From: Candidatus Bathyarchaeota archaeon
GTDB taxonomy: Archaea > Thermoproteota > Bathyarchaeia > Bathyarchaeales > Bathycorpusculaceae
Direction of reading: 5' to 3'
Assembly: GCA_963828195.1 (NCBI GenBank)
Contig: CAWHDT010000005.1
Span: 128,001 to 192,000, forward strand
Length of the DNA: 64,000 nt
Shown here: positions 1 to 64,000 of the stretch, piece after piece
How the letters are laid out: each line of letters opens with the position of its first letter
Numbering within the stretch: the first letter of the stretch is position 1
Made by a program: the position numbers and the translations under genes
Notes under the pieces: model-generated
The model's input: only the letters and a program-made list of their open reading frames with translations
Databases searched by the model: none
What the model was told of the DNA's origin: nothing

Positions 1-796
1 TAACTTCTGTGACGTAACTGTAGCCTGTTCCATTCCAAACTTCCAACGAGGGACAAGAACCCTGCCTAATGTAGTTTGTAACGGCGTAAGTTTGGCCTTC
101 CACGTTGAATGTTTGAGTAAGGCTGGTGCTTCCGTCATCCCAGCTTGAAAAGTCGTAGGAGACAAGCCCCCAACCTGCAACTTGAATTTGGCATACAGCG
201 GGAGCAGTAATTGTGTGAGGTCCAGCGGAGACCAGCGCGCTATATGGTGTTACTTCAGGGGTTCCATCTAAAGTGAACGAGAAACCTGAGGCGCTCGAAA
301 GATAATTCAGTGTGTATTCGCCTGTTGGAACTATGGTGAATTGATTGCTTTGGCTTCCAGCAGTTATCTGGTATGTTCCGAGGCTGCTCTCATTATATGA
401 TGCAGATACGGTGCCTGAAGCTCCGGCTGCAAGCTGAACTGGAACGCTTTGAGCAACTTGCCCATCTACGAAGAAAGGTAACAAATACGTGATGTTTGCG
501 AGACCAATGTTCTGGACATCCATAGTAACGTTGACCAGCTGCCCGGGCCACGCCTCAGTGTTTACCACGTTCAAGTTGGAGTAAATCAGCCCAAGAGGCG
601 AAGAAGAGGGCAAAGGCACAGGAGTAGGCGAAGGGGAAGGAGAAGGCGAGGGCGAAGAAGTCGGCTGCAACGTCGGCATCAGTTGACTTTGATAAAAATA
701 ATTTACCGTTACCAACGCGCCAAAAACTATTACGGCGAGAAGGATACCTGCTTGCAACTTACTAACGGCTGAGCGAGAGAGCCTTAATTTATTCAT
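1..796 (-). CDS. Secreted/surface protein with class III-like signal peptide, Ser/Pro linker and CARDB/Ig-like domain (3' end runs off window)
   Basis: Not in the ORF track. Read by hand from ATG at 796: MNKLRLSRSAVSKLQAGILLAVIVFGALVTVNIIF...SPSPSPSPTP...YSNLNVVNTEAWPGQLVNVTMDVQNIG...GSCPSLEVWNG; frame is open to the window edge. Confidence 0.8.
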   Translation of the reverse strand, partial: MNKLRLSRSAVSKLQAGILLAVIVFGALVTVNYFYQSQLMPTLQPTSSPSPSPSPSPTPVPLPSSSPLGLIYSNLNVVNTEAWPGQLVNVTMDVQNIGLANITYLLPFFVDGQVAQSVPVQLAAGASGTVSASYNESSLGTYQITAGSQSNQFTIVPTGEYTLNYLSSASGFSFTLDGTPEVTPYSALVSAGPHTITAPAVCQIQVAGWGLVSYDFSSWDDGSTSLTQTFNVEGQTYAVTNYIRQGSCPSLEVWNGTGYSYVTEV

Positions 797-1279
797 TGAT
801 TTCTATAGTTATGATAATTGTCTCATTTAACAATTTCTTTTTTCGGCAAACTGAGAACCCAGCCAACAGATACATCTGTTTCGCCAACTGACCTTCGCTA
901 AGCTTCCACGAACACACGCAGATATTTATGTTAGCTGCCGATTTTAACAATACTGCGAAAGTATCAACGGCGCCAATGAAGATAATTGCACGTTTGGATC
1001 GGGTTCAGCAAACTGCTGTTTCCCAAAGATGACTTAAAATTAAAATGCGTTCTGAGGTGCCAAAAACTTTTTCTTAGCCGCGAATGATGCCGCCCACAAA
1101 AAAGTGGCTTTAACGAATTTTGGGTTTTTTGCTTCGTTAACTTATTTGAACAAAATTGATGACGATTTTAGCCGAAATTAATCGTTTGTTTATAAGCAGC
1201 TTAGAAGATATTTTAATGTGGCTTAAGTCGCAATGCAAAGTCAAGGGGAAGGCTAGGTTTGATATCGGATAACAAAATT

Positions 1280-1396
1280 ATGTTTGGAGAAACTTATAAG
1301 TGCAGAATTTGTTCAGCGAAATTTGCTAATCCTGAAGAACTAAGAATCCACCGTATGGTTAGCCACAAAGGCCACATGCTCATCATCAAACGTTAA
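1280..1396 (+). CDS. 38-aa single C2H2 zinc-finger microprotein
   Basis: MFGETYKCRICSAKFANPEELRIHRMVSHKGHMLIIKR has the canonical Y-x-C-x2-C-x3-F-x5-L-x2-H-x4-H spacing; ends 15 bp before the next ORF. Confidence 0.75.
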   Translation: MFGETYKCRICSAKFANPEELRIHRMVSHKGHMLIIKR

Positions 1397-1411
1397 GGCT
1401 GCACGTATATT

Positions 1412-1732
1412 ATGTCCAAGACTTCTCAAGCTCTAGCATGCTGGTTCATCCGAGACGGCGCGAAATTGGTGCAGTGCAGCAAAGACGATTTTGACAAAGC
1501 CATCGCTGAAGGAAAAAGCGTGAAGTACCGTGGCTACGCGAACAAAAAAAGTGAACACATAGCGGATCAGTTGGAGGAGTCCCGAATGGCATTTCTAAGC
1601 AACCCAGAGTGTCCCCCGAAATTCCGAGAAGTAATAACAAATCCGAGAAATGTCGTTGAAGTCCAGATAATACTGGTTGATGACCCCCAGTTTTGGCAGA
1701 GAGAGTCCAAGCGAACCAAATACCACGAATGA
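1412..1732 (+). CDS. Hypothetical protein (106 aa)
   Basis: ATG-started ORF with protein-like composition, co-oriented directly after the zinc-finger ORF. Confidence 0.6.
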   Translation: MSKTSQALACWFIRDGAKLVQCSKDDFDKAIAEGKSVKYRGYANKKSEHIADQLEESRMAFLSNPECPPKFREVITNPRNVVEVQIILVDDPQFWQRESKRTKYHE

Positions 1733-2008
1733 AACAAATTTTTTGTTTGGTTCAGCAGTATCCCAAAGAGGATTCAGGTTTTGTGAGCCTAAAACCCAGA
1801 GAGAAATCGCTGACTTCCTCTGCACCACCGAGGTTTTAATTAGAAAATCATACAACAGTTGGTTGAACGAGTTTCCACAGTTCTTCACAGATTTAACAAT
1901 AAAAATGTAGGACAGGTTAGCGAAGAAAAACCTCTTGGGCCTCGGTCGGGGGACCTGAAATTTTTGCGCTGAGAAGCTAAAAACCGATTGCGGGTATGAA
2001 TGGCGGGT

Positions 2009-2338
2009 TCAGTTAATCGTGACGTCGGAGAAAAGGGGGTAAATATTTGTTGCAGGTGGATTGCTGCTTTTCGTTTGGATACTTACCCCTGTAAGATTGC
2101 TCTCAACTGCCATGCAACTTTCAAATATTATGCCTCTTTTAGTTTTGTTAAAATAGGCGATTAACGCAAACTCGACAATTCCGCCGTTCACACTAACAAG
2201 AATGTAGGACCATTCGCCCAAAGCAGGGAAAATAATCACGTAAATAACGATGTTTAACATGAAAACGCTTAAGCCTATAACATTATATTTTATGTAACGC
2301 AAAGCCCATTTTTTAAAGATTAATCTAAACTGGCCCAT
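2009..2338 (-). CDS. Small GtrA-like two-TM membrane protein
   Basis: RYIKYNVIG start resembles the GtrA 'RFIKFxxVG' pattern; paralogue at 50671-50940. Confidence 0.6.
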   Translation of the reverse strand: MGQFRLIFKKWALRYIKYNVIGLSVFMLNIVIYVIIFPALGEWSYILVSVNGGIVEFALIAYFNKTKRGIIFESCMAVESNLTGVSIQTKSSNPPATNIYPLFSDVTIN

Positions 2339-2612
2339 GCTCCCTCATCTCCACCAATGCAGTAACAGTGCATGACTCCATTAATAATTTTTGGCGTAAC
2401 CGCTCAGACTGCCCAGTCTTTCTAACTTTGCAAAGCCAACCGTGAAATAAAAAATACAGCTTAACCGTACTCCCATGATAAGGGTTTCAGCGCTTCAACA
2501 AAGAAGCCAAGCCAGCGAACCCCTTAAGAATTAAAAATCAAATAAAACATCACCGATATTTGATTTTCACCGCATAACCTAAATAAACCATTTTCCCTTA
2601 TCCACCTTCACC

Positions 2613-3146
2613 TTGAACCCAGAAAAAGTTGTATTCCCCGATTCTGCAGGTTTTCGATGCAAAAACTGCGGTGTCTGCTGCCATATGCAGCCGCCTGAAG
2701 TAGATGCGGTGGAGCGGAAACAGATAGAAGCAAAAGGGGTGAGAGATTTTTGCGATGCGCCTGACGAGACAGGGCTTGTTTGGATACGCAGTAAAAAAGA
2801 CGGCGGATGTTTCTTTCTAACAAAAAACAATAGATGCTCAATCTATGAAGTAAGACCTGCAATATGCAGGCTCGAACCCTTCACCATAGCCGACTACGAT
2901 TACGAGAAAAACAGGATAGAGCTGGAGTTAGATTTTCCGTTTTCAAGCTGCTGCGCAGGCAGCTGCGGTGAAAAAGAAATATTGCGCATCGAAGAAATCG
3001 CCAAAGCGGCTCAAACGGTTGTTCAGAAAATTTCAGCGTTGACCGCCAAAGACATGAATCTCGCGGTGACGGATAAGCGGGTTCAGTCTGAAACGCGGTC
3101 GAGGCTGCTGCGAAGAAGAATAGAACTTGCAGACCTGCAATTTTAG
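2613..3146 (+). CDS. YkgJ-family (CxxCxxCC) putative Zn/Fe-S cluster protein
   Basis: FRCKNCGVCC, GGCFFL, RCSIYEVRPAICRLEPF motifs. Confidence 0.85.
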   Translation: MNPEKVVFPDSAGFRCKNCGVCCHMQPPEVDAVERKQIEAKGVRDFCDAPDETGLVWIRSKKDGGCFFLTKNNRCSIYEVRPAICRLEPFTIADYDYEKNRIELELDFPFSSCCAGSCGEKEILRIEEIAKAAQTVVQKISALTAKDMNLAVTDKRVQSETRSRLLRRRIELADLQF

Positions 3147-3218
3147 TTAACGGAGCAAGCCGTACCAAGGGATTCAAGCAATCTATTTTAGATATGAAGA
3201 ATACTTCAACTGGATTAA

Positions 3219-3992
3219 ATGAGTAAAGATAAATCGATCTTGAGATTGAATTTGGCGGCGGTTAACCAATCTCTCTGTCATGTAGAGAAAAATTGGAAAA
3301 AGATTGATGACGAATTAGATTTAAAAAAGATCGGGAGAAAGGACACCTTCAACGCCGACGTCAGGATGAAAATGATGAGTGCCTATGGGTTGCTTGACGA
3401 TTTGCTTGACAAAGGGGTTGAGCCATTCTCGATTGAAAGTCTGGAAGACATATGTGAATTAAATAATTTGGTCCATTATGGATTAGATTCTAGGTTAAGG
3501 CTGGAATACAATAAGGCAATTAGGGCTAATGAAGAAAAATACTTCAGAAACATTGATCCCATAATAAAATACTATGAAAACCACATGAAGAAAGAGCCGC
3601 ATCCCTTGAAAGTAGCGTCAGAAGTGTATGTCGCAGTGCTGGGTCACCCGCAACTATTCATCGAAGGCAACCACCGCACAGGCAACCTAATCTCCAGCTG
3701 GATCAACATGTACTACGGATATCCCCCGTTCGTGCTCAGCGAAAAAAACGCGATCCCATACTTCAAACCGTCCGCCGACATCAAAAAGTTTGCAGATAAG
3801 AGCACTTGGAGAGGAAGATCACGCCTTCCAAAATATCGGAAATCATTTAAAGAATTTTGGGAAAAATACATAGATTGGAAATACGTTTTGAAAGATTCTG
3901 AAAGTAAAAATGTGAAAGATCAAGTGGGTGGCGAAGCAGATTCTTTCTTTATGTGGTGGAAAACACATCAAAAAAGCGGTAACTCGGAATGA
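3219..3992 (+). CDS. Fic/Fido-like domain protein with variant active-site motif
   Basis: HPQLFIEGNHRTG resembles the Fic HxFx(D/E)GNGR motif. Confidence 0.7.
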   Translation: MSKDKSILRLNLAAVNQSLCHVEKNWKKIDDELDLKKIGRKDTFNADVRMKMMSAYGLLDDLLDKGVEPFSIESLEDICELNNLVHYGLDSRLRLEYNKAIRANEEKYFRNIDPIIKYYENHMKKEPHPLKVASEVYVAVLGHPQLFIEGNHRTGNLISSWINMYYGYPPFVLSEKNAIPYFKPSADIKKFADKSTWRGRSRLPKYRKSFKEFWEKYIDWKYVLKDSESKNVKDQVGGEADSFFMWWKTHQKSGNSE

Positions 3993-4252
3993 ATTTGCTT
4001 TTAACGAGTTAGATGGTTCTGATCAGATTTGTAACATCAAAACTTTTTGACTTGGAAAGTTCCAGCAGTTGAGAAAACAGGGATACCGATTGGCAAGGGA
4101 ATAAGCTCATTTTATATCCTGATCTCTTTTACGGGAGTTTGTGACTAAATTTATTATCAGAATGTGTTCGAAACGACAGAAGCAAATGCTGTTTGTCTAA
4201 TTGGAGTATCTTTATTTTTATCGTTAACATATCTGTAGTTTAAGAAACAACG

Positions 4253-4441
4253 ATGGATTACCAACTAGTAGTAAGACTTTCTGGAATTGCTGTTTTAGAC
4301 GTTATTCTACTGTATGCAGCTTTTTTATATTACGATAAAAATCAAACAATTTCGTTTGTTTCATTGCTCATGGCGGTAATTGTTACTTTAGCTTACGTGC
4401 TTTCAACACTATTTTTTAAGAATGCGCAAAAGCAACCCTAA
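4253..4441 (+). CDS. Small two-TM membrane protein
   Basis: 62 aa with two hydrophobic helices. Confidence 0.55.
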   Translation: MDYQLVVRLSGIAVLDVILLYAAFLYYDKNQTISFVSLLMAVIVTLAYVLSTLFFKNAQKQP

Positions 4442-4487
4442 TATGAGGGAATGCGCCAAAGCTTTTAAACAATCGGTAGCCATATCA

Positions 4488-4823
4488 ATGTCGAGGGAAA
4501 TTGAAACGTTCTGTCCTTCATGCGGCAAACAAGTCAATGAAAACGATAATTTTTGTCCATATTGCGCCACACCGTTACACGTTCAAAATCAACCGATGCA
4601 ACAAGCTTCGTCGCCAACTCAGCCGTCATCGCCACCTATTTATACGAGCGTTCCGCCAAAAACAGAGAATATTTCTAACGCATGGTTTCTTGTTCCGCTA
4701 ATTTTCAGTATTGTCGGAGGCTTCGTTGCTTACTGGTTGCTGAGGAAACGGGATCCAAATAAAGCAAAGCTGATGATTGGAGTCGGCGCTATAGTTTTCA
4801 TTATTGAGATTCTGCTGATATAA
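4488..4823 (+). CDS. Zinc-ribbon membrane protein
   Basis: FCPSCG...FCPYC, then a Pro/Gln linker and two C-terminal TM helices; start moved to ATG 4488 behind a TTTTAAA box. Confidence 0.8.
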   Translation: MSREIETFCPSCGKQVNENDNFCPYCATPLHVQNQPMQQASSPTQPSSPPIYTSVPPKTENISNAWFLVPLIFSIVGGFVAYWLLRKRDPNKAKLMIGVGAIVFIIEILLI

Positions 4824-4969
4824 GCCGCCAATTTTCCAAGCAACGCTCGTTTTGAAACTCCCTGCGTCGAAGACTGGTTTGAAAAATGAAGACAACAGTG
4901 TAGAAAGGATCAAAAAGAGGGAAACTGAAGGTTCACTCGGGCTTTGGGTTGGCCCTGTTTTCGCTCTTC

Positions 4970-5599
4970 TTAACTTGGTTCTTGGAACAGCGAGTCTGGA
5001 AGCGAAGGATTAATTTGGATGTTGGTGAACGTCGCCGTGTCTCCCGCGTTGGGTTGTCCACTTGGGATTGTGTAGGTGAAACTTCCTGAGCCGCCATAGT
5101 ATTCTAGCATGTTAACGTACACTCCTGCCGTTGATTGTACAGTGGACGAGATGTCTGCGTATTCAGTGGAAATGTCTGTCCATTGGCCGTTTTGGTATAT
5201 CCAAGCCTTTTGTTGGCCTCCATTTATAATGTATATAATGGTGCCGCTTGAAGGCGTTGTCGCCACCCAATACAAATCTACACTAGATGTCCCGAGATTT
5301 TTGGTAGCATAATACAACGTGCCCAGTACCGTACCGTTAGCAGCAGTGTCTGTCTCATTAAACTCGTAACTGGTTGCCGTTGCTATTTTGCTAGTTGAGG
5401 TTGAAGTAGGTGAAGATGTAGGTGTTGCCGATGACGAAGGTTTAGGCGTTGTAGAGCTGCTCGGGCTGGTTCCGCTGCTGCGTGTAGCCAAATAGACGCC
5501 GACTCCCACCACGATGACTGCGATGACAATTATGACGACTATAATTATCGCGCTTATTCCACGCAAGCTTTTTTTATTTAATATTTTTCTCTCGACCAT
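4970..5599 (-). CDS. Secreted protein with class III (archaeal prepilin-type) signal peptide
   Basis: KKSLRG|ISAIIIVV... cleavage-like motif, hydrophobic helix, Ser/Thr linker, C-terminal LPDSLF motif. Confidence 0.8.
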   Translation of the reverse strand: MVERKILNKKSLRGISAIIIVVIIVIAVIVVGVGVYLATRSSGTSPSSSTTPKPSSSATPTSSPTSTSTSKIATATSYEFNETDTAANGTVLGTLYYATKNLGTSSVDLYWVATTPSSGTIIYIINGGQQKAWIYQNGQWTDISTEYADISSTVQSTAGVYVNMLEYYGGSGSFTYTIPSGQPNAGDTATFTNIQINPSLPDSLFQEPS

Positions 5600-5969
5600 T
5601 TTTAATTCCCCATCATAATATTGTTTGCAACCAAGTGCATGTTAGCATCAAAGTTTTCAAGTTCCTTGAAAAACACGCTTGATGCTATCACTATTTGTTA
5701 TGTTGTAATTAGTTAATAGCGTATGTTGCTATCATACCACAGTCACAAGACATCAGATAGGAATTAACGACATTCTTATCAACAAAAGTTGCAGTCCCTG
5801 CTGCCTGCCAACAATAGTTGAACCAGAAGTAGGCTAATTACGATTCAGACAATTAAAAATTTCAACCAGGAACCAATCCGCAATAAATGGGTTATGGCTG
5901 GTGTTGGTCGTAACCAACCTTAGGGCTTTATTTAGGGTCCACGCTCACACTATCTAATCTCTAGGCTTA

Positions 5970-6540
5970 CTATTGCAGGCTGGTAGGAGCTTTCTCTGCA
6001 AAAGGAGTATTGTTTTTAGAGGCAAATATTAGGTCATGCATTAAATTGAAATTTGAGTCTTTAGCAAACCGGTTTTTTATGAATTCTGAAAAATAGTTGC
6101 CGGTTAATTCTTGGACCTTTTTTTCGTCGCTGACGTATTTTAGGTGCAGCAGTTCATGTATCAACGCGGCTCGTGCTCTGTTGCCGACGAATGTAAACAG
6201 GTAGTCTTTTCCGTATTTCTTTCGGAACGCATAGCAGAAGTTGAAGGTTTTGGGGTAAATGCGGATTCGGCCCCTGAAAGTGTCGCATCTGCCGACGATG
6301 TTGAACCCGTTTTTTCTGCGAGCGGGAAAAACAGCGATATCCACGGTGTTAACGGTTTTTTCCCTCAATGTTTTCTACTGAAAGCATAGAGCTTAGAAAT
6401 TCTTGGAAGGAAGATTTTCTTAACGCTTTCAAAGTAAAGCGGGAATAATTTTTGTAAAAACCAGAATGCTTAGAGAAAGATTTGTCATATTCAAGAGCTA
6501 TGTTTATTTTGTCATAGAGCACCAAGTTTTGTTGTAGCAT
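5970..6540 (-). pseudogene. Frameshifted HExxH (zincin-like) protein split into two overlapping ORFs
   Basis: ORFs 6349-6540 and 5970-6368 join at GAGGGAAAAAACC (minus strand); deleting one base gives a continuous ~190-aa reading frame containing ALIHELLH. Confidence 0.6.
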
Positions 6541-6553
6541 ACTTATCGAAGGT

Positions 6554-6760
6554 TTACAGTGGATTAGTTTGCACTAGAAAAACGCTGTTCTTGTTCATCT
6601 TGGAGGGAGAACGTGTGAATCCATACGAATTGGCACAAGCATCCAGTCGGTGACTAGCAGAACACCTGATTCCAACAGTCTGCCCATTTTGCGAAATCCA
6701 AACAATTCGCCCCATTCGAGTACACTGAGGGCACTGCGCATAATCGCCGACAGTTACCAT
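6554..6760 (-). CDS. Small Zn-ribbon-like protein
   Basis: CPQC...CSASH in 68 aa; 13 bp upstream of the HExxH gene. Confidence 0.65.
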   Translation of the reverse strand: MVTVGDYAQCPQCTRMGRIVWISQNGQTVGIRCSASHRLDACANSYGFTRSPSKMNKNSVFLVQTNPL

Positions 6761-7241
6761 GTTAAAGCCTCGGTTCTTGTCATATTACGCGTACAGCCAC
6801 TATGTGTAGCTGAGTTTGATTCAACAAAATTTTTCCCTAAACTAAATCTTAACATGTACATTTTTTTCCCCTCTATCTTTTGAAAAGTAAGCCAGTAACC
6901 CAAACCCACGCGAGCGCAAAAGAGACTTTTCATCTATAACATAGTCTACTCTGCTTATAAACAAACGTTAAAAAAAATCCTTGTTCTCAACAAAATTCAT
7001 TAAATAAAATGTTCGTTGTCTCTACATTTTCTGGTTCTCCAAAGCGCCCTGCACAAAATATTTCAAAAACAACAATACGTGACGTCTTTTTTCCAGATGT
7101 TTTGAGAAGCATAAGGTGGTGTTATGTTGGTTGTAACCGTAGACTATAAAAAAACATTTGGTTCTCGTTGGCTTGAATCGAGCGCATCCTTATATAAGTC
7201 TTCGAAATTTTAAAGTTACAAGTTAAATTAGAGGTTAAGTT

Positions 7242-7961
7242 ATGGCTGCATTTGCACAACCAGGCGCATATGATTATGCAAACACCGTTTTCTCCCCAGA
7301 TGGACGGCTCTACCAAGTTGAATATGCCCGAGAACTAGTTAATCGCGGCGGCACCATTATAGGCATCAAATGTGCAGAAGGCGTCGTTCTGGCTTCAGAA
7401 GAAAACAGCGAAAACTTCGAAGAAACAGACCACTCATGGAAAATTTTTAAAATCGACGAACACATCGCAACAGCCATAGTAGGCTTAAGTTCCGACGCAA
7501 GAGTGCTAATTGACCACGCACGCCTCAGTGCCCAAAGCAACAAACTAGCCTATGATGAACCCATCGATGCAGATGCCTTAACCCAAAAAATATGCAACAT
7601 CCAACAAACCTACACACAACAAGGCGGGGGACGACCCTTCGGCGTCGCCATGATCATAGGCGGAGTAGACAAAACAGGCGCACACATACTTCGAACTCAC
7701 CCGAGCGGAAACTACACGGGATACAAAGCCACCGCAATAGGCGCAGGAACAGAAACAGTTCTGCCAATGCTGCAAGACGCCTACCGAGAAGACTTAACAC
7801 TTGAAAACTGCATAAAACTCGCAGTAAAATGCCTACTAAAAACCCTAAAAGAACGGGAGCTCCCCCCAAAAATAACGATTGCCACAATACCTACCGCAAC
7901 AAAAAAACTGGATATGCTATCTGACAAAGCGGTAGAAGGCTACATCAAAGAGACTTCTTAA
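7242..7961 (+). CDS. psmA: Proteasome alpha subunit (stand-alone, probably a paralogue)
   Basis: YDxxxTVFSPDGRLYQVEYA alpha signature; GGTIIGIK; KIFKIDEHI; YTQQGGGRPFGVA; upstream TTATATAA box. Confidence 0.93.
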   Translation: MAAFAQPGAYDYANTVFSPDGRLYQVEYARELVNRGGTIIGIKCAEGVVLASEENSENFEETDHSWKIFKIDEHIATAIVGLSSDARVLIDHARLSAQSNKLAYDEPIDADALTQKICNIQQTYTQQGGGRPFGVAMIIGGVDKTGAHILRTHPSGNYTGYKATAIGAGTETVLPMLQDAYREDLTLENCIKLAVKCLLKTLKERELPPKITIATIPTATKKLDMLSDKAVEGYIKETS

Positions 7962-8124
7962 CTCCAAAAAGCTGTTTCTTTACGTGTTTCTTGTTAAAAA
8001 CAGAGGCGATTAGACCAAAAGGCAGTATGCTTGCTCCACCGAGTTATCGCTTCTAAAAATGGGCTGGTGATACTCAACAGTTATAGTTCACAGGGAAAAA
8101 TTATTAGAACAACCTGTTACACAT

Positions 8125-8382
8125 ATGTTCTTTATGAACAAATCAGAAGCTTTAGTGGTGTTGAGTGAGATTCGTGATGCCTTAAAGAAAGCGGAGGTCT
8201 CAAGCTGTGTTTCCCTCGATAACTCACAGGTATCTCACGTATCAACCGGCGGGTACGAAATAAAAATGAAATGCGAATTTGACAGCGTATCAAGGGATAT
8301 CATAAACGTCATACTGAAAAGAAATGCATTATACATGAAAGAACAAAACGGCTACGTAATTTTACGTTCCCTCAAAGACTAG
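8125..8382 (+). CDS. Hypothetical protein (~82-85 aa)
   Basis: ORF with an upstream AAAAATTATTA promoter-like element. Confidence 0.6.
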   Translation: MFFMNKSEALVVLSEIRDALKKAEVSSCVSLDNSQVSHVSTGGYEIKMKCEFDSVSRDIINVILKRNALYMKEQNGYVILRSLKD

Positions 8383-8468
8383 TATGAAGTGACGAGCAAA
8401 CTCGCCTTTTTAATCGCATAACATTTCAGCCAAGTCATGTTGGTCCTGCGCATAGAGGCATCTTTTTG

Positions 8469-8562
8469 TGGGCGTGGTGTGTTGGTTGCAACCCGCCTTC
8501 TGTTATCTGTGGCATTCGGCTAATCGGGCTACCCACGCCTTCCGGTAGAAGCTTCATCAGGC
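8469..8562 (-). repeat. Direct-repeat copy of the 3' ~92 nt of the RNase P RNA gene (att-like site)
   Basis: Hand alignment to 13578-13669 shows about 7 differences in 94 nt, same orientation. Confidence 0.92.
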
Positions 8563-8633
8563 TCTTCTCCATCTTAGTGATTAACCATAAAATTTATTTC
8601 TGTGGCAGAGAAATAAATTATCTGATAATAAAA

Positions 8634-8867
8634 ATGTCTGAAAAAGTAAAAGTTGGAATGCGCGGTCAACTGGTTATTCCAAAAAAGTTTCGCAAGAAAT
8701 ACAACATTGAAAATGGAATAATAGTTGAAATTGACGATACAGACAAAGGCTTACTTTTGAAACCGTTTGACCCAGTGGCTGAATTGAAAGGCATCGGAAA
8801 AGGCCTGTTTGGAGACCCAGTCAAATATCAAAAAAAGCTTCGCGAAGAATGGGACTCCGAGAAATGA
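8634..8867 (+). CDS. vapB: AbrB/MazE/SpoVT-family antitoxin
   Basis: MSEKVKVGMRGQLVIPKKFRKKYNIENG; ATGA overlap with the PIN gene; start set at ATG 8634. Confidence 0.88.
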   Translation: MSEKVKVGMRGQLVIPKKFRKKYNIENGIIVEIDDTDKGLLLKPFDPVAELKGIGKGLFGDPVKYQKKLREEWDSEK

Positions 8868-9277
8868 AGATTTGCTTAGACACCAACATTCTCATTTATT
8901 TTGTCGAAGGAGCCGAGCCTCAGGCGAGCAAAGTGGGGAAAATCCTTAGAGCATTTATGAAGGCTGAAGCGGAAGGAATCATTTCAACCATAACCGTAGG
9001 CGAAGTCTTAACAGGCGTCTACAAGTCAGAAGACAAAAGCAAACCCACAGTAGTAAAAAAGTTACTGAACGATTTAACTCTTAACAGCCTCAAAATAGTG
9101 CCCGTCACCTTTGAAATTGCAGACTTAGCCGCCGACCTTAGATCAAAAAGAGGCGGAAAACTCCCCGACGCCTTAATTGTCGCCACAGCACTCAACCAAA
9201 AAGCCGAAATAGTTTACTCACAGGATAAAGACCTGCAACGCTTCAACAAAGACGCAAAAATCTGTGAACTGCCATAA
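8864..9277 (+). CDS. vapC: PIN-domain toxin
   Basis: CLDTNILIY, ISTITVGEV, LPDALIVATA, YSQDKDL; the PIN acidic residues are present. Confidence 0.92.
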   Translation: MKICLDTNILIYFVEGAEPQASKVGKILRAFMKAEAEGIISTITVGEVLTGVYKSEDKSKPTVVKKLLNDLTLNSLKIVPVTFEIADLAADLRSKRGGKLPDALIVATALNQKAEIVYSQDKDLQRFNKDAKICELP

Positions 9278-10237
9278 AGCGCTCTTACCGCAGGGCAGGG
9301 CAGGCCAGCCGCCGTAGTTTTTAACTATGTCTGGGAAGCGAAGTTTTTGCTAGTGTTTTATAGTGAGCTGGAATATTGCCAGCCACGCATTCGTTATTTG
9401 CAAAATCGTATAAACAAAGTCATAATGCGAAACCGAAAACTGCTTATACAATGCTGCCTCAGGTAAGGGATTAATGGAAACAATGGTTCCATGCCCGATA
9501 AGAAATCAAATTCTTAGAATCATAAAATTATTAGAGGAAAAAAAATGACAACGAAAAAATCCAAAGTAGTTAGCTTAACAAAAACAACAGACTTTAAATA
9601 TAGACTCAAAGAGCGCCAAAAGAAAAATCGAAGCGCCAACAAAACAATTGAGACATTTTTACCCATTTCAAACGAAGAGACACCCAAAAAAACAACTAAC
9701 CATAGTTGATGTGTACTTTTCTCTGAATTTGCCTTTAAGAAGCCGCCACCTTGACAGTAAACTCCCAAATAAGGTACAGATTAACGTTTAACCAACAAAC
9801 TTACGGGTTTCCAAATTTAGTTTAAACCCTTGCCGATGAAAAGTAGAATGTCCTACTATAAATTATCTTCGGTGACTTTGCTCAAAGGTTTGTCTTTAGA
9901 AGTCATTGTTTTGGTTTTTCTTATTGAGTTTTCCCAGCGAATCAACTGGGTAACCCCAGAAAAATAAGATAAAAACCCTTTTACACGTGCGCTTTCATTA
10001 TAGCATATCTGAAAAGACGCAGTAACCAAGCTTATTACGTCGGATATTTCCGTTTTTAAGGTTTTTCCGCGCTAATTTGTTCATTAACTATTATTGTTAG
10101 CATGCCTTCTCAAAACTTGCTATTTTCATCTCAATTTGCCTCATAAAGCTTTGCCGACGTAGGCTTTTTTTTTAATTGTAACAGTTATAGATTACTTTAT
10201 AAGCTGCCGCAAGACATAAGATACATAGGTTGTTTTT

Positions 10238-11440
10238 ATGAGCGAAACTCCCAAAACTTCTCGAGAGACTGAAACCCGTACTCGTGCGCGAAAAAAGAAA
10301 AATTTAGCCCTTGAAAGTCTAACCATTTGGGTTTTGCCTTTCAATCGGGCGCTCCTTAATCTTCAGGAACTCCATCGACGAAGTATTAGCAGTACCAAGC
10401 CCGCTCAAATCTCGGTTTTATCGGAAGTTTCGGCCAAACATGCCCAAAAATTATTTCTAGAGGGATTGGGCTCTATGTTAGGTCAACTGGCTGTGATACC
10501 AGATGAGGGAAGGCGAAATTTCCTAAACCACATTTTGTCATTTGCAAACGAGAGCAGTTCGTTTGATGGTTTGCAGTCACTGTTTGTCAGCGCGTTGCAC
10601 TCAGTGGCAGCTCAAGGGAATGCTGAGGAGGTCCACAAGGCCAGTGAAGTTTGGAAGCGTGTTGGCCCCGCCGAACAAATCGATGGTGGAATATATGCTA
10701 ATGCTTTTCTGAATACAAGCTCCGATACGATATGGATGTTGAATCAACCTACCGTTGCCAGCCTAGTGGATTCAATAATAGACGATTCGAATTTTGAGTT
10801 CACAGTGTCCGGGAGCGACGGGAACGGAGACACCATTATAAACAGTGGGGTCAACAGCGTAGGTTTAACGAGTTGGGAAAATATCCACGGAGGAGATCCT
10901 TTCGAGGGAGATGACGATGATGACGATGATGACGATGATGACGATGATGACGATGATGACGATGATCAACCAGCGCCAGGGCCGAGTTGGTCCGCTTGGA
11001 CCTGGGGGAAAGGATTGATTTGCAGTACAGCTATGAAGTTGGCTTGTGGTGGTGCTTCTGAGGTTCCGTTGATAGCGGGTGGTTGTTGGCTAGCCACAAG
11101 TGCTTTATGTTCTTATTGGGCTAGCCATACTGCTGGCGGAGGTCCCGGCGGTGGGGATCCGGAACCAGCTTTTTCAAACGATAATGAAGTGGACGCCGCA
11201 CTTGTGGGTGGTGCCCCATCCGTACAAGTCATGATTCCAGCGGTAGCGGGATCAGATTCTTTAGTTGGCATGTCAATGGCTGGAATTCCGCGCGTTTCTA
11301 ATAATGCGACGACATTATCGGAAGCGGGAGTGCTTTCAGCAACAACTTCAAGAGGAGCAATGCCGGGTGATGACGACGTCCCCGATCCTAATACGGGCCC
11401 TCGCGTAGCTAGAGCGCACGCACGACCCAGACACGAATAG
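10238..11440 (+). CDS. Putative precursor protein: helical N-domain, 19-Asp spacer, Trp/Gly/Cys-rich core, low-complexity tail
   Basis: 400-aa ORF preceded by a TTTATAA box (~10196-10202); all four Cys lie in one C-x7-C-x12-C-x7-C block right after the poly-Asp run. Confidence 0.75.
   Translation: MSETPKTSRETETRTRARKKKNLALESLTIWVLPFNRALLNLQELHRRSISSTKPAQISVLSEVSAKHAQKLFLEGLGSMLGQLAVIPDEGRRNFLNHILSFANESSSFDGLQSLFVSALHSVAAQGNAEEVHKASEVWKRVGPAEQIDGGIYANAFLNTSSDTIWMLNQPTVASLVDSIIDDSNFEFTVSGSDGNGDTIINSGVNSVGLTSWENIHGGDPFEGDDDDDDDDDDDDDDDDDDDQPAPGPSWSAWTWGKGLICSTAMKLACGGASEVPLIAGGCWLATSALCSYWASHTAGGGPGGGDPEPAFSNDNEVDAALVGGAPSVQVMIPAVAGSDSLVGMSMAGIPRVSNNATTLSEAGVLSATTSRGAMPGDDDVPDPNTGPRVARAHARPRHE
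10910..10966 (+). repeat. Coding tandem repeat (GATGACGAT)x6+GAT encoding 19 Asp
   Basis: Perfect 9-bp unit counted directly. Confidence 0.95.
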
Positions 11441-11588
11441 CTGGTGAGCATTCTACTCACATAGCAAGGTATTGCAAGCGAGTAACCGAATACGTGATTG
11501 TTGGATGCGGAGACACAGAGGGCTACCTTATCAACTCTAGCATGTTTTCTTTGCAGAATTGAATCCTGTCACTTGACGAGAGGCGACC

Positions 11589-13334
11589 TTGATAAACAGC
11601 CCTAATAATCGCGAGGTATCGGCGCTATTTAATATTGTACGCAAAGTGATTGCTGCGAGACTCATGGGCCTGGAATTCAAAATTAGTCCAGTGGATGAAT
11701 CAGATCAAAAGACAATCGTTAACATTACAATTCGCATACATGGCAAAGTATGTGGATCGATGAGTGGAAATGACTCAACGCTATCCCAGGCAGTTTCAAT
11801 CGCAGCATGGCGGGCTGCTGGTGACAATAGGTTTGGTCCACCTATATCACACGTTGATTTTCCGGAATCCACTTTGGAATTGTGGATTCAGAAGAGCAGC
11901 GAACCTCTTCCCGTTCGTGAAGTCACAAATATCGACATGGGGTTGGATGGCATAGAGTTGAGGAGGGGCGACAAATTCGCTTACTTTAAACCATCTGTTC
12001 CTCTCACAAGTGAGATAAAAAGTAGCGTCCGCCTTTTACGAAAGCTATCCCGGAAGGCAGGTCTGAGCCCAGAACAATGGCGTCATGAAGGAACAACATT
12101 GAGGCGCACAAGATGGGATCATTATATTGAGACCACAGGGCAGAAATCTGGGGTGTTGCAACTGCACCGATTGCGTCCTATCAATCCACTTGAGCCTACA
12201 AAAAAGAACGTGTCACAATTTCTTAGACTTGCTCAGAACAGGCTCCTAAATGTGCAATCGAATGATGGGTTATACTTGTACAAGTACCAACCCTTCTCAG
12301 AAAAAGCATCAGGAAGTCGAATGCATGTAGTTCGCCAAGCTGGTTGCACGTACGCAATAGCAGCCGCGGCAGCGCAGGAAACAGATAAAGAAAGAGCCGC
12401 AGTACTTGAAGAAAGTGCCGTCCGAGGAGTTAAATTCCTCTTGAGATTTAGCTCTTTCACTCCTAAAGGAGGTCTATATCTCGATGAAGCAGAAACGCAT
12501 GGATCATCAAATCGCCCCAAGCTGGGCTCAGCCGCTCTCCTCCTGTTGGCATTGCAGTTTGGTCAGCTTGCGCATAAATTTGACCGAGAGCGGGCGTCGC
12601 TCGTCACAGCTATACTCAATCTTCAGAACTCTGACGGCTCATTTCGATGTTATTTTAACAGCAGTTCTCATTTAGGCGATGGAGCATCTCAAAACTTCTT
12701 TCCCGGCGAGGCGCTTCTTGCGCTTACTCACGAAGCACGACGTGGTCGAGCCGATTGCAGAGAAGCTGTAGAGCGGGCTTTTCACTGGTACAGGGAATAC
12801 TTTGGGCGAAGCCCAGCGACAGCCTTTGTCCCGTGGCAGGTTGATACTTGGCGGCGGGCTTTTGAGTGGGATTCGAGTTCTAACGAATCAATTCTCCACG
12901 ATTCCGAAGGTTATCCCGAATTCGTGTTCAAGATGATTGATTGGCTGTTGCAGTTCCAGCTGGGCGTGGATACTGAACCTTGGGACTCAGTTGGCGGATT
13001 CTCTTACAGAAATTCCGTGCCGGGATATTCCACTGCAACTTATGCTGAAGCAATTATCCGAGCGTATGGACTTTCGAAACACCTAAGACAAAGCGAAAGG
13101 ATGTTACGATATGCTCAGTCCTCGCTCTTGGCACTGCGTTTTCTGCTCCGGCTTCAGATTAATCCGGATACCGCTCCGCTATTTCCTGATCCCGCTCGCG
13201 CAGTTGGTGGCACGACGTCTAGTCTGAAGAATTTTATGATTCGAAGTGATTTTGATCAGCATACTATTACCGCGTTGATGGCTGCGTTAGAAGCGGCTGG
13301 TCTACTCGAAGTCAATGGAGCTCTTCCAAATTAG
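11589..13334 (+). CDS. AMMECR1-domain protein fused to an alpha/alpha-toroid (terpene-cyclase/LanC/glycosidase-like fold) domain
   Basis: AMMECR1 hallmarks: AAGDNRFGPP (cf. DPRFxP), GLDGIELRRG...YFKPSV, LSRKAGLSPEQW. C-terminal part has QW-like repeats (QSNDGLY, LQNSDGSF) plus KLGSAALLLLAL and FFPGEALLAL. Confidence 0.8.
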   Translation: MINSPNNREVSALFNIVRKVIAARLMGLEFKISPVDESDQKTIVNITIRIHGKVCGSMSGNDSTLSQAVSIAAWRAAGDNRFGPPISHVDFPESTLELWIQKSSEPLPVREVTNIDMGLDGIELRRGDKFAYFKPSVPLTSEIKSSVRLLRKLSRKAGLSPEQWRHEGTTLRRTRWDHYIETTGQKSGVLQLHRLRPINPLEPTKKNVSQFLRLAQNRLLNVQSNDGLYLYKYQPFSEKASGSRMHVVRQAGCTYAIAAAAAQETDKERAAVLEESAVRGVKFLLRFSSFTPKGGLYLDEAETHGSSNRPKLGSAALLLLALQFGQLAHKFDRERASLVTAILNLQNSDGSFRCYFNSSSHLGDGASQNFFPGEALLALTHEARRGRADCREAVERAFHWYREYFGRSPATAFVPWQVDTWRRAFEWDSSSNESILHDSEGYPEFVFKMIDWLLQFQLGVDTEPWDSVGGFSYRNSVPGYSTATYAEAIIRAYGLSKHLRQSERMLRYAQSSLLALRFLLRLQINPDTAPLFPDPARAVGGTTSSLKNFMIRSDFDQHTITALMAALEAAGLLEVNGALPN

Positions 13335-13578
13335 GCTTGCGTTTGGAACCATTCACCTTTTCCGTGAGATAATTGGGAGTAGTCGCTCAAAAGTTTGCGC
13401 GCAGTTTCAATCGCAACTAACTAAAAACAGATCGAACTGATGCGGAAAAAAGTTGGTGCGGAGGGTTAGGTTTACATTCACGTTTAAATGAACCCCTTGG
13501 AGCTTCATTCTCGTCTTGTTAAACTTTCGTTTGGCGTATTGGCTTTTTGAAATCTTCTGATGTTTACAACAAAGATTT

Positions 13579-13896
13579 GGGCGTGGTGTGTTGGTTGTAA
13601 CCCGCCTTCTGTTGTTGTGGCATTCGGCTAATCGGGCTACCCGCGCCTTCCGGTAGATTCTTCATCGGCGACTGTTTGCCCTTTCCACTTGCAGGACGGC
13701 CGTTTCACCGTTTCCAGTCTGGCGCACTCTGCGTCACTAACGCGTCATTGCCTATCCAGTTGGACGTTTCGTTTCTGCTCCGTTGCCAACGCTCTCGCGT
13801 TGCCCCAACGACGGGGCTGCAATTCTACATGTGGGCGGAGTTTCCTCAGACCCGCATTTTTTTGGGTCCGACAGCCACACACCAACTCGCCAGCCC
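13579..13896 (-). ncRNA. rnpB: RNase P RNA (archaeal)
   Basis: Minus strand carries CR-I GAGGAAACUCCGCCC and CR-V ACAGAAGGCGGGUUAC (the P4 halves are complementary). Termini pair as P1 (GGGCUGG..GUUGGU / ACCAAC..CCACGCCC). Length ~318 nt; divergent from the adenylate kinase gene. Confidence 0.93.
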
Positions 13897-13953
13897 AAAG
13901 GCATAAGCGTAATCGGAAGCAATAAGAATTTCCCAACCCATCAAGTATAACCC

Positions 13954-14541
13954 ATGACTAAACGTGTCATCCTCATAACAGGCACACCCGCGGTAGGCAA
14001 AACAACCACAGCGAAACAGCTAACCAAAATGCTGCCTGATGCCCTCTACATTAACTTGACCAACTACGCCAAAACCTACAAACTAACACAGGGCGAGGAC
14101 ACAGAGCGAAAAACAACCATAATTAACGAAGACAAAATGCGCACAAAACTCGCAGAAACCATCAACACCGCCGACGAAGCAGACATAATCATTGATGGGC
14201 ACTACGCCGCCGCAGTGACCCCCACGGAGCTGGTTTCCAAAGTGTTTGTTCTGCGCCGAAACCCCAAAGAGCTAAAGCGGTTCATGGAGAGATGCGGTTT
14301 TGAAGATGCAAAGCTTTGGGAGAACCTGTCAGCCGAGATCCTGGATGTCTGCCTAATTGAGGCGTTGCAGATGCAGGCGGGCAAAGTCTGCGAGTTGGAT
14401 GTGACGGGCAAATCAGTTGAGGATGTTGTGAAGGACATTTTGGATGTTTTGGATAGGGACAAAAAATGCTTTAGCGGCGTTGTGGATTGGCTGGGGATGC
14501 TTGAGCGAGAAAGCTTAACCGACCAGTACTTAAAAGCTTAA
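13954..14541 (+). CDS. AK6/Fap7-type archaeal adenylate kinase
   Basis: ILITGTPAVGKTT P-loop; IIIDGHY motif; ENLSAEILDVC. Confidence 0.9.
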   Translation: MTKRVILITGTPAVGKTTTAKQLTKMLPDALYINLTNYAKTYKLTQGEDTERKTTIINEDKMRTKLAETINTADEADIIIDGHYAAAVTPTELVSKVFVLRRNPKELKRFMERCGFEDAKLWENLSAEILDVCLIEALQMQAGKVCELDVTGKSVEDVVKDILDVLDRDKKCFSGVVDWLGMLERESLTDQYLKA

Positions 14542-14562
14542 TGATGGAAAGCAAGCGCTATT

Positions 14563-15561
14563 TTAAGCACTTGACCTTAACCATCCTCTTCGTTTGAAAA
14601 GCAGCGTAAGGGTCAAAGCAACAGCAACCATTATTGCAATCATAACGTAGAAGCCGTAGGGATTAGTTGTTCCAGGAATAAATCCTGATTTGAAACTCGT
14701 TCCATAAATTCCAGCAATCAAACTCAGCGGAAGAAAAATAGCTGAAATTATCGTGAGAACCCTAATTATGTTGTTAGTTGTTACTGTTTGAGCGTTGACC
14801 AAGGTGTCTCGGATGTTGCCCATTTCTTCCCTGTGGGCATCGACAACCTCCACCAGCTGAATTGTTCGGTCATAGAGGTCTGCGAAACGGGGAAGGTTCA
14901 CTCCTTGCACAAGCGCAAATTCTCCCCTTGTTATTCTTCCCATGATTTCGCGAAGCGGACTCAAACTCTGCCTAAGAGCCACCAGCCGCTCTCTTAGCTT
15001 AAAAACTTCAGTCCCAAAACTGCCCGATAGCCTTGACCCTTGTCTGAAGAACCCGAAGGCTTCCAGATTAAACGCATTAATCTTGTCGAACACCGCGTCT
15101 GAAACTGGGTAATATTCACTCGTGACTAAATCCAAGAAAATATATAGCATAATATCCGTTGAGGGCACAAGTGAAAGCGAGAAATAGCCGTGCGTGCCTA
15201 TTTTTTTGTAAACAGCACAAGTCAAATCTGAATAGCCCTTATGCAGCGTTATTATCCATCTTGAACAAACAAGCATCGCCAAACGTTCCATTTTCCCATC
15301 AGAAATAAAACTTTCCCGATTCGGAAAATTAAGAAGACAGAACACGCGATCTTCATGCTCATCAATTCTTGAACGAACCCCTTCATCAGTAAGTTCCTGA
15401 ACGTTGTGTTCATCTATGGCAAAATAGTCCTCCAGCTCTTTCATTTCGGAATCAGTCGGGTCTTGGGCATCTACCCATAGAACTTCAGCTTTACCAATTT
15501 CTTCAGGCAAAACCTCTAAATTTCCCGATTGCCATCTGCCTTCTTCGTGTTGCTTGAGCAA
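14563..15561 (-). CDS. corA: CorA-family Mg2+/Co2+ transporter
   Basis: WVDAQDPT; LTIISAIFLPLSLIAGIYGTSF (GMN variant); C-terminal FKRRGWL. Confidence 0.88.
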   Translation of the reverse strand: MLKQHEEGRWQSGNLEVLPEEIGKAEVLWVDAQDPTDSEMKELEDYFAIDEHNVQELTDEGVRSRIDEHEDRVFCLLNFPNRESFISDGKMERLAMLVCSRWIITLHKGYSDLTCAVYKKIGTHGYFSLSLVPSTDIMLYIFLDLVTSEYYPVSDAVFDKINAFNLEAFGFFRQGSRLSGSFGTEVFKLRERLVALRQSLSPLREIMGRITRGEFALVQGVNLPRFADLYDRTIQLVEVVDAHREEMGNIRDTLVNAQTVTTNNIIRVLTIISAIFLPLSLIAGIYGTSFKSGFIPGTTNPYGFYVMIAIMVAVALTLTLLFKRRGWLRSSA

Positions 15562-15734
15562 AGTAATTGTCAGCAGCTGCCATCCACCGAATAAACTTAA
15601 TGAGAATTCTCCTTTGTAAACCTAACCATCTTTTACAGAGACACACGGATAAATGGTACAACCGAAATCGAAACGATTACTTTGATTGATCCGGAACCAA
15701 AAAACCAGCCTAAAACAAGACCTAAACGCAAACT

Positions 15735-15905
15735 AGCCTACCTATAGACCTGCCTGCTATTTGCACGAAAAATTAGCTACAAAAAGAAACGGGAAGAAGA
15801 AGAAGAAAAATTGTTTTCTGAGGCTTCTTCTTCTTCTTTTAAAAATAAATATTGCCGAGAAGAACAACATTCATTTTTTAGGTGTTGTTGTTCTTTCAAA
15901 ATTAA
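15735..15905 (+). repeat. Dispersed non-coding double-hairpin element, copy 1
   Basis: AGCCTACCTA..CCTGCTATTTG..GAAGAAGAAGAA-spacer-TTCTTCTTCTTC..AGAACAACA-spacer-TGTTGTTCT-TTCAAAATT; collinear with the reverse complement of 34872-35062. Confidence 0.8.
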
Positions 15906-15953
15906 AATCGGTAAAAAAATTCAGCTACAAAAAGCGCCATGCAAAAGCGCAGG

Positions 15954-16316
15954 CTATCTGAAGCTGCCGATTTTCTGCTTGGTAAGCAAAGTGATTTTTC
16001 GGCGGTTGCTGTAGGATTTGGCGTGGTCGCTGAATTTGTCGCCGATCATGATGGGGCTGCCTAACCCGACGTCTTCGGACGATGAGTCTAAAGCTATGAT
16101 TACGTTTACGCCTATAGTGCGGTTCCAATCTCTGACCCAAACACCCTGCTCCACGCGTCCCTTCTGCACTGTTAGGTCAAAATGGCGTCTTTCGCCGCTG
16201 TAGCCTTCAAGCACAATATTTTCCCTGTTAACTTTGTAACCTTCTTTTTTGAAGTACTGAATTGCCAGATCCAGCAGGTTGGACCTCGGCTTGATTTGTT
16301 CTTCTCCAATGCTCAT
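15954..16316 (-). CDS. Mrr-like PD-(D/E)xK-fold protein, catalytic motif degenerate
   Basis: YFKKEGYKV..LEGYSG..HFDL..IMIGDKFSDHAKSYS; the ExK position reads WVR. Confidence 0.7.
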   Translation of the reverse strand: MSIGEEQIKPRSNLLDLAIQYFKKEGYKVNRENIVLEGYSGERRHFDLTVQKGRVEQGVWVRDWNRTIGVNVIIALDSSSEDVGLGSPIMIGDKFSDHAKSYSNRRKITLLTKQKIGSFR

Positions 16317-16384
16317 ATGACTGCGTCTTCCTGCTAAACCTTATGAACCTGTGTGGGGAAAAGGCTTTCGGAAGTAAAACGGAA

Positions 16385-16600
16385 ATGGCGACAACGCTAA
16401 TCATAAAGTGCCCGCAATGCGGAGGTTTAATGATGGCTGCAAAAGGGCAAAAGACGAAACTGTGCCCGTACTGCGGCGCACGCGTCGATGTGTTGCGGGC
16501 GCAGAGGGTGGCTTCAGCAAGCAACGCCTTTAAAGCCTCTGTTATGCTTCGAAAACTGAAAAGTGAACTGGGATTTCCCGATAAAGACACTGACTTTTAA
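16385..16600 (+). CDS. DUF1922-like zinc-ribbon protein
   Basis: IKCPQCG...QKTKLCPYCG. Confidence 0.75.
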   Translation: MATTLIIKCPQCGGLMMAAKGQKTKLCPYCGARVDVLRAQRVASASNAFKASVMLRKLKSELGFPDKDTDF

Positions 16601-17535
16601 CGTATCTGCCGCAGCATCTCGCAGGTCTTGCATAAATCAGCTGCCGAAGGCTCGCCGCATTCTGCGCATGTCTTGAAAGCTTCTTTTTTAGCCGTCTCAT
16701 CCAACGCGGGTCTTAAACGCTCCATGGATTTGAGGACCGTGAATTTTGTTCCAGCATGCTTGGCTTCCATCCGATTAAGCATTCCGCGGATATCGTTGCG
16801 CAGCGCTTCCGAAGCGTACGGGCATGGTGTGTCTTGGAACCTGATTTTTTTGACGTATGCGTATAGGGCGCTTTCTTTTTCGGGAATTTCGCAGAAAGGC
16901 TTAATCTTCTGTACAAGCAGCGGATGCACTTCGCTTGTGACGGGTTTCTCTTTGGCTAGTCGAGTGATGTCGCCGCGGAAAATGTTCATAAGGATTGTCT
17001 GCGCCTCGTCGTCTAAAGTGTGGGCAGTAGCAACCTTGTTCGCATGAACCTGTCGTGCACCGATGTTTATAGCTTTTCGCCGAAGAACACCGCAGTAAGC
17101 GCAGGCAGTTAACTCAGTTTGCCCTTTGCTCCGCGCTTTAAAAATTATTTCGTCAAGCGTGAAGCCGTAGAGCTCTTTGAATGAAACAATATGATGAGGA
17201 ATTTCGAGTTTTTCGCAGTTTACAGCCGCGATTTCGAGGGCTTCATTTCTGTAGCCAGCTATGCCCTCATCCACGGTCACCGCAGTCAAGGCGGTTTTTG
17301 GTCGAACACGTTTCTGCTTTGCCAAAATATGCAGTAGGCTTAGGCTGTCTTTGCCGCCTGAAACCGCCACTGCTAAATGGTCATCGAAGTTAAGCATGTG
17401 ATAACGTGTGATGGTTGATCTTACTTTGGCTTCGATGGATTGGGTGAAGCATTTTTTGCACAGCGTTTCACCTGAATACTGCCTATGAAAGAAGGCTTCT
17501 CTAGTTTTGCATGCACTGCAGACCGTTGTAGTCAT
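16597..17535 (-). CDS. ttuA: TtuA/Ncs6-family tRNA 2-thiolation protein
   Basis: N- and C-terminal Zn fingers; AVSGGKDS PP-loop; CAYCGVLRR; ATAHTLDD. Confidence 0.9.
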   Translation of the reverse strand: MTTTVCSACKTREAFFHRQYSGETLCKKCFTQSIEAKVRSTITRYHMLNFDDHLAVAVSGGKDSLSLLHILAKQKRVRPKTALTAVTVDEGIAGYRNEALEIAAVNCEKLEIPHHIVSFKELYGFTLDEIIFKARSKGQTELTACAYCGVLRRKAINIGARQVHANKVATAHTLDDEAQTILMNIFRGDITRLAKEKPVTSEVHPLLVQKIKPFCEIPEKESALYAYVKKIRFQDTPCPYASEALRNDIRGMLNRMEAKHAGTKFTVLKSMERLRPALDETAKKEAFKTCAECGEPSAADLCKTCEMLRQIR

Positions 17536-17683
17536 TGGATTTTCACGTTTAACATCTAATCTGGGAAAGCTTACGCATTAACAAAAGCCATACATATCTG
17601 CCGCTCTATTTCCACTTTTTCCTTTTTTAACGCCTGAAGCTTTACTGCAATGCACCGCAGCAAACCTGAAGGACCTGCAGGAG

Positions 17684-18109
17684 CTAAATATCCCAAAGAG
17701 ACAGACCTGTTACAGCATCTTTCTTCCGCTCGATTTTTTCGCCAACCAGCTCAGTTATGTGAACTTCGGCTGCGAAAACTTTTCCTTCAAGCAGATGCCC
17801 CGCTTTCAAATTACCCGCACTATCTGCTAAAACAGCGTGGGCGTGAACAAAGGGTTCGCCGTCCTTTATTGAAAAGTTGCCGATGCAACTTGCTATTTCC
17901 TGCGGAGCCAAAAGCGCAGTCTCCAAATACGCATGTTTTTCTTGATCGTAAAAACCAAGCTTCGCACGTTTTAAAGCACCTATGGCTGTAAAAGACGCGG
18001 TCATAACCGCATTGTCTTTGGCGAATTCAGTCAAAAACGCGTTTATTTCTGAATCGTGCTTAACACTCACAAGAAAAAGTCTCCCAGCAACTAATTTTTT
18101 AAAGCTCAT
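17684..18109 (-). CDS. PPC/DUF296 domain protein
   Basis: AIGAL; EIASCIGN; PFVHAHAVLAD..AGHL. Confidence 0.9.
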   Translation of the reverse strand: MSFKKLVAGRLFLVSVKHDSEINAFLTEFAKDNAVMTASFTAIGALKRAKLGFYDQEKHAYLETALLAPQEIASCIGNFSIKDGEPFVHAHAVLADSAGNLKAGHLLEGKVFAAEVHITELVGEKIERKKDAVTGLSLWDI

Positions 18110-18198
18110 TGTCAGGTCTCCTAATTCAGGATAAACTTATCGAACTAAATAATTTTGAAATTAGCTCATCAAAAGAAAGAACTTGGTTGCATTTAAAA

Positions 18199-18237
18199 CT
18201 TAAAAAAAAAGAAAAGGGATTGTTTGGTTGAGTTGTT
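18199..18237 (-). terminator. Oligo-T terminator after surface protein gene (near-identical motif at 21393-21428)
   Basis: Minus strand reads AACTCAACCAAACAATCCCTTTTCTTTTTTTTT; the paralogue has AACTACAACCAAAATTTTCCCTTTCTTTTTTTTG. Confidence 0.6.
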
Positions 18238-20949
18238 TTATGGCTTTTTTCTGAGTATTAGCAATCCGACTACTGCTACTGCTATGATTATGGCGATTGC
18301 TGCAACGACTATGTATGTCATTAAGTCAGCTGTTGTTGCCAAGTTCGATGCGGGTGCTGCTGTGGGCGCTGGTGTTGCCGCAGGTGCATTAGCGTAGAAG
18401 TGTGCTTCGGCTGTAGATCCATAGTATGATCCTGTTCCAGCAAACGTAGCGGTTACAGTGTAGTTACCTGTGATTGTTGGTGTCCAGTTCAAGCTGTATG
18501 TGCCGCTTGCATCAGAGGTTGTGGTGCCGATGACATAGCAGTTTCCGTTAGCGTCAGTGACGGCGATTGTAACTGGAACTCCAGTTATGTTTGTCGGCAT
18601 TGGTTGCTGCTCATATACTGCTTCCATGAATTGGCTCATGCTTGCGTCAGATACGCATGGTAGTCCGTTGGGGAAGTTTGCTGCGACTGCTGCCTGTTGC
18701 GAACCTGCTGAGTTGTCCATTACTGTGCCTGTTATGGTTACCGGTGTGGCAGTTGTGACGCCGACGCTGGGTGCTGATACGGTCATTTTGCTTGGTCCTT
18801 GGGCGTAAGCGTAGATTTGGTTGTCATAAGCGTTTAGTGATGTCATAACGCCGTATGCTGTGACTGGAAGGCCGTCAACGTCGAAGGCATCTATGCTCCA
18901 TACTAGGTTACCGTTAGTGGCGTTTATTGCAAGTTGCTGTGCTCCGAGGAATAATGGTGGACTGTACTCGTGTCCTTCTTCAAGGAAGATGAGTCCGTCA
19001 GCCATGCCTATTCCGGTTTGTTCCCAAATTGGCCAGGTGCCGTATGGGCTGTTGTTTCCTGCGGGGCCTTGGATTGCGGTTGTGCTTGTTTGCCAGTTGA
19101 TGTCTCCGTTAAGCATGTTAATGGACCATACGTCTCCACCGAACGCGAAGAGGTACAATGTTGTGCCTGCAATTACTCCTGAATCGCCGCCGATTGAGTC
19201 GTAAGGATTGAATGGTGCAAGATTATCTGACCAAAGCAGAGCGCCTGTAGCCATACTGTACCCGTTAACTACCTGTGTTTCTTTAGTAATTGTAGTCCAA
19301 ACGCCGTTGCCAGCAAGCCAAGCACAGTTGAGACTAGTGGCGGTGAGTGGCGTAAGTGTCAGGTTTTCTATCCATTGTTGTTGTCCTGTAGTTGTGCTGT
19401 AAGCTGCAAAAACTCCCCATCCGCCTTGGAAGAAGGATCCGCCGGAGGGAGCTTCTGTGTCCATAACGATTGTGCCGCTGTTGATAGCCCAGATTGCGAG
19501 GTTTGATGGGAATGAGTTGCCTGTGTAGTTAGTTGCGATTGGTGCTACCCATTGTATTCCGTTTTGGAATGAGATGACGCCGTCCTGTGGAGGTCTCCAG
19601 TACCAGCCTGAAGCTTGTGCACTCCAAGCGCCGTTCTGGACACAAAGTGTTGAGTTCCACATAGTTAGCATTGGACCTGTGTTAGTGACTTTGGTGCCGA
19701 CAATGTTGCCTCCGAGGTTACTGTAGAGCGTTTGGCTGCCAGTGGTAGCGTTAACGTAGTAGCCGATCAAGTTTCCACCTTGATCTTCAACAAATGATGG
19801 CGAAGTGCCGTTGACAATGCTTAAGATATAGGTTCCAGTTTCAGCATCAAACAGGTTTAATGTCGTTGATCCAGCTGACACATTGATTCCAACTGGGGTC
19901 CCCGTAGTCCATAAGTACGCTAGACCACCGTATTGGTTGGGCGATACGAAATCAAGTATTTGACCGCATTTTAATGTCGTGCATACGCCTGTTGATATTA
20001 GGGCAGTTTGCACTGAAGAGCCGCCGCCGAAGTTGTCGCCGTTGTCATTCCAAACAGTTTGTCCAGTGTACAAGTCAACGCAGATTAAGCCTGTGGGAGT
20101 AGTTGAGCTGCCTGGAAATACGTTGTAGTAGAGAAAGCCGTTTATGATCACTGGGTTATATTTGCGTTCATATTGCGAGGTTGAGTAGTAGTTGCCGTAG
20201 GTTGTTGTTCCGCCGAATTCTCCTCCGAGAACTCCTCCGAACGCCTCAGGCTTAGTCCATATGATGTGGCTGGTAAGGGGTGCTAAACTGTACGGATTAT
20301 AGTTTGAGCTGTAATTGTATTTGCCTGTGCCGCCGAGGTCAAGGGAAGCGCCTGAAACTGAATACCAATTGTTAACGTTCAATGCGCTTACCGGAGTTTC
20401 CCAGTAGCTTGTTGGAAGAGGAGCTATCGGGAAAGCGGGGATTGCATTCTGCTGGACCGTTAGAGCGAATACGTTGCTGGTTGCGGGTAAATAAGTGTCG
20501 TTGATAAACGCCGCTGTTGTGGAAGAGTAGCCGGTTGGCGGTGGATTGGCGCCTGCTAATACTTGTCCTGGAAAAGTCATTTGGAAGGTGTAGTTGCCAA
20601 GTTCAGTTGGCGTATACTGGAAGTGTGTTCCTCCTGTATCGTCAGATGTATATGGTCCCATTGATACAGTTGTTCCGTCAGGCAGCGTAATTTTTACCAT
20701 CATGCCCATCCATCTGTCTCCATACGGACCTGTTGCTGTTGGCGGGGGTTCTGCGAGCCAGAAGCCGACGTTAACTGATTGGCCTAAACCACAAGGGCTA
20801 GGTGCAACATTAATGAAAGCAATGGTTGGATTATTCTGTGGTGGCGTGTGCGCGCTGGCACTAGGTACTAAAATCATTGATGCGCTCATAGAAATTGTCA
20901 GAAACAAAGCAATCAAAATAGCCATAGTTTTACTTTTTAGATTTTGCAT
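18238..20949 (-). CDS. Large surface protein with Ig-like and PQQ-like beta-propeller domains and a C-terminal TM anchor
   Basis: Signal peptide ..SASAHTP; DLYTGQTVW, TGALLW and NATNGNLVW blades; C-terminal TM helix followed by RKKP. Confidence 0.88.
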   Translation of the reverse strand: MQNLKSKTMAILIALFLTISMSASMILVPSASAHTPPQNNPTIAFINVAPSPCGLGQSVNVGFWLAEPPPTATGPYGDRWMGMMVKITLPDGTTVSMGPYTSDDTGGTHFQYTPTELGNYTFQMTFPGQVLAGANPPPTGYSSTTAAFINDTYLPATSNVFALTVQQNAIPAFPIAPLPTSYWETPVSALNVNNWYSVSGASLDLGGTGKYNYSSNYNPYSLAPLTSHIIWTKPEAFGGVLGGEFGGTTTYGNYYSTSQYERKYNPVIINGFLYYNVFPGSSTTPTGLICVDLYTGQTVWNDNGDNFGGGSSVQTALISTGVCTTLKCGQILDFVSPNQYGGLAYLWTTGTPVGINVSAGSTTLNLFDAETGTYILSIVNGTSPSFVEDQGGNLIGYYVNATTGSQTLYSNLGGNIVGTKVTNTGPMLTMWNSTLCVQNGAWSAQASGWYWRPPQDGVISFQNGIQWVAPIATNYTGNSFPSNLAIWAINSGTIVMDTEAPSGGSFFQGGWGVFAAYSTTTGQQQWIENLTLTPLTATSLNCAWLAGNGVWTTITKETQVVNGYSMATGALLWSDNLAPFNPYDSIGGDSGVIAGTTLYLFAFGGDVWSINMLNGDINWQTSTTAIQGPAGNNSPYGTWPIWEQTGIGMADGLIFLEEGHEYSPPLFLGAQQLAINATNGNLVWSIDAFDVDGLPVTAYGVMTSLNAYDNQIYAYAQGPSKMTVSAPSVGVTTATPVTITGTVMDNSAGSQQAAVAANFPNGLPCVSDASMSQFMEAVYEQQPMPTNITGVPVTIAVTDANGNCYVIGTTTSDASGTYSLNWTPTITGNYTVTATFAGTGSYYGSTAEAHFYANAPAATPAPTAAPASNLATTADLMTYIVVAAIAIIIAVAVVGLLILRKKP

Positions 20950-21040
20950 TTTTCTTTTCTCCTAAATTTATTTGACTAAGAAGCCTAAATGCTTCCGAGT
21001 CAATAGCCTAAGCATTGACAGGCATTTCTTTATAACACTT
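20950..21040 (-). promoter_or_regulatory. TATA box, 5'-leader hairpin and SD of surface protein gene
   Basis: TTATAA 21030-21035; hairpin 20972-21003; TTTAGGAGA before ATG. Confidence 0.6.
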
Positions 21041-21428
21041 TTGGAAATTCAAGAAAACGCAAGAACCATGAAGTTGAATTATTTAACTCTTCCAAAGATT
21101 ATCCCAAGCCAATGTTAATGTTGTTCTCAGTATTCCCACGCTTGAAGCTCAAAAACTAAGACTGAGAAATCAGCCTATTTTTTATAAAAAAGTGGCATGG
21201 ATGCTTTAAATCAAAGTCAGTTGCAGAACGCCACGTCTTTACCGAACAGAGAATTAGATCTTTGGGTTTCGCTTAGCCTTTAAGGCACTCTTTAGAATAA
21301 AAGAACCAAAAATGCTTGTTTTTTGCGAATATTTCTTGAAAATCTAAAAGAGCATTCATAGCTCATAGTTTATTTTGCCTTGAGTTCTAAACAAAAAAAA
21401 GAAAGGGAAAATTTTGGTTGTAGTTTTT

Positions 21429-24404
21429 CTATGGCCGTTTTCTTAGAAGTAGCAGTGCAAGTACTGCGCCGATTATGATTATCACGATTATGACTGCTGC
21501 TATCCCTAATTCTACAGTACTTGTCGATGCTAGCCCTGATACTGGTGTAGTGGTAGGTGCTGTTGTTGCCGCTGGGCTTCCGATTACCATGCCGGTTTGT
21601 GCGTTTGATCCCCAGTAGCTGTTGGTGCTGGCGAATGTTGCTGTTATGAGGTAGCTGCCTGCAATGCTTGGAGGCGTCCAAGTGTAGGTGTACAAGCCGT
21701 TTGAATCGGTTGTTGCTGTGCCGATGTTGACGATGTTGCCGTTCGGGTCAATTGCAGTCAATGCTACCGTGACGCCTGTGAAGTTGGTTGGCTCTGGCTT
21801 CTGCATGTAGACATATTCCATCCATTGACTTTGGCTTGCGTCAGATGCGCACGGGACACCGCTGGGGAAGTCGGCTGCCTGCTCAGTTTGCTTTGTACCA
21901 GGAGAGATATCCATAACTGTGCCCTGTATCACTACTGGCTGTCCTGCTGTGACAACGGTCTGTGGCGCTGTTACTGTGGTGGCGCTGGGTCCTTGGGAGA
22001 AATCATACATTTGGTTGTCATACATGTTGTATGCCACATAGGCGCCATTTGCAACAATAGCTTCTGGATATCCTGGTCCTCCATCGTTATTACATTGGAA
22101 GTATATGCCCCAAATTTCTTGTCCATTTGTAGCATTAAGGCAGTACTGCATTTCGCCTAAGTAGTAAGGTGATTGAGCGCCGTTTCCATGCTGAGTTGTG
22201 TAGACGTATACCATTCCATCTGCAACATCGGTTACCATTGTGGGTAGAAGACCCCAAGGTGAATTAAGTCCGTCGTTGGTGCTGTTGCCTTCTCCGCCAT
22301 TGCCGAATTGCCATAGTAGAGCTCCGTTGCACGCGGCATAGCAATAAACTTCTCCGCCATAGCCCTGAATATACACGTTGCCGTAAGCATCTATACCGAC
22401 TTGTCCACTGCCTAGTCCACTACCGTAGAATTGGTATTGGTCAGTGAAAGCCGTGGTTGTTGGACCCCACTCCAGCGCGCCAGTGAGTAAATTGTAGCCA
22501 TACAACTGGAAAGTTTCTGAGCATTGTACTATGATCATGTTGGTTATTGGGTCTAAGCATAAGATTCTTAATGTGTATGCGCCTATGTCAGAGTTTCCCA
22601 TCGGGTAGAGTGCTGTGTAATTTTGGATGAACAGTGTCGATCCTACTACGCCTGTGGTTGCGTTCAGATTCAGTGCCCACATAGTCCACGGGTTTGGAGT
22701 ATACTGAGCGCCAGGGGATATTGATGCAAGTCCGTTGCTTTGTCCCATGATAACATCGCCGACAATGACTGCATTGATTGTTGGTCCAGTTAGAGAAACT
22801 CCATCAGGGTTTGTCGCATTGAGAGCCCATCCGTCCAAGTCAGCAGTAATCGGTACGACCCAAGTAAATGGATTGTAGTAAACAACTGTAGGCCCTACTG
22901 GGGCGGCGGCGTTATTGGTCAGTGTACCTGTATATGTAGCGGGATTAGAAGCTGTATAAGCTTGGCTTGCGTCGATTGATCTGCCTTCAGGTCTATATGG
23001 ACCTGATGGAGCGTTAAGATTTTGGATGCATGCTGTAGAGTTCCATAGAGATAACGTGCCAGTTTCAGAGGTAATATTATAGTCGAGGATGTACAGTAGC
23101 ATATCGCCCTGCGAATCCATAGCTTGTTTTGTAGTCTGTTCCCATTGCAAGCAGCCGCTTGGACTACCTGTATTGGGGTCTTTACCGTAAATGCTAATCG
23201 CTTGGGGAATATTTGTTAGATTAAAGTCCCAGTTTCCAGTGTCCGCGTCATAAGCTATCCATGTCACGTTGGCCTCTGCTATAGTACTGCCTGTTGCACC
23301 GTTAACGATGGCAGGTGCTAATTGATAGCTCTGCCATAAGTAGCCGCTGGGGATAACGCCGGATTGGTTAGGGTCAACTTCATTGTATAATTGACCCCAC
23401 GTTGGGTTGAAATCGGGGCTAGTATTCTCCCACACGATTTTTCCAGTCGCCAAGTTTATACAGACGAAACCTCCGCCGTAAACAGCACCGTTAACTATAA
23501 TCGGAGTGCCATCACCGCCATAAGGCAATTTGTAATAGAGATATCCATTCATAATTATGTCATTATAGACTCTAGGCTGGTATGAACTTCCGGAATAGTA
23601 GGTTGCGCCATTAACACCAACTGATCCAGCATAAGGTTCGCTGGTTCCTCCAACAACGCCACCGAACTCAACAGGATTTGTCCACATAATGTGAGCCGAC
23701 GTAGGTGCAGTGCCACTAGGTTGGAAAGCGTTCCAACCGGTTTGTTGGTAAGAGCCTAATTGATAAGAAGAGTAGCCAAGCCAATTTGATGCAATAGTGT
23801 ACCAGTTCCAATTCTGAGCGTCTATCGGATTAGTCCAATAGGCAGTCGGAAGCGGAAAACCAAGTGTCGATAATGGTGTTTGCTGTACGGTAAAGTTCGT
23901 GGTTGCGGTTTCACCAGTAAACACGTCGCCTGCATAAGCATTGATTGAAGCTATGGTTGCTCCTGAAAGTGGAACAGTTGAAGATACTGCTGATAGAGTT
24001 GGGTATGTCATTCCTCCAAAAGTGAACGTTACCTGGTATTGGCCTACCTCTGTGGGCGTGTACGAAATGGCTTGCTCGCCTCCTGGGTTGGCAACAGTGT
24101 CTGAAGGAGTCCATAAGGTTGCACTTGTTCCATCAGGCAAATTGACAGTGACCGTGTAGTTTTCTTTTCTGATGTTATTAGTCAAAGCTGAGTTGGGCAG
24201 GGGTTGAGCAGTCCAAAAAGAAATGCTCACTGTTTGACCCATGCCAACTGGGCTGGGTTCAGCAGCGACATATGCGTCGTCCTTAATTGTCCATGCAGGA
24301 GTGTGTGCGCTAGCATTAGGTATTATTGACATTGAAGCTCCTATAGAGATTGTTAGAATCAAAGCGATCAAAATAGCTAAAGTTTTTCCTTTCGAATTTT
24401 GCAT
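21429..24404 (-). CDS. Large surface protein, paralogue of 18238-20949
   Basis: Same signal peptide (MQNSKGKTLAILIAL..NASAHTP); shared HIMWT.P..FGGV.GG and G.PC.SDAS.SQ.ME.VY.Q.P.PTN.TGV blocks; TM followed by RKRP. Confidence 0.88.
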   Translation of the reverse strand: MQNSKGKTLAILIALILTISIGASMSIIPNASAHTPAWTIKDDAYVAAEPSPVGMGQTVSISFWTAQPLPNSALTNNIRKENYTVTVNLPDGTSATLWTPSDTVANPGGEQAISYTPTEVGQYQVTFTFGGMTYPTLSAVSSTVPLSGATIASINAYAGDVFTGETATTNFTVQQTPLSTLGFPLPTAYWTNPIDAQNWNWYTIASNWLGYSSYQLGSYQQTGWNAFQPSGTAPTSAHIMWTNPVEFGGVVGGTSEPYAGSVGVNGATYYSGSSYQPRVYNDIIMNGYLYYKLPYGGDGTPIIVNGAVYGGGFVCINLATGKIVWENTSPDFNPTWGQLYNEVDPNQSGVIPSGYLWQSYQLAPAIVNGATGSTIAEANVTWIAYDADTGNWDFNLTNIPQAISIYGKDPNTGSPSGCLQWEQTTKQAMDSQGDMLLYILDYNITSETGTLSLWNSTACIQNLNAPSGPYRPEGRSIDASQAYTASNPATYTGTLTNNAAAPVGPTVVYYNPFTWVVPITADLDGWALNATNPDGVSLTGPTINAVIVGDVIMGQSNGLASISPGAQYTPNPWTMWALNLNATTGVVGSTLFIQNYTALYPMGNSDIGAYTLRILCLDPITNMIIVQCSETFQLYGYNLLTGALEWGPTTTAFTDQYQFYGSGLGSGQVGIDAYGNVYIQGYGGEVYCYAACNGALLWQFGNGGEGNSTNDGLNSPWGLLPTMVTDVADGMVYVYTTQHGNGAQSPYYLGEMQYCLNATNGQEIWGIYFQCNNDGGPGYPEAIVANGAYVAYNMYDNQMYDFSQGPSATTVTAPQTVVTAGQPVVIQGTVMDISPGTKQTEQAADFPSGVPCASDASQSQWMEYVYMQKPEPTNFTGVTVALTAIDPNGNIVNIGTATTDSNGLYTYTWTPPSIAGSYLITATFASTNSYWGSNAQTGMVIGSPAATTAPTTTPVSGLASTSTVELGIAAVIIVIIIIGAVLALLLLRKRP

Positions 24405-24500
24405 TTTTATTTTCTCCTAAAATTTTATTTTTTGAGCAAGGTGCAAATATGCTCCTGCTCAGTGTATTATGTTCTCTTTGGCGCTTATAACTTTTTTTAA
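24405..24500 (-). promoter_or_regulatory. BRE/TATA, 5'-leader hairpin and SD of surface protein gene
   Basis: AAAAAG-TTATAA (24485-24496); hairpin 24433-24461; TTTAGGAGA before ATG. Confidence 0.6.
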
Positions 24501-24624
24501 AAAATAACATATTTGGGCAATTGCTCTATCGGAGGTAAAACAGTTTTAGGGTTAATTTTGAAAAACTGTTTTATAGTGCAATGTTGCTTTATTGGGATTT
24601 ATGCTTGGGTGAAGGGCAAAGTTC

Positions 24625-25611
24625 ATGAGAAAAAGTATAGTTTACTTCTTGGTTACTGTGACCGTGTTGTCTTTGGGACTAGCTTTGGTTCCGCGTGGAT
24701 TTAGTCAAACGCAAGACCTCAAGGTTGTAAGTTACAGCTACTATATTGACGGTTTTGGCAATCTAGATGTTGTCGGCGAGGTGCAGAATACAGGTCCAAA
24801 CACCCTAACCCAACTAGCTTTATCAGGCTCGGTTTATTCACCTGGCAACGTGGATCAAGCTGATTCATACACGCAGGTTTGGGCTTCATACTTGAATCCC
24901 CAGCAGGAAGCGCCCTTTTACATGGAGTTCTCTCAACCCAACAGCTCTCCTGATGGAACATGGTATTCAGTGGATATCTCCAGTATTGCGCTAACAGTTA
25001 CTTCGGCGAACGCTACAAGCAGCTATGAATATCCAGACCTGAAAATCACAAGCAGCACACCATCAATTGGCAGCAGTGGCGATTATAACGGTGCCTACGA
25101 AGTCAACGGCGTTATTCAAAACACTGGCAGTCAAACGGCTCAAAACCTCACGGTTGTCGGGGAATTTTTCAACTCCACAGGTTCCGTGATTGCAGTAGGA
25201 TACACAAATTATCTAACTCCAGCGTCTCTTTCACCTTCCGGAACACTTTCATTCCAAATTTATGCACTTGACTTAAACCAGTCGCAGGTTTCTACAAGCC
25301 AAAAAATCACGAGTTATACCCTATTGGTTCAGACTGGGTTGCCTATCATACAAGGCACTGCACCAATAATTACTCCAAGCCCTGCCAGTTCTCAGTCTCC
25401 AAGCCCAACAAGCTCTGCAAGTTCCACAGGTTCTCCGTCAACCACACCGACTGATGCTGTCAATTCGAAGGGTTCCTCTAATTCAGCGGAAATTTACGCT
25501 ATCGTGATTGTGGTAGCCATTATCGCGGTAGTCGGAGCCATACTGATGTTGACTAGACGTAAACCTCATGCGACCGTAAAAGCACAGATAAAATCGAGGA
25601 AACAGAAGTAG
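24625..25611 (+). CDS. FxLYD-like Ig-domain surface protein with C-terminal TM
   Basis: Two VVGEVQNTG / VNGVIQNTG repeats, GEFFNSTG, Ser/Thr linker, TM helix. Confidence 0.8.
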   Translation: MRKSIVYFLVTVTVLSLGLALVPRGFSQTQDLKVVSYSYYIDGFGNLDVVGEVQNTGPNTLTQLALSGSVYSPGNVDQADSYTQVWASYLNPQQEAPFYMEFSQPNSSPDGTWYSVDISSIALTVTSANATSSYEYPDLKITSSTPSIGSSGDYNGAYEVNGVIQNTGSQTAQNLTVVGEFFNSTGSVIAVGYTNYLTPASLSPSGTLSFQIYALDLNQSQVSTSQKITSYTLLVQTGLPIIQGTAPIITPSPASSQSPSPTSSASSTGSPSTTPTDAVNSKGSSNSAEIYAIVIVVAIIAVVGAILMLTRRKPHATVKAQIKSRKQK

Positions 25612-25728
25612 CTTCAATTTTTACACTTGAAACTCCTTTTTACTGCTTGTAGTTAATCAATTCTTGAAGGGGTATTCTTAAAAACTAAATAAGCCATGCA
25701 GCATTAGCTTTTCAAGTGGCTGAACGAG

Positions 25729-26433
25729 ATGGCTGTTAAGCCGACAAGGCGTGAGAATTACCGGGAAATAACGTACAGTAGTAAACGCTGGGTTTTATTG
25801 ACTGAACTCAGAAGTAAAGCGGAAGAAATTATGGCTGCCTTAGATGCTTTTCATTTGCAGTCGGTTGTTCATGGAAGCATAGCCAGAGGTGACGTGCACG
25901 TGGATAGCGACATCGACGTTTTCATTGCGGAGGTGCAGAATAGTTTCCTCGTTGAAACTGCCTTGGAAAAAGCAGGTATCTCTGTTAATGCGCGTTTAAT
26001 CGTTCAAGCCACCCCAACTTACGCGATGAAAGCGCACGTTGAAGTTGACGAAAAAATCAGTGTTTCATTTCCGCTGATGCAGATGCGTAGAGTCGAGAGG
26101 GAATTTTACAGGTTCGGCGGAGAAACCAATCTTAGTCAGCTTAAAATGGGCGTTCGGGTCCCCGGCGTGGACAAACGGCTGATGCTTATTGAGCCCAATG
26201 AGAAAGGTCATGTTGAGAGCAGCATCATCGGCAGGGAAGAGTCTGTGGCTAAAATTTTGGGTGTATCTGCTGAAACCGTGTTGGACAGGGTTCATGCCCT
26301 TTTGAAACGTGATACGGTGGGGAGAACGGGAGTTTTTGTTAAGAAAGAGTTGGTGCCAGATGAAACTTTTGAGTTGGCGCTCAAAAAACTCTCAGATGTA
26401 AATCCTGCAGTGCGTAGAAGAATGAAAAAATAG
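25729..26433 (+). CDS. Pol-beta-type nucleotidyltransferase (archaeal conserved family)
   Basis: HGSIARGDV..SDIDV; PGVDKRL; RD.VGRTGVF. Confidence 0.88.
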   Translation: MAVKPTRRENYREITYSSKRWVLLTELRSKAEEIMAALDAFHLQSVVHGSIARGDVHVDSDIDVFIAEVQNSFLVETALEKAGISVNARLIVQATPTYAMKAHVEVDEKISVSFPLMQMRRVEREFYRFGGETNLSQLKMGVRVPGVDKRLMLIEPNEKGHVESSIIGREESVAKILGVSAETVLDRVHALLKRDTVGRTGVFVKKELVPDETFELALKKLSDVNPAVRRRMKK

Positions 26434-26441
26434 ATTTGAGA

Positions 26442-27008
26442 CTAAGGGATGGTGTAGTAGATAAGCTCTTTTTCTTCAAGCAGCTTTTGAATCTTGTCAA
26501 CAGCTTCGTAAACCTGCTCTTCTTTTTTAGCTCCGACGCAGACGAGTTTTCCAGCGGAAAAGATCAAAAACACCACTTTCGGTTCATCCATTCGGTAAAC
26601 TGCGCCTGGAAACTGTTCAGGCTCATACATGACTTTGCTGAGTTTGTAAACGAGGCTTTCCAAGTCGATTTCGCCGCCGAGCTCTGCTGACGCCACAATG
26701 TTCTGAATGTTGACGATTGGCTTTTCGGTGATTTGGATTCCTTCACTTCGCAGTTCCTTAACCACTTTCTCCACTGCACTGCGTGACTCTTTTTCTGATT
26801 TAGCACCCGTACAAACCATTTTGCCCGTGCCGAAAATCAAGGTGGCTGTTTTTGGTTTTTTAAGTCTGAAAACTAAGCCTGGGAACACGCTCGGGTTGTA
26901 TTCGGTTTGGGGGAATTTCTCCACGATTTTTTGTAAGTCAATTTTTTGGTTAAGCGAGACAGAAGCAACAATGTTTTGTATGTTAATGATTGGTTTTCTT
27001 TTACTCAT
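26442..27008 (-). CDS. tbp: TATA-box-binding protein
   Basis: Two NIVAS..YxPxxFPG..LIF..GK.VC.GAK repeats. Confidence 0.97.
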   Translation of the reverse strand: MSKRKPIINIQNIVASVSLNQKIDLQKIVEKFPQTEYNPSVFPGLVFRLKKPKTATLIFGTGKMVCTGAKSEKESRSAVEKVVKELRSEGIQITEKPIVNIQNIVASAELGGEIDLESLVYKLSKVMYEPEQFPGAVYRMDEPKVVFLIFSAGKLVCVGAKKEEQVYEAVDKIQKLLEEKELIYYTIP

Positions 27009-27381
27009 GTAAATTCACCGGGCTTGAGTATTCAAGCAACGAAGGGGTATATAAAGCATCTATTTATAAAGCCCCCTTAAAGGTCTTTTAAAGTTTTTTC
27101 ATCTGGGGGTTCTGTCAAGTCTCCGTTACACCTCCATTTCAACTTTCGTCGGTAAGCTTGCATTCTGAATTAATTGCGGTCGCATTAATTTTTTTTAATC
27201 CATGCAAAGTCTTTTCTCTATCCTTTTTAACTTGTTAATTAAGCCAAAAGACGTGGCGCTGCAATGGCGTTGTCCTATTTGAACGTCAGCCTAAAAATTC
27301 AGGTGCCTACAGCACAGTGGAGCCTAAAACACCTGTTGCTGTGCACATAAACGTGGAGGAGACATCCGATTTCTGCAGGGA

Positions 27382-28473
27382 TTATTCTGGGGGGGTGTCT
27401 CGGTAGATGGGGAACCTCAGCAAAGCAGCTACTCCGCCTAGAGACAGCAGTTTTGCGCCGGCTTCATGTTCAGTGCTGATTACAGTTACGTTTGCACGGT
27501 GCTTCTCTACTTCCCGCATGAGATCCTCAAGTTTTAGCCGCTGAGGCTCACCTGCGTCGCGGAGGGTGGTGTCTGCAAGGATCAGCCGCTCAACTGCTCC
27601 CATGTTAACCGCGTTTTCAACGGCTTCTAACCCGTAGGTTACCGTGCCTTCGCCTTTCCCAAGCCTCTTCATGACTTCCTCAATGGTTTCTGTTTCGTCT
27701 ACGACTCGAAGTTGATGAGCAGCTTTCAACAAAATACCCGCACGCAAAGCCTCATCGATACCTGCGGTGCCGCCGTTATTAACGCTCTTCACATCCATAA
27801 CTGACTTCGACATTTCCTTAGCCTCATCGTTGAGGAACCTAACGAAGTCATTCTTAACAAACCCCGCGCCGATTACAACAATCGGGTTGTGGCTTTGACA
27901 CCACAGTTTCTCCAAACTTTTCACTGCGAGACCAAAATACGCTTTTGTGGCTTCAACCCGCTTGTCCGCCTCTTGCTTTCCAGGCAGCCGCATGCGTTGC
28001 TCAACTCTTGTTTCTACGCCATACTGTTTAGTTTCAGCTATCGCGAAGCCTTCGTCATCGATGGAGATTATCAGCATGGGCTTCTCAGTTTCACTTGCCC
28101 TCGTAAGCCGGTCCACTATGTGTTTGGGCCATTCTTTCTTCACAATCGTCACTGGCTGATTCAAAGCGATACTGAGCGTATGATGTGCGCCTTTAGGAAT
28201 AATGTCTGGAGCATGGCAGATTAACCCGTGAACCCGCAGTTTACCTAGAAACTTGTCCCAGCTGACCGAAATCACCTTTACCCCCATAAAAGCTGAAACG
28301 CGCTCGCCGCTTTTCGGTCGGGAAGCTTCCGTGTCGCTTTTTATGGCTCTTGAACTGAAAGCGTAAACCTCGTCGCCTTGATAGATGACGTTGTATAGGT
28401 GCCAAAGGTCATCTGGCGAGTCTGGAACAACTTTAACGAAGTCTTGCTCCAGATTCTTCTGTATAATCTTCAC
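27382..28473 (-). CDS. pelA: Pelota/Dom34 ribosome rescue factor
   Basis: DDLWHLYNVI; LRVHG; HHT; STEHEAG..L..LGGVAALLRFPI. Confidence 0.95.
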   Translation of the reverse strand: MKIIQKNLEQDFVKVVPDSPDDLWHLYNVIYQGDEVYAFSSRAIKSDTEASRPKSGERVSAFMGVKVISVSWDKFLGKLRVHGLICHAPDIIPKGAHHTLSIALNQPVTIVKKEWPKHIVDRLTRASETEKPMLIISIDDEGFAIAETKQYGVETRVEQRMRLPGKQEADKRVEATKAYFGLAVKSLEKLWCQSHNPIVVIGAGFVKNDFVRFLNDEAKEMSKSVMDVKSVNNGGTAGIDEALRAGILLKAAHQLRVVDETETIEEVMKRLGKGEGTVTYGLEAVENAVNMGAVERLILADTTLRDAGEPQRLKLEDLMREVEKHRANVTVISTEHEAGAKLLSLGGVAALLRFPIYRDTPPE

Positions 28474-28623
28474 AATCTACACTTCGCTTAGCCTATTGTA
28501 CACAAAGAAATAAAAACATACTTTAACGGAACACAGAAAAGTGCAAAAAGCGGAAACGCGGCGTGGCAAAATTTAAATTCTTTTAATACATAGATAATTA
28601 TGAACTGGTTTAGGTGATTTTTT

Positions 28624-28917
28624 ATGAGTCAAATGCTTCAGGATTATATGTGTAAATACGTTCAAGAAAAAATAGAACCCCTCAAAGGATGCCTTTTAGC
28701 AGCTTTAAACAGCAAAGATCAATATCTCAGTCTTTTAGATGAAAGTTTAGGCACACCCACCCCGTCAATAGATCTAAAACTCTGTGAATTGTTAGCCAAC
28801 GCCGGGGTTTTCCGCGAAGAAGTCAAGCTCAACAGAGACGGACGCAACGAATACAAACTATTTTACCTCACTGATGTAGGCAAAGAAATGGCAATGCAAA
28901 TCAAAAAAGAAACATAA
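28624..28917 (+). CDS. Hypothetical protein, possible winged helix
   Basis: C-terminal YKLFYLTDVGKEMA wing-helix pattern. Confidence 0.6.
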   Translation: MSQMLQDYMCKYVQEKIEPLKGCLLAALNSKDQYLSLLDESLGTPTPSIDLKLCELLANAGVFREEVKLNRDGRNEYKLFYLTDVGKEMAMQIKKET

Positions 28918-29058
28918 ACTGGTTGAATGACTAAAAACCCAAATTTCAAATTCCTAACCAAACAAACTATGATGCCAAGTTAAAGTATAAACAGTATTCT
29001 TAATTGAAAAAAATTAAATGAAAAAGTCTTGGGGAAAAAATTCCCCGTTTTTGCTTGC

Positions 29059-31293
29059 CTAAATTAGGTGCAACAGGTTTATGAACAGCGGAATGAAAAC
29101 GATTGACAACGTGCTGAGCAGTTTTATGAGTACGTGAAGGCTTGGTCCCGCGGTGTCTTTGAGTGGGTCGCCGACTGTGTCGCCTACTACTGCCGCTGCA
29201 TGTGCTTGTGAGCCTTTACCGCCGTACTTGCCTGTTTCAATGAATTTCTTCGCGTTGTCCCATGCGCCTCCGCCAGTGTTAAAGAACAATGCCAATGGAA
29301 CGGCCGAGATGGTTGCACCGATTACAAAAGCGCCTACAGCTATAGGCCCTAACAGGACACCGACTATGATTGGAAAAACCACAAGGATCACTCCCGGAAG
29401 CACCATGCCTTTTAAAGCGGCTTTTGTGCTGATGTCTACTGCTTTTCCATATTCGGGTTTGCCTGTTCCCTCCATGATGCCTGGGATTTCTCTGAATTGT
29501 CGTCTGACTTCTTCCACCATCTCTGCTGCCGCTTTTCCGACGGCGCTAATGGCCTGCGAGCTGAAGAAGAATGGCAGCATTGCACCGAGGATGCCTGCAA
29601 TGAGGACTGCTGGGTTTGAAATATCCACCACAAAGGGTTGACCTGTTCGCGCTGAAACCTCGGAAGCATAGGTTTGAAACAGTAGTTGTGCCGCAAGTAA
29701 GGCTGAGCCAAGTGCAAAGCCTTTTGTTAGCGCTTTGGTAGTGTTTCCGACTGCGTCGAGTGCTTCCATGGTAGCTTCAGCACCGCCTTCACCTGACATT
29801 TGTGCGATTCCAGCTGCGTTGTCAGCGATCGGGCCGAAACCGTCAAGTGCTAAGACCATACCCATGACAGCGAGCATACCCATCGTAGCTAAAGTGGTTC
29901 CATATATTCCGCCAAGAATTGGTCCCGAAACCAATACTACACCAGCAGGGCTGAGAATAGCTGGAACGTGCGCCAAGATGGCAAATTGTGTGCCAAAGTA
30001 GAATGAAGCGATAAGTGCGATTACAAGTGAGATTATTGGCAAAGCGGTTGTTTCGAGTCCTACCGCGAATCCTGTAATTATGTTTGTTGCGGCGCCTGTT
30101 TGGCTGGCTTTAGCTATGCGCCCGACTGGACCGCGGTCGCTTCCAGTGTAGTAGTCGGTGATGTAGTCGATTGATACGCTTGCGCCTAAGCCGGCGAGTA
30201 AGCAGAAGTACAGATAGAGATACGCAAGTGAGAAGCTGCCGTTTCCTAATAGAAAGATTGTTGCGAACAGGAATAGAATGCCTGATACTATGGTAGTTAC
30301 CAGGAGGCCTTTTCTCAGGGCTTTCATCGGATGTTTGGCTTCTGCCTCATTAAGCTTTACGAAGGGCATGCCGACCAATGTTGCAAAGATGCCTAAAGCG
30401 CGTGCGATAAGCGGGAAAACTAAGAATATTAGGTTACCAGTGGCTATGCTGATTAAGCCGCCGATAATCATTCCGCCGATGTTTTCCCCCGTGGCTGATT
30501 CGAACAAGTCTGCGCCTCTTCCAGCAGAATCACCAACGTTATCGCCAACGTTATCAGCAATGACTGCGGGGTTGCGTGCGTCATCTTCGGGTATGCCTGC
30601 TTCAACTTTACCTACAAGGTCTGCACCTACATCTGCCGCTTTAGTGTAAATTCCGCCACCGAGCTGAGCAAACAAAGCGATTAATGAGGCACCGAAACCC
30701 ATACCAACTATACCGCTTAATGAGAAGTTTCTGATGTCCGTCGCAGCGATAGCCGGAGCAAGATGGTTAAATAAGATGTTGTAGCCGCCATAAAGCAGGA
30801 ATAAAAAGCTTACACCTAAAAGAGATAAACCGACAACAGCCATACCCATCGTAGCACCACCATAAAAGGCCGTTTTAAGGGCTTTTTCAGCGCCGTCTTT
30901 TGCTGCCGCCACCGTGCGAACGTTCGCTTTAGTGGCGTTGTCCATGGCTATGTAGCCAGCAGCCAACGAAGCGACTGCGCCTACCAAGAAGGCTGCAGCA
31001 GTTTCGATGCCAAATGGACCGCTGGGCAAAGCAACCCACAGCAGAACAAACACAACTACAGTAATTACTCCAATTGTTTTGTACTGACGTTTTAGGAAAG
31101 CGTATGCGCCTTCCCGAATAGCGTTTCCCACTTCAACTGCTTTCGGACCTCCAGGGCTCATTTTGCCAATGTGCCGCATAAGCAAAAGCGAAGCGATTAT
31201 CGCTATTACTCCAGCTATAGGAGCGATCCAAAAAAAGTCTGGGTTAGCTGAATTATTTGTTAATGTTGCAAGTGCTTGTAAGGGTATGAACAT
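29059..31293 (-). CDS. hppA: Membrane-bound pyrophosphatase, K+-independent H+-PPase type
   Basis: GGGIYTKAADVGADLVGKVE; DNVGDNVGD; GNTTKA (Lys marks K+-independence). Start placed at ATG 31293 because a TATA box lies at ~31319-31326. Confidence 0.95.
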   Translation of the reverse strand: MFIPLQALATLTNNSANPDFFWIAPIAGVIAIIASLLLMRHIGKMSPGGPKAVEVGNAIREGAYAFLKRQYKTIGVITVVVFVLLWVALPSGPFGIETAAAFLVGAVASLAAGYIAMDNATKANVRTVAAAKDGAEKALKTAFYGGATMGMAVVGLSLLGVSFLFLLYGGYNILFNHLAPAIAATDIRNFSLSGIVGMGFGASLIALFAQLGGGIYTKAADVGADLVGKVEAGIPEDDARNPAVIADNVGDNVGDSAGRGADLFESATGENIGGMIIGGLISIATGNLIFLVFPLIARALGIFATLVGMPFVKLNEAEAKHPMKALRKGLLVTTIVSGILFLFATIFLLGNGSFSLAYLYLYFCLLAGLGASVSIDYITDYYTGSDRGPVGRIAKASQTGAATNIITGFAVGLETTALPIISLVIALIASFYFGTQFAILAHVPAILSPAGVVLVSGPILGGIYGTTLATMGMLAVMGMVLALDGFGPIADNAAGIAQMSGEGGAEATMEALDAVGNTTKALTKGFALGSALLAAQLLFQTYASEVSARTGQPFVVDISNPAVLIAGILGAMLPFFFSSQAISAVGKAAAEMVEEVRRQFREIPGIMEGTGKPEYGKAVDISTKAALKGMVLPGVILVVFPIIVGVLLGPIAVGAFVIGATISAVPLALFFNTGGGAWDNAKKFIETGKYGGKGSQAHAAAVVGDTVGDPLKDTAGPSLHVLIKLLSTLSIVFIPLFINLLHLI

Positions 31294-31463
31294 GTTCAAT
31301 AAGCCATGCCCAATTTCCTTATATATTTTTCTAACAGAATTAGGCAATGACATCTGTAAATCAGGAATTTATATGAAACAAAAAATGTTATCAACCAAAA
31401 TTGGTTGCATTTTTAAGGAAGTTTCGAACATAACTCAATAAGTCTGCGCTTTGAAGTGATTAA

Positions 31464-32594
31464 GTGATGCTTTCAAGATTAATCGTTGTTAAGGTTGGCA
31501 CAAGCGGCATAACGACCAGCGAAGGGAACCTTGACGAAGAAGAAATGAAGAAATTAACCAGTGAAATAGCGGCAGCAACCGTGCAGGGAGATAAAGTGGT
31601 TCTGGTGACTTCAGGCGCAGTGGCGGCGGGGATAGCTGAATTGGGCATACCTCCGAAACCTAATGATGTGGTTTTTCAACAGGCTGCGGCTGCAACGGGG
31701 CAAAGTGTCCTTATGGCTAAATACCGTGAACTCTTCAAGGCTCATAACCAAAAAGTTGCGCAAATCTTGCTTACCGCAGAAGACCTTTCCAATCGGGCAT
31801 CGTACTTACACACCTGTAACGTGCTAAGAATGCTGCTGAAAACAGGTGTCATTCCAATAATTAACGAAAACAACGTAACCTCGGTGGATGAGCTTAGACA
31901 AAAGGAAGGCTACAAAGTGAACTTCAGCGACAATGACATTCTTTCGGTTCTTGTCGCTAGCGCAATCGGCGCAGACCTAATTGTGATTTTGTCAGATGTT
32001 GACGGCTTATACACCGCCGACCCCAAAGAACCAAATGCACAATTGATAAAAGCCGTGGAAGCCATAACTCCTGAACTGAAAAATTCGCTTAGTGGAAAGA
32101 GTAAGTTGGGCAGGGGTGGAATTCAAAGCAAAATTAAAGCCGCGGAAATTGCCACTTCATGCGGAATCCCAGTGGTTATTGCAAACAGCAGAAGAGAAAA
32201 CGTGTTACTTGACGTTCTGGCTGGAAAGGACGTGGGCACATTCTTTAAGCCCCAGAATCCAATGCCCGCGGTGGAACGCTGGATTGCTTATGGAGCCGCA
32301 GTTAAGGGGCAAATCCAGGTTAATGAAGGCGCCAAGAAAGCCATACTTGAAGGTTCAAGCCTCTTGCCCGTTGGCATAACGAGGGTTGTAGGTCACTTTA
32401 ACGTCGGAGATGTAGTCAGCATCATCGATGAAAACAGGGTTGAGTTTGCGAAGGGCAACCCCAATTACACGAGCGGCGAGTTAAACCTGATTAAAGGATT
32501 ACAGGCAACCGAAGTCCACAGTCACCTCGGCAAAGATAAGCCTAAAGAGGTAATCGAGCATAGAAACATACACCTAATCGAGGAAGAAAAATGA
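31464..32594 (+). CDS. proB: Glutamate 5-kinase with PUA domain
   Basis: IVVKVGTS; VTSGAV; PIINEN; FSDND; C-terminal PUA domain. Confidence 0.95.
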   Translation: MMLSRLIVVKVGTSGITTSEGNLDEEEMKKLTSEIAAATVQGDKVVLVTSGAVAAGIAELGIPPKPNDVVFQQAAAATGQSVLMAKYRELFKAHNQKVAQILLTAEDLSNRASYLHTCNVLRMLLKTGVIPIINENNVTSVDELRQKEGYKVNFSDNDILSVLVASAIGADLIVILSDVDGLYTADPKEPNAQLIKAVEAITPELKNSLSGKSKLGRGGIQSKIKAAEIATSCGIPVVIANSRRENVLLDVLAGKDVGTFFKPQNPMPAVERWIAYGAAVKGQIQVNEGAKKAILEGSSLLPVGITRVVGHFNVGDVVSIIDENRVEFAKGNPNYTSGELNLIKGLQATEVHSHLGKDKPKEVIEHRNIHLIEEEK

Positions 32595-33832
32595 TAGTTG
32601 AAATATGCCAGAAAGCAAAAGCCGCCTCAGTTGAAATGGCGAAGCTTTCAGCAGAAGCCAAAAACACGGCGCTATGCAGAATGGCAAGCGCTCTTGAAGC
32701 GAATGCAGAGAAGATTTTGGCTGCCAACAAGGTTGACGTGGAAGCTGCTAAAGCAAAGGGGGTTAAGGCGGCAATGCTTGACCGTTTGGCTCTTGACAAA
32801 AAGAAAATTCAAGCGATGGCTAGTGACATGCGGGAAGTTTCAGCCCTACCTGACCCTATCGGCACAATCTTAAGCACTTGGAAACGCCCCAACGGCTTGA
32901 TAATCAGTCAAGTCCGCGTGCCCTTAGGCGTTGTAGGTGTAATTTATGAATCGCGACCTAACGTAACCTCCGATTCTGCAGGCATCTGCGTCAAATCTGG
33001 GAACGCAGTTATCCTAAGGGGCGGTTCAGACTCGTTAAACTCGAACGTGGCCATCGGCGATGTGCTGCGGGATGCTTTGACTGCGACAGCCGTGCCAGTT
33101 GATGCGGTTCAAGTGGTGAATTCTCCTGACCGCAAAGTTGCTGAAGAACTGATGCGCATGCGTCAGTACATTGATGTGCTTATTCCTCGTGGAGGAGCCG
33201 ACTTAATCAAAACTGTGGTTGAGACTTCGCGCATCCCCGTTATTGAAACCGGAACGGGCAACTGCCACATCTACGTTGAAGAAGACGCAGACTTGGAAAA
33301 AGCGACGCCTATAGTGATAAACGCTAAGTGCCAGAGACCGGGAACCTGCAACGCCGCAGAAAAACTTTTAGTTCACAGCAAAATCGCACGGCGTTACCTG
33401 CCCGTTGTGATTGCTGCTCTTAGAAAGGAGGGCGTGGAAGTTAGGGGTGACGAAGAAACCCAAAAGATTGTTGCGGACGTGAAGGCGGCAACTGAACAGG
33501 ACTGGTTCACCGAATACTCAGACTTAATCATAGGCGTAAAGGTTGTGAAAAACCTAGACGAAGCCATAGCTCACATTAACAAGTACGGCACCAAACACTC
33601 AGACGCCATCCTCACCGCCGACTTCGACAAAGCCATGCGTTTCATACATGAAGTCGATTCAGCCGCAGTCTACTGGAACGCATCCACGCGGTTCACTGAC
33701 GGCAACCAGTTTGGATTAGGCGCGGAAATAGGCATCAGCACCCAGAAGCTTCATGCAAGAGGACCTATGAGCGTACAGCACCTGACGACGACAAAATACG
33801 TTGTTTTAGGCAGCGGGCAAATAAGAAAATAA
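32591..33832 (+). CDS. proA: Gamma-glutamyl phosphate reductase
   Basis: VPLGVVGVIYESRPNVT; NASTRFTDG; GAEIGISTQKLHARGP. Confidence 0.97.
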   Translation: MIVEICQKAKAASVEMAKLSAEAKNTALCRMASALEANAEKILAANKVDVEAAKAKGVKAAMLDRLALDKKKIQAMASDMREVSALPDPIGTILSTWKRPNGLIISQVRVPLGVVGVIYESRPNVTSDSAGICVKSGNAVILRGGSDSLNSNVAIGDVLRDALTATAVPVDAVQVVNSPDRKVAEELMRMRQYIDVLIPRGGADLIKTVVETSRIPVIETGTGNCHIYVEEDADLEKATPIVINAKCQRPGTCNAAEKLLVHSKIARRYLPVVIAALRKEGVEVRGDEETQKIVADVKAATEQDWFTEYSDLIIGVKVVKNLDEAIAHINKYGTKHSDAILTADFDKAMRFIHEVDSAAVYWNASTRFTDGNQFGLGAEIGISTQKLHARGPMSVQHLTTTKYVVLGSGQIRK

Positions 33833-34104
33833 AAGTGAACTTTTCGGTGGTAAAGCGCCCTAAAACGGCGCTATTTTTAATCTTGCCATGATGTATTAAT
33901 AATGGTTTAAATAGAAAATTCCAAAAAGTTCCCTTGCACTTAAGGCAACTAATGAAGAAAAAAGCTTTCAGCCTATTGATAGTTTAGATTGAAAATTAAA
34001 AATCGGGTTTTTCGGGTGGCTGGTTTTAACTTATTCTTTCAATCACTCTTTTATATTTAATTTCTTAAGGGGGTAACAATTAACTGAATTAGGAGAACGA
34101 TAAC

Positions 34105-34755
34105 TTGGTTAATCGATTCTTAGGTAAATGGAAAGCGAAAGAAGAACAACCATCTATCACATCGAAAATTAAAGAAATAGGCAAGCCTCAGCAAGGTGTA
34201 AAAGAACAAATCGGTTTTGTAACAAACCGCATTGATAATCAAACCCAGAGCTTGGATTTGGCGGTGAAACGTTTTGAAACTCGCGACGCCGCTATTTTCC
34301 AGCGTGTTGTGAAAGCCATGGCGGATAGGGATCAGGCGCGTGCAAACATCTATGCCACCGAACTGGGGGAAATTCGCAAAGTTGAGAAAATGTTGACGCA
34401 AGCGTCAATTGCTTTGGAAAGCGTCTCGATGCGCCTTAAAACTGTTTCAGAGGTCGGGGATTTAGTTGCGGTCTTGGCTCCAGCAGCGAGTGTACTGAAC
34501 AACATTCGCGATGGGATGTGTACTGTTTTGCCGCAGGCAAGCCAGGAACTTGAAAGCATCGGAAGCCTGCTTGGAGACATTTGCACTCAAACTAGCCAAT
34601 CGTCAGAGTCGCCAGTAAATCTTGGTGCAGCAAACGAGGATGCATTAGCAATCTTGCGGGAAGCGGAGGTAGCTGCCGAGAAGAGGCTAAGCGACCAATT
34701 TCCCGAAGTAGCGACTGGGGCTGCTCAGAGAAAAAGGACAAGCCTTGAAGCTTAG
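34105..34755 (+). CDS. ESCRT-III/Snf7 (CdvB-like) protein
   Basis: RANIYATELGEIRK..ALESVSMRL.T..EVGDL...LAPA; NEDALAILREA. Confidence 0.85.
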   Translation: MVNRFLGKWKAKEEQPSITSKIKEIGKPQQGVKEQIGFVTNRIDNQTQSLDLAVKRFETRDAAIFQRVVKAMADRDQARANIYATELGEIRKVEKMLTQASIALESVSMRLKTVSEVGDLVAVLAPAASVLNNIRDGMCTVLPQASQELESIGSLLGDICTQTSQSSESPVNLGAANEDALAILREAEVAAEKRLSDQFPEVATGAAQRKRTSLEA

Positions 34756-34871
34756 CAGCATAGAATTTGAAGCGGTGCAAAGACTCTACTTCACTATTTT
34801 TTCTTTTTTTGTTTTTGGCGTTTGTTTGTTCTGCAGCTTCCGTAACATTGCCTTAGGCGCAATAATTTTTC

Positions 34872-35062
34872 TTAAATTTTGAAAGAACAACAACGCTTGG
34901 GGAGCAACTGTTGTTCTTCTATTGAATCCAGATTTAAGGCAGCAATCTAAAAAATAAAATTAAAAGAAGAAGAAGCCTAAAAAAACAATTTTTCTTCTTC
35001 TTCCTGTTGCTTTTTGCAGTTCAGTTTTTGCACAAATAGCAGGTATCCTCTTAGGTAGGCTG
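34872..35062 (-). repeat. Dispersed non-coding double-hairpin element, copy 2 (inverted)
   Basis: Reverse complement reproduces all motifs of 15735-15905 in order. Confidence 0.8.
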
Positions 35063-35393
35063 GTGTCTGCTACAGTTTACAAAATAGTCTGCCAGATGGC
35101 CCAAATTAGACGCTAAACGTGATTCAACATAGTTCAACCTATGAAAGGGGTGTGCATTCTCAACTTTAAGCTGTGTTTTTCTCTGCGGAAACGTTGGTTT
35201 ATTAATGGTGTTGTTTGGAGTTCTGGAACTTATGATAAACCGCTAAAAGCATGGGAAAGTATGCATTAGCGGTGTGCAATAAGCATGTATAAGTGTTCAT
35301 TAAGGGTTTAACTCCGGGCGCACGCTTAGTATAAAATCTTTAACTGTCCATATCTTTTCTATCTCAAAGAAAAAGTTGAACGCCCAACGCCGC

Positions 35394-36026
35394 CTATATT
35401 GCAGGCTCTGCGCTGATCTCTAGTGTCTGAAGCTGAAAACCTGTAATTTCCTCGTGACTATAAACACCCAAATAAATAGAAAGGGCTCCAGTATCTCCAA
35501 AATTTAGCCAAACATCGGACGCAGAAGGGGGAGGAAACCCAATTTCTATCAAATCAGTTGAGTTGACCACGTTGTTTCCACTGAATAATCCCGCCGTCAT
35601 GTAAACATAAGTTCCATTAAAGCCGTACCAATCGTTTGGTGACGGGTTCTGTGCTGAATAATCGTTGCGGAGTGTAACGTTGATGACAACACATGGTTCG
35701 TCGTGCCTGACAATCCAACCTCCCCCAAGTGTCCCGTTTGGAAGTTGATATTCGTCTGTTTGATAAGTGTCATATGGGTAAGAACTAGCTCTGATGTTTA
35801 CAGAAACTACGAAGATTTTGCTAGTGTTCCCTTCAAAAGGCAGATAATAGCCTGTGGCTGGTTGGATTGGACCGATAGAGGGCTTTACAACTTTTAAAAT
35901 CGATTCGTCGGTTTTTACAATTGTTAAAGACGATTCGTCAGTTCTCAGCACATAAATAGTTGCTCCCACCGCAACGGCTATGATTGCCGCGAGGAGCATT
36001 GCAAGGGCTTTTCTCCGAGTATCCAT
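35394..36026 (-). CDS. Membrane-anchored hypothetical protein
   Basis: N-terminal TM helix, beta-rich ectodomain (CVVINVTLRNDY). Confidence 0.7.
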   Translation of the reverse strand: MDTRRKALAMLLAAIIAVAVGATIYVLRTDESSLTIVKTDESILKVVKPSIGPIQPATGYYLPFEGNTSKIFVVSVNIRASSYPYDTYQTDEYQLPNGTLGGGWIVRHDEPCVVINVTLRNDYSAQNPSPNDWYGFNGTYVYMTAGLFSGNNVVNSTDLIEIGFPPPSASDVWLNFGDTGALSIYLGVYSHEEITGFQLQTLEISAEPAI

Positions 36027-36420
36027 GGATAATGCTCACCGGTCCCAAAAAGTGCAATCAGAAATTTTTCTTGTTTTCATTCTAGTTCCATGCGCTAAAT
36101 TGGTTGTTTTCCTGTTTGTTATGTTTAGGGATATAAAATTTACTATTTTGAGCCACAAATTTTGGTCGCTCGCGCTAGTTCAAACGGATACAGTTTTAGA
36201 GCCTACGGTGCAAGCCGTTTAGGAATATAAAAAAAGATGACCTAATTTTAAAAAATCAGTGCTGACGTGGCTACGAATCCATAACTTAAATTGGAAGTGC
36301 GCAACAAGGATATTCTGGAGTTTTGTTGAACAGGTGTGAAAGCAGTGGGTGAAACGTGCACAGTTTATTAATGTCGTATGACTTACGATTCAAAACAGAA
36401 TACTTGGGGGTAGTAAAAAA

Positions 36421-36561
36421 ATGAGTATGATGAAAACAATACTCGCAAGCGACGGCGTAATAATCGAAGAAAGACAAATTGCTCGATTGCAGAAAGAAAT
36501 CGAATACATGAACGACGAACTTCAATACAGGCAAGCCAAACTCAAAAAACTAAAAAAGTAA
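36421..36561 (+). CDS. 46-aa coiled-coil microprotein
   Basis: MSMMKTILASDGVIIEERQIARLQKEIEYMNDELQYRQAKLKKLKK; GGGGG SD-like run upstream and a T-rich tract downstream. Confidence 0.5.
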   Translation: MSMMKTILASDGVIIEERQIARLQKEIEYMNDELQYRQAKLKKLKK

Positions 36562-36736
36562 CCGCAAAAAACGGGCAACTACAATTCCCAATTCCCTTAT
36601 TTTCCTTTTATCCAGCACCTCAACGGTTCAGTTTTCGGCAGCAACCAAGACAAGCTTAGGCATTTTTGGCAATCTTTTCGGGTTTGAACACTAAAAGAAA
36701 ATGAAAAGATTGTTTTGGTTAGAGACGCTTGCTTTT

Positions 36737-38245
36737 TTACACCGTGGGCAGATTCGGGATGATTTGTTGAAGTTGATGTACAACCGGGTGGATTAGGTTT
36801 AGCACGATGCTCGGGAACAAGCCCAGTATTATCAGTGATCCGGCTAGGATGAAGATTGGAATAAGTATTCGTTTTGGCTCTTTTATCGGTGTTTCGTCTT
36901 TTGCGTTCTTTCCGTACATGACATAGATTAGCCTGAACAAGTAAGCAGTTTGCAGAACACTTGTCAAAACTCCAATAACTGCTAGCCAGCTTAGGTTTGC
37001 TTCTATCGCCGCAGTGAAAACCAAATATTTACCTATAAATCCCCCTAGAGGCGGAACACCCGCAAATGATAGCCCAGCTATCACTAAGGCTAAGCATACA
37101 AGCGGCATTTTCTTTCCTAAGCCTGAGAAGTCATCCATGCTTTTGAATCCGTGACTGTTTATGATCCCGATTGCCATGAAGGCGAGGGCTGTGGTTATGC
37201 CGCCGATTAAGAAGAAGTAGAGGTTGCCAAGCAAGCCAGTAGCGGTTACGCTTGATATTGCAACAAGGTTGTAGCCGACGTCTGCAACGCAGATATACGC
37301 CATTAAACGTTTAACGTCATTTTGTATCAGGGCGAACAGGTTGCCGACAATCATGGTGACCGCTGCTAAAACTGCTAGCATGATAGTCCAGTTTACGGTT
37401 GAGGGAAGTAAAACGTACAGGAGAACTCGTATGAGTATGTAGTAGCTGCCCTGGTCAATGAGGGCGGAGAGGAAGGCTGCTGATGGTGCGGGAGCTGCGG
37501 TGTAAGCGTCAGGTAACCAGAAATGGAAGGGCACAATTGCCGCTTCAATCGCGTAGCCGGCTGCTATGAATATGAAGGCTATGATAAGCAAGTGATTATT
37601 GCTCATAGTTGTTAAAGCCGACCCAACCCCCAAGTAGTTGAGGGTCCCCGTTAAACCGTAGACAATTGACATCCCAAGCATAACGAATGCTGAAGCGATG
37701 ATGACCATGATAAGATATTTCAGTGTGGCATTGATTGAAAACGCGTTTTTCTTAAACAGCATCAGGAAAGCTGCGCCTGCCGTTGCTATTTCCCAGAATA
37801 TGAAAAGCGTTAGCAGGTCGCCTGCAAGAACAGCGCCAAGTACGCCCGCGGTAGTCATCAGCATTATGGCGAAGTATCGTTCTGAGGGCCTGTCGTTTGA
37901 GCCAACGGAGAACACGGTGTAGGTTACAACTACGGCGCTAAGAGCCACTATGATTATTGACATGTAAATGGAGATGGCGTCTACCAGGAAGGCGCTTGAG
38001 AAAATTGATGAAGTAGTCCCGCTTAAGCCCAAAGTGACAATGCTCGGTGAGGGGACGCTGTAATAGCTTAGAGCTAAGTTAGCTACCCACAAACCTGTAA
38101 TTGCGAATACAGCTAAGAACCAGCCCAGGGTTAAGGCGGTCTTGTGATTGCTGTTTCTTATCAGCTTAAACACGGGGATAGTTAACAATGCTGCAATAGC
38201 AAGAGTGAATATGGGTAAGAGGACATCTATTGTTTCAATCATCAA
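36737..38245 (-). CDS. nuoN: Complex I-like antiporter subunit (NuoN-like)
   Basis: LFIFWE; PFHFWLPDAY; AGVPPLGGFIGK; last gene in the A-B-CD-H-I-J-K-L-M-N order. Confidence 0.8.
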   Translation of the reverse strand: MMIETIDVLLPIFTLAIAALLTIPVFKLIRNSNHKTALTLGWFLAVFAITGLWVANLALSYYSVPSPSIVTLGLSGTTSSIFSSAFLVDAISIYMSIIIVALSAVVVTYTVFSVGSNDRPSERYFAIMLMTTAGVLGAVLAGDLLTLFIFWEIATAGAAFLMLFKKNAFSINATLKYLIMVIIASAFVMLGMSIVYGLTGTLNYLGVGSALTTMSNNHLLIIAFIFIAAGYAIEAAIVPFHFWLPDAYTAAPAPSAAFLSALIDQGSYYILIRVLLYVLLPSTVNWTIMLAVLAAVTMIVGNLFALIQNDVKRLMAYICVADVGYNLVAISSVTATGLLGNLYFFLIGGITTALAFMAIGIINSHGFKSMDDFSGLGKKMPLVCLALVIAGLSFAGVPPLGGFIGKYLVFTAAIEANLSWLAVIGVLTSVLQTAYLFRLIYVMYGKNAKDETPIKEPKRILIPIFILAGSLIILGLFPSIVLNLIHPVVHQLQQIIPNLPTV

Positions 38246-38254
38246 AGTTCACCT

Positions 38255-39808
38255 TTAGGTAATCGGACCGAACCTCACTGTTTGAATTAGATTTATGAAG
38301 AATGTCGGGTAGATCCCAACAAGAATAATCAGCACCACCAAGATAGCAAAGGATAGTTTCATGTAGTTTGAAACCTCAAAAGTCTTCTTCTCCTCGGCAC
38401 CTTCCGCGATTTCTTCACCCTCTTCGCCTTTGGGTAGACCTAGGAAAACTTTTGAAGTGAATCTCAGCATGTAAGCAAGCGAAATTACTGTAGCAATGAG
38501 CATAAGCGCAGTTGGTATAATGTAAAATGAGTCCACGTGGATAACTTGGAAGGCCCCGACAAATATTAGAAATTCGCTGATGAAGCACGCAAACGGCGGC
38601 GCTCCGCCAATACTTAATGCAGCTATGATTGAGGAAACCGCTGTGAACGGCATCTTGGAGGCTAATCCACCCATTTTGCGGATATCACGTTTTTCTGTTT
38701 GATGCATCACTCCGCCTGCGCCAAGGAAGAGAAGGCCCTTGCTTAAGGCGTGGCTGACAATATGCAGGACGGTTCCAGTTATTGCGAGGGATGAGACTAA
38801 GATGACGGCTGCTCCTGCTGCGACGTTTGATGGGAAGAGGGATAGCCCAAACATGATGTAGCCCATGTGGGCGATGCTTGAGTAGGCGATGAGCCGTTTT
38901 ATGTCAGTTGCAACTAACGCTATTAAAGAGCCAAAGAAAGCTGAAAGTACACCGATAATCGCTAAGGCATGCAAAAAGTCTGTTCCAAATGTTATTCCAA
39001 CGGAGGGGAAAACCATTCCCAGTGAAAGACGGAGAATTGCGTAAGCTCCCGCGCTGATAATGACACCGCTTAAGAGCGCTGACATTGGTGCTGGAGCTTC
39101 GCCGTGTGCGTCAGGCAGCCACATGTGGACGGGTATGACAGCCATTTTAACGGCGAACCCAGCGGTTAAGGCTATGATAATCCACTGGGCAATACCTACA
39201 TGCCCAAGTAAAGCTGTTTGTGCACTAAATATGTCGGTGGTTCCCGTTGTGAAGTAGATTGCGCCTATGCCTAAGAGTACGAAGACGGCTCCTGCATGGG
39301 TGTATATGAAGAATTTTAATGCTTGCTTGTATGAATCTTTGTAGCCCCATTCGCCTATGATGAAGAACGCTGGAACAAGCATTAGTTCCCAGCAGAAGTA
39401 GAACAAGATCAGGTTAGATGTTAAGAAGACCCCGACTAGACCAACTGAGAGCAGGCATAGCAATGCATAGTAAACGGGCAGATGCTTTTTTCCAGCCATG
39501 TAAGATATTGAGAAAATTGAGGCTACCACCATCAGAATTAGGCTCACAAGGGCGATGGAAACGCTTATGCCGTCTGCGAAAAGTGTAAATGAAGTATTTA
39601 TAACGGGTATCCATGTGTGGGGCTCAACGTACTGGTGAGATGAACTGTTAAGAATTGTTGGAACAGTCGTTAAGAGCAGCGCTATGTTAACCATGGCAAT
39701 GAGGGCAACAAATATTGCTGCAGCTTTCGGCGATTTTCTCCCTGTCAAGTAAACAAATGGAATGCTTAGAGTTGGAATCGCAAACACTGCTAGAAGAGTA
39801 AACGTCAT
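38255..39808 (-). CDS. nuoM: Complex I-like antiporter subunit (NuoM-like)
   Basis: FYFCWELMLVP; HMWLPDAHGEAP; IAYSSIAHMG; FISEF. Confidence 0.85.
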   Translation of the reverse strand: MTFTLLAVFAIPTLSIPFVYLTGRKSPKAAAIFVALIAMVNIALLLTTVPTILNSSSHQYVEPHTWIPVINTSFTLFADGISVSIALVSLILMVVASIFSISYMAGKKHLPVYYALLCLLSVGLVGVFLTSNLILFYFCWELMLVPAFFIIGEWGYKDSYKQALKFFIYTHAGAVFVLLGIGAIYFTTGTTDIFSAQTALLGHVGIAQWIIIALTAGFAVKMAVIPVHMWLPDAHGEAPAPMSALLSGVIISAGAYAILRLSLGMVFPSVGITFGTDFLHALAIIGVLSAFFGSLIALVATDIKRLIAYSSIAHMGYIMFGLSLFPSNVAAGAAVILVSSLAITGTVLHIVSHALSKGLLFLGAGGVMHQTEKRDIRKMGGLASKMPFTAVSSIIAALSIGGAPPFACFISEFLIFVGAFQVIHVDSFYIIPTALMLIATVISLAYMLRFTSKVFLGLPKGEEGEEIAEGAEEKKTFEVSNYMKLSFAILVVLIILVGIYPTFFINLIQTVRFGPIT

Positions 39809-39812
39809 TTCA

Positions 39813-41747
39813 TTACACACCTACCGTTAATATTAGTACCACAACGATTAGTATCAGGCCAACTATTCCTGCTGCAATGTAATTTTGAACGGTCGAGGAC
39901 GGTACCTTTTTCAGCTTTGAAGAGGTAAGCACAAACCAGCCTGCAAACGCGTTCAGCCCCAAATTCGCCTGATCTTCAACATGTTTAAGGCCGTCAGAAA
40001 ACTTTCCAAGTCCTCTTGCGAAGGCATAGTAAATGTCGTCAACGAAGTAGCCATGGTTTAGTATGGTTGCAATTGGGTTTGAACCGCCGCCAACACTTCT
40101 TATGCGCAGGGCGTTTTTGTAATATGCCCAGTACACAAGCAAACCAGTTGGAACAAGAATTGCAAGGAAGATTGGTGTTTCCAAGTCGGTGAAGGAGCCG
40201 AGGATCGAGATTCCAAGGCTTAAATGCATAAAGTTCTCGACCACAGTCATTGACAAGCCCCAGACAATGCATAATCCTGCAAGGATTGCTGCTGGGATCA
40301 GCATGACTTTTGGAGCTTCATGGGGATGCTGCTTTTCCAAATGCTCTGATTCTTTACCCATGAAAACTAGGCTGAACATGCGTATTACGTAGGCAAACGT
40401 AATGGCTGCTGTGGCGTAAAGCAGAATTGCCTGTATCAGACCTGCAGAAGTGCCTAAACTGCTTACGCTTGAGATAATCAAGCCTTTGCTGAAGAACGCG
40501 GCAAAAGGAGGCAGACCGCTTGTCGTTATAACCATTATACCCATTAAAACAAAGGTCACTGGCATTGCTTTCCTCAGCCCACCCATTAACCGCATGTCTC
40601 GCGTGCCAAGTGCGTGAATGATGCCGCCTGCGAGGAGGAATCCGAGACCTTCGAAGAAAGCATGGCTTACCATGTGGAATATACTGGCGAACCACCCAAT
40701 GGATGCCGCTCCCGTAACAGCTGCACCTAATGCAGCCATCATGAAGCCGATTTGACTAACAGTTGAGTATGCAAGGACTCCCTTGATGTCGGTTGTGGTT
40801 ATCGCCAGCGTAGCGCCGATAAAGGCTGTTATGACGCCTATCCAAGCAACGGTGGGGAACCAGGCTGGTTGAAGCGCGACGATTAAGGGATACGCTACTG
40901 AGGCTATGAGTATGAATCTTGCAAGAAGGTAGATACCTGCTTTAACCATTGTGGCGGCGTGAAGCAGGGCGCTGATTGAGGTGGGTGCTTCCATTGCGCT
41001 GTAGAGCCAAGTGAACAAGGGGAATTGAGCGGACTTAGCGAGGGCACCCCCCAAAACTAAGAAGAATACGGTGACAAGAAGCCCTGTATTGAGGGTTCCG
41101 GCTTTGGCGCCTGCCGTGAGGGCAGCTATTATTGCGCTGAAACTAAATGACCCGATTGCGTGTCCTGCAACAAGAGGTCCCGCGTAAAGTATGCCTATGG
41201 CTGCAAGCAGGGATACGTCGCCGATGCGGGTCATGATGAAAACTTTATTGCCTGCATTTATTGATGCGGGGCGTTTGTACCAGAAAGCAACTAACGCGTA
41301 GGAGCATAAGCCCACCATTTCCCAGAAAATAAACATTTGAAGCAGGTTATCTGAGATTACAAGGCCTATCATTGAGCCTATGAAAAGCAGAATGAGGAAG
41401 TAGTATCGTGTTAATCCTTCTTCGCCCTTCATGTAACCCCAAGAATAAATGACTATGATTAATGCAAAGAAGCCAACAAGGCACGTGAACAATACAGACA
41501 GCGGATCAATGTACACTCCGGCACTGATGCCTGCAATCCAGGGAATTGTCGATTCTGTCGCTGACCCGTTACCTGAAAGGATGCTGGGTATAAGTGAAAA
41601 TGCCAAGCCCGCGGTTACGGCTGCGACTGCTATTACATAGTAGTTTCGTATTTTGTCGCCTTTTTTTGCGATTATTGGAACGAACAGGCATGCAACAAGG
41701 GGGAATATCCAAACAAGCCATGCGGAAACAATATTATACGTTATCAT
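39813..41747 (-). CDS. nuoL: Complex I-like antiporter subunit (NuoL-like)
   Basis: KSAQFPL.TWL..AMEAPT.ISALLHAATMV; LAYSTVSQIG. Confidence 0.88.
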   Translation of the reverse strand: MITYNIVSAWLVWIFPLVACLFVPIIAKKGDKIRNYYVIAVAAVTAGLAFSLIPSILSGNGSATESTIPWIAGISAGVYIDPLSVLFTCLVGFFALIIVIYSWGYMKGEEGLTRYYFLILLFIGSMIGLVISDNLLQMFIFWEMVGLCSYALVAFWYKRPASINAGNKVFIMTRIGDVSLLAAIGILYAGPLVAGHAIGSFSFSAIIAALTAGAKAGTLNTGLLVTVFFLVLGGALAKSAQFPLFTWLYSAMEAPTSISALLHAATMVKAGIYLLARFILIASVAYPLIVALQPAWFPTVAWIGVITAFIGATLAITTTDIKGVLAYSTVSQIGFMMAALGAAVTGAASIGWFASIFHMVSHAFFEGLGFLLAGGIIHALGTRDMRLMGGLRKAMPVTFVLMGIMVITTSGLPPFAAFFSKGLIISSVSSLGTSAGLIQAILLYATAAITFAYVIRMFSLVFMGKESEHLEKQHPHEAPKVMLIPAAILAGLCIVWGLSMTVVENFMHLSLGISILGSFTDLETPIFLAILVPTGLLVYWAYYKNALRIRSVGGGSNPIATILNHGYFVDDIYYAFARGLGKFSDGLKHVEDQANLGLNAFAGWFVLTSSKLKKVPSSTVQNYIAAGIVGLILIVVVLILTVGV

Positions 41748-42061
41748 TATTGTTCAGCCTCGGTATCCGTTTTTTCCTGCATTTTTAGTATTTCATTGAT
41801 GTTACTTGTTCCGTACTTTTTGGTTACGATAACCAGCAACGCCAGAACTACCCCGCTGACGGTGGTATCGGTGGAAAACGCGAGTATCAGAAAAGCTTGC
41901 CCTAAGCCTTGACCCATGGTGGAAGCAAGCATAACAAAATTCAAAGTTGCCGCAGTAGCGATTAGCTCTATTGAAATGAAGACTTTCAAGAGTTGCCGAT
42001 TAGTCAGCAAGCCGTAGACGCCGATTGCCAGCATTACAAGTGACAATATGACAAAGTCCAT
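41747..42061 (-). CDS. nuoK: NuoK-like subunit
   Basis: IGVYGLLT..ISIELI; three TM helices. Confidence 0.8.
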   Translation of the reverse strand: MDFVILSLVMLAIGVYGLLTNRQLLKVFISIELIATAATLNFVMLASTMGQGLGQAFLILAFSTDTTVSGVVLALLVIVTKKYGTSNINEILKMQEKTDTEAEQ

Positions 42062-42528
42062 TATTTCGCACCCTTCTTCTCATATAAAATGATCGCGATT
42101 CCTAAAGCCACCGTCAAAATAACGAGGGCTTGCAAAATAACATCTACGCCGCTTAAGTTCCAGAGGGCGTTCCCAAAAGAAGTGTTAGAATAATAGGATT
42201 CTGTTGAACTTGATATTGAAAGAAAGATGGCGGGCAACGATAAAATTGCGCCTGCACCGATCAATGCTGAGAGTTTTATGGGCGAAGTTTTCTTGGTAGA
42301 TTTCTCGCTCAGCATTTCTCCTGATAAAAACAGGATGGCTAATGTGCCTACGCCGACTACGAACTGGAAAATAGCTGCGTAAACCGCGCCGTTTTCTAAG
42401 TAAAGTAACGCTGTAAAAAGAAAGGTGCCTGCTAAAGCTGCAACGGAATATACTACTTCGTCAAGAAATAGTGCGAGGCACGCGGAAATTATTAAGCCGA
42501 TTGAGAGGATTTCAAGGATGATGATCAT
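42061..42528 (-). CDS. nuoJ: NuoJ-like subunit
   Basis: Five TM helices; A.Y.AIFQ..VGVG..ILFL; operon position. Confidence 0.75.
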   Translation of the reverse strand: MIIILEILSIGLIISACLALFLDEVVYSVAALAGTFLFTALLYLENGAVYAAIFQFVVGVGTLAILFLSGEMLSEKSTKKTSPIKLSALIGAGAILSLPAIFLSISSSTESYYSNTSFGNALWNLSGVDVILQALVILTVALGIAIILYEKKGAK

Positions 42529-42989
42529 TTTTTCGCAGGCTCCTTAGCGTTCGGTTGAGGTTTTACAATTAATGACGATTTATCGGTTGTGGCTAACTCG
42601 TAGTCGCCTGAGCCTTTTATTGCAGCTCGGGGGCAGCTTTCTACACATTGATTGCAGAAAATGCATTTGTTAAAATCGAATTGCGGACGTTTTTTGCCAT
42701 CCACCTCCACTATTTCGATTGCGAAGGCTGGGCAATCTCGGGCGCATACGGTGCAATGTGTGTTGACTAGTGCCTGTACATCAAAACCTAACTCGCCTTG
42801 TGTGCCGCTGAGATCGATCATGTTGCATGATTTAATGGTGTAAACTGGCTTGCCTCTATAATCCTCGGGAAGCTTCGGTTTCACGAAGGGGTACTTTGTC
42901 GTGGCTGGTTTAGTGAAGATGTGGGAAACAGTTCTTTGCCACATTGGAGATAAACGTGATTTCTTTGTCTTTGCCTTTGTCTTAGTCAT
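42525..42989 (-). CDS. nuoI: NuoI-like 2x[4Fe-4S] subunit
   Basis: T.KYPF; CTVCARDCP; CIFCNQCVESCP. Confidence 0.85.
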   Translation of the reverse strand: MTKTKAKTKKSRLSPMWQRTVSHIFTKPATTKYPFVKPKLPEDYRGKPVYTIKSCNMIDLSGTQGELGFDVQALVNTHCTVCARDCPAFAIEIVEVDGKKRPQFDFNKCIFCNQCVESCPRAAIKGSGDYELATTDKSSLIVKPQPNAKEPAKK

Positions 42990-42993
42990 TTTT

Positions 42994-43977
42994 TTACACC
43001 AGCGGGAAAACCCATGTTTTCAGTGCTACAGTTAACATTAGTGCCAATATTGCTGCGGGCAAGAGTATTCTCCAGTTTGCTGACAACACTTGGTCTATGC
43101 GCAATCTCGCAAAAAGGGTAGTTATGTACTCAGTAACTATTACGACCGCCAACAGCTTAAGAACAAACCACAAGGAATACCAGAACGCAGGCAATCCAAA
43201 GAACACGGGTCCATATGGCCCGCCGAGGAACAATTCAACCACCAGAGCCGCTCCGAAAACAATCTGCACGTCTCGGGTTAAATGGAGGAAGGCTAATTTG
43301 GCGCCTGTGTATTCGGTTGTTATTCCGCCGACCAATTCGCTTTCTGCATCAGGGACGTCAAAGGGGTCCTTTTCCAGCTCGGCCTGCATAACTATTAGGT
43401 ACAGCACGAAGCCATAGGGCGCTAAAAGTATGTATGGAATTGCTTGATGGGCTATGGCGAATATGCCTAAGGTTCCCGCGAGAAATGCGGGTGTTAACGC
43501 AAGAATGAAAAGAGGTATGTCGTATCCGAGAAACTGGGTTAACACTCTTGCTGAACTGATAGTGCCGTAAGGATTGCATGATGCCCAACCTGAAAGGAAC
43601 AGCAGAAAGCTAGCGATGGTTGAGAAGGTCAAAATAATAATTAAGTCACCGTTAAACCCTGTTGTGGAGAGGACGCTGGCACCGTCAATAGGCAAGAAGC
43701 ATATGGCGAAAACCATAACTGTGAACGCTAAAAGGGGTGCAAACTGGAAAACGGTTCTTTTAGCATCTCGTGGTTCAATGTCTTCTTTTGTTAATAGCTT
43801 TATTAAGTCCGCTACTGGCTGAAAAAGTCCGCCGGGTCCTGCGACCATTGGTCCAACGCGGTTTTGTAGGCGTGCTTCGATTTTCCGTTCTACCCAATCG
43901 CAGAATAAGGTTAAAAGTAAAATGAATGTGAAGCCTGGGAAAATTAGGATTCGGAGGATTAAATCGAAGTCAATCAT
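42994..43977 (-). CDS. nuoH: NuoH-like membrane subunit
   Basis: ERKIEARLQNRVGP; PFDVPDAESELVGG..TEY. Confidence 0.9.
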   Translation of the reverse strand: MIDFDLILRILIFPGFTFILLLTLFCDWVERKIEARLQNRVGPMVAGPGGLFQPVADLIKLLTKEDIEPRDAKRTVFQFAPLLAFTVMVFAICFLPIDGASVLSTTGFNGDLIIILTFSTIASFLLFLSGWASCNPYGTISSARVLTQFLGYDIPLFILALTPAFLAGTLGIFAIAHQAIPYILLAPYGFVLYLIVMQAELEKDPFDVPDAESELVGGITTEYTGAKLAFLHLTRDVQIVFGAALVVELFLGGPYGPVFFGLPAFWYSLWFVLKLLAVVIVTEYITTLFARLRIDQVLSANWRILLPAAILALMLTVALKTWVFPLV

Positions 43978-43983
43978 TGCGGA

Positions 43984-45555
43984 TCATCTGTCTGTGCATG
44001 AGAAGCAGGGGTCTAAGCTTACAAAGTTCGGCGGAACATCAGCGATGTTTTCCCCTATTGCTGTCTTCAGGAATGAGGGTATGTTTGCGAAGGTTGGAGT
44101 GCGCACTTTAACTCTTTCTGGGTTTGGAGTGCCGTTGCCTTTAACGTAGTAGAACAACTCGCCTCTTGGAGCCTCATTGCGGGAAACGGCTTCTCCTGCA
44201 GGCACGTTTCTGGGCACAGTAACTCGGAAAGGCCCTGTTGGCAAATGGTCAACTGCATACTGGATTATGTTAATGCTTTCTTCAACTTCATCCATGCGAA
44301 CATTCATTCTTGCCCAAGTGTCGCCAGTAGTGTAAACTATCTCTTTGAAGGGAATCTCGCCATACGCCTCATACGGGTCGTCTTTGCGAACATCGATGTC
44401 ATAGCCTGATCCTCGGGCTACGGGACCAACGACGCCAAGCTTTATTGCATCCTCCCTTTTGAGTACACCTACATTTTGCATACGAGCCTTTATTGACGCC
44501 TCATGTTCGTAGATTTGACGGTAAAACGGCAGCTTCTTTCTCAGATCTTCCAAGGTTGTCTTGATTTTGGGGATATCGGTTTCTTTCAGGTCTCTTCTAA
44601 CTCCGCCTATAGTCATCATGGAAGCGTAAACGCGGTTACCGCTTGTTAACTCGATTAAATCCATGATTGGTTCTCGGTCTCTCCAGAAATATTGAAATAG
44701 GGTCTCGTAGCCGATTTCTAATCCAGCGTGGCCTAAAGTTAGCAAGTGACTGTGGAGCCTGTTTAGCTCTAAAGCTACGACTCTTAGGTATTTTGCTCTT
44801 GGCGGAACGTCGGTTTGTAATATTTTCTCAGTTGCAGCAACAAAGCCGTAGGCGTGGCAAGCGTTGCAGATGCCGCAGATTCGCTCCACCAAATAAACAT
44901 CCTGCACGTAAGTCCGAGACTCAGACGCTTTTTCTATGCCGCGATGAACATAGCCGATTCTGGGTTCAACCTTGGTTACGGTTTCTCCTTCGACGGTTAC
45001 AGCGAATTTTTCTGGCTCAAGCAACGCAGGATGCTGTGGACCAATAATGATTTTTACGACGTTCTTATCTGCAGGTTGCTTAGTTTCTGCCGGCGCCGGG
45101 TTAAGTTTTACTTCGTTCGCTTTAACATCTTTTCTTAACGGGTAAACGCCTTCAGGCCAATACTCAGATAAAACAAAGTGACCTGATAATGTATTTCCTT
45201 CGAAAACTACGCCGAAAAGGTCTGATACTTCCAACTCAGAAAAGACGGCGCCTGGAATAATGTCGGTTATTGTTTGGATTTTTGGGTTGTCTTTAGGTAC
45301 TTCAGTGCGTATGGTTATGAAAGCGTTTGATGTACGTATGTGGTATAATACGCCCAGGTTTGCGCCAAGGTCTAAACCTGTTATGGCGGTGATGGTGGTT
45401 TTTTCGTCTGCTTCGACCATGGCTTGGAGAACATCTCTTTGTAATCCATTGCTGGTTGTTATGGCGGCTGTGCCAAGTTGACCTAGTTGAATTTGGACTT
45501 TACCTTTAAGTTTAGATTCAATCGCACTAACAATATCTATTCTACTGTTTGACAT
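43984..45555 (-). CDS. Group 4 [NiFe] hydrogenase large subunit, NuoC/NuoD-like fusion
   Basis: GPQHP; HRGIEK; L1 motif RICGIC and L2 motif DPCFSCTDR-stop; N-terminal NuoC-like domain (E..DLFGV.F.G, YPLRKD). Confidence 0.92.
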   Translation of the reverse strand: MSNSRIDIVSAIESKLKGKVQIQLGQLGTAAITTSNGLQRDVLQAMVEADEKTTITAITGLDLGANLGVLYHIRTSNAFITIRTEVPKDNPKIQTITDIIPGAVFSELEVSDLFGVVFEGNTLSGHFVLSEYWPEGVYPLRKDVKANEVKLNPAPAETKQPADKNVVKIIIGPQHPALLEPEKFAVTVEGETVTKVEPRIGYVHRGIEKASESRTYVQDVYLVERICGICNACHAYGFVAATEKILQTDVPPRAKYLRVVALELNRLHSHLLTLGHAGLEIGYETLFQYFWRDREPIMDLIELTSGNRVYASMMTIGGVRRDLKETDIPKIKTTLEDLRKKLPFYRQIYEHEASIKARMQNVGVLKREDAIKLGVVGPVARGSGYDIDVRKDDPYEAYGEIPFKEIVYTTGDTWARMNVRMDEVEESINIIQYAVDHLPTGPFRVTVPRNVPAGEAVSRNEAPRGELFYYVKGNGTPNPERVKVRTPTFANIPSFLKTAIGENIADVPPNFVSLDPCFSCTDR

Positions 45556-46111
45556 CTGTTTTTGTCTCCTTTATTTCTGGTTTGACTTCTGGCGAAGCCA
45601 CAATCACCTCAGGTTGGGCAACAACTGGTTTTGCCGGCGCCTCAGGAAGCGGGGGCTGTTTTTCCTGTTTCGGCTGCTTCTTCGGTTTAGGCGGATCTAA
45701 CGCGTTCAGAAGCTTTACCACTCCATCGATGAGGGCTTCAGGCCGCGGTGGGCATCCAGGTATGTAAGCGTTAACTGGGAGGATTTTGTCTACGCCGCCT
45801 ACTACATTGTAGTTTCCCTCAAAAACGCCGCCGCTGCACGCGCAGGCGCCGATGGCGACAACGAATTTGGGCTGTGGCATTTGATCGTAGACTCGTTTCA
45901 ATCTTTCTGCGCATTGTTGAGTGACGCAGCCTGTTACCAGCAGGACGTCGGCGTGTCTTGGCGAAGGCTCAAGTTTTATGCCGAATCGTTCAACATCATA
46001 CTTCGGCGTTAGCAAAGCAACTATTTCAATGTCGCAGCCATTGCACGCGCCCGAGTTAAAATGCAGGACCCAAGGAGACTTTACTCTTGCCCAAGTCACA
46101 TAGTTCGTCAT
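45542..46111 (-). CDS. nuoB: Group 4 hydrogenase small subunit (NuoB-like)
   Basis: GACNGCDIE; SPRHADVL; GACACSGG; IPGCPPRPE. Confidence 0.9.
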   Translation of the reverse strand: MTNYVTWARVKSPWVLHFNSGACNGCDIEIVALLTPKYDVERFGIKLEPSPRHADVLLVTGCVTQQCAERLKRVYDQMPQPKFVVAIGACACSGGVFEGNYNVVGGVDKILPVNAYIPGCPPRPEALIDGVVKLLNALDPPKPKKQPKQEKQPPLPEAPAKPVVAQPEVIVASPEVKPEIKETKTDVKQ

Positions 46112-46455
46112 CAGTCTTTTCCTCCTTCCAAAAGAACGAAGCCTGCGGCAAGGATAATGCCGAGATACAAGATTAAAAGATACGGATTTATGCCGGCTAT
46201 GGCGATGGAAGCAAAAGCAAGGACAAGCACGGCTGAGTCAAAAATTATGAAGTAAATTAAATATTTGTAGAGGGAAACGTTGATTTTTAATCCTGGGAAA
46301 GACGCTTTTTCTCCGCAAGCGTAAGATGCCTGCTCGTTTTCGCTTATGGTTGTTTTAGGCGCGGACCTTTTGCCTAAAGCGTAGATTCCAAGCGTCAGTA
46401 TGAATATCAAAATAAACGCGATGATGGCTTCAATAATCATCCATTGTTGCTCCAT
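46111..46455 (-). CDS. nuoA: NuoA-like subunit
   Basis: TM helix, YACGE loop, YFIIFD. Confidence 0.8.
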   Translation of the reverse strand: MEQQWMIIEAIIAFILIFILTLGIYALGKRSAPKTTISENEQASYACGEKASFPGLKINVSLYKYLIYFIIFDSAVLVLAFASIAIAGINPYLLILYLGIILAAGFVLLEGGKD

Positions 46456-46931
46456 TATGGCTTTTGTGTTTAAACATTAAAGCTGCCTCAGAGGTACGTT
46501 TAAATTGGGACTTGGTATAGCCAAAAACGGCGTTATGAAGATATTTAAGCTTATTTGCAGTAAAACTGTTCAAACAGGCAGTCTCGTTGATGGGCAAAGC
46601 GTCGTCTTCCCCCAAATAAGCGAGATCAGCTTGATACCCGTATATACGGTATATACTCTCTCGTGCAGCTAATTCTTCTCCCATACTACCCCGAGCTAGT
46701 TCTCAATAAGAGCAACGCTTAGATTTAAATATTAACAAATAAACGGTGCGAATTCAATGACTTGGTCCCGTGGCTAACGCAGGAATTTTTGGAAAACAAA
46801 TAAATCTCAAGTGAGTTTCAGCTTGAAAAACTCACGTAAAGAACACAGACCTCATGCATCTCTAATTAACAGTGAAAAATTTTGATGCGAAATTTTTAAT
46901 GGTTTATCAAAAAACGATGACCTTCAGCTAA

Positions 46932-47417
46932 CTATTCATGCATCAACACAACCTCACCGGGGGCAAGCCAAATGTCCCTGTAAAACGCAAAAACTCGTCC
47001 GCCGAAAAGCCGCCAAAGCTCCAGAAAACCCATTCTTCGAAAGCCGTTAAGTGTCAATACGCGCAGGGCACCGGTATTTCGTCTTTGGGTAGAGGCGAAA
47101 ACTGCTTTTGCCCCATCTTTTTTAAGTTGCTGAGTTCCCTCGTTTGTAAGTGCGCTTGCAACGCCTTTTCTGCGAAAATGCGGATGGACAGCTATCCAAA
47201 ATATGCAGCCGAACTTTGCGGAGCCGACTTGGAAGCTTATGAGTTTAACAAATCCAACCACTGCTCCTTGCGCTTCGGCTACAAACACTGCCCCCTCTTC
47301 ACTTAAGCTATGTAAGGCAAAAAAACCCAGAAACCTTGAAAAAGAAACATCTATTATTTGCTTAACACTATCGGCGTCGCTTGGCATCATTTGCCTAATT
47401 ATAAACTCTGAGTTCAC
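46932..47417 (-). CDS. GNAT-family N-acetyltransferase
   Basis: IAVHPHFRRKGVASAL acetyl-CoA motif A. Confidence 0.88.
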   Translation of the reverse strand: MNSEFIIRQMMPSDADSVKQIIDVSFSRFLGFFALHSLSEEGAVFVAEAQGAVVGFVKLISFQVGSAKFGCIFWIAVHPHFRRKGVASALTNEGTQQLKKDGAKAVFASTQRRNTGALRVLTLNGFRRMGFLELWRLFGGRVFAFYRDIWLAPGEVVLMHE

Positions 47418-47481
47418 AACAGACCCTTAGTCTAAGAGTAATTTAAAACTAATTGAAGATAAAAAATTAAAAGCGCTTAAT

Positions 47482-48624
47482 CTACGGTGGAGTTAGGGGT
47501 GGGACGCCAGGTTTCGGCTCCAGCGTCTCGTCGGGTTTTTTGTTTGAAAATATTAGGGAGGTTGATTTTACGATCTGTGGCACTCCTGCAAGGTCTTCAA
47601 AGACTAGCAAGCCACGTGCAAGCAATGCGAATGCGGCTATTGGCGCGACCAGTTCTGGGTGTGCAGGAACGTTAGCGACGAGTCCCAAGATGCCTATAAT
47701 TCCGAATTCTTGCACGCCGATTCCCGCTGGAGTTATTGGCACGAATGCGAGAGCGGTTACTAGCGGGTGAATCAGGAAGAAAGCTAACCACCACCACCAG
47801 GTTAATTGTGAGATTCCTAATGCGTAGCCTAAAAACCACCATTCAAAACCTTTTATAACCCAACATGAGAAGGTCAAACCTAATATTTCTGGGATAGCTT
47901 TGCTAGTGGCGCCGCTGCTTTCTTTGTATTCCTCAAGCTTTCCCATTATGCCGCCTGTAAACCTTTTTAGAAATCTTGAATTTGCAATTTTGTCAAATAT
48001 TGAAATGGCTCTTTGAGACCATGTAAAAGCTGCAAGCACGGCTGCCCCAACTGTCATCAATGCTATTCCGAGTATTGCCGCAAGAATGCCAATATTTACT
48101 CCAAAAATGCTTACATGATGAAATACTTCAGCCCATGTTGCGGGTGGCGCTACGCTTACAAGAAAAATTACCGCGCCTATTCCGCCGATTACCTTGATTA
48201 GAAATTCAAATGTTTGGATGCCAAGAACGCTTGAGAGACCCTTTGCTGCTGGAACGTTTTGGTCTCTTAAATAAACTGGCGTTAGAATGTATCCTGAGCG
48301 TCCAGGAGTGACATCGCTTGTTAGCATACCTGCATACTGGGCGAGTAATGTTTTGCCAAATGATGTTTTAACATTATTTTTGCTTAGAACTCTCCTTAGC
48401 CTCACTGTGAATAGAAGGTTTATTCCAAAGTACATGAGGAAAGCAAGAAGCAAGTACTCGACCTTGATATGCAGCAGAGCAGTGTAAACAGACCCTACAC
48501 CCACATACCAAAATAACGCTGCTAAAATCGCCACCATGAACACTACTTCAAGAGCGATTCGGAGAATTTGCCTTGAACGATGAGATTTTTGTTTTTGCTG
48601 ACTTAATAACACTGAGGTCGTCAT
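47482..48624 (-). CDS. UPF0104 / lysylphosphatidylglycerol-synthase TM (putative flippase) protein
   Basis: DVTPGRSG; VPITPAGIGVQE; multiple TM helices. Confidence 0.82.
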   Translation of the reverse strand: MTTSVLLSQQKQKSHRSRQILRIALEVVFMVAILAALFWYVGVGSVYTALLHIKVEYLLLAFLMYFGINLLFTVRLRRVLSKNNVKTSFGKTLLAQYAGMLTSDVTPGRSGYILTPVYLRDQNVPAAKGLSSVLGIQTFEFLIKVIGGIGAVIFLVSVAPPATWAEVFHHVSIFGVNIGILAAILGIALMTVGAAVLAAFTWSQRAISIFDKIANSRFLKRFTGGIMGKLEEYKESSGATSKAIPEILGLTFSCWVIKGFEWWFLGYALGISQLTWWWWLAFFLIHPLVTALAFVPITPAGIGVQEFGIIGILGLVANVPAHPELVAPIAAFALLARGLLVFEDLAGVPQIVKSTSLIFSNKKPDETLEPKPGVPPLTPP

Positions 48625-48873
48625 TGTGAAAGAACCATCTGGTTTGACTGTTAAATCTCTTACGGAAAAAAACGGATAGTTGTTCCTTAGAAAATAAGAG
48701 ATAAATCAAGTTAACTAGGCCCAAAGAGGGTTAAAGTTCAGGTAAAAACGTAATCTATCACAGACACAACGAAAACCAAAGGGGAAATATCATTGTATTC
48801 TTCTCGTAAGATAATTTACCTATAATCTATAAGCCTTAAATAATCATCCCTAACAATGCCTATACAGGTTTAA

Positions 48874-49803
48874 ATGAAGCTTCGCATACCCGTCGTTCTC
48901 CTTATCGCTGTGGCATGCCTACTGATAATAGCGCCCTTGGGAAAAGTTCAAGCTCAAACCTACAGCCAATACAAAATCATGCTGAACAGTGACGGCTCCG
49001 CTTCTTGGACAATCACTCAAGTATCAGACTTAAACGGAACAGTTGATACATTTGCAGATTTTCAGCAAAAAGTCACCATCCTCGTATCCGCGGCAGCAAA
49101 TCAAACCCAAAGGCCAATGCAGGCAGACAGCGATTCCTTCCAAACAAGCACCAACATTACTTCAAGCGACTCAAAAACCACCGAGTACATGTTCACATGG
49201 CTTAACTTCAGCGAAACAGAAAATCAGCGATTAATTGTAGGAGACGTTTTCACGGTACCTGAATTTTTTAATCAGCTTTACGGTGACGGCGCCCTACAAA
49301 TCAATTATCCCGCGAACTACACGCTGCAGTCTGTTTCCCCCACGCCTGACGAAAAAGATGCTTCGACACAGACGCTTCAGTGGCTTGGAACCCAATTTTT
49401 CGTAGCTTCCCACCCCAGCATCATCCTTGTAGCCCAAGACCAAACTCCAGCCAGTTCTGGACAACAATACTTTCTATTCGGCTCAATCGCAGCAGCGTTT
49501 GTTGCCGCAGTAGCTGTTGCATCATGGTTCCTGCTTTCAAAGCGACGCCATAAACAAACCGTTAAAGAAGTGCCAGCAGCAGCTGAGACCTTACTTGAAA
49601 CTGAGGAAGAAAAAATCCTCAAAGTTCTACGGTCAAACGGCGGCAGCGCATATCAATCTGCTATCACGGAGCAGAGCAGGTTTTCTAAAGCCAAAACAAG
49701 TCAACTGTTGAGTGCCTTAGAGGCTAAGGGTGTTGTGCGAAGATATAAAAAGGGAAGGGATAAAATAGTTACCCTTAACGAACAGGCAAAAGGCGGAAAA
49801 TAA
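48874..49803 (+). CDS. Membrane-spanning protein with ectodomain and C-terminal winged-HTH
   Basis: Signal peptide, ectodomain, TM, then EEKILKVL..GG..YQS.I....FSKAKTSQLL..LE.KG.V.R.K.GR. Confidence 0.85.
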   Translation: MKLRIPVVLLIAVACLLIIAPLGKVQAQTYSQYKIMLNSDGSASWTITQVSDLNGTVDTFADFQQKVTILVSAAANQTQRPMQADSDSFQTSTNITSSDSKTTEYMFTWLNFSETENQRLIVGDVFTVPEFFNQLYGDGALQINYPANYTLQSVSPTPDEKDASTQTLQWLGTQFFVASHPSIILVAQDQTPASSGQQYFLFGSIAAAFVAAVAVASWFLLSKRRHKQTVKEVPAAAETLLETEEEKILKVLRSNGGSAYQSAITEQSRFSKAKTSQLLSALEAKGVVRRYKKGRDKIVTLNEQAKGGK

Positions 49804-50595
49804 ATGCAATTTAACATGAAAAAAACAAGCGTAATTGCGCTATTAATTGTTGCTTCATTATTAGTTGTTTTACCTCTTCAAATGGTCAAGGCGCAAACAA
49901 CAACGGTGGCTGTTTCGCCACAGACAAGCACCCCTGTTGTAGGGCAAACCTTAACGATTAACATTCAGTTAAACAACGTTCAGAACCTCTACGGAGTCGA
50001 TGTGACTCTTAATTGGAACCCAGCTTATCTGAGTCTTAAGACAAATCAGTCTTTTGTGGATGTGAAAACCTATCCCAATGGAATATTGAATGATCCAGTG
50101 TCTGTGGTTGAGGATACAGCGACCCAAACAACGGGCGAATATCACTTAGTTGCGACTTCATATAGCCCAGCAACGGGATTCAGCGGAAGCGGAACTATAG
50201 CAACCTTAACGTTCACGGTAACAAGTGCTGGACAATCCTCTTTAACGCTATCAAGCACGCTTGCTAACTACGCGCCAGGTGGAACATCAGAGCCCATAAC
50301 CCACACTGACATAAGCGGCACAGTTGACGCCACCCAAACCTCATCTTCACCCTCGACATCTCCAACCCCCTCATCGTTATCCACAGCTTCACCTTCGTCT
50401 TCACCATCAACGTCTCCAACACCTTCATCATCGGCGACTTCTTCGCCCTCCACTTCATCTTCGCCTAAACCTTTCTTGCAATCAGCTACCTTTGTCGAGC
50501 TTCTCGCAGTAATCGTGGTGGTAGTTGTCATATTAGTGTCAGCAGCCGTCGTTCTATCAAGAAAAATCATGAAGAAAACTGCTTCATCCACTTAA
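49804..50595 (+). CDS. Cohesin-domain surface protein
   Basis: VQNLYGVDVTLNWNP..L; GSGTIATLTFTV; Ser/Pro linker; C-terminal TM. Confidence 0.82.
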   Translation: MQFNMKKTSVIALLIVASLLVVLPLQMVKAQTTTVAVSPQTSTPVVGQTLTINIQLNNVQNLYGVDVTLNWNPAYLSLKTNQSFVDVKTYPNGILNDPVSVVEDTATQTTGEYHLVATSYSPATGFSGSGTIATLTFTVTSAGQSSLTLSSTLANYAPGGTSEPITHTDISGTVDATQTSSSPSTSPTPSSLSTASPSSSPSTSPTPSSSATSSPSTSSSPKPFLQSATFVELLAVIVVVVVILVSAAVVLSRKIMKKTASST

Positions 50596-50670
50596 CTCAA
50601 CCAGACGGAATACCCGCCCTATGTCATATTTTGCGGATTCCTGTTTCTTTGCCAAATGTTGACTAATTAC

Positions 50671-50940
50671 TCAATTTTTCGCTGTTGCTTGTTTTGGTTC
50701 GCAGCCGTCGAACATTTGCCCTTTCCTTGTTCGATTTAAAATGCTGATTAATACAAACTGGAGAATGCCTCCTGAAGCGCTGGCCAATACCCATGACCAT
50801 GCGCCGAAAGCGTGAAACGAAAATGCAAAGATTGCGGTGCCAACTAGGAAAACGACGAAGCCTACGATATTGAATTTAACAAAACGTACGATCCAGTCCA
50901 AAGCCGTTTTTCCAAAACGCGTCCTAGCCTGCTTACCCAT
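50671..50940 (-). CDS. Small GtrA-like membrane protein
   Basis: RFVKFNIVG; paralogue of 2009-2338. Confidence 0.6.
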   Translation of the reverse strand: MGKQARTRFGKTALDWIVRFVKFNIVGFVVFLVGTAIFAFSFHAFGAWSWVLASASGGILQFVLISILNRTRKGQMFDGCEPKQATAKN

Positions 50941-51189
50941 AATTATCACACTCAAAAACAAGCTCCACTATATTCTGGACCATGGTAATATTTAAGCAAT
51001 ACAATTTCTTCGTCACCAAAAGGCAAACCACTCAAACGGAACGCAATCTGTCAGAAAAATTTGGGAGGGCGAGCCACCGAAAAAGTCAGAATTTGGGGGG
51101 TTGAATTCGCGTCTTCTTAACGGAAAATTTTAAAAGCGTATTTTTGATGTAACTATGTTGACTGTTTAATTTCCTGAGAGGTTGATAAA

Positions 51190-52470
51190 ATGAAAAAAAT
51201 ATTAGCTGTAATAATTATTGGAATTTTTTGTTTATCTATGTTTGCGGTTTTCGCTCCGAAAGTAAAGGCACAATCTTCCGTGGATTGGTGGCCGACATTT
51301 CAGCATGACTCAGCACATACAGGGTCCTCTACTTCCACATCGCCGATCACAAATCAGCTCTTATGGAACTACACAACAGGCAATTCTATAGATTATTCAT
51401 CGCCTACTGTCATGAACGGGGTGGTTTACTTTGGTTCAGATGACCACTACGTTTACGCTTTAAACGCTGCAACAGGCAGCCTAGTATGGAGTTACAAGAC
51501 AAACGGTGACGTGGATTCTGCCCCAGCCGTTGCTAACGGAGTAGTCTACATCGGCTCAGAAGACCACAAAATGTATGCTTTGAATGCTGCAACAGGCAGC
51601 CTGGAATGGAGTTACAAGACAGGCGGCGGAGTAGAATCTTCTCCCACAGTCGTCAACAATATAGTCTACTTCGGGTCAGACGACAGCAAAGTTTATGCTT
51701 TGAACGCTGCAACAGGCACCAAAAGCTGGAGCTATAGTACAGGCGGTTCTGTGGATTCGTCTCCAGCGGTTGTTAACGGTGTGGTCTACGTTGGTTCAAC
51801 AGACGACTACGTTTATGCTTTGAACGCTGCAACAGGCACCAAAAGCTGGAGCTATTTAACGGGCGATGAAGTGGAGTCTTCTCCCGCAGTCGTCAACAGC
51901 ATAGTCTATGTTGGCTCGGATGATAACAGCGTTTACGCCTTGGATGCTACCACCGGCACCAAAATTTGGAGCTTCGGAACGGGATATTCTGTGGATTCAT
52001 CTCCAGCAGTTGTTAACGGTGTAGTCTATATTGGTTCAGAAGACGACAACCTTTATGCTTTAAATGCTACAAGCGGCAGCGAAATATGGAGCCACCTTAC
52101 AGGTAACCAAGTTGAATCTTCTCCCGCAGTAGCCAACGGCATAGTCTACGTGGGCTCAGATGACAACAACATATACGCGTTAAACGCGGCAACCGGCAGC
52201 ACAATCTGGACTTACGGAACTGGTGATGAGGTGTTGTCTTCACCCGCAATTGCTAACGGAGTGGTCTACATTGGCTCAAACGACTACAACATATACGCTT
52301 TTGGCTCAATAACGGTTCCCCAACCATCCCCACCGGTACCTTCTCCGACAATTCCCGAGCTACCTAATCAAGCGCTCGCTTTCACATTAGCCGCTATAAT
52401 AGTATGCACTGCATCTGCGATAATCATTACAAAAAAGAAAACAATAAGCAGGAAAAATCTTCAACGATAG
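51190..52470 (+). CDS. PQQ-like/BamB-type beta-propeller surface protein
   Basis: Eight ~40-aa SSPAVVNGVVYxGSxD..YALNAATG..W repeats; IPEL+TM+basic tail resembling a PEF-CTERM sorting signal. Confidence 0.9.
   Translation: MKKILAVIIIGIFCLSMFAVFAPKVKAQSSVDWWPTFQHDSAHTGSSTSTSPITNQLLWNYTTGNSIDYSSPTVMNGVVYFGSDDHYVYALNAATGSLVWSYKTNGDVDSAPAVANGVVYIGSEDHKMYALNAATGSLEWSYKTGGGVESSPTVVNNIVYFGSDDSKVYALNAATGTKSWSYSTGGSVDSSPAVVNGVVYVGSTDDYVYALNAATGTKSWSYLTGDEVESSPAVVNSIVYVGSDDNSVYALDATTGTKIWSFGTGYSVDSSPAVVNGVVYIGSEDDNLYALNATSGSEIWSHLTGNQVESSPAVANGIVYVGSDDNNIYALNAATGSTIWTYGTGDEVLSSPAIANGVVYIGSNDYNIYAFGSITVPQPSPPVPSPTIPELPNQALAFTLAAIIVCTASAIIITKKKTISRKNLQR
51360..52303 (+). repeat. ~120-bp coding tandem repeats (propeller blades)
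   Basis: GTCTAC..GGCTCAGA..TATGCTTTGAACGCTGCAACAGGCA recurs with 120-bp period. Confidence 0.85.
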
Positions 52471-52574
52471 AAGAAAATCTAAAACGCTGGTGCTCCAGCA
52501 CCAAGCGGTTTTGCTTTCGCGATTGCTGAAGCAATGGCCGGACTTAGCTTTATTTGATGCTAACGGCTGTTCCA

Positions 52575-53759
52575 TCAAACTTTAACGTTGCAAACGTTCG
52601 CAATTGCCTTAAGCTTTTTTAATATTTCGGGGCTAACTTTTTTGTGAAGCACATACACTGATATGGCGTAGCCGCTGTTTCCGATTTGTCTTGAGTAGTT
52701 TGCTCTGATGTTTATGTCGTTGTCAGCTAAGACTTTGTCAATATTAGCGAAGACTCCCGGTACATCGCGATGGTGAATAAACAGGGTGTAAACTGGTATC
52801 TCCTCTAACTCTATGTTTTCACCTGCATTCACCGCGTTAACAAAGTCTCCGCCTAAAAGGTAACCTGAAACTACACGCGCTATTTCGATTGATGTTTCAT
52901 TTTGGGCTTCGATTGTTGATGCGCCAAGGTGACTGCTTAAAATGATGTTATCTAACTCTGCGAGTTTGTTTTTGAATTCATCACCTTCTTTTTTGGGTTC
53001 TTCAGCGAAAACGTCTACTGCGGCGCCCGCGATTTTATTCTCTTTTAACGCAAGATAAAGTGCTTGCTCGTCTATGTTGCTGCCCCTTGAAGTGTTAACT
53101 AAATAAGCGGTTTTCTTCATTAACTGTAGTTCTTTTTCGCCGACAACTTGCTCTTTTCCGCCCGTGTGAATACTTACGTAGTCAGCTTTTGCCAAGACTT
53201 CCTGCTTTGACATGAATTTTATGCCTGATTCAAGACACGGCTTTATGTCATAACCAATAACTTCCATGTCAAAGCCGCGACGTGCAATCTCAGCCAGCCT
53301 TTGCCCAATTCTTCCACAGCCCAAAATACCCAGCGTTTTATAAGATAACTCTGTTCCTTTGAACTTGCCTTTTTTCCAAACATCGTTTTTAAGAGAATAG
53401 TGAGCTTGAGGGGTGTTTCTTGAGATGGCAAGCATTAATCCTAAGGTTAATTCTGCCACTGCGTTGGTGCTGCCGTAGGGAGCAGATTTTACCACTACAC
53501 CGTTTTCTGAGGCGGCTTCAACGTCTATGTTATCGTAGCCGACACCTGCTCGTCCAATGATTTTGAGTTTTCCTCGGGCACCCGCTTCGATGACTTCTCT
53601 TGTGACTTTTGTGGCGCTTCGCACGATTAACGAGTCAAATTGACCTATATCGGCGACTAGTTTAGTTTGGTCTCTTTTCTGAGTATCCGTTTCTATGCCT
53701 GCGTCTTGAAAGAGCTTTAAGCCTTCAGCCTCTAAACCGTCATTTAACAGTACCTTCAT
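52575..53759 (-). CDS. serA: D-3-phosphoglycerate dehydrogenase with ACT domain
   Basis: VRSATKV; RAGVGYDNID; GILGCGRIG; HLGAST.EAQ; HRDVPGV ACT domain. Confidence 0.88.
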   Translation of the reverse strand: MKVLLNDGLEAEGLKLFQDAGIETDTQKRDQTKLVADIGQFDSLIVRSATKVTREVIEAGARGKLKIIGRAGVGYDNIDVEAASENGVVVKSAPYGSTNAVAELTLGLMLAISRNTPQAHYSLKNDVWKKGKFKGTELSYKTLGILGCGRIGQRLAEIARRGFDMEVIGYDIKPCLESGIKFMSKQEVLAKADYVSIHTGGKEQVVGEKELQLMKKTAYLVNTSRGSNIDEQALYLALKENKIAGAAVDVFAEEPKKEGDEFKNKLAELDNIILSSHLGASTIEAQNETSIEIARVVSGYLLGGDFVNAVNAGENIELEEIPVYTLFIHHRDVPGVFANIDKVLADNDINIRANYSRQIGNSGYAISVYVLHKKVSPEILKKLKAIANVCNVKV

Positions 53760-53866
53760 TTTAGCAGACTCCTTTAGTGGTTATCAATATTGGAGATTTA
53801 AGCTGATTGGAAACGGACAATATTAAATATTCTGAAAAAAAGAAAATTTGCTATGCCAAGATATGT

Positions 53867-54151
53867 TTAAGTTCGGTTTTTCAAGGCGGCGACTTGTTCT
53901 TTGCTTAGTTTTGTGACTGCTATGTTGAAGTTCGATGCTTTGTGGCAGTATGGGCATTTTAGGCGTCGGTTGTTTCCACGGTACAGTGAGATGAAGCTGG
54001 CTCCTGGAACCCAATGATAGTTGAATTTTTTCTTGCAGTTCGGGCATGTTAATCTCGATATTGCGTGTGGCCCGTACCTTGGAAGCAGCATGAACACGAT
54101 TACAAAGACCACCGCTGTTACGGCAATATAGATTAAGAAAAGGTCTACCAT
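53867..54151 (-). CDS. Small membrane-anchored zinc-ribbon protein
   Basis: TM helix followed by CPNC...KCPYC. Confidence 0.7.
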   Translation of the reverse strand: MVDLFLIYIAVTAVVFVIVFMLLPRYGPHAISRLTCPNCKKKFNYHWVPGASFISLYRGNNRRLKCPYCHKASNFNIAVTKLSKEQVAALKNRT

Positions 54152-54260
54152 GCAGTTTCAGCTTTCAAGAGAAGAATGTTGCCTTATTAATATTTAGGCT
54201 CAATTTTTGTTTTTAAAAGATTCTTGTCTATGTGCGTTGAAGAAAAATGAAAAAAGGCTA

Positions 54261-55598
54261 TCAGGCCTTTCTGAGGTAGGTTAACGCTTCTTCCACGTTT
54301 TGGAAGCCGTATTTCACATGATTAAACTCTTTCTTAAGCGACAGGACGTCTTCTTTGACTTGAGCGGGTTTACGTTTTTCTTTTATCACGTCAAGCATAA
54401 GGTCGCATAAGTGTTTAATGTCGCCTTCTTTGAAGCCTCGTCTAGTTATGTCTTGGAATCCTATTCTTAATCCTGAGGGGTCATCTTTGCTGCTTTGGTC
54501 ATCGTAAGGCAACAGGTTTTTGTTGACGATTATGTTTGCGTCCTCGAGGTCTTGAGCTATCTTTTTGCCGCCGCCGAAGCCGCGGATATCAACCGCGATT
54601 TGGTGAGATTTAGTGAAGCCTTTTTTCTCCGCCAAAACTTTAACGCCGTTCTCATACAGGTATTGCCCAGCTGTCTGAGCGGTCTTAACTGTTTGCCTTG
54701 CTAATTCGGCGCCGAAAAGCTTCATCTCTAACGCCGCTGTACTTAGCGCGGGTAGCCTTCCAAGGTGAGTGCTTGAAGCGCTTAGCGGGAAAATGGCGAA
54801 CTGGATTTTTTTCGCTGCTTTCTCAAGCGCCGGGTTTGTTGGACTGCCCAAGATGACGCCGCCTTGGGGGCCTGGGAAGGTTTTGTGGGTTGAGGAGGTT
54901 ATGAAGTCTGCACCTTCCCGCAGTGGATCCTGGAATTCTCCTCCTGCAATTAAACCCAAAACGTGAGATGCGTCGTAGGCTATGTATGCTCCTACTTCTT
55001 CGCAGACAGCTCTTAACTCTTTTATCGGATGCGGAAAAAGAAACAGGCTGCCGCCGAAGGTGACTATACCTGGTTTGGCGGCGCGTATGACGTAGGCTGA
55101 CTTGTCTGGGTCAATGTTGAACTCATCTATGTTGTAAACGTGATTGATATTTTCTAAACCTAACACGTTGCCCGCTAAGCCGGTGTAATCGTGGGAAATA
55201 TGTGCACCACAGCTCAGTGGAGTAACTACCATTTTGTTGTTTTTTGAAGCTAACGATAACCCTTTGAACATGGCTAGGTTTGCATGGGTGCCTGAGACTA
55301 AGCGCACGTCCGCCCAGTCAGCTTTGAAGAGGCTCTTCATGATGTCGGTGGTGTAATCCTCGATTTGGGACATGTATTTTTGGCCTTGATAATACCGTTT
55401 TTTCACGTGTCCCTGCGAGTCGTTTTCGCCTTCTGCGTAACGGGCTGCTAGGTCATGTGAGAAACAGAGCATTTGATTTACGGCTGGAGATTTCAATCCT
55501 TCACTCGCAATCATGTTTATGCATTCTTTGTCGCGGTACTGTTCGTGTTTGCGGCTTGCTTCGATCAGGTTTTGGAATAGTTCTGAGAAGTTTTCCAT
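54261..55598 (-). CDS. glyA: Serine hydroxymethyltransferase (archaeal type)
   Basis: INMIASE; YAEG; GAHISH; YDASH; SSTHKTFPGPQGG (PLP Lys). Confidence 0.95.
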   Translation of the reverse strand: MENFSELFQNLIEASRKHEQYRDKECINMIASEGLKSPAVNQMLCFSHDLAARYAEGENDSQGHVKKRYYQGQKYMSQIEDYTTDIMKSLFKADWADVRLVSGTHANLAMFKGLSLASKNNKMVVTPLSCGAHISHDYTGLAGNVLGLENINHVYNIDEFNIDPDKSAYVIRAAKPGIVTFGGSLFLFPHPIKELRAVCEEVGAYIAYDASHVLGLIAGGEFQDPLREGADFITSSTHKTFPGPQGGVILGSPTNPALEKAAKKIQFAIFPLSASSTHLGRLPALSTAALEMKLFGAELARQTVKTAQTAGQYLYENGVKVLAEKKGFTKSHQIAVDIRGFGGGKKIAQDLEDANIIVNKNLLPYDDQSSKDDPSGLRIGFQDITRRGFKEGDIKHLCDLMLDVIKEKRKPAQVKEDVLSLKKEFNHVKYGFQNVEEALTYLRKA

Positions 55599-55965
55599 TT
55601 TAGTGTCTACTCCACGTATAATTATCAACGGATTGGGCTTTGCAGTATTTAGCCGTTACTGGGCGCAAGTTATAGTTTAGCGATTGCATCCGTTTTAGTT
55701 TTCTGCAAGCTAACTTGCCGGCGTCTAAGTTGCAGGGGAGTGTTTTTTGTTATTTGCGTTTTAAGTAGCTTTTTTTGTTTAGGGATTGAGGTGTTTGCCG
55801 GCTGCGTCTTTTTGCGTTGTTGCCCGTTCTTTTGCGTTTTTCTGCGTTGAATTCCGTTTCTTTCCGACTCTGCGCTACGTTTAAATCAATATACGAGGAT
55901 AATTGAGCTGAAAAATGGAAAAACGTTCACATAATTGCCAGTTTGAAACTTATGTCTTGCGCTTG

Positions 55966-56781
55966 CTAATTAGGCTGCGATGTCTTGTCTTCTGTTTGTT
56001 TTGATGCGGGGGTTATTTTTGCGATAACGACTGCTCCCGACACTATGTTGTTGTTTAAGTAGGTGATTTCTTTTCCCGAATCCAAATTGATGACTGTATG
56101 ATATGGGGTTATTTCTTTGATTGTTCCCTGCTCGTTCATGAAGGGAGTTACTACTCGGTCGCCTATCTCGTAGTGAAATCTGCTTTCTTTACATTTATGC
56201 TCACAAATGGCGGTGACGATTACTCCTCCTGAAGCGATTGCGCTGTTTGGGATGGTAATTTGGCCTACATCAGTTTGTATCCTCATAATGAGTGCGGTCA
56301 TTTCTGTGATTTTTCCGGGGATATTATTCACTATAACGTCGTCGCCTACCTCAAACTTGTAATTAGTGAATACTAGGAAACCTGACAAGAGGCTACCGAC
56401 AAAGGTGGAGATGACTAGCCCAACAGTGACTGAGATTATTCCTGCGCTTGCTAATAGGTCAGTTGCCGAAACATGTATGATGCTTAAGATTACGAAGCTT
56501 ATAACTAGAACTGCTATTGCAAGTAATAGATACTGAAATATTGTTGCAGCTTGGCTACCTACACGCTGAGTCATAAGCGGTTTAAAGCGTCGTATAATCG
56601 CGATAGCTGCCAACCAAAAACTCACACTGATAATTATGTCCACGGCCTGTACAAACAGCTTGGATAAGCTTATGGGTTCGGCGATAAACTGATGGAAAAT
56701 GTATAGGGTAACTATTGTCAAAATTAACATTACAATTAAGTAAATAATGAGCCTTCGCAGGGAAGCAATACGCTGAGTCAT
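55966..56781 (-). CDS. mscS: Small-conductance mechanosensitive channel
   Basis: TM helices, LLSGF..FEVGD.V....G.I, ITIPNS; second beta-domain copy at the C-terminus. Confidence 0.82.
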   Translation of the reverse strand: MTQRIASLRRLIIYLIVMLILTIVTLYIFHQFIAEPISLSKLFVQAVDIIISVSFWLAAIAIIRRFKPLMTQRVGSQAATIFQYLLLAIAVLVISFVILSIIHVSATDLLASAGIISVTVGLVISTFVGSLLSGFLVFTNYKFEVGDDVIVNNIPGKITEMTALIMRIQTDVGQITIPNSAIASGGVIVTAICEHKCKESRFHYEIGDRVVTPFMNEQGTIKEITPYHTVINLDSGKEITYLNNNIVSGAVVIAKITPASKQTEDKTSQPN

Positions 56782-57022
56782 CTTTTTTCTACCTACCCAT
56801 AACTTGCAAGCATATTTCTATAGTTTTCTCAAACGGAGGATTATTGTTATAACAGGTCTGGTCAACCAATAGCTCTATTGCTTGCACCCCACATAGAAAG
56901 CACAGGAGAGCAAGGAAAAGACTGAAATCTCCATTTTTTTAGACTGTTTAGAAATTCCGTGGCGTGCCATTTATATCCAACTTCAAAGTGCTGGTGCGTA
57001 TTCGAGAAGGATAAGAATAGGC

Positions 57023-58816
57023 ATGAAGTCACCCACATCTTCCAGTGAGTTCGGTTATTATTTTAGAAAATGGGTTCCGATCGCTATTTCGATAGGGGTG
57101 ATCTGCGGAGTGGGAAGCATTATTTTCTACGAGGCGATCAAGCTCGCAAGCACGGTCCTTCTCGGCGACGTAGCTGGTTATTTTGCTCCTACACCAGCCG
57201 GAGAAGGCGCAAGCTTAGGCATAATCTCGTCCCATCCTTGGTTGATTCCGTTAGTAACTACTGTTGGAGGACTCTGCAGCGGTATACTTGTCTATGGCCT
57301 GGCACCAGAAGCAGAGGGACACGGGACTGATGCAGCAATAGATGCTTTTCACAACAAAAAGGGTGAGATTCGATCCAGAATACCTTTGGTTAAGATTGTA
57401 GCATCAGCAATAACAATTGGCTCCGGCGGAAGTGCAGGCAGGGAGGGTCCGACAGCGCAGATGGGAGCAGGTTTCGGTTCCTTCCTAAGCAAGAGATTTC
57501 ATCTCAGTGTCCATGACAGAAGAATCGCAGTTGCCGTCGGCATAGGTGCAGGAATTGGCTCCATCTTCAAGGCGCCGTTCGGAGGGGCCATCATGAGCGC
57601 TGAGATTCTTTACATGGGAGATTTTGAGGTTGAGACGTTGCTGCCAGCTTTCATAGCTTCAATAGTAGGCTACAGTATATTCGCGTCATATGTCGGCTGG
57701 ACGCCTATATTCGGTTATTTGAACCTAACTACTTTCAACAACCCGATTGTTCTGCCCTTTTACGCTGTTTTGGGCATAGTCTGCGGTTTAGTAGGCATCG
57801 TGTACGTCAAGGGATTCTACGGCACACGAGCTTTTTTTCAGCGCCTAGGAATGCCACGTTTCCTGAAGCCAGCTTTGGGAGGATTATTAGTGGGTATTAT
57901 TGGAATGTTTCTCCCGCAAGTGCTCGGCATGGGGTATGGTTGGCTTCAGATATTAATGAGCGGCAACTTTGTCTTACTCCCTATAATTTTGATTCCAATA
58001 ATTATAATAGCCAAAATAGTTGCAACGTCTCTTACAGTTGGTTCAGGAGGGAGCGGAGGGGTCTTCGCGCCGGCCTTGGTGATAGGCGGCTTTCTAGGCG
58101 CAACACTTTGGATATTGTTAAACGGGCTTATGCCAAACTTCGGCGCTGTCATTGCCGCATTCGTTATTGTGGGAATGATGGCGTTTTTCGCAGGCGTAGG
58201 CAAAGTGCCTATCGCCGTCATACTTATGGTTAGCGAAATGACAGGAGGATTTGCTCTGCTGGTTCCCTCAATGATAGCCGTCGCGATTGCATATGTAGTT
58301 GCAGGAAAGTATACGATCTATAGAAGCCAAGTTCCATCAAGAGCAGATTCGCCAGCCCACAGAAGTGAATACTCCACTCCTCTAATGCAGAAGCTCTTTG
58401 TCAAAGATGCGATGACCAAAAAGGTCATCACAGCCACCCTAAACACACCGCTTTCCGAGATTGCTGACGTAATGGCCAAAAACGCAATGAAAGGTGTGCC
58501 AGTCTTGGATGATAACAGTAGACTTGTGGGTGTTGTCGCACTTACGGATGTCCTTAAAGTTAATCCAGAGAAGAGAGCTACTACTATGGTAAGCTCAGTA
58601 ATGACGAAAGAGCTGATTACAACGATTCCTGATGAAAGCCTTTATGCTGCTTTTGGCAAGATGACGAGCAACCAGGTTGGGCGCCTGCCAGTTGTTGAGC
58701 CAGGTGACAACGGAAAGTTGATAGGTATAATTACACGTGAAGACGTCTGGCGTGTCTACAACAAAGAGATGATGTCAAAACTAGAAGAGTCTAAACTTTC
58801 AGGGAGCGTCGAATAA
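57023..58816 (+). CDS. ClC-family chloride channel/antiporter with CBS pair
   Basis: GHGTD; GSAGREGP; GGVFAP; two C-terminal CBS domains. Confidence 0.92.
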   Translation: MKSPTSSSEFGYYFRKWVPIAISIGVICGVGSIIFYEAIKLASTVLLGDVAGYFAPTPAGEGASLGIISSHPWLIPLVTTVGGLCSGILVYGLAPEAEGHGTDAAIDAFHNKKGEIRSRIPLVKIVASAITIGSGGSAGREGPTAQMGAGFGSFLSKRFHLSVHDRRIAVAVGIGAGIGSIFKAPFGGAIMSAEILYMGDFEVETLLPAFIASIVGYSIFASYVGWTPIFGYLNLTTFNNPIVLPFYAVLGIVCGLVGIVYVKGFYGTRAFFQRLGMPRFLKPALGGLLVGIIGMFLPQVLGMGYGWLQILMSGNFVLLPIILIPIIIIAKIVATSLTVGSGGSGGVFAPALVIGGFLGATLWILLNGLMPNFGAVIAAFVIVGMMAFFAGVGKVPIAVILMVSEMTGGFALLVPSMIAVAIAYVVAGKYTIYRSQVPSRADSPAHRSEYSTPLMQKLFVKDAMTKKVITATLNTPLSEIADVMAKNAMKGVPVLDDNSRLVGVVALTDVLKVNPEKRATTMVSSVMTKELITTIPDESLYAAFGKMTSNQVGRLPVVEPGDNGKLIGIITREDVWRVYNKEMMSKLEESKLSGSVE

Positions 58817-58973
58817 AACAGCGAACCGCACGCTTGAGCAGAAAAATACGCACTCATACCTGTTCCGAAAATTGACAAAAATGGTGTTAATTCCTGTTTC
58901 GCATTTCCACATATGCCCTGATGGTTAATTTTGTACAAAAAAGGGGCGGAGAGGAAAAGGGCCTCTTTCTGGT

Positions 58974-59360
58974 TTAACCTACGATCTGAGTTATTTCTTT
59001 TATGATTCCTTTTTCTACATGTTGAGTCCACAGCATTTCAGGTACGTCAACAGCCAAAAACAACCAGGTTAAAAGAATGCTTTCGACCGCTACCACCGCT
59101 ATGTTCTGGATCCACTTGCCTACACCGACGTGGATTGAGAAATCATTCGGCTGCCCCGTTATTAGTATGCTGAAGGCCCTATCGGCAGTGATGATGTCCC
59201 GCAGGATCCCGGCTTTCTGCGCTTGTATGATCATTCCTAAAGGAGCAGTTTTTGACTGCGTTTTATAGCCCTCAGCAGATAGTTGTTGAACAATTTGCTG
59301 TGACAGTTGAGTTAGGTCCTTGTTTTTTCCTTGAAAATGCATTACTTTCTCAGTTACCAT
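58974..59360 (-). CDS. Conserved-looking hypothetical protein (128 aa)
   Basis: Clean ORF with GGTGAGG SD-like motif upstream. Confidence 0.7.
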   Translation of the reverse strand: MVTEKVMHFQGKNKDLTQLSQQIVQQLSAEGYKTQSKTAPLGMIIQAQKAGILRDIITADRAFSILITGQPNDFSIHVGVGKWIQNIAVVAVESILLTWLFLAVDVPEMLWTQHVEKGIIKEITQIVG

Positions 59361-59497
59361 TTCCTAAAAACCTCACCCACAGTTAAAGCGGCGAGTAATT
59401 AATAGTTTTTCACTCATCGATAATGCAAAAGACCAATTGTTCAGTTCGAGATCATAAAGGCTAAACAGCATTTTTGAATCGGCCAAAATACAGGGTT

Positions 59498-61972
59498 TCA
59501 CGATGAACTGGATGGATTAGGTGTTGAAGTCGCCTTATCGCTTACATCTTGTTCCTTTACATCGTTTTCAAACGTGCGGAAATAACGGATTTTCAAAAAG
59601 TCTGTCAATACGAATTCAAGCAGAGCGTAACCCCAAACTAAACCAGCCAGTCCCCAACCTATGGGGCTTATTAGCACACCATACACCGCTAAGACCGTTG
59701 CGAATACCTGCGTGCCTTCTGCAGCAATCACCAGTTTACCCGCTGGGAACGGGCGCTCCCAGAAGTGTTTGTTGTGTGTTCTTGCAAGATATAGAGTCAT
59801 GTGGCCCGCCACCATCATCTTCAGAAACATAAGTGTCTGGAGAGCGAGTGGGCTGAGATGGAGCACATCAAGTCCGATAATAAAGAGCAGGAAGCTCGCA
59901 ACTAAACCGGTGATGCCCAGCAGGGAAGCAACGATTATGACTTCACGCATATTCCACCGCACGGGTTTTGCGTGAATTCTCACGTTGTCGTACGCAATCA
60001 TCATGATGGGCAAATCGTTAAGCAACGCCAACAGGACAATCATCACTGGTGTTAATGGATAAAAGTTGAAGATTATGATTGTCAGTGACAAGAAGAATAG
60101 CACACGCATGGTCTCTGCAATGCGGTAGACTGCGTAGTTGTTCATCCGCGCGAAAATCTTGCGGCTCTCCTTAATAGAATCGATAATCACTGAGAGACCA
60201 GGCTTAGTGAGCACTACATCCGCCGCAGATTTAGCCGCGTCAGTCGCCCCATCAACAGCAACGCCTGCGTCGGCCTTCTTTAAAGCTGGAGCGTCGTTAA
60301 CTCCGTCGCCCGTCATGCCAACAATATGATTTTTTCTTTGAAGCAATTCAACAATGCGGTATTTGTGCTCAGGAAAAACTTGGGCAAACCCATCTGCGTT
60401 CTCAATAAGTTCTGTCGCTTCGCTGTCTGGCTTGTCTATGAAAGAAGAAGCAGGAATGATGTTTGTGCCCAGATTAACTTCTTGAGCAATCTCTTTGGCT
60501 ATTGCAATGTGGTCGCCAGTGACCATTTTGACGTTTATTCCCATCTTCTGAGCTGTTTTTATTGTTTCAGCCGAGTCTTCGCGTGGCGGGTCATAAATTG
60601 CAAGAAGCCCAACGTATTGCCAGTTATCTGCCGCGTCTCCCTTAATTACGCCTAATGCCCGCTGCCCTTTACTTGCAAAAGTGTTTACGACGTCGTTTAC
60701 TTTGTTTTCGATTTCTGCCTTGTTTGAAACAAGAGACAAAACAACTTGTGGAGCGCCCTTGGAAACTTTAAAGCTTCCACCATCACGGCTCTCCACAGTG
60801 GCTTCTGTCCTCTTCAAAACAGGGTCAAACGGCTTAAAATCAGCAACACTGTATCGACCCAGAACATCGACAACCGCACTGACCGACTTGGCTTTAGCGA
60901 TAACGGCGTCATCGATGGGGTCATGGTTTTCTGCTCTGGAAGCCAATGTTCCATACAAGAGAGCATCGTTGATTTCGAATTTTCCAAAGGCTTGCGCTTC
61001 CGCAACGGTAAGTTCATTCTTCGTTATCGTGCCTGTCTTGTCTGAACATAACACGTCAACGCCAGCCATCTCTTCAATTGAAACCAGCTTGCTCACGATA
61101 GCTTCTTTTTTGGCAAGGGCGATTGCGCCAACAGCCATGGTGACCGTCAAAACTGCAGGTAATGCTACTGGAATCGAAGCTATAACCAAAACCAGCACAA
61201 ACTGAAGAATAGTTAATGGGTTAGCGTGTCTAAGGAGCGCCGTGACAAACACTGCAGAAACCATTATTGCTGCAAGGATGATGAGGTAGTTTCCTATTTT
61301 TATGACGGCTTTTTGGAAGTGGCTTCCACTTCTGGCTTCTGCCACAAGCTTGGCGGTTTTGCCAAAAAAGCTGGTTATTCCGGTTGCGACAACATAAGCG
61401 TCCATTTCACCCTGCTTAATGATAGCTCCTGCATAAGCAAGATCGGAAACATGCTTCTCTACAGGTAGAGATTCACCGGTTAATGCGGATTCGTCAGCGA
61501 GCAAGTAGTCGCCTTTCATAAGCTTAACGTCAGCGGGAATAATGTCGCCTAAGCGGACACGTACGACATCGCCGGGGACAAGCTCTTTCGAGGGTATCTC
61601 ACGCCATGTTCCATCTCTTAGAACTCGGGCTTTTGGGGCAAGCCGCTTCTTTAGCAACTCGATAGCATTATCCGCTTTGCGTTCCTGCCAAAATCCCACC
61701 ACCGCGTTCACAATTAACAGCGTAAAAATTAACGCAAAATCCTCCCAGCGCTGAATGACTATAGATAATGCCGCCGCGATTTCTATCATCCAAGGAATGG
61801 GTCCCCAAAAATACCCCAAAAACTTGCGGTACGGGCTAATTTTCTTTTCAGGAATTTCGTTAGTACCATACTTTTGAAGCTTTTGTGCAGCTTCTTCTGA
61901 AGACAGCCCCGTATTGGCATATTCTGAAAATGGAGTTTCTTCATGCGGTTTTTTTGGCTGCGCGGATTCCAC
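59498..61972 (-). CDS. P3A-type plasma-membrane proton-efflux ATPase
   Basis: FWGPIPWMIE; IPVALP; CSDKTGT; KGAPQ; MTGDGVNDAPALK; LLND. Confidence 0.93.
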   Translation of the reverse strand: MESAQPKKPHEETPFSEYANTGLSSEEAAQKLQKYGTNEIPEKKISPYRKFLGYFWGPIPWMIEIAAALSIVIQRWEDFALIFTLLIVNAVVGFWQERKADNAIELLKKRLAPKARVLRDGTWREIPSKELVPGDVVRVRLGDIIPADVKLMKGDYLLADESALTGESLPVEKHVSDLAYAGAIIKQGEMDAYVVATGITSFFGKTAKLVAEARSGSHFQKAVIKIGNYLIILAAIMVSAVFVTALLRHANPLTILQFVLVLVIASIPVALPAVLTVTMAVGAIALAKKEAIVSKLVSIEEMAGVDVLCSDKTGTITKNELTVAEAQAFGKFEINDALLYGTLASRAENHDPIDDAVIAKAKSVSAVVDVLGRYSVADFKPFDPVLKRTEATVESRDGGSFKVSKGAPQVVLSLVSNKAEIENKVNDVVNTFASKGQRALGVIKGDAADNWQYVGLLAIYDPPREDSAETIKTAQKMGINVKMVTGDHIAIAKEIAQEVNLGTNIIPASSFIDKPDSEATELIENADGFAQVFPEHKYRIVELLQRKNHIVGMTGDGVNDAPALKKADAGVAVDGATDAAKSAADVVLTKPGLSVIIDSIKESRKIFARMNNYAVYRIAETMRVLFFLSLTIIIFNFYPLTPVMIVLLALLNDLPIMMIAYDNVRIHAKPVRWNMREVIIVASLLGITGLVASFLLFIIGLDVLHLSPLALQTLMFLKMMVAGHMTLYLARTHNKHFWERPFPAGKLVIAAEGTQVFATVLAVYGVLISPIGWGLAGLVWGYALLEFVLTDFLKIRYFRTFENDVKEQDVSDKATSTPNPSSSS

Positions 61973-62318
61973 TAATAAGAACCTTCTATTCCGCTAAGAG
62001 AATGGATATTTTTGTTAATGGAAGGAGGCAAACTACATTGGCGACGCCGGCTTTTATGCTTCTTGCATGCTGAAGTCGGCTGCTGGCTGCTTCCTCTGAA
62101 GAAATGTCATTTACGCTTGAAATTAGTTTCTTCAATAACTCGGTCATTGTTTTCGTTAAATGCTGCGTCATTTTTGTTGAACTCGTGTAAACACCTTGGT
62201 TAATTGAACCTTATTTGCTTTCTTCTACCTCAATCGTTATAGTTAGCCCCATACACAGATGTGTTGTATCCTTTTAATGTTAGCAACAATTATATGGAAT
62301 GTTCAAGATTCTCTAAGT

Positions 62319-62432
62319 ATGTCTGCTCCTAATTGTCCTTGTCCCAAAAAAGATTGCCCACGCCACAGCAACTGCCAGGAATGCGTAGATCACCATAAAG
62401 CAAAGAATGAATTGCCCTATTGCGCAAGGTGA
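62319..62432 (+). CDS. 37-aa Cys/His-rich metal-binding microprotein
   Basis: MSAPNCPCPKKDCPRHSNCQECVDHHKAKNELPYCAR; TTATAT box ~25 bp upstream. Confidence 0.75.
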   Translation: MSAPNCPCPKKDCPRHSNCQECVDHHKAKNELPYCAR

Positions 62433-62436
62433 AACA

Positions 62437-62691
62437 GTGGCATCTCTTTCCGAAAAAGAAGCCGCCGAGAAAAGAGAAAATATACAAAAACGTTTTTGGA
62501 ATCAAGTTGGCGCCGTCGAACATATTAACTTGCCCAAACTGGAAGACGCCATAAGAAAACAATTCAATACGACGGATGACAGGTTCATTCAAACACAGAT
62601 TCGACTGATGCAGACTGAGGGAAAGATAAGAGTCCAAAACAATGTTAAAGTGTGGATTAAACAGCCAAACATCGATCTGCATGAAATCTAA
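62437..62691 (+). CDS. Hypothetical protein, possible winged helix
   Basis: GTG start 4 bp after the microprotein stop; IRLMQTEGKIRV. Confidence 0.6.
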   Translation: MASLSEKEAAEKRENIQKRFWNQVGAVEHINLPKLEDAIRKQFNTTDDRFIQTQIRLMQTEGKIRVQNNVKVWIKQPNIDLHEI

Positions 62692-62741
62692 GCGGAAAAA
62701 AAATATTCTACTTACAAAACAGGGTGATTAATGAGGTTAAG

Positions 62742-63608
62742 ATGAAAACGCCAACATCCATTGTCTCAAAGATTGAAGCCATTGCTGGACTTTTGAAAAT
62801 TGAGCTTCCCGTTGCCGCGGGCTTATGCATTATTGCTGGTCAAATGTTGGCGATTGGCAAGTTACCGACGCCGTTTGAGGCAGTTCTGGGTTTTCTTGTG
62901 GGTTTCCTGATTTCGGGTGCAATAATGATGTCAAACGACTACTTCGATTTAGAAGTAGACATAATAAACCACCCCAATCGGCCTCTCCCATCAGGCAGAA
63001 TAACGCCACCTGAGTTAACAGCGTTAACGTGCCTGTTCTCAATCGCAGGTTTCCTATCTTCTTATTTGCTGAGTTCACTAGCATTTTTCATCGCCATAGC
63101 TTTGTGGCTGCTTGGTTTCGTCTACAATTGGAAGTTTAAAGAAGCTGGTTTAGTAGGCAATCTGATGGTTAGTCTATCGGTTGCTATGACTTTTATTTTT
63201 GGCGGATTATCGGTTGGCCGCGGTTTTTTGGGTGTAGTTTGGGTTTTTGGGGCTTGCGCATTTGTTTTTGACTTAGGAGAGGAGATTGCCGGAGGTGCAA
63301 TGGATATTGAGGGAGATCGAAAACGCTCCGCTAAAACATTAGCAATCACTAAAGGACGGGGATTTGCTTTGCGCATTTCAAGTTTACTTTACGTGTTATT
63401 TATCGGGCTTACCGCATTGCCATTGATGTTTGGGTGGCTTGGATTAGTTTACCTTGTTTTGCTTTTGCCAACGGATTTTGCTATTGCCTACCTAACAATT
63501 GGGCTCTTAAGAAGTAAAACGCCTAAGGAGGGCAGAGCGAGGACCCGCCAACTCTATCTTGCGCTCGTTATTTTTATTGTTGCGTTTATCGTGAGCCGAT
63601 TAATCTAA
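62742..63608 (+). CDS. UbiA-family prenyltransferase (DGGGP synthase-like)
   Basis: NDYFDLEVDIINHPNRPLPSG; YNWKFK; EIAGGAMDIEGD. Confidence 0.9.
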   Translation: MKTPTSIVSKIEAIAGLLKIELPVAAGLCIIAGQMLAIGKLPTPFEAVLGFLVGFLISGAIMMSNDYFDLEVDIINHPNRPLPSGRITPPELTALTCLFSIAGFLSSYLLSSLAFFIAIALWLLGFVYNWKFKEAGLVGNLMVSLSVAMTFIFGGLSVGRGFLGVVWVFGACAFVFDLGEEIAGGAMDIEGDRKRSAKTLAITKGRGFALRISSLLYVLFIGLTALPLMFGWLGLVYLVLLLPTDFAIAYLTIGLLRSKTPKEGRARTRQLYLALVIFIVAFIVSRLI

Positions 63609-63724
63609 AGAACGGGTTTGAGGCGTTTTGCAACTCAGATTTTCCTGTTTTTCAGGCAAAATGGCTGGATTGCTACACAACTCTTAAAAGTTAGCTTTTC
63701 GAATTATTCGAAAGTGCAATTAAT

Positions 63725-64000
63725 ATGATAACTACTTCGGAACAAGCGGCGCATGAATTGCTTGAAGTCGTTCCAGCTGTAATGAAGGAATTACGAACTG
63801 AGATGCGAAGCCGAAGAACACCAGATTTAACGGTTCCTCAGTTCCGCACCTTAGCCTTCGTGGACCACAATAAAGGCACTTCACTCTCAGCAGTAGCCAA
63901 TCATATGGGATTGACCCTGCCCTCAACTTCTAGGCTTGTAGATGTCCTTATCTCCCGCGGTATGCTAACGAGAGAAGATAATCCAGCTGACAGACGACGC
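63725..64000 (+). CDS. MarR-family regulator (3' truncated by window)
   Basis: Not in the ORF track. LTVPQFRTL..LSAVANHMGLTLPSTSRLVDVL..RG...R..NPADRR. Confidence 0.88.
   Translation, partial: MITTSEQAAHELLEVVPAVMKELRTEMRSRRTPDLTVPQFRTLAFVDHNKGTSLSAVANHMGLTLPSTSRLVDVLISRGMLTREDNPADRRR

Follow-up and report, generated by a model that had tools for sequence, protein, structure and literature searches.

The rnpB 3' end as a likely attachment site of tyrosine-integrase elements in Bathyarchaeia, with an integrase-less island in a candidate array

An RNase P RNA gene accompanied by copies of its 3' end

The minus strand of the window, by which we mean the whole 64-kb stretch of DNA analysed here, carries an intact RNase P RNA gene (rnpB). 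It is accompanied by same-sense copies of its own 3' end, with accessory genes between them:

5970-6760 (-): conserved distal flank past the array, with ORFs of 132 and 68 aa, recognised by synteny
7113-7139 (-): fragment 3, a short remnant of the rnpB 3' end and the outermost repeat of the array (18 of 20 nt match at 7119-7138)
7140-8468: older segment between fragments 3 and 2, holding a psmA paralog and an 85-aa orphan ORF
7242-7961 (+): accessory proteasome alpha (psmA) paralog (Pfam Proteasome, E = 4e-52)
8125-8382 (+): the 85-aa orphan ORF of the older array segment
8469-8562 (-): fragment 2, the attR-side repeat, apparently a displaced and decaying copy of the rnpB 3' end (direct repeats, blastn)
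8563-13577: island A, an integrase-free 5.0-kb block of accessory genes bounded by both repeats
8634-8867 (+): AbrB/MazE-type antitoxin, VapB-like, 77 aa (PF04014, E = 3.1e-8; TIGR01439, E = 2.6e-9)
8849-9277 (+): PIN-domain toxin, VapC-like, 142 aa (PF01850, E = 4.9e-22)
9545-9709 (+): 54-aa basic ORF within a conserved 364-nt stretch (9426-9789)
10238-11440 (+): 400-aa orphan containing 20 consecutive Asp (9-nt repeat at 10901-10972)
11589-13334 (+): 581-aa protein with an N-terminal AMMECR1 domain (PF01871, E = 5.8e-10) and a long C-terminal part
13578-13666 (-): attL-side repeat, the final ~81 nt of rnpB together with the 8 nt that follow its 3' end (direct repeats)
13586-13890 (-): rnpB, intact, the presumed integration target (RF00373 RNaseP_arch, model positions 1-288 of 288)
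13954-14541 (+): conserved flank 5' of rnpB, an AAA_18 P-loop kinase-like gene (PF13238)

A first-pass annotation had claimed an intact rnpB at 13579-13896 on the minus strand, and this is borne out by the RNase P model, which places the gene at 13586-13890 with 190.3 bits (gathering score 84). It is the sole Rfam match at or above gathering in a scan of the whole window and is present as a single copy in its own 2.83-Mb genome. The same-sense 3' copy, described earlier as ~92 nt with ~7 differences, is likewise real and measures 90 nt with 5 mismatches and 1 gap. The direct repeats form two blocks, 8469-8504 with 13578-13613 (97% identity) and 8508-8558 with 13616-13666 (94%), which blastn merges into a single alignment (8469-8558, 93.3% identity). 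Fragment 2 begins 8 nt past the RNA 3' end, shares the orientation of rnpB and lies 5.1 kb downstream in gene sense; searched against the whole genome by blastn, it gave E = 5.8e-32. The 20-nt 3'-terminal word of rnpB, with up to 3 mismatches allowed, has three occurrences in the window, where 100 shuffles predict 0.00, and a chance origin of the repeats is excluded. Fragment 3 (7119-7138, 2 mismatches) is absent from the listing of the earlier annotation.

Within the core shared by the repeats, fragment 2 carries a G in place of the A of the word GGGTTAC. In the rnpB 3' ends of 14 relatives compared, this word reads GGGTTAC in 13 and GGGTTAT in one, with the A position kept in all 14. At most of the sites where the two repeats differ, the intact copy has the letter typical of the genus; at one, fragment 2 does.

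The interval does contain accessory genes, as had been noted: a VapBC-type pair, the 54-aa ORF, the 400-aa orphan and the 581-aa AMMECR1 fusion. The antitoxin and PIN genes overlap by 19 nt, and the PIN protein matches NCBIfam VapC models below their cut-offs. PIN genes also adjoin rnpB fragments in genomes G002, G003 and G020, and one occurs at a second site in the window's own genome. G003 has an AbrB-PIN pair without an adjoining rnpB fragment as well, which suggests that cargo modules also move independently; a decayed fragment beside this pair was considered, and blastn alignment gave none. The stretch at 9426-9789 is 83% identical to G020 DNA located ~600 nt downstream of an rnpB remnant (blastn, pairwise alignment). 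An 82-aa ORF on the strand opposite the 54-aa ORF is of unusual composition and matches no family. The 400-aa orphan has no match in Pfam, NCBIfam, PADLOC or PHROGs and no usable match in the Atlas. The 581-aa protein matches TIGR04335 with E = 7.7e-12, below the cut-off of the model; among 151 genomes of the order, its gene is present in one, and its nearest Atlas clusters are all bacterial, which we take as a lead only. Homologues of the 400-aa and 581-aa genes were not found at the rnpB loci of relatives.

As for the older segment, a second proteasome alpha copy with 68% identity to the psmA paralog is encoded elsewhere in the same genome. The 85-aa ORF, suspected by eye to be a relic of an integrase C-terminus, was rejected as such by a profile HMM (E = 6.3). 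The AAA_18 gene adjoins rnpB in 11 of 15 same-genus loci, and the distal flank ORFs are syntenic downstream of rnpB in G002 and G023. In the latter genome the same psmA gene has rnpB on one side and a perfect 22-nt repeat on the other, with island A absent; the rnpB-psmA spacing there is 1.85 kb and unalignable with the 0.46 kb of the window, and a clean empty site was found neither in G023 nor within the species of the window.

An assembly artefact, in the form of a chimeric metagenome join at repeated rnpB-like sequence, is extremely unlikely. Related rnpB genes do share the same samples, and the assembly has multiple contigs and an estimated contamination of 3.5%, but the locus lies within a 954-kb contig, both of its flanks are syntenic with relatives, and analogous arrays are found in the single-contig genomes G003 and G014. 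A search of read runs returned 11 runs, each holding at most 38% of the sampled words. Low-depth Logan contigs from four soil/bog runs, compared with 6000-16000, showed no joints, and no listed piece bridges either junction; runs X1, X2 and X3 do contain pieces of 150-490 nt that match the island and both flanks exactly, and one of the four runs may derive from the source sample.

Integrases beside rnpB in related genomes

An intact gene on one side of an island and a fragment of its 3' end on the other is the signature of tyrosine-integrase insertion at tRNA and tmRNA genes. Fifteen same-genus loci have sequence downstream of rnpB, and seven of them have a tyrosine integrase gene, or what is left of one, directly at the rnpB 3' end: five carry a PF00589 gene or fragment (G003, G010, G015, G014 and G008), and tblastn detected integrase remnants in two more (G019 and G021). 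The PF00589 matches of these rnpB-abutting integrases range from E = 5.4e-17 to 1.6e-15. Further rnpB 3' repeats lie downstream in 8 of the 15 loci; seven have repeats of their own rnpB 3' end, 22-58 nt long, and that of G014 was found with the window sequence as query. In G003, a 306-aa integrase gene follows rnpB after 3 nt on the same strand, and perfect 26-nt and 25-nt rnpB repeats occur 4.5 and 11 kb downstream; this genome looks like the carrier of an intact rnpB-site element. Repeats beside intact integrases measure 22-32 nt compared with ~90 nt in the window, and rnpB fragments of 62 and 116 nt also adjoin integrases of the clade described below. Tandem arrays in which a second integrase follows a short rnpB fragment are present in G057 and in one complete chromosome.

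The association extends beyond the genus. Directly upstream of the G003-type integrase, the best 30 order-wide loci show a full, same-strand rnpB in 13 cases, a 16-62-nt fragment of the rnpB 3' end in 3, a tRNA gene in 7 and nothing detected in 7. Thus rnpB or an rnpB fragment lies upstream in 16 of these 30 loci, and in 40 of the best 80 species-wide loci (32 with same-strand rnpB and 8 further ones with perfect 19-32-nt fragments at most 160 nt upstream). Seventy-seven of the best 80 loci belong to MAGs assigned to Bathyarchaeota, Bathyarchaeia, Bathyarchaeum or Bathyarchaeales. The first-pass annotation had predicted a family of rnpB-targeting elements and proposed to survey Bathyarchaeia for rnpB 3' duplicates and adjacent integrases; both are found in bathyarchaeial relatives, and such a family exists, with integrases abutting rnpB in same-genus and other-family genomes.

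In the integrase tree, a clade of 22 rows (SH-aLRT 94) comprises 14 rnpB-adjacent and 3 fragment-adjacent members; of the others, 4 lack an identified target and 1 has a weak tRNA match. Six of the 7 tRNA-linked rows fall outside this rnpB-linked clade, its more distant relatives adjoin tRNA genes, and two further integrase lineages occupy the same rnpB site. The catalytic residues R128, K153, R222 and H245 and the nucleophile Y254 (G003 numbering) vary little or not at all across 14 clade sequences, and the rnpB-adjacent integrase ORFs (282-332 aa) are whole in the integrated state. A search of IMG/VR gave no close relative of the clade integrase, only 13 weak partial matches with at most 32% identity. 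In relatives, a 380-aa gene adjoins the integrase and encodes an invariant P-H-x-H motif and a conserved Y. Two of its 7 members match Rep_1 weakly (best E = 0.0048). A structural model of the protein (mean pLDDT 55) gave several HUH Reps among its VIA-align matches, none of them above Z = 5 and all interspersed with ribosomal protein S6, and Foldseek returned nothing at E ≤ 0.001.

The same-sense 3' fragments of many genomes share one boundary, just past the rnpB 3' end. This bears on the very unlikely alternative that no site-specific recombination took place, and that the locus arose by local duplication of the rnpB 3' end plus gene insertions, or by homologous recombination via rnpB-like sequence. 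Such an origin would fit an island without an integrase, and also the occurrence of AbrB-PIN and of the psmA paralog in other contexts in other species. Against it stand the common boundary and the position of fragments directly upstream of integrase genes in arrays, a pattern specific to integrase att sites.

Origin and present state of island A

We therefore think it likely that the rnpB 3' end is the attB of tyrosine-integrase elements in Bathyarchaeia and that island A is a member of the resulting array. The earlier reading of the locus as an integrase-type insertion gains support from the intact gene, the island and the same-sense 3' fragment, and from the linkage of integrases to rnpB in relatives. 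An incoming element would recombine inside the last part of rnpB and supply its own copy of the rnpB 3' end; since the element brings this copy, rnpB would stay whole. Beyond the element, the displaced host 3' end would persist as a repeat in the same sense, and successive insertions would build a tandem array downstream of rnpB. Read in gene sense, the array in the window would then run from rnpB through island A, fragment 2, the segment with the psmA paralog and fragment 3 to the conserved flank. For island A itself, we infer both its arrival by such recombination and the position of the crossover.

This copy had been described as having no integrase, and three kinds of search agree. Pfam identified none among the island ORFs, and no integrase or remnant was detected in island A or in the whole 64-kb window. 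With 7 integrase queries, tblastn gave a best E of 0.27 outside the rnpB overlap, and a profile HMM of the relatives' integrases, run against six-frame pieces of 6900-14000, reached a best E of 0.54. The link between island A and an integrase is accordingly drawn by analogy, and the island may either have shed an integrase or been without one from the start. The genome as a whole (96% complete) gave 0 matches to the rnpB-linked clade integrase at E ≤ 1e-15; its PF00589 genes are distant only, and lie on other contigs or far off on the same contig.

Could island A still move? Its att repeats might be recombined in trans by the integrase of another rnpB-targeting element entering the cell. Both repeats are long and 93% alike, and rnpB-specific integrases are common in the genus. 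There is also precedent, as helper integrases that mobilise integrase-less islands are mentioned in the TIGER/Islander announcement (PMC12424338). We nevertheless regard mobility in trans as unlikely: the genome lacks a clade integrase, the core of fragment 2 is mutated at the very A that all 14 compared relatives keep, and the same island was not found elsewhere, its 581-aa gene being confined to a single genome of the 151. Island A is probably immobile at present. Because its own genome has no rnpB-linked clade integrase, we read it as most probably a fixed remnant, which the putative VapBC addiction module helps to retain.

Known integration systems and wider implications

The locus resembles the tRNA/tmRNA islands mapped by Islander and TIGER in having an intact RNA gene at one end and a same-sense 3' fragment at the other, in the integrase beside the target (here in relatives), in its tandem arrays and in the presence of decayed members without an integrase. 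It differs in its target, the RNase P ribozyme gene, and in that the window copy has no integrase. According to PMC12424338, tRNA and tmRNA genes host 33.8% of mapped islands, and Islander examines these genes only. A second parallel is phage phiEf11, which uses ffs (4.5S/SRP RNA) of Enterococcus faecalis, so that a structured RNA gene other than tRNA serves as attB with the integrase near attP. There, the element is a phage of bacteria and its 27-nt core lies in ffs, whereas the elements described here are archaeal, small, not visibly viral and linked to rnpB. The phiEf11 paper names tRNA/tmRNA and csRNA as known RNA-gene targets, calls ffs novel, and has RNase P in its reference list only (PMC12540744).

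SSV-type ("suicidal") integrases are likewise archaeal tyrosine recombinases, and their target is the 3' part of an RNA gene, as stated in PMC7253208. In SSV, however, att lies inside the integrase gene, whereas the rnpB-linked genes begin where rnpB ends or slightly beyond. Since these genes are whole and begin there, integration leaves them unsplit; an assignment to the SSV-type class was rejected, as the ORFs are whole in the integrated state and show no N/C split. VapBC (AbrB/PIN) type II modules on islands offer a further likeness, namely an overlapping AbrB-fold and PIN pair at the island edge. The pair here differs in being putative, as predicted from sequence, with its NCBIfam VapC match below cut-offs.

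A full-text literature search, with the tables and supplements of the 2020 TIGER paper outside its reach, returned no report of rnpB as an attachment site. Nor is such a site mentioned in the available portions of PMC2864759, PMC12424338, PMC12540744, PMC10848311, PMC7002104, PMC7921747, PMC2705793, PMC3541175 and PMC2824730. As far as this search reaches, this would be the earliest description of rnpB in that role.

We lean, with modest confidence, towards a broader scenario in which the rnpB 3' end is the dedicated site of a Bathyarchaeia-wide integrase clade derived from tRNA-targeting relatives, with at least two other lineages having converged on it. The elements would be small and plasmid-like, encoding an integrase and a possible HUH-type Rep, and the arrays would act as a hot spot of gene capture, collecting toxin-antitoxin pairs, a proteasome alpha paralog and bacterial-like genes.

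Bathyarchaeia are an abundant, uncultured group. To our knowledge, few mobile elements are known from them. As island-mapping software based on tRNA and tmRNA genes would miss rnpB-site elements, rnpB could provide a simple anchor for mobile DNA in this class. For site-specific insertion in archaea, an integrase clade of this kind is a candidate tool, its target being defined, universal and essential. Finally, the arrays show accessory genes gathering beside an essential ribozyme gene that stays unbroken; in the window, this cargo includes a second proteasome alpha subunit and, as a lead, a gene otherwise seen only in bacterial clusters.

rnpB and the copies of its 3' end

In the window, the archaeal RNase P RNA model RF00373 gave the sole cmscan match at or above the gathering score. 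It spans the full model (positions 1-288 of 288) at 190.3 bits, where the gathering score is 84. This bears out the intact RNase P RNA gene, rnpB, that the first-pass annotation had placed at 13579-13896 (-). The gene is single copy in its own genome (G000; 2.83 Mb, nine contigs), and there are no tRNA genes within the window.

Features of the rnpB locus in the window
5970-6760 (-): 68-aa and 132-aa ORFs, distal flank
7119-7138: short third remnant of the rnpB 3' end, 18 of 20 bases matching
7242-7961 (+): psmA, proteasome alpha paralog gene
8469-8562: copy of the rnpB 3' end
8563-13577: island A, five genes
8634-8867: AbrB/MazE-fold gene in island A, overlapping the PIN gene
8849-9277: PIN gene, a VapBC-like pair with the AbrB/MazE-fold gene
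9545-9709: 54-aa basic ORF, within a 364-nt stretch 83% identical to DNA beside the rnpB remnant of relative G020
within island A: 400-aa orphan containing 20 consecutive Asp
within island A: 581-aa protein, AMMECR1 domain at its N terminus
13586-13890 (-): rnpB
13954-14541 (+): AAA_18 gene, conserved flank

A repeat search paired the rnpB end with the copy in two direct-repeat blocks, 8469-8504 / 13578-13613 (97%) and 8508-8558 / 13616-13666 (94%), which together form one 90-nt alignment of 93.3% identity. The copy starts 8 nt past the RNA 3' end, and its search against the whole own genome gave E = 5.8e-32. The same-orientation copy noted earlier, about 92 nt long, is confirmed, 5.1 kb downstream of the gene as it is read; its approximately seven differences are revised to five mismatches and one gap. 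Allowing up to three mismatches, the 3'-terminal 20-nt word was counted three times in the window, where 100 shuffles gave an expectation of 0.00. Elsewhere in the own genome, distant from rnpB, are two further 3'-end fragments, possibly left over from rearranged arrays or from insertions at secondary sites: one of 55 nt (G000:C5:450718-450772, L053:10719-10773; 82-86% identity), flanked by an HMG-CoA reductase gene on one side and a PIN gene on the other, and a second of 22 nt (G000:C1:153897-153918; 95%).

Pfam detected no integrase in island A. Across 6900-14000, tblastn with seven integrase queries gave nothing better than E = 0.27 once an artefact spanning the rnpB end is set aside, and a profile HMM of 33 relatives' integrases nothing better than 0.54 against 176 six-frame pieces. 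This bears out the earlier statement that the island lacks an integrase. The own genome has five PF00589 matches, all outside the window.

Integrases beside rnpB in relatives

Fifteen same-genus loci had sequence downstream of rnpB. Its 5' side is conserved: the AAA_18 gene adjoins in 11 of 15, usually followed by a 120-aa ORF and then a TtuA-like gene. The 3' side is different in each genome. A PF00589 gene or gene fragment adjoins the rnpB 3' end in five (G003, G010, G015, G014 and G008), the G010 gene being split in two ORFs and that of G014 a C-terminal fragment; G019 and G021 retain N-terminal integrase remnants at rnpB. Repeats of the own rnpB 3' end, 22-58 nt long, lie further downstream in 7 of 15 loci; G014 has one as well, detected using the window's query. 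The element in G003 looks intact: its 306-aa integrase starts 3 nt after rnpB on the same strand, with perfect repeats of 26 and 25 nt at 4.5 and 11 kb downstream. Common to the repeats are the core AAGGCGGGTTAC..CCA.CACACCA and an end point a few bases beyond the 3' terminus of the RNA. The suggested family of rnpB-targeting elements is upheld by these integrases and repeats at relatives' rnpB.

In four species, the outermost repeats carry a conserved left arm with the palindrome AGTAA-AAAA-TTACT directly upstream of the core (L037:16320-16377; L050:5545-5601; L044:10363-10430; L047:6690-6749), perhaps a junction of old, common origin or a binding site of the arm type. In the window, a CorA-type Mg2+ transporter gene (14563-15561, -) separates the AAA_18 gene from the 120-aa ORF, which in most same-genus loci adjoin each other directly; the 18 loci compared gave no CorA match. 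In G020, a 95%-complete genome in which no full-length rnpB was found, a 150-nt rnpB-like sequence (L051, G020:C75, 14881-15030; 72.7 bits, under the cut-off) fuses window-gene positions 1-23 to 184-305. Possible readings are a pseudogene, a collapse in assembly, or a true copy that went unassembled.

Homologues of the G003 integrase (E <= 1e-15) occurred in 98 of 151 genomes drawn from the order, the own genome not among them; rnpB was found in 112. Among the best 30 loci, a full rnpB lies directly upstream on the same strand in 13 and an rnpB 3' fragment (62, 27 or 16 nt) in three, one of the three belonging to a second integrase in a tandem array, 5 kb past rnpB. Seven have a tRNA gene (one match weak), and no target was detected in seven. 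A quick IQ-TREE tree of 34 rows, with matches below 200 aa and one duplicate locus dropped and stops read as X, gave a 22-row clade with a support of 94 (SH-aLRT only) comprising 14 rnpB-adjacent, three fragment-adjacent, four target-less and one weakly tRNA-linked row. Six of seven tRNA-linked rows fall outside it. The clade retains R128, K153, R222, H245 and Y254. The G015-type integrase, on the strand opposite rnpB, and the 422-aa G008 type form separate lineages, also at rnpB.

From a scan covering one genome per species, the 80 best loci were taken; they overlap the genomes of the order-wide count, so that the two counts are not independent. By title, 77 were Bathyarchaeota, Bathyarchaeia, Bathyarchaeum or Bathyarchaeales MAGs, one Hermodarchaeum and two 'uncultured archaeon'. 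rnpB lies upstream on the same strand in 32, and in 31 of these its end is no more than 147 nt from the integrase match; a further eight have perfect 19-32-nt rnpB fragments no more than 160 nt upstream. Three genomes from other families have a 23S rRNA gene about 1 kb or less from rnpB (L069:2998-3882, L080:1-443, L061:3650-3757).

A near-empty site and the reading of the locus

In G023, an orthologue of the window psmA (79.5% nucleotide identity) lies 1.9 kb after rnpB. Continuing away from rnpB there come a perfect 22-nt rnpB repeat, some 240 nt upstream of the psmA orthologue, and the same 68-aa and 132-aa ORFs as in the window. By this order G023 is without island A and has a positional counterpart of the window's third remnant. 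A look for empty-site relatives had been proposed; G023, with 1.9 kb between rnpB and psmA, is a near-empty site. Its contig C4 (L049 end) breaks off precisely where rnpB ends 3', and C13 (L050 start) repeats the same 2.7 kb and runs on; a branch of the assembly graph at this site could reflect strain variation.

The window psmA is an accessory paralog. Six of 24 other genus genomes have orthologues at 75-77% identity, each differently placed, and nearly all have a second copy about 64-70% identical to the accessory one (own genome, C5:423380). The accessory gene has unrelated surroundings in four or five other species, and the DNA common to its copies spans only ~7170-8005, ending ~70 nt before the start codon and ~45 nt past the stop. 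It behaves as a module of ~840 bp; in G001, an integrase fragment lies ~800 nt away.

The best explanation for the window locus is an integrase-built array at a putative rnpB attachment site, with island A as an integrase-less, probably fixed member. Three rivals were weighed and are considered unlikely: mobilisation of island A in trans, a repeat that arose without an integrase, and an artefact of assembly. Low-depth contigs from public sequencing runs showed no joint of the kind that excision would leave. The principle is that of classic tRNA/tmRNA islands; the target is apparently new. The article texts searched nowhere describe rnpB serving as an attachment site. A 2025 paper calls ffs a novel RNA-gene target and gives only tRNA/tmRNA and csRNA as known ones (PMC12540744).

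Gene content of the elements

A ~380-aa gene recurs within 3 kb of the integrase at 7 of 29 loci. In its product a P-H-x-H motif is invariant and a Tyr is conserved, with a weak Rep_1 match in two of seven members; several HUH replication nucleases are among the best structural neighbours (all Z <= 5) of a poor fold model (mean pLDDT 55). A rolling-circle Rep is a lead rather than a finding. No close relative of the clade integrase was found in IMG/VR.

PIN genes of 112-124 aa repeatedly adjoin rnpB or an rnpB fragment: in G002, in G003, in G020 and, within the own genome, at its second site (L042:14629-15003; L037:16404-16778; L052:15313-15687; L053:10802-11140). In island A, the ~120 nt upstream of the 54-aa ORF (9426-9545) are ~95% conserved with G020, above the ORF itself, and contain a short hairpin; they may be a promoter, operator or small RNA. 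The 581-aa gene occurs in one of 151 genomes of the order, the own genome, and the nearest ESM-Atlas clusters of its product are all bacterial, a likeness we take only as a lead.
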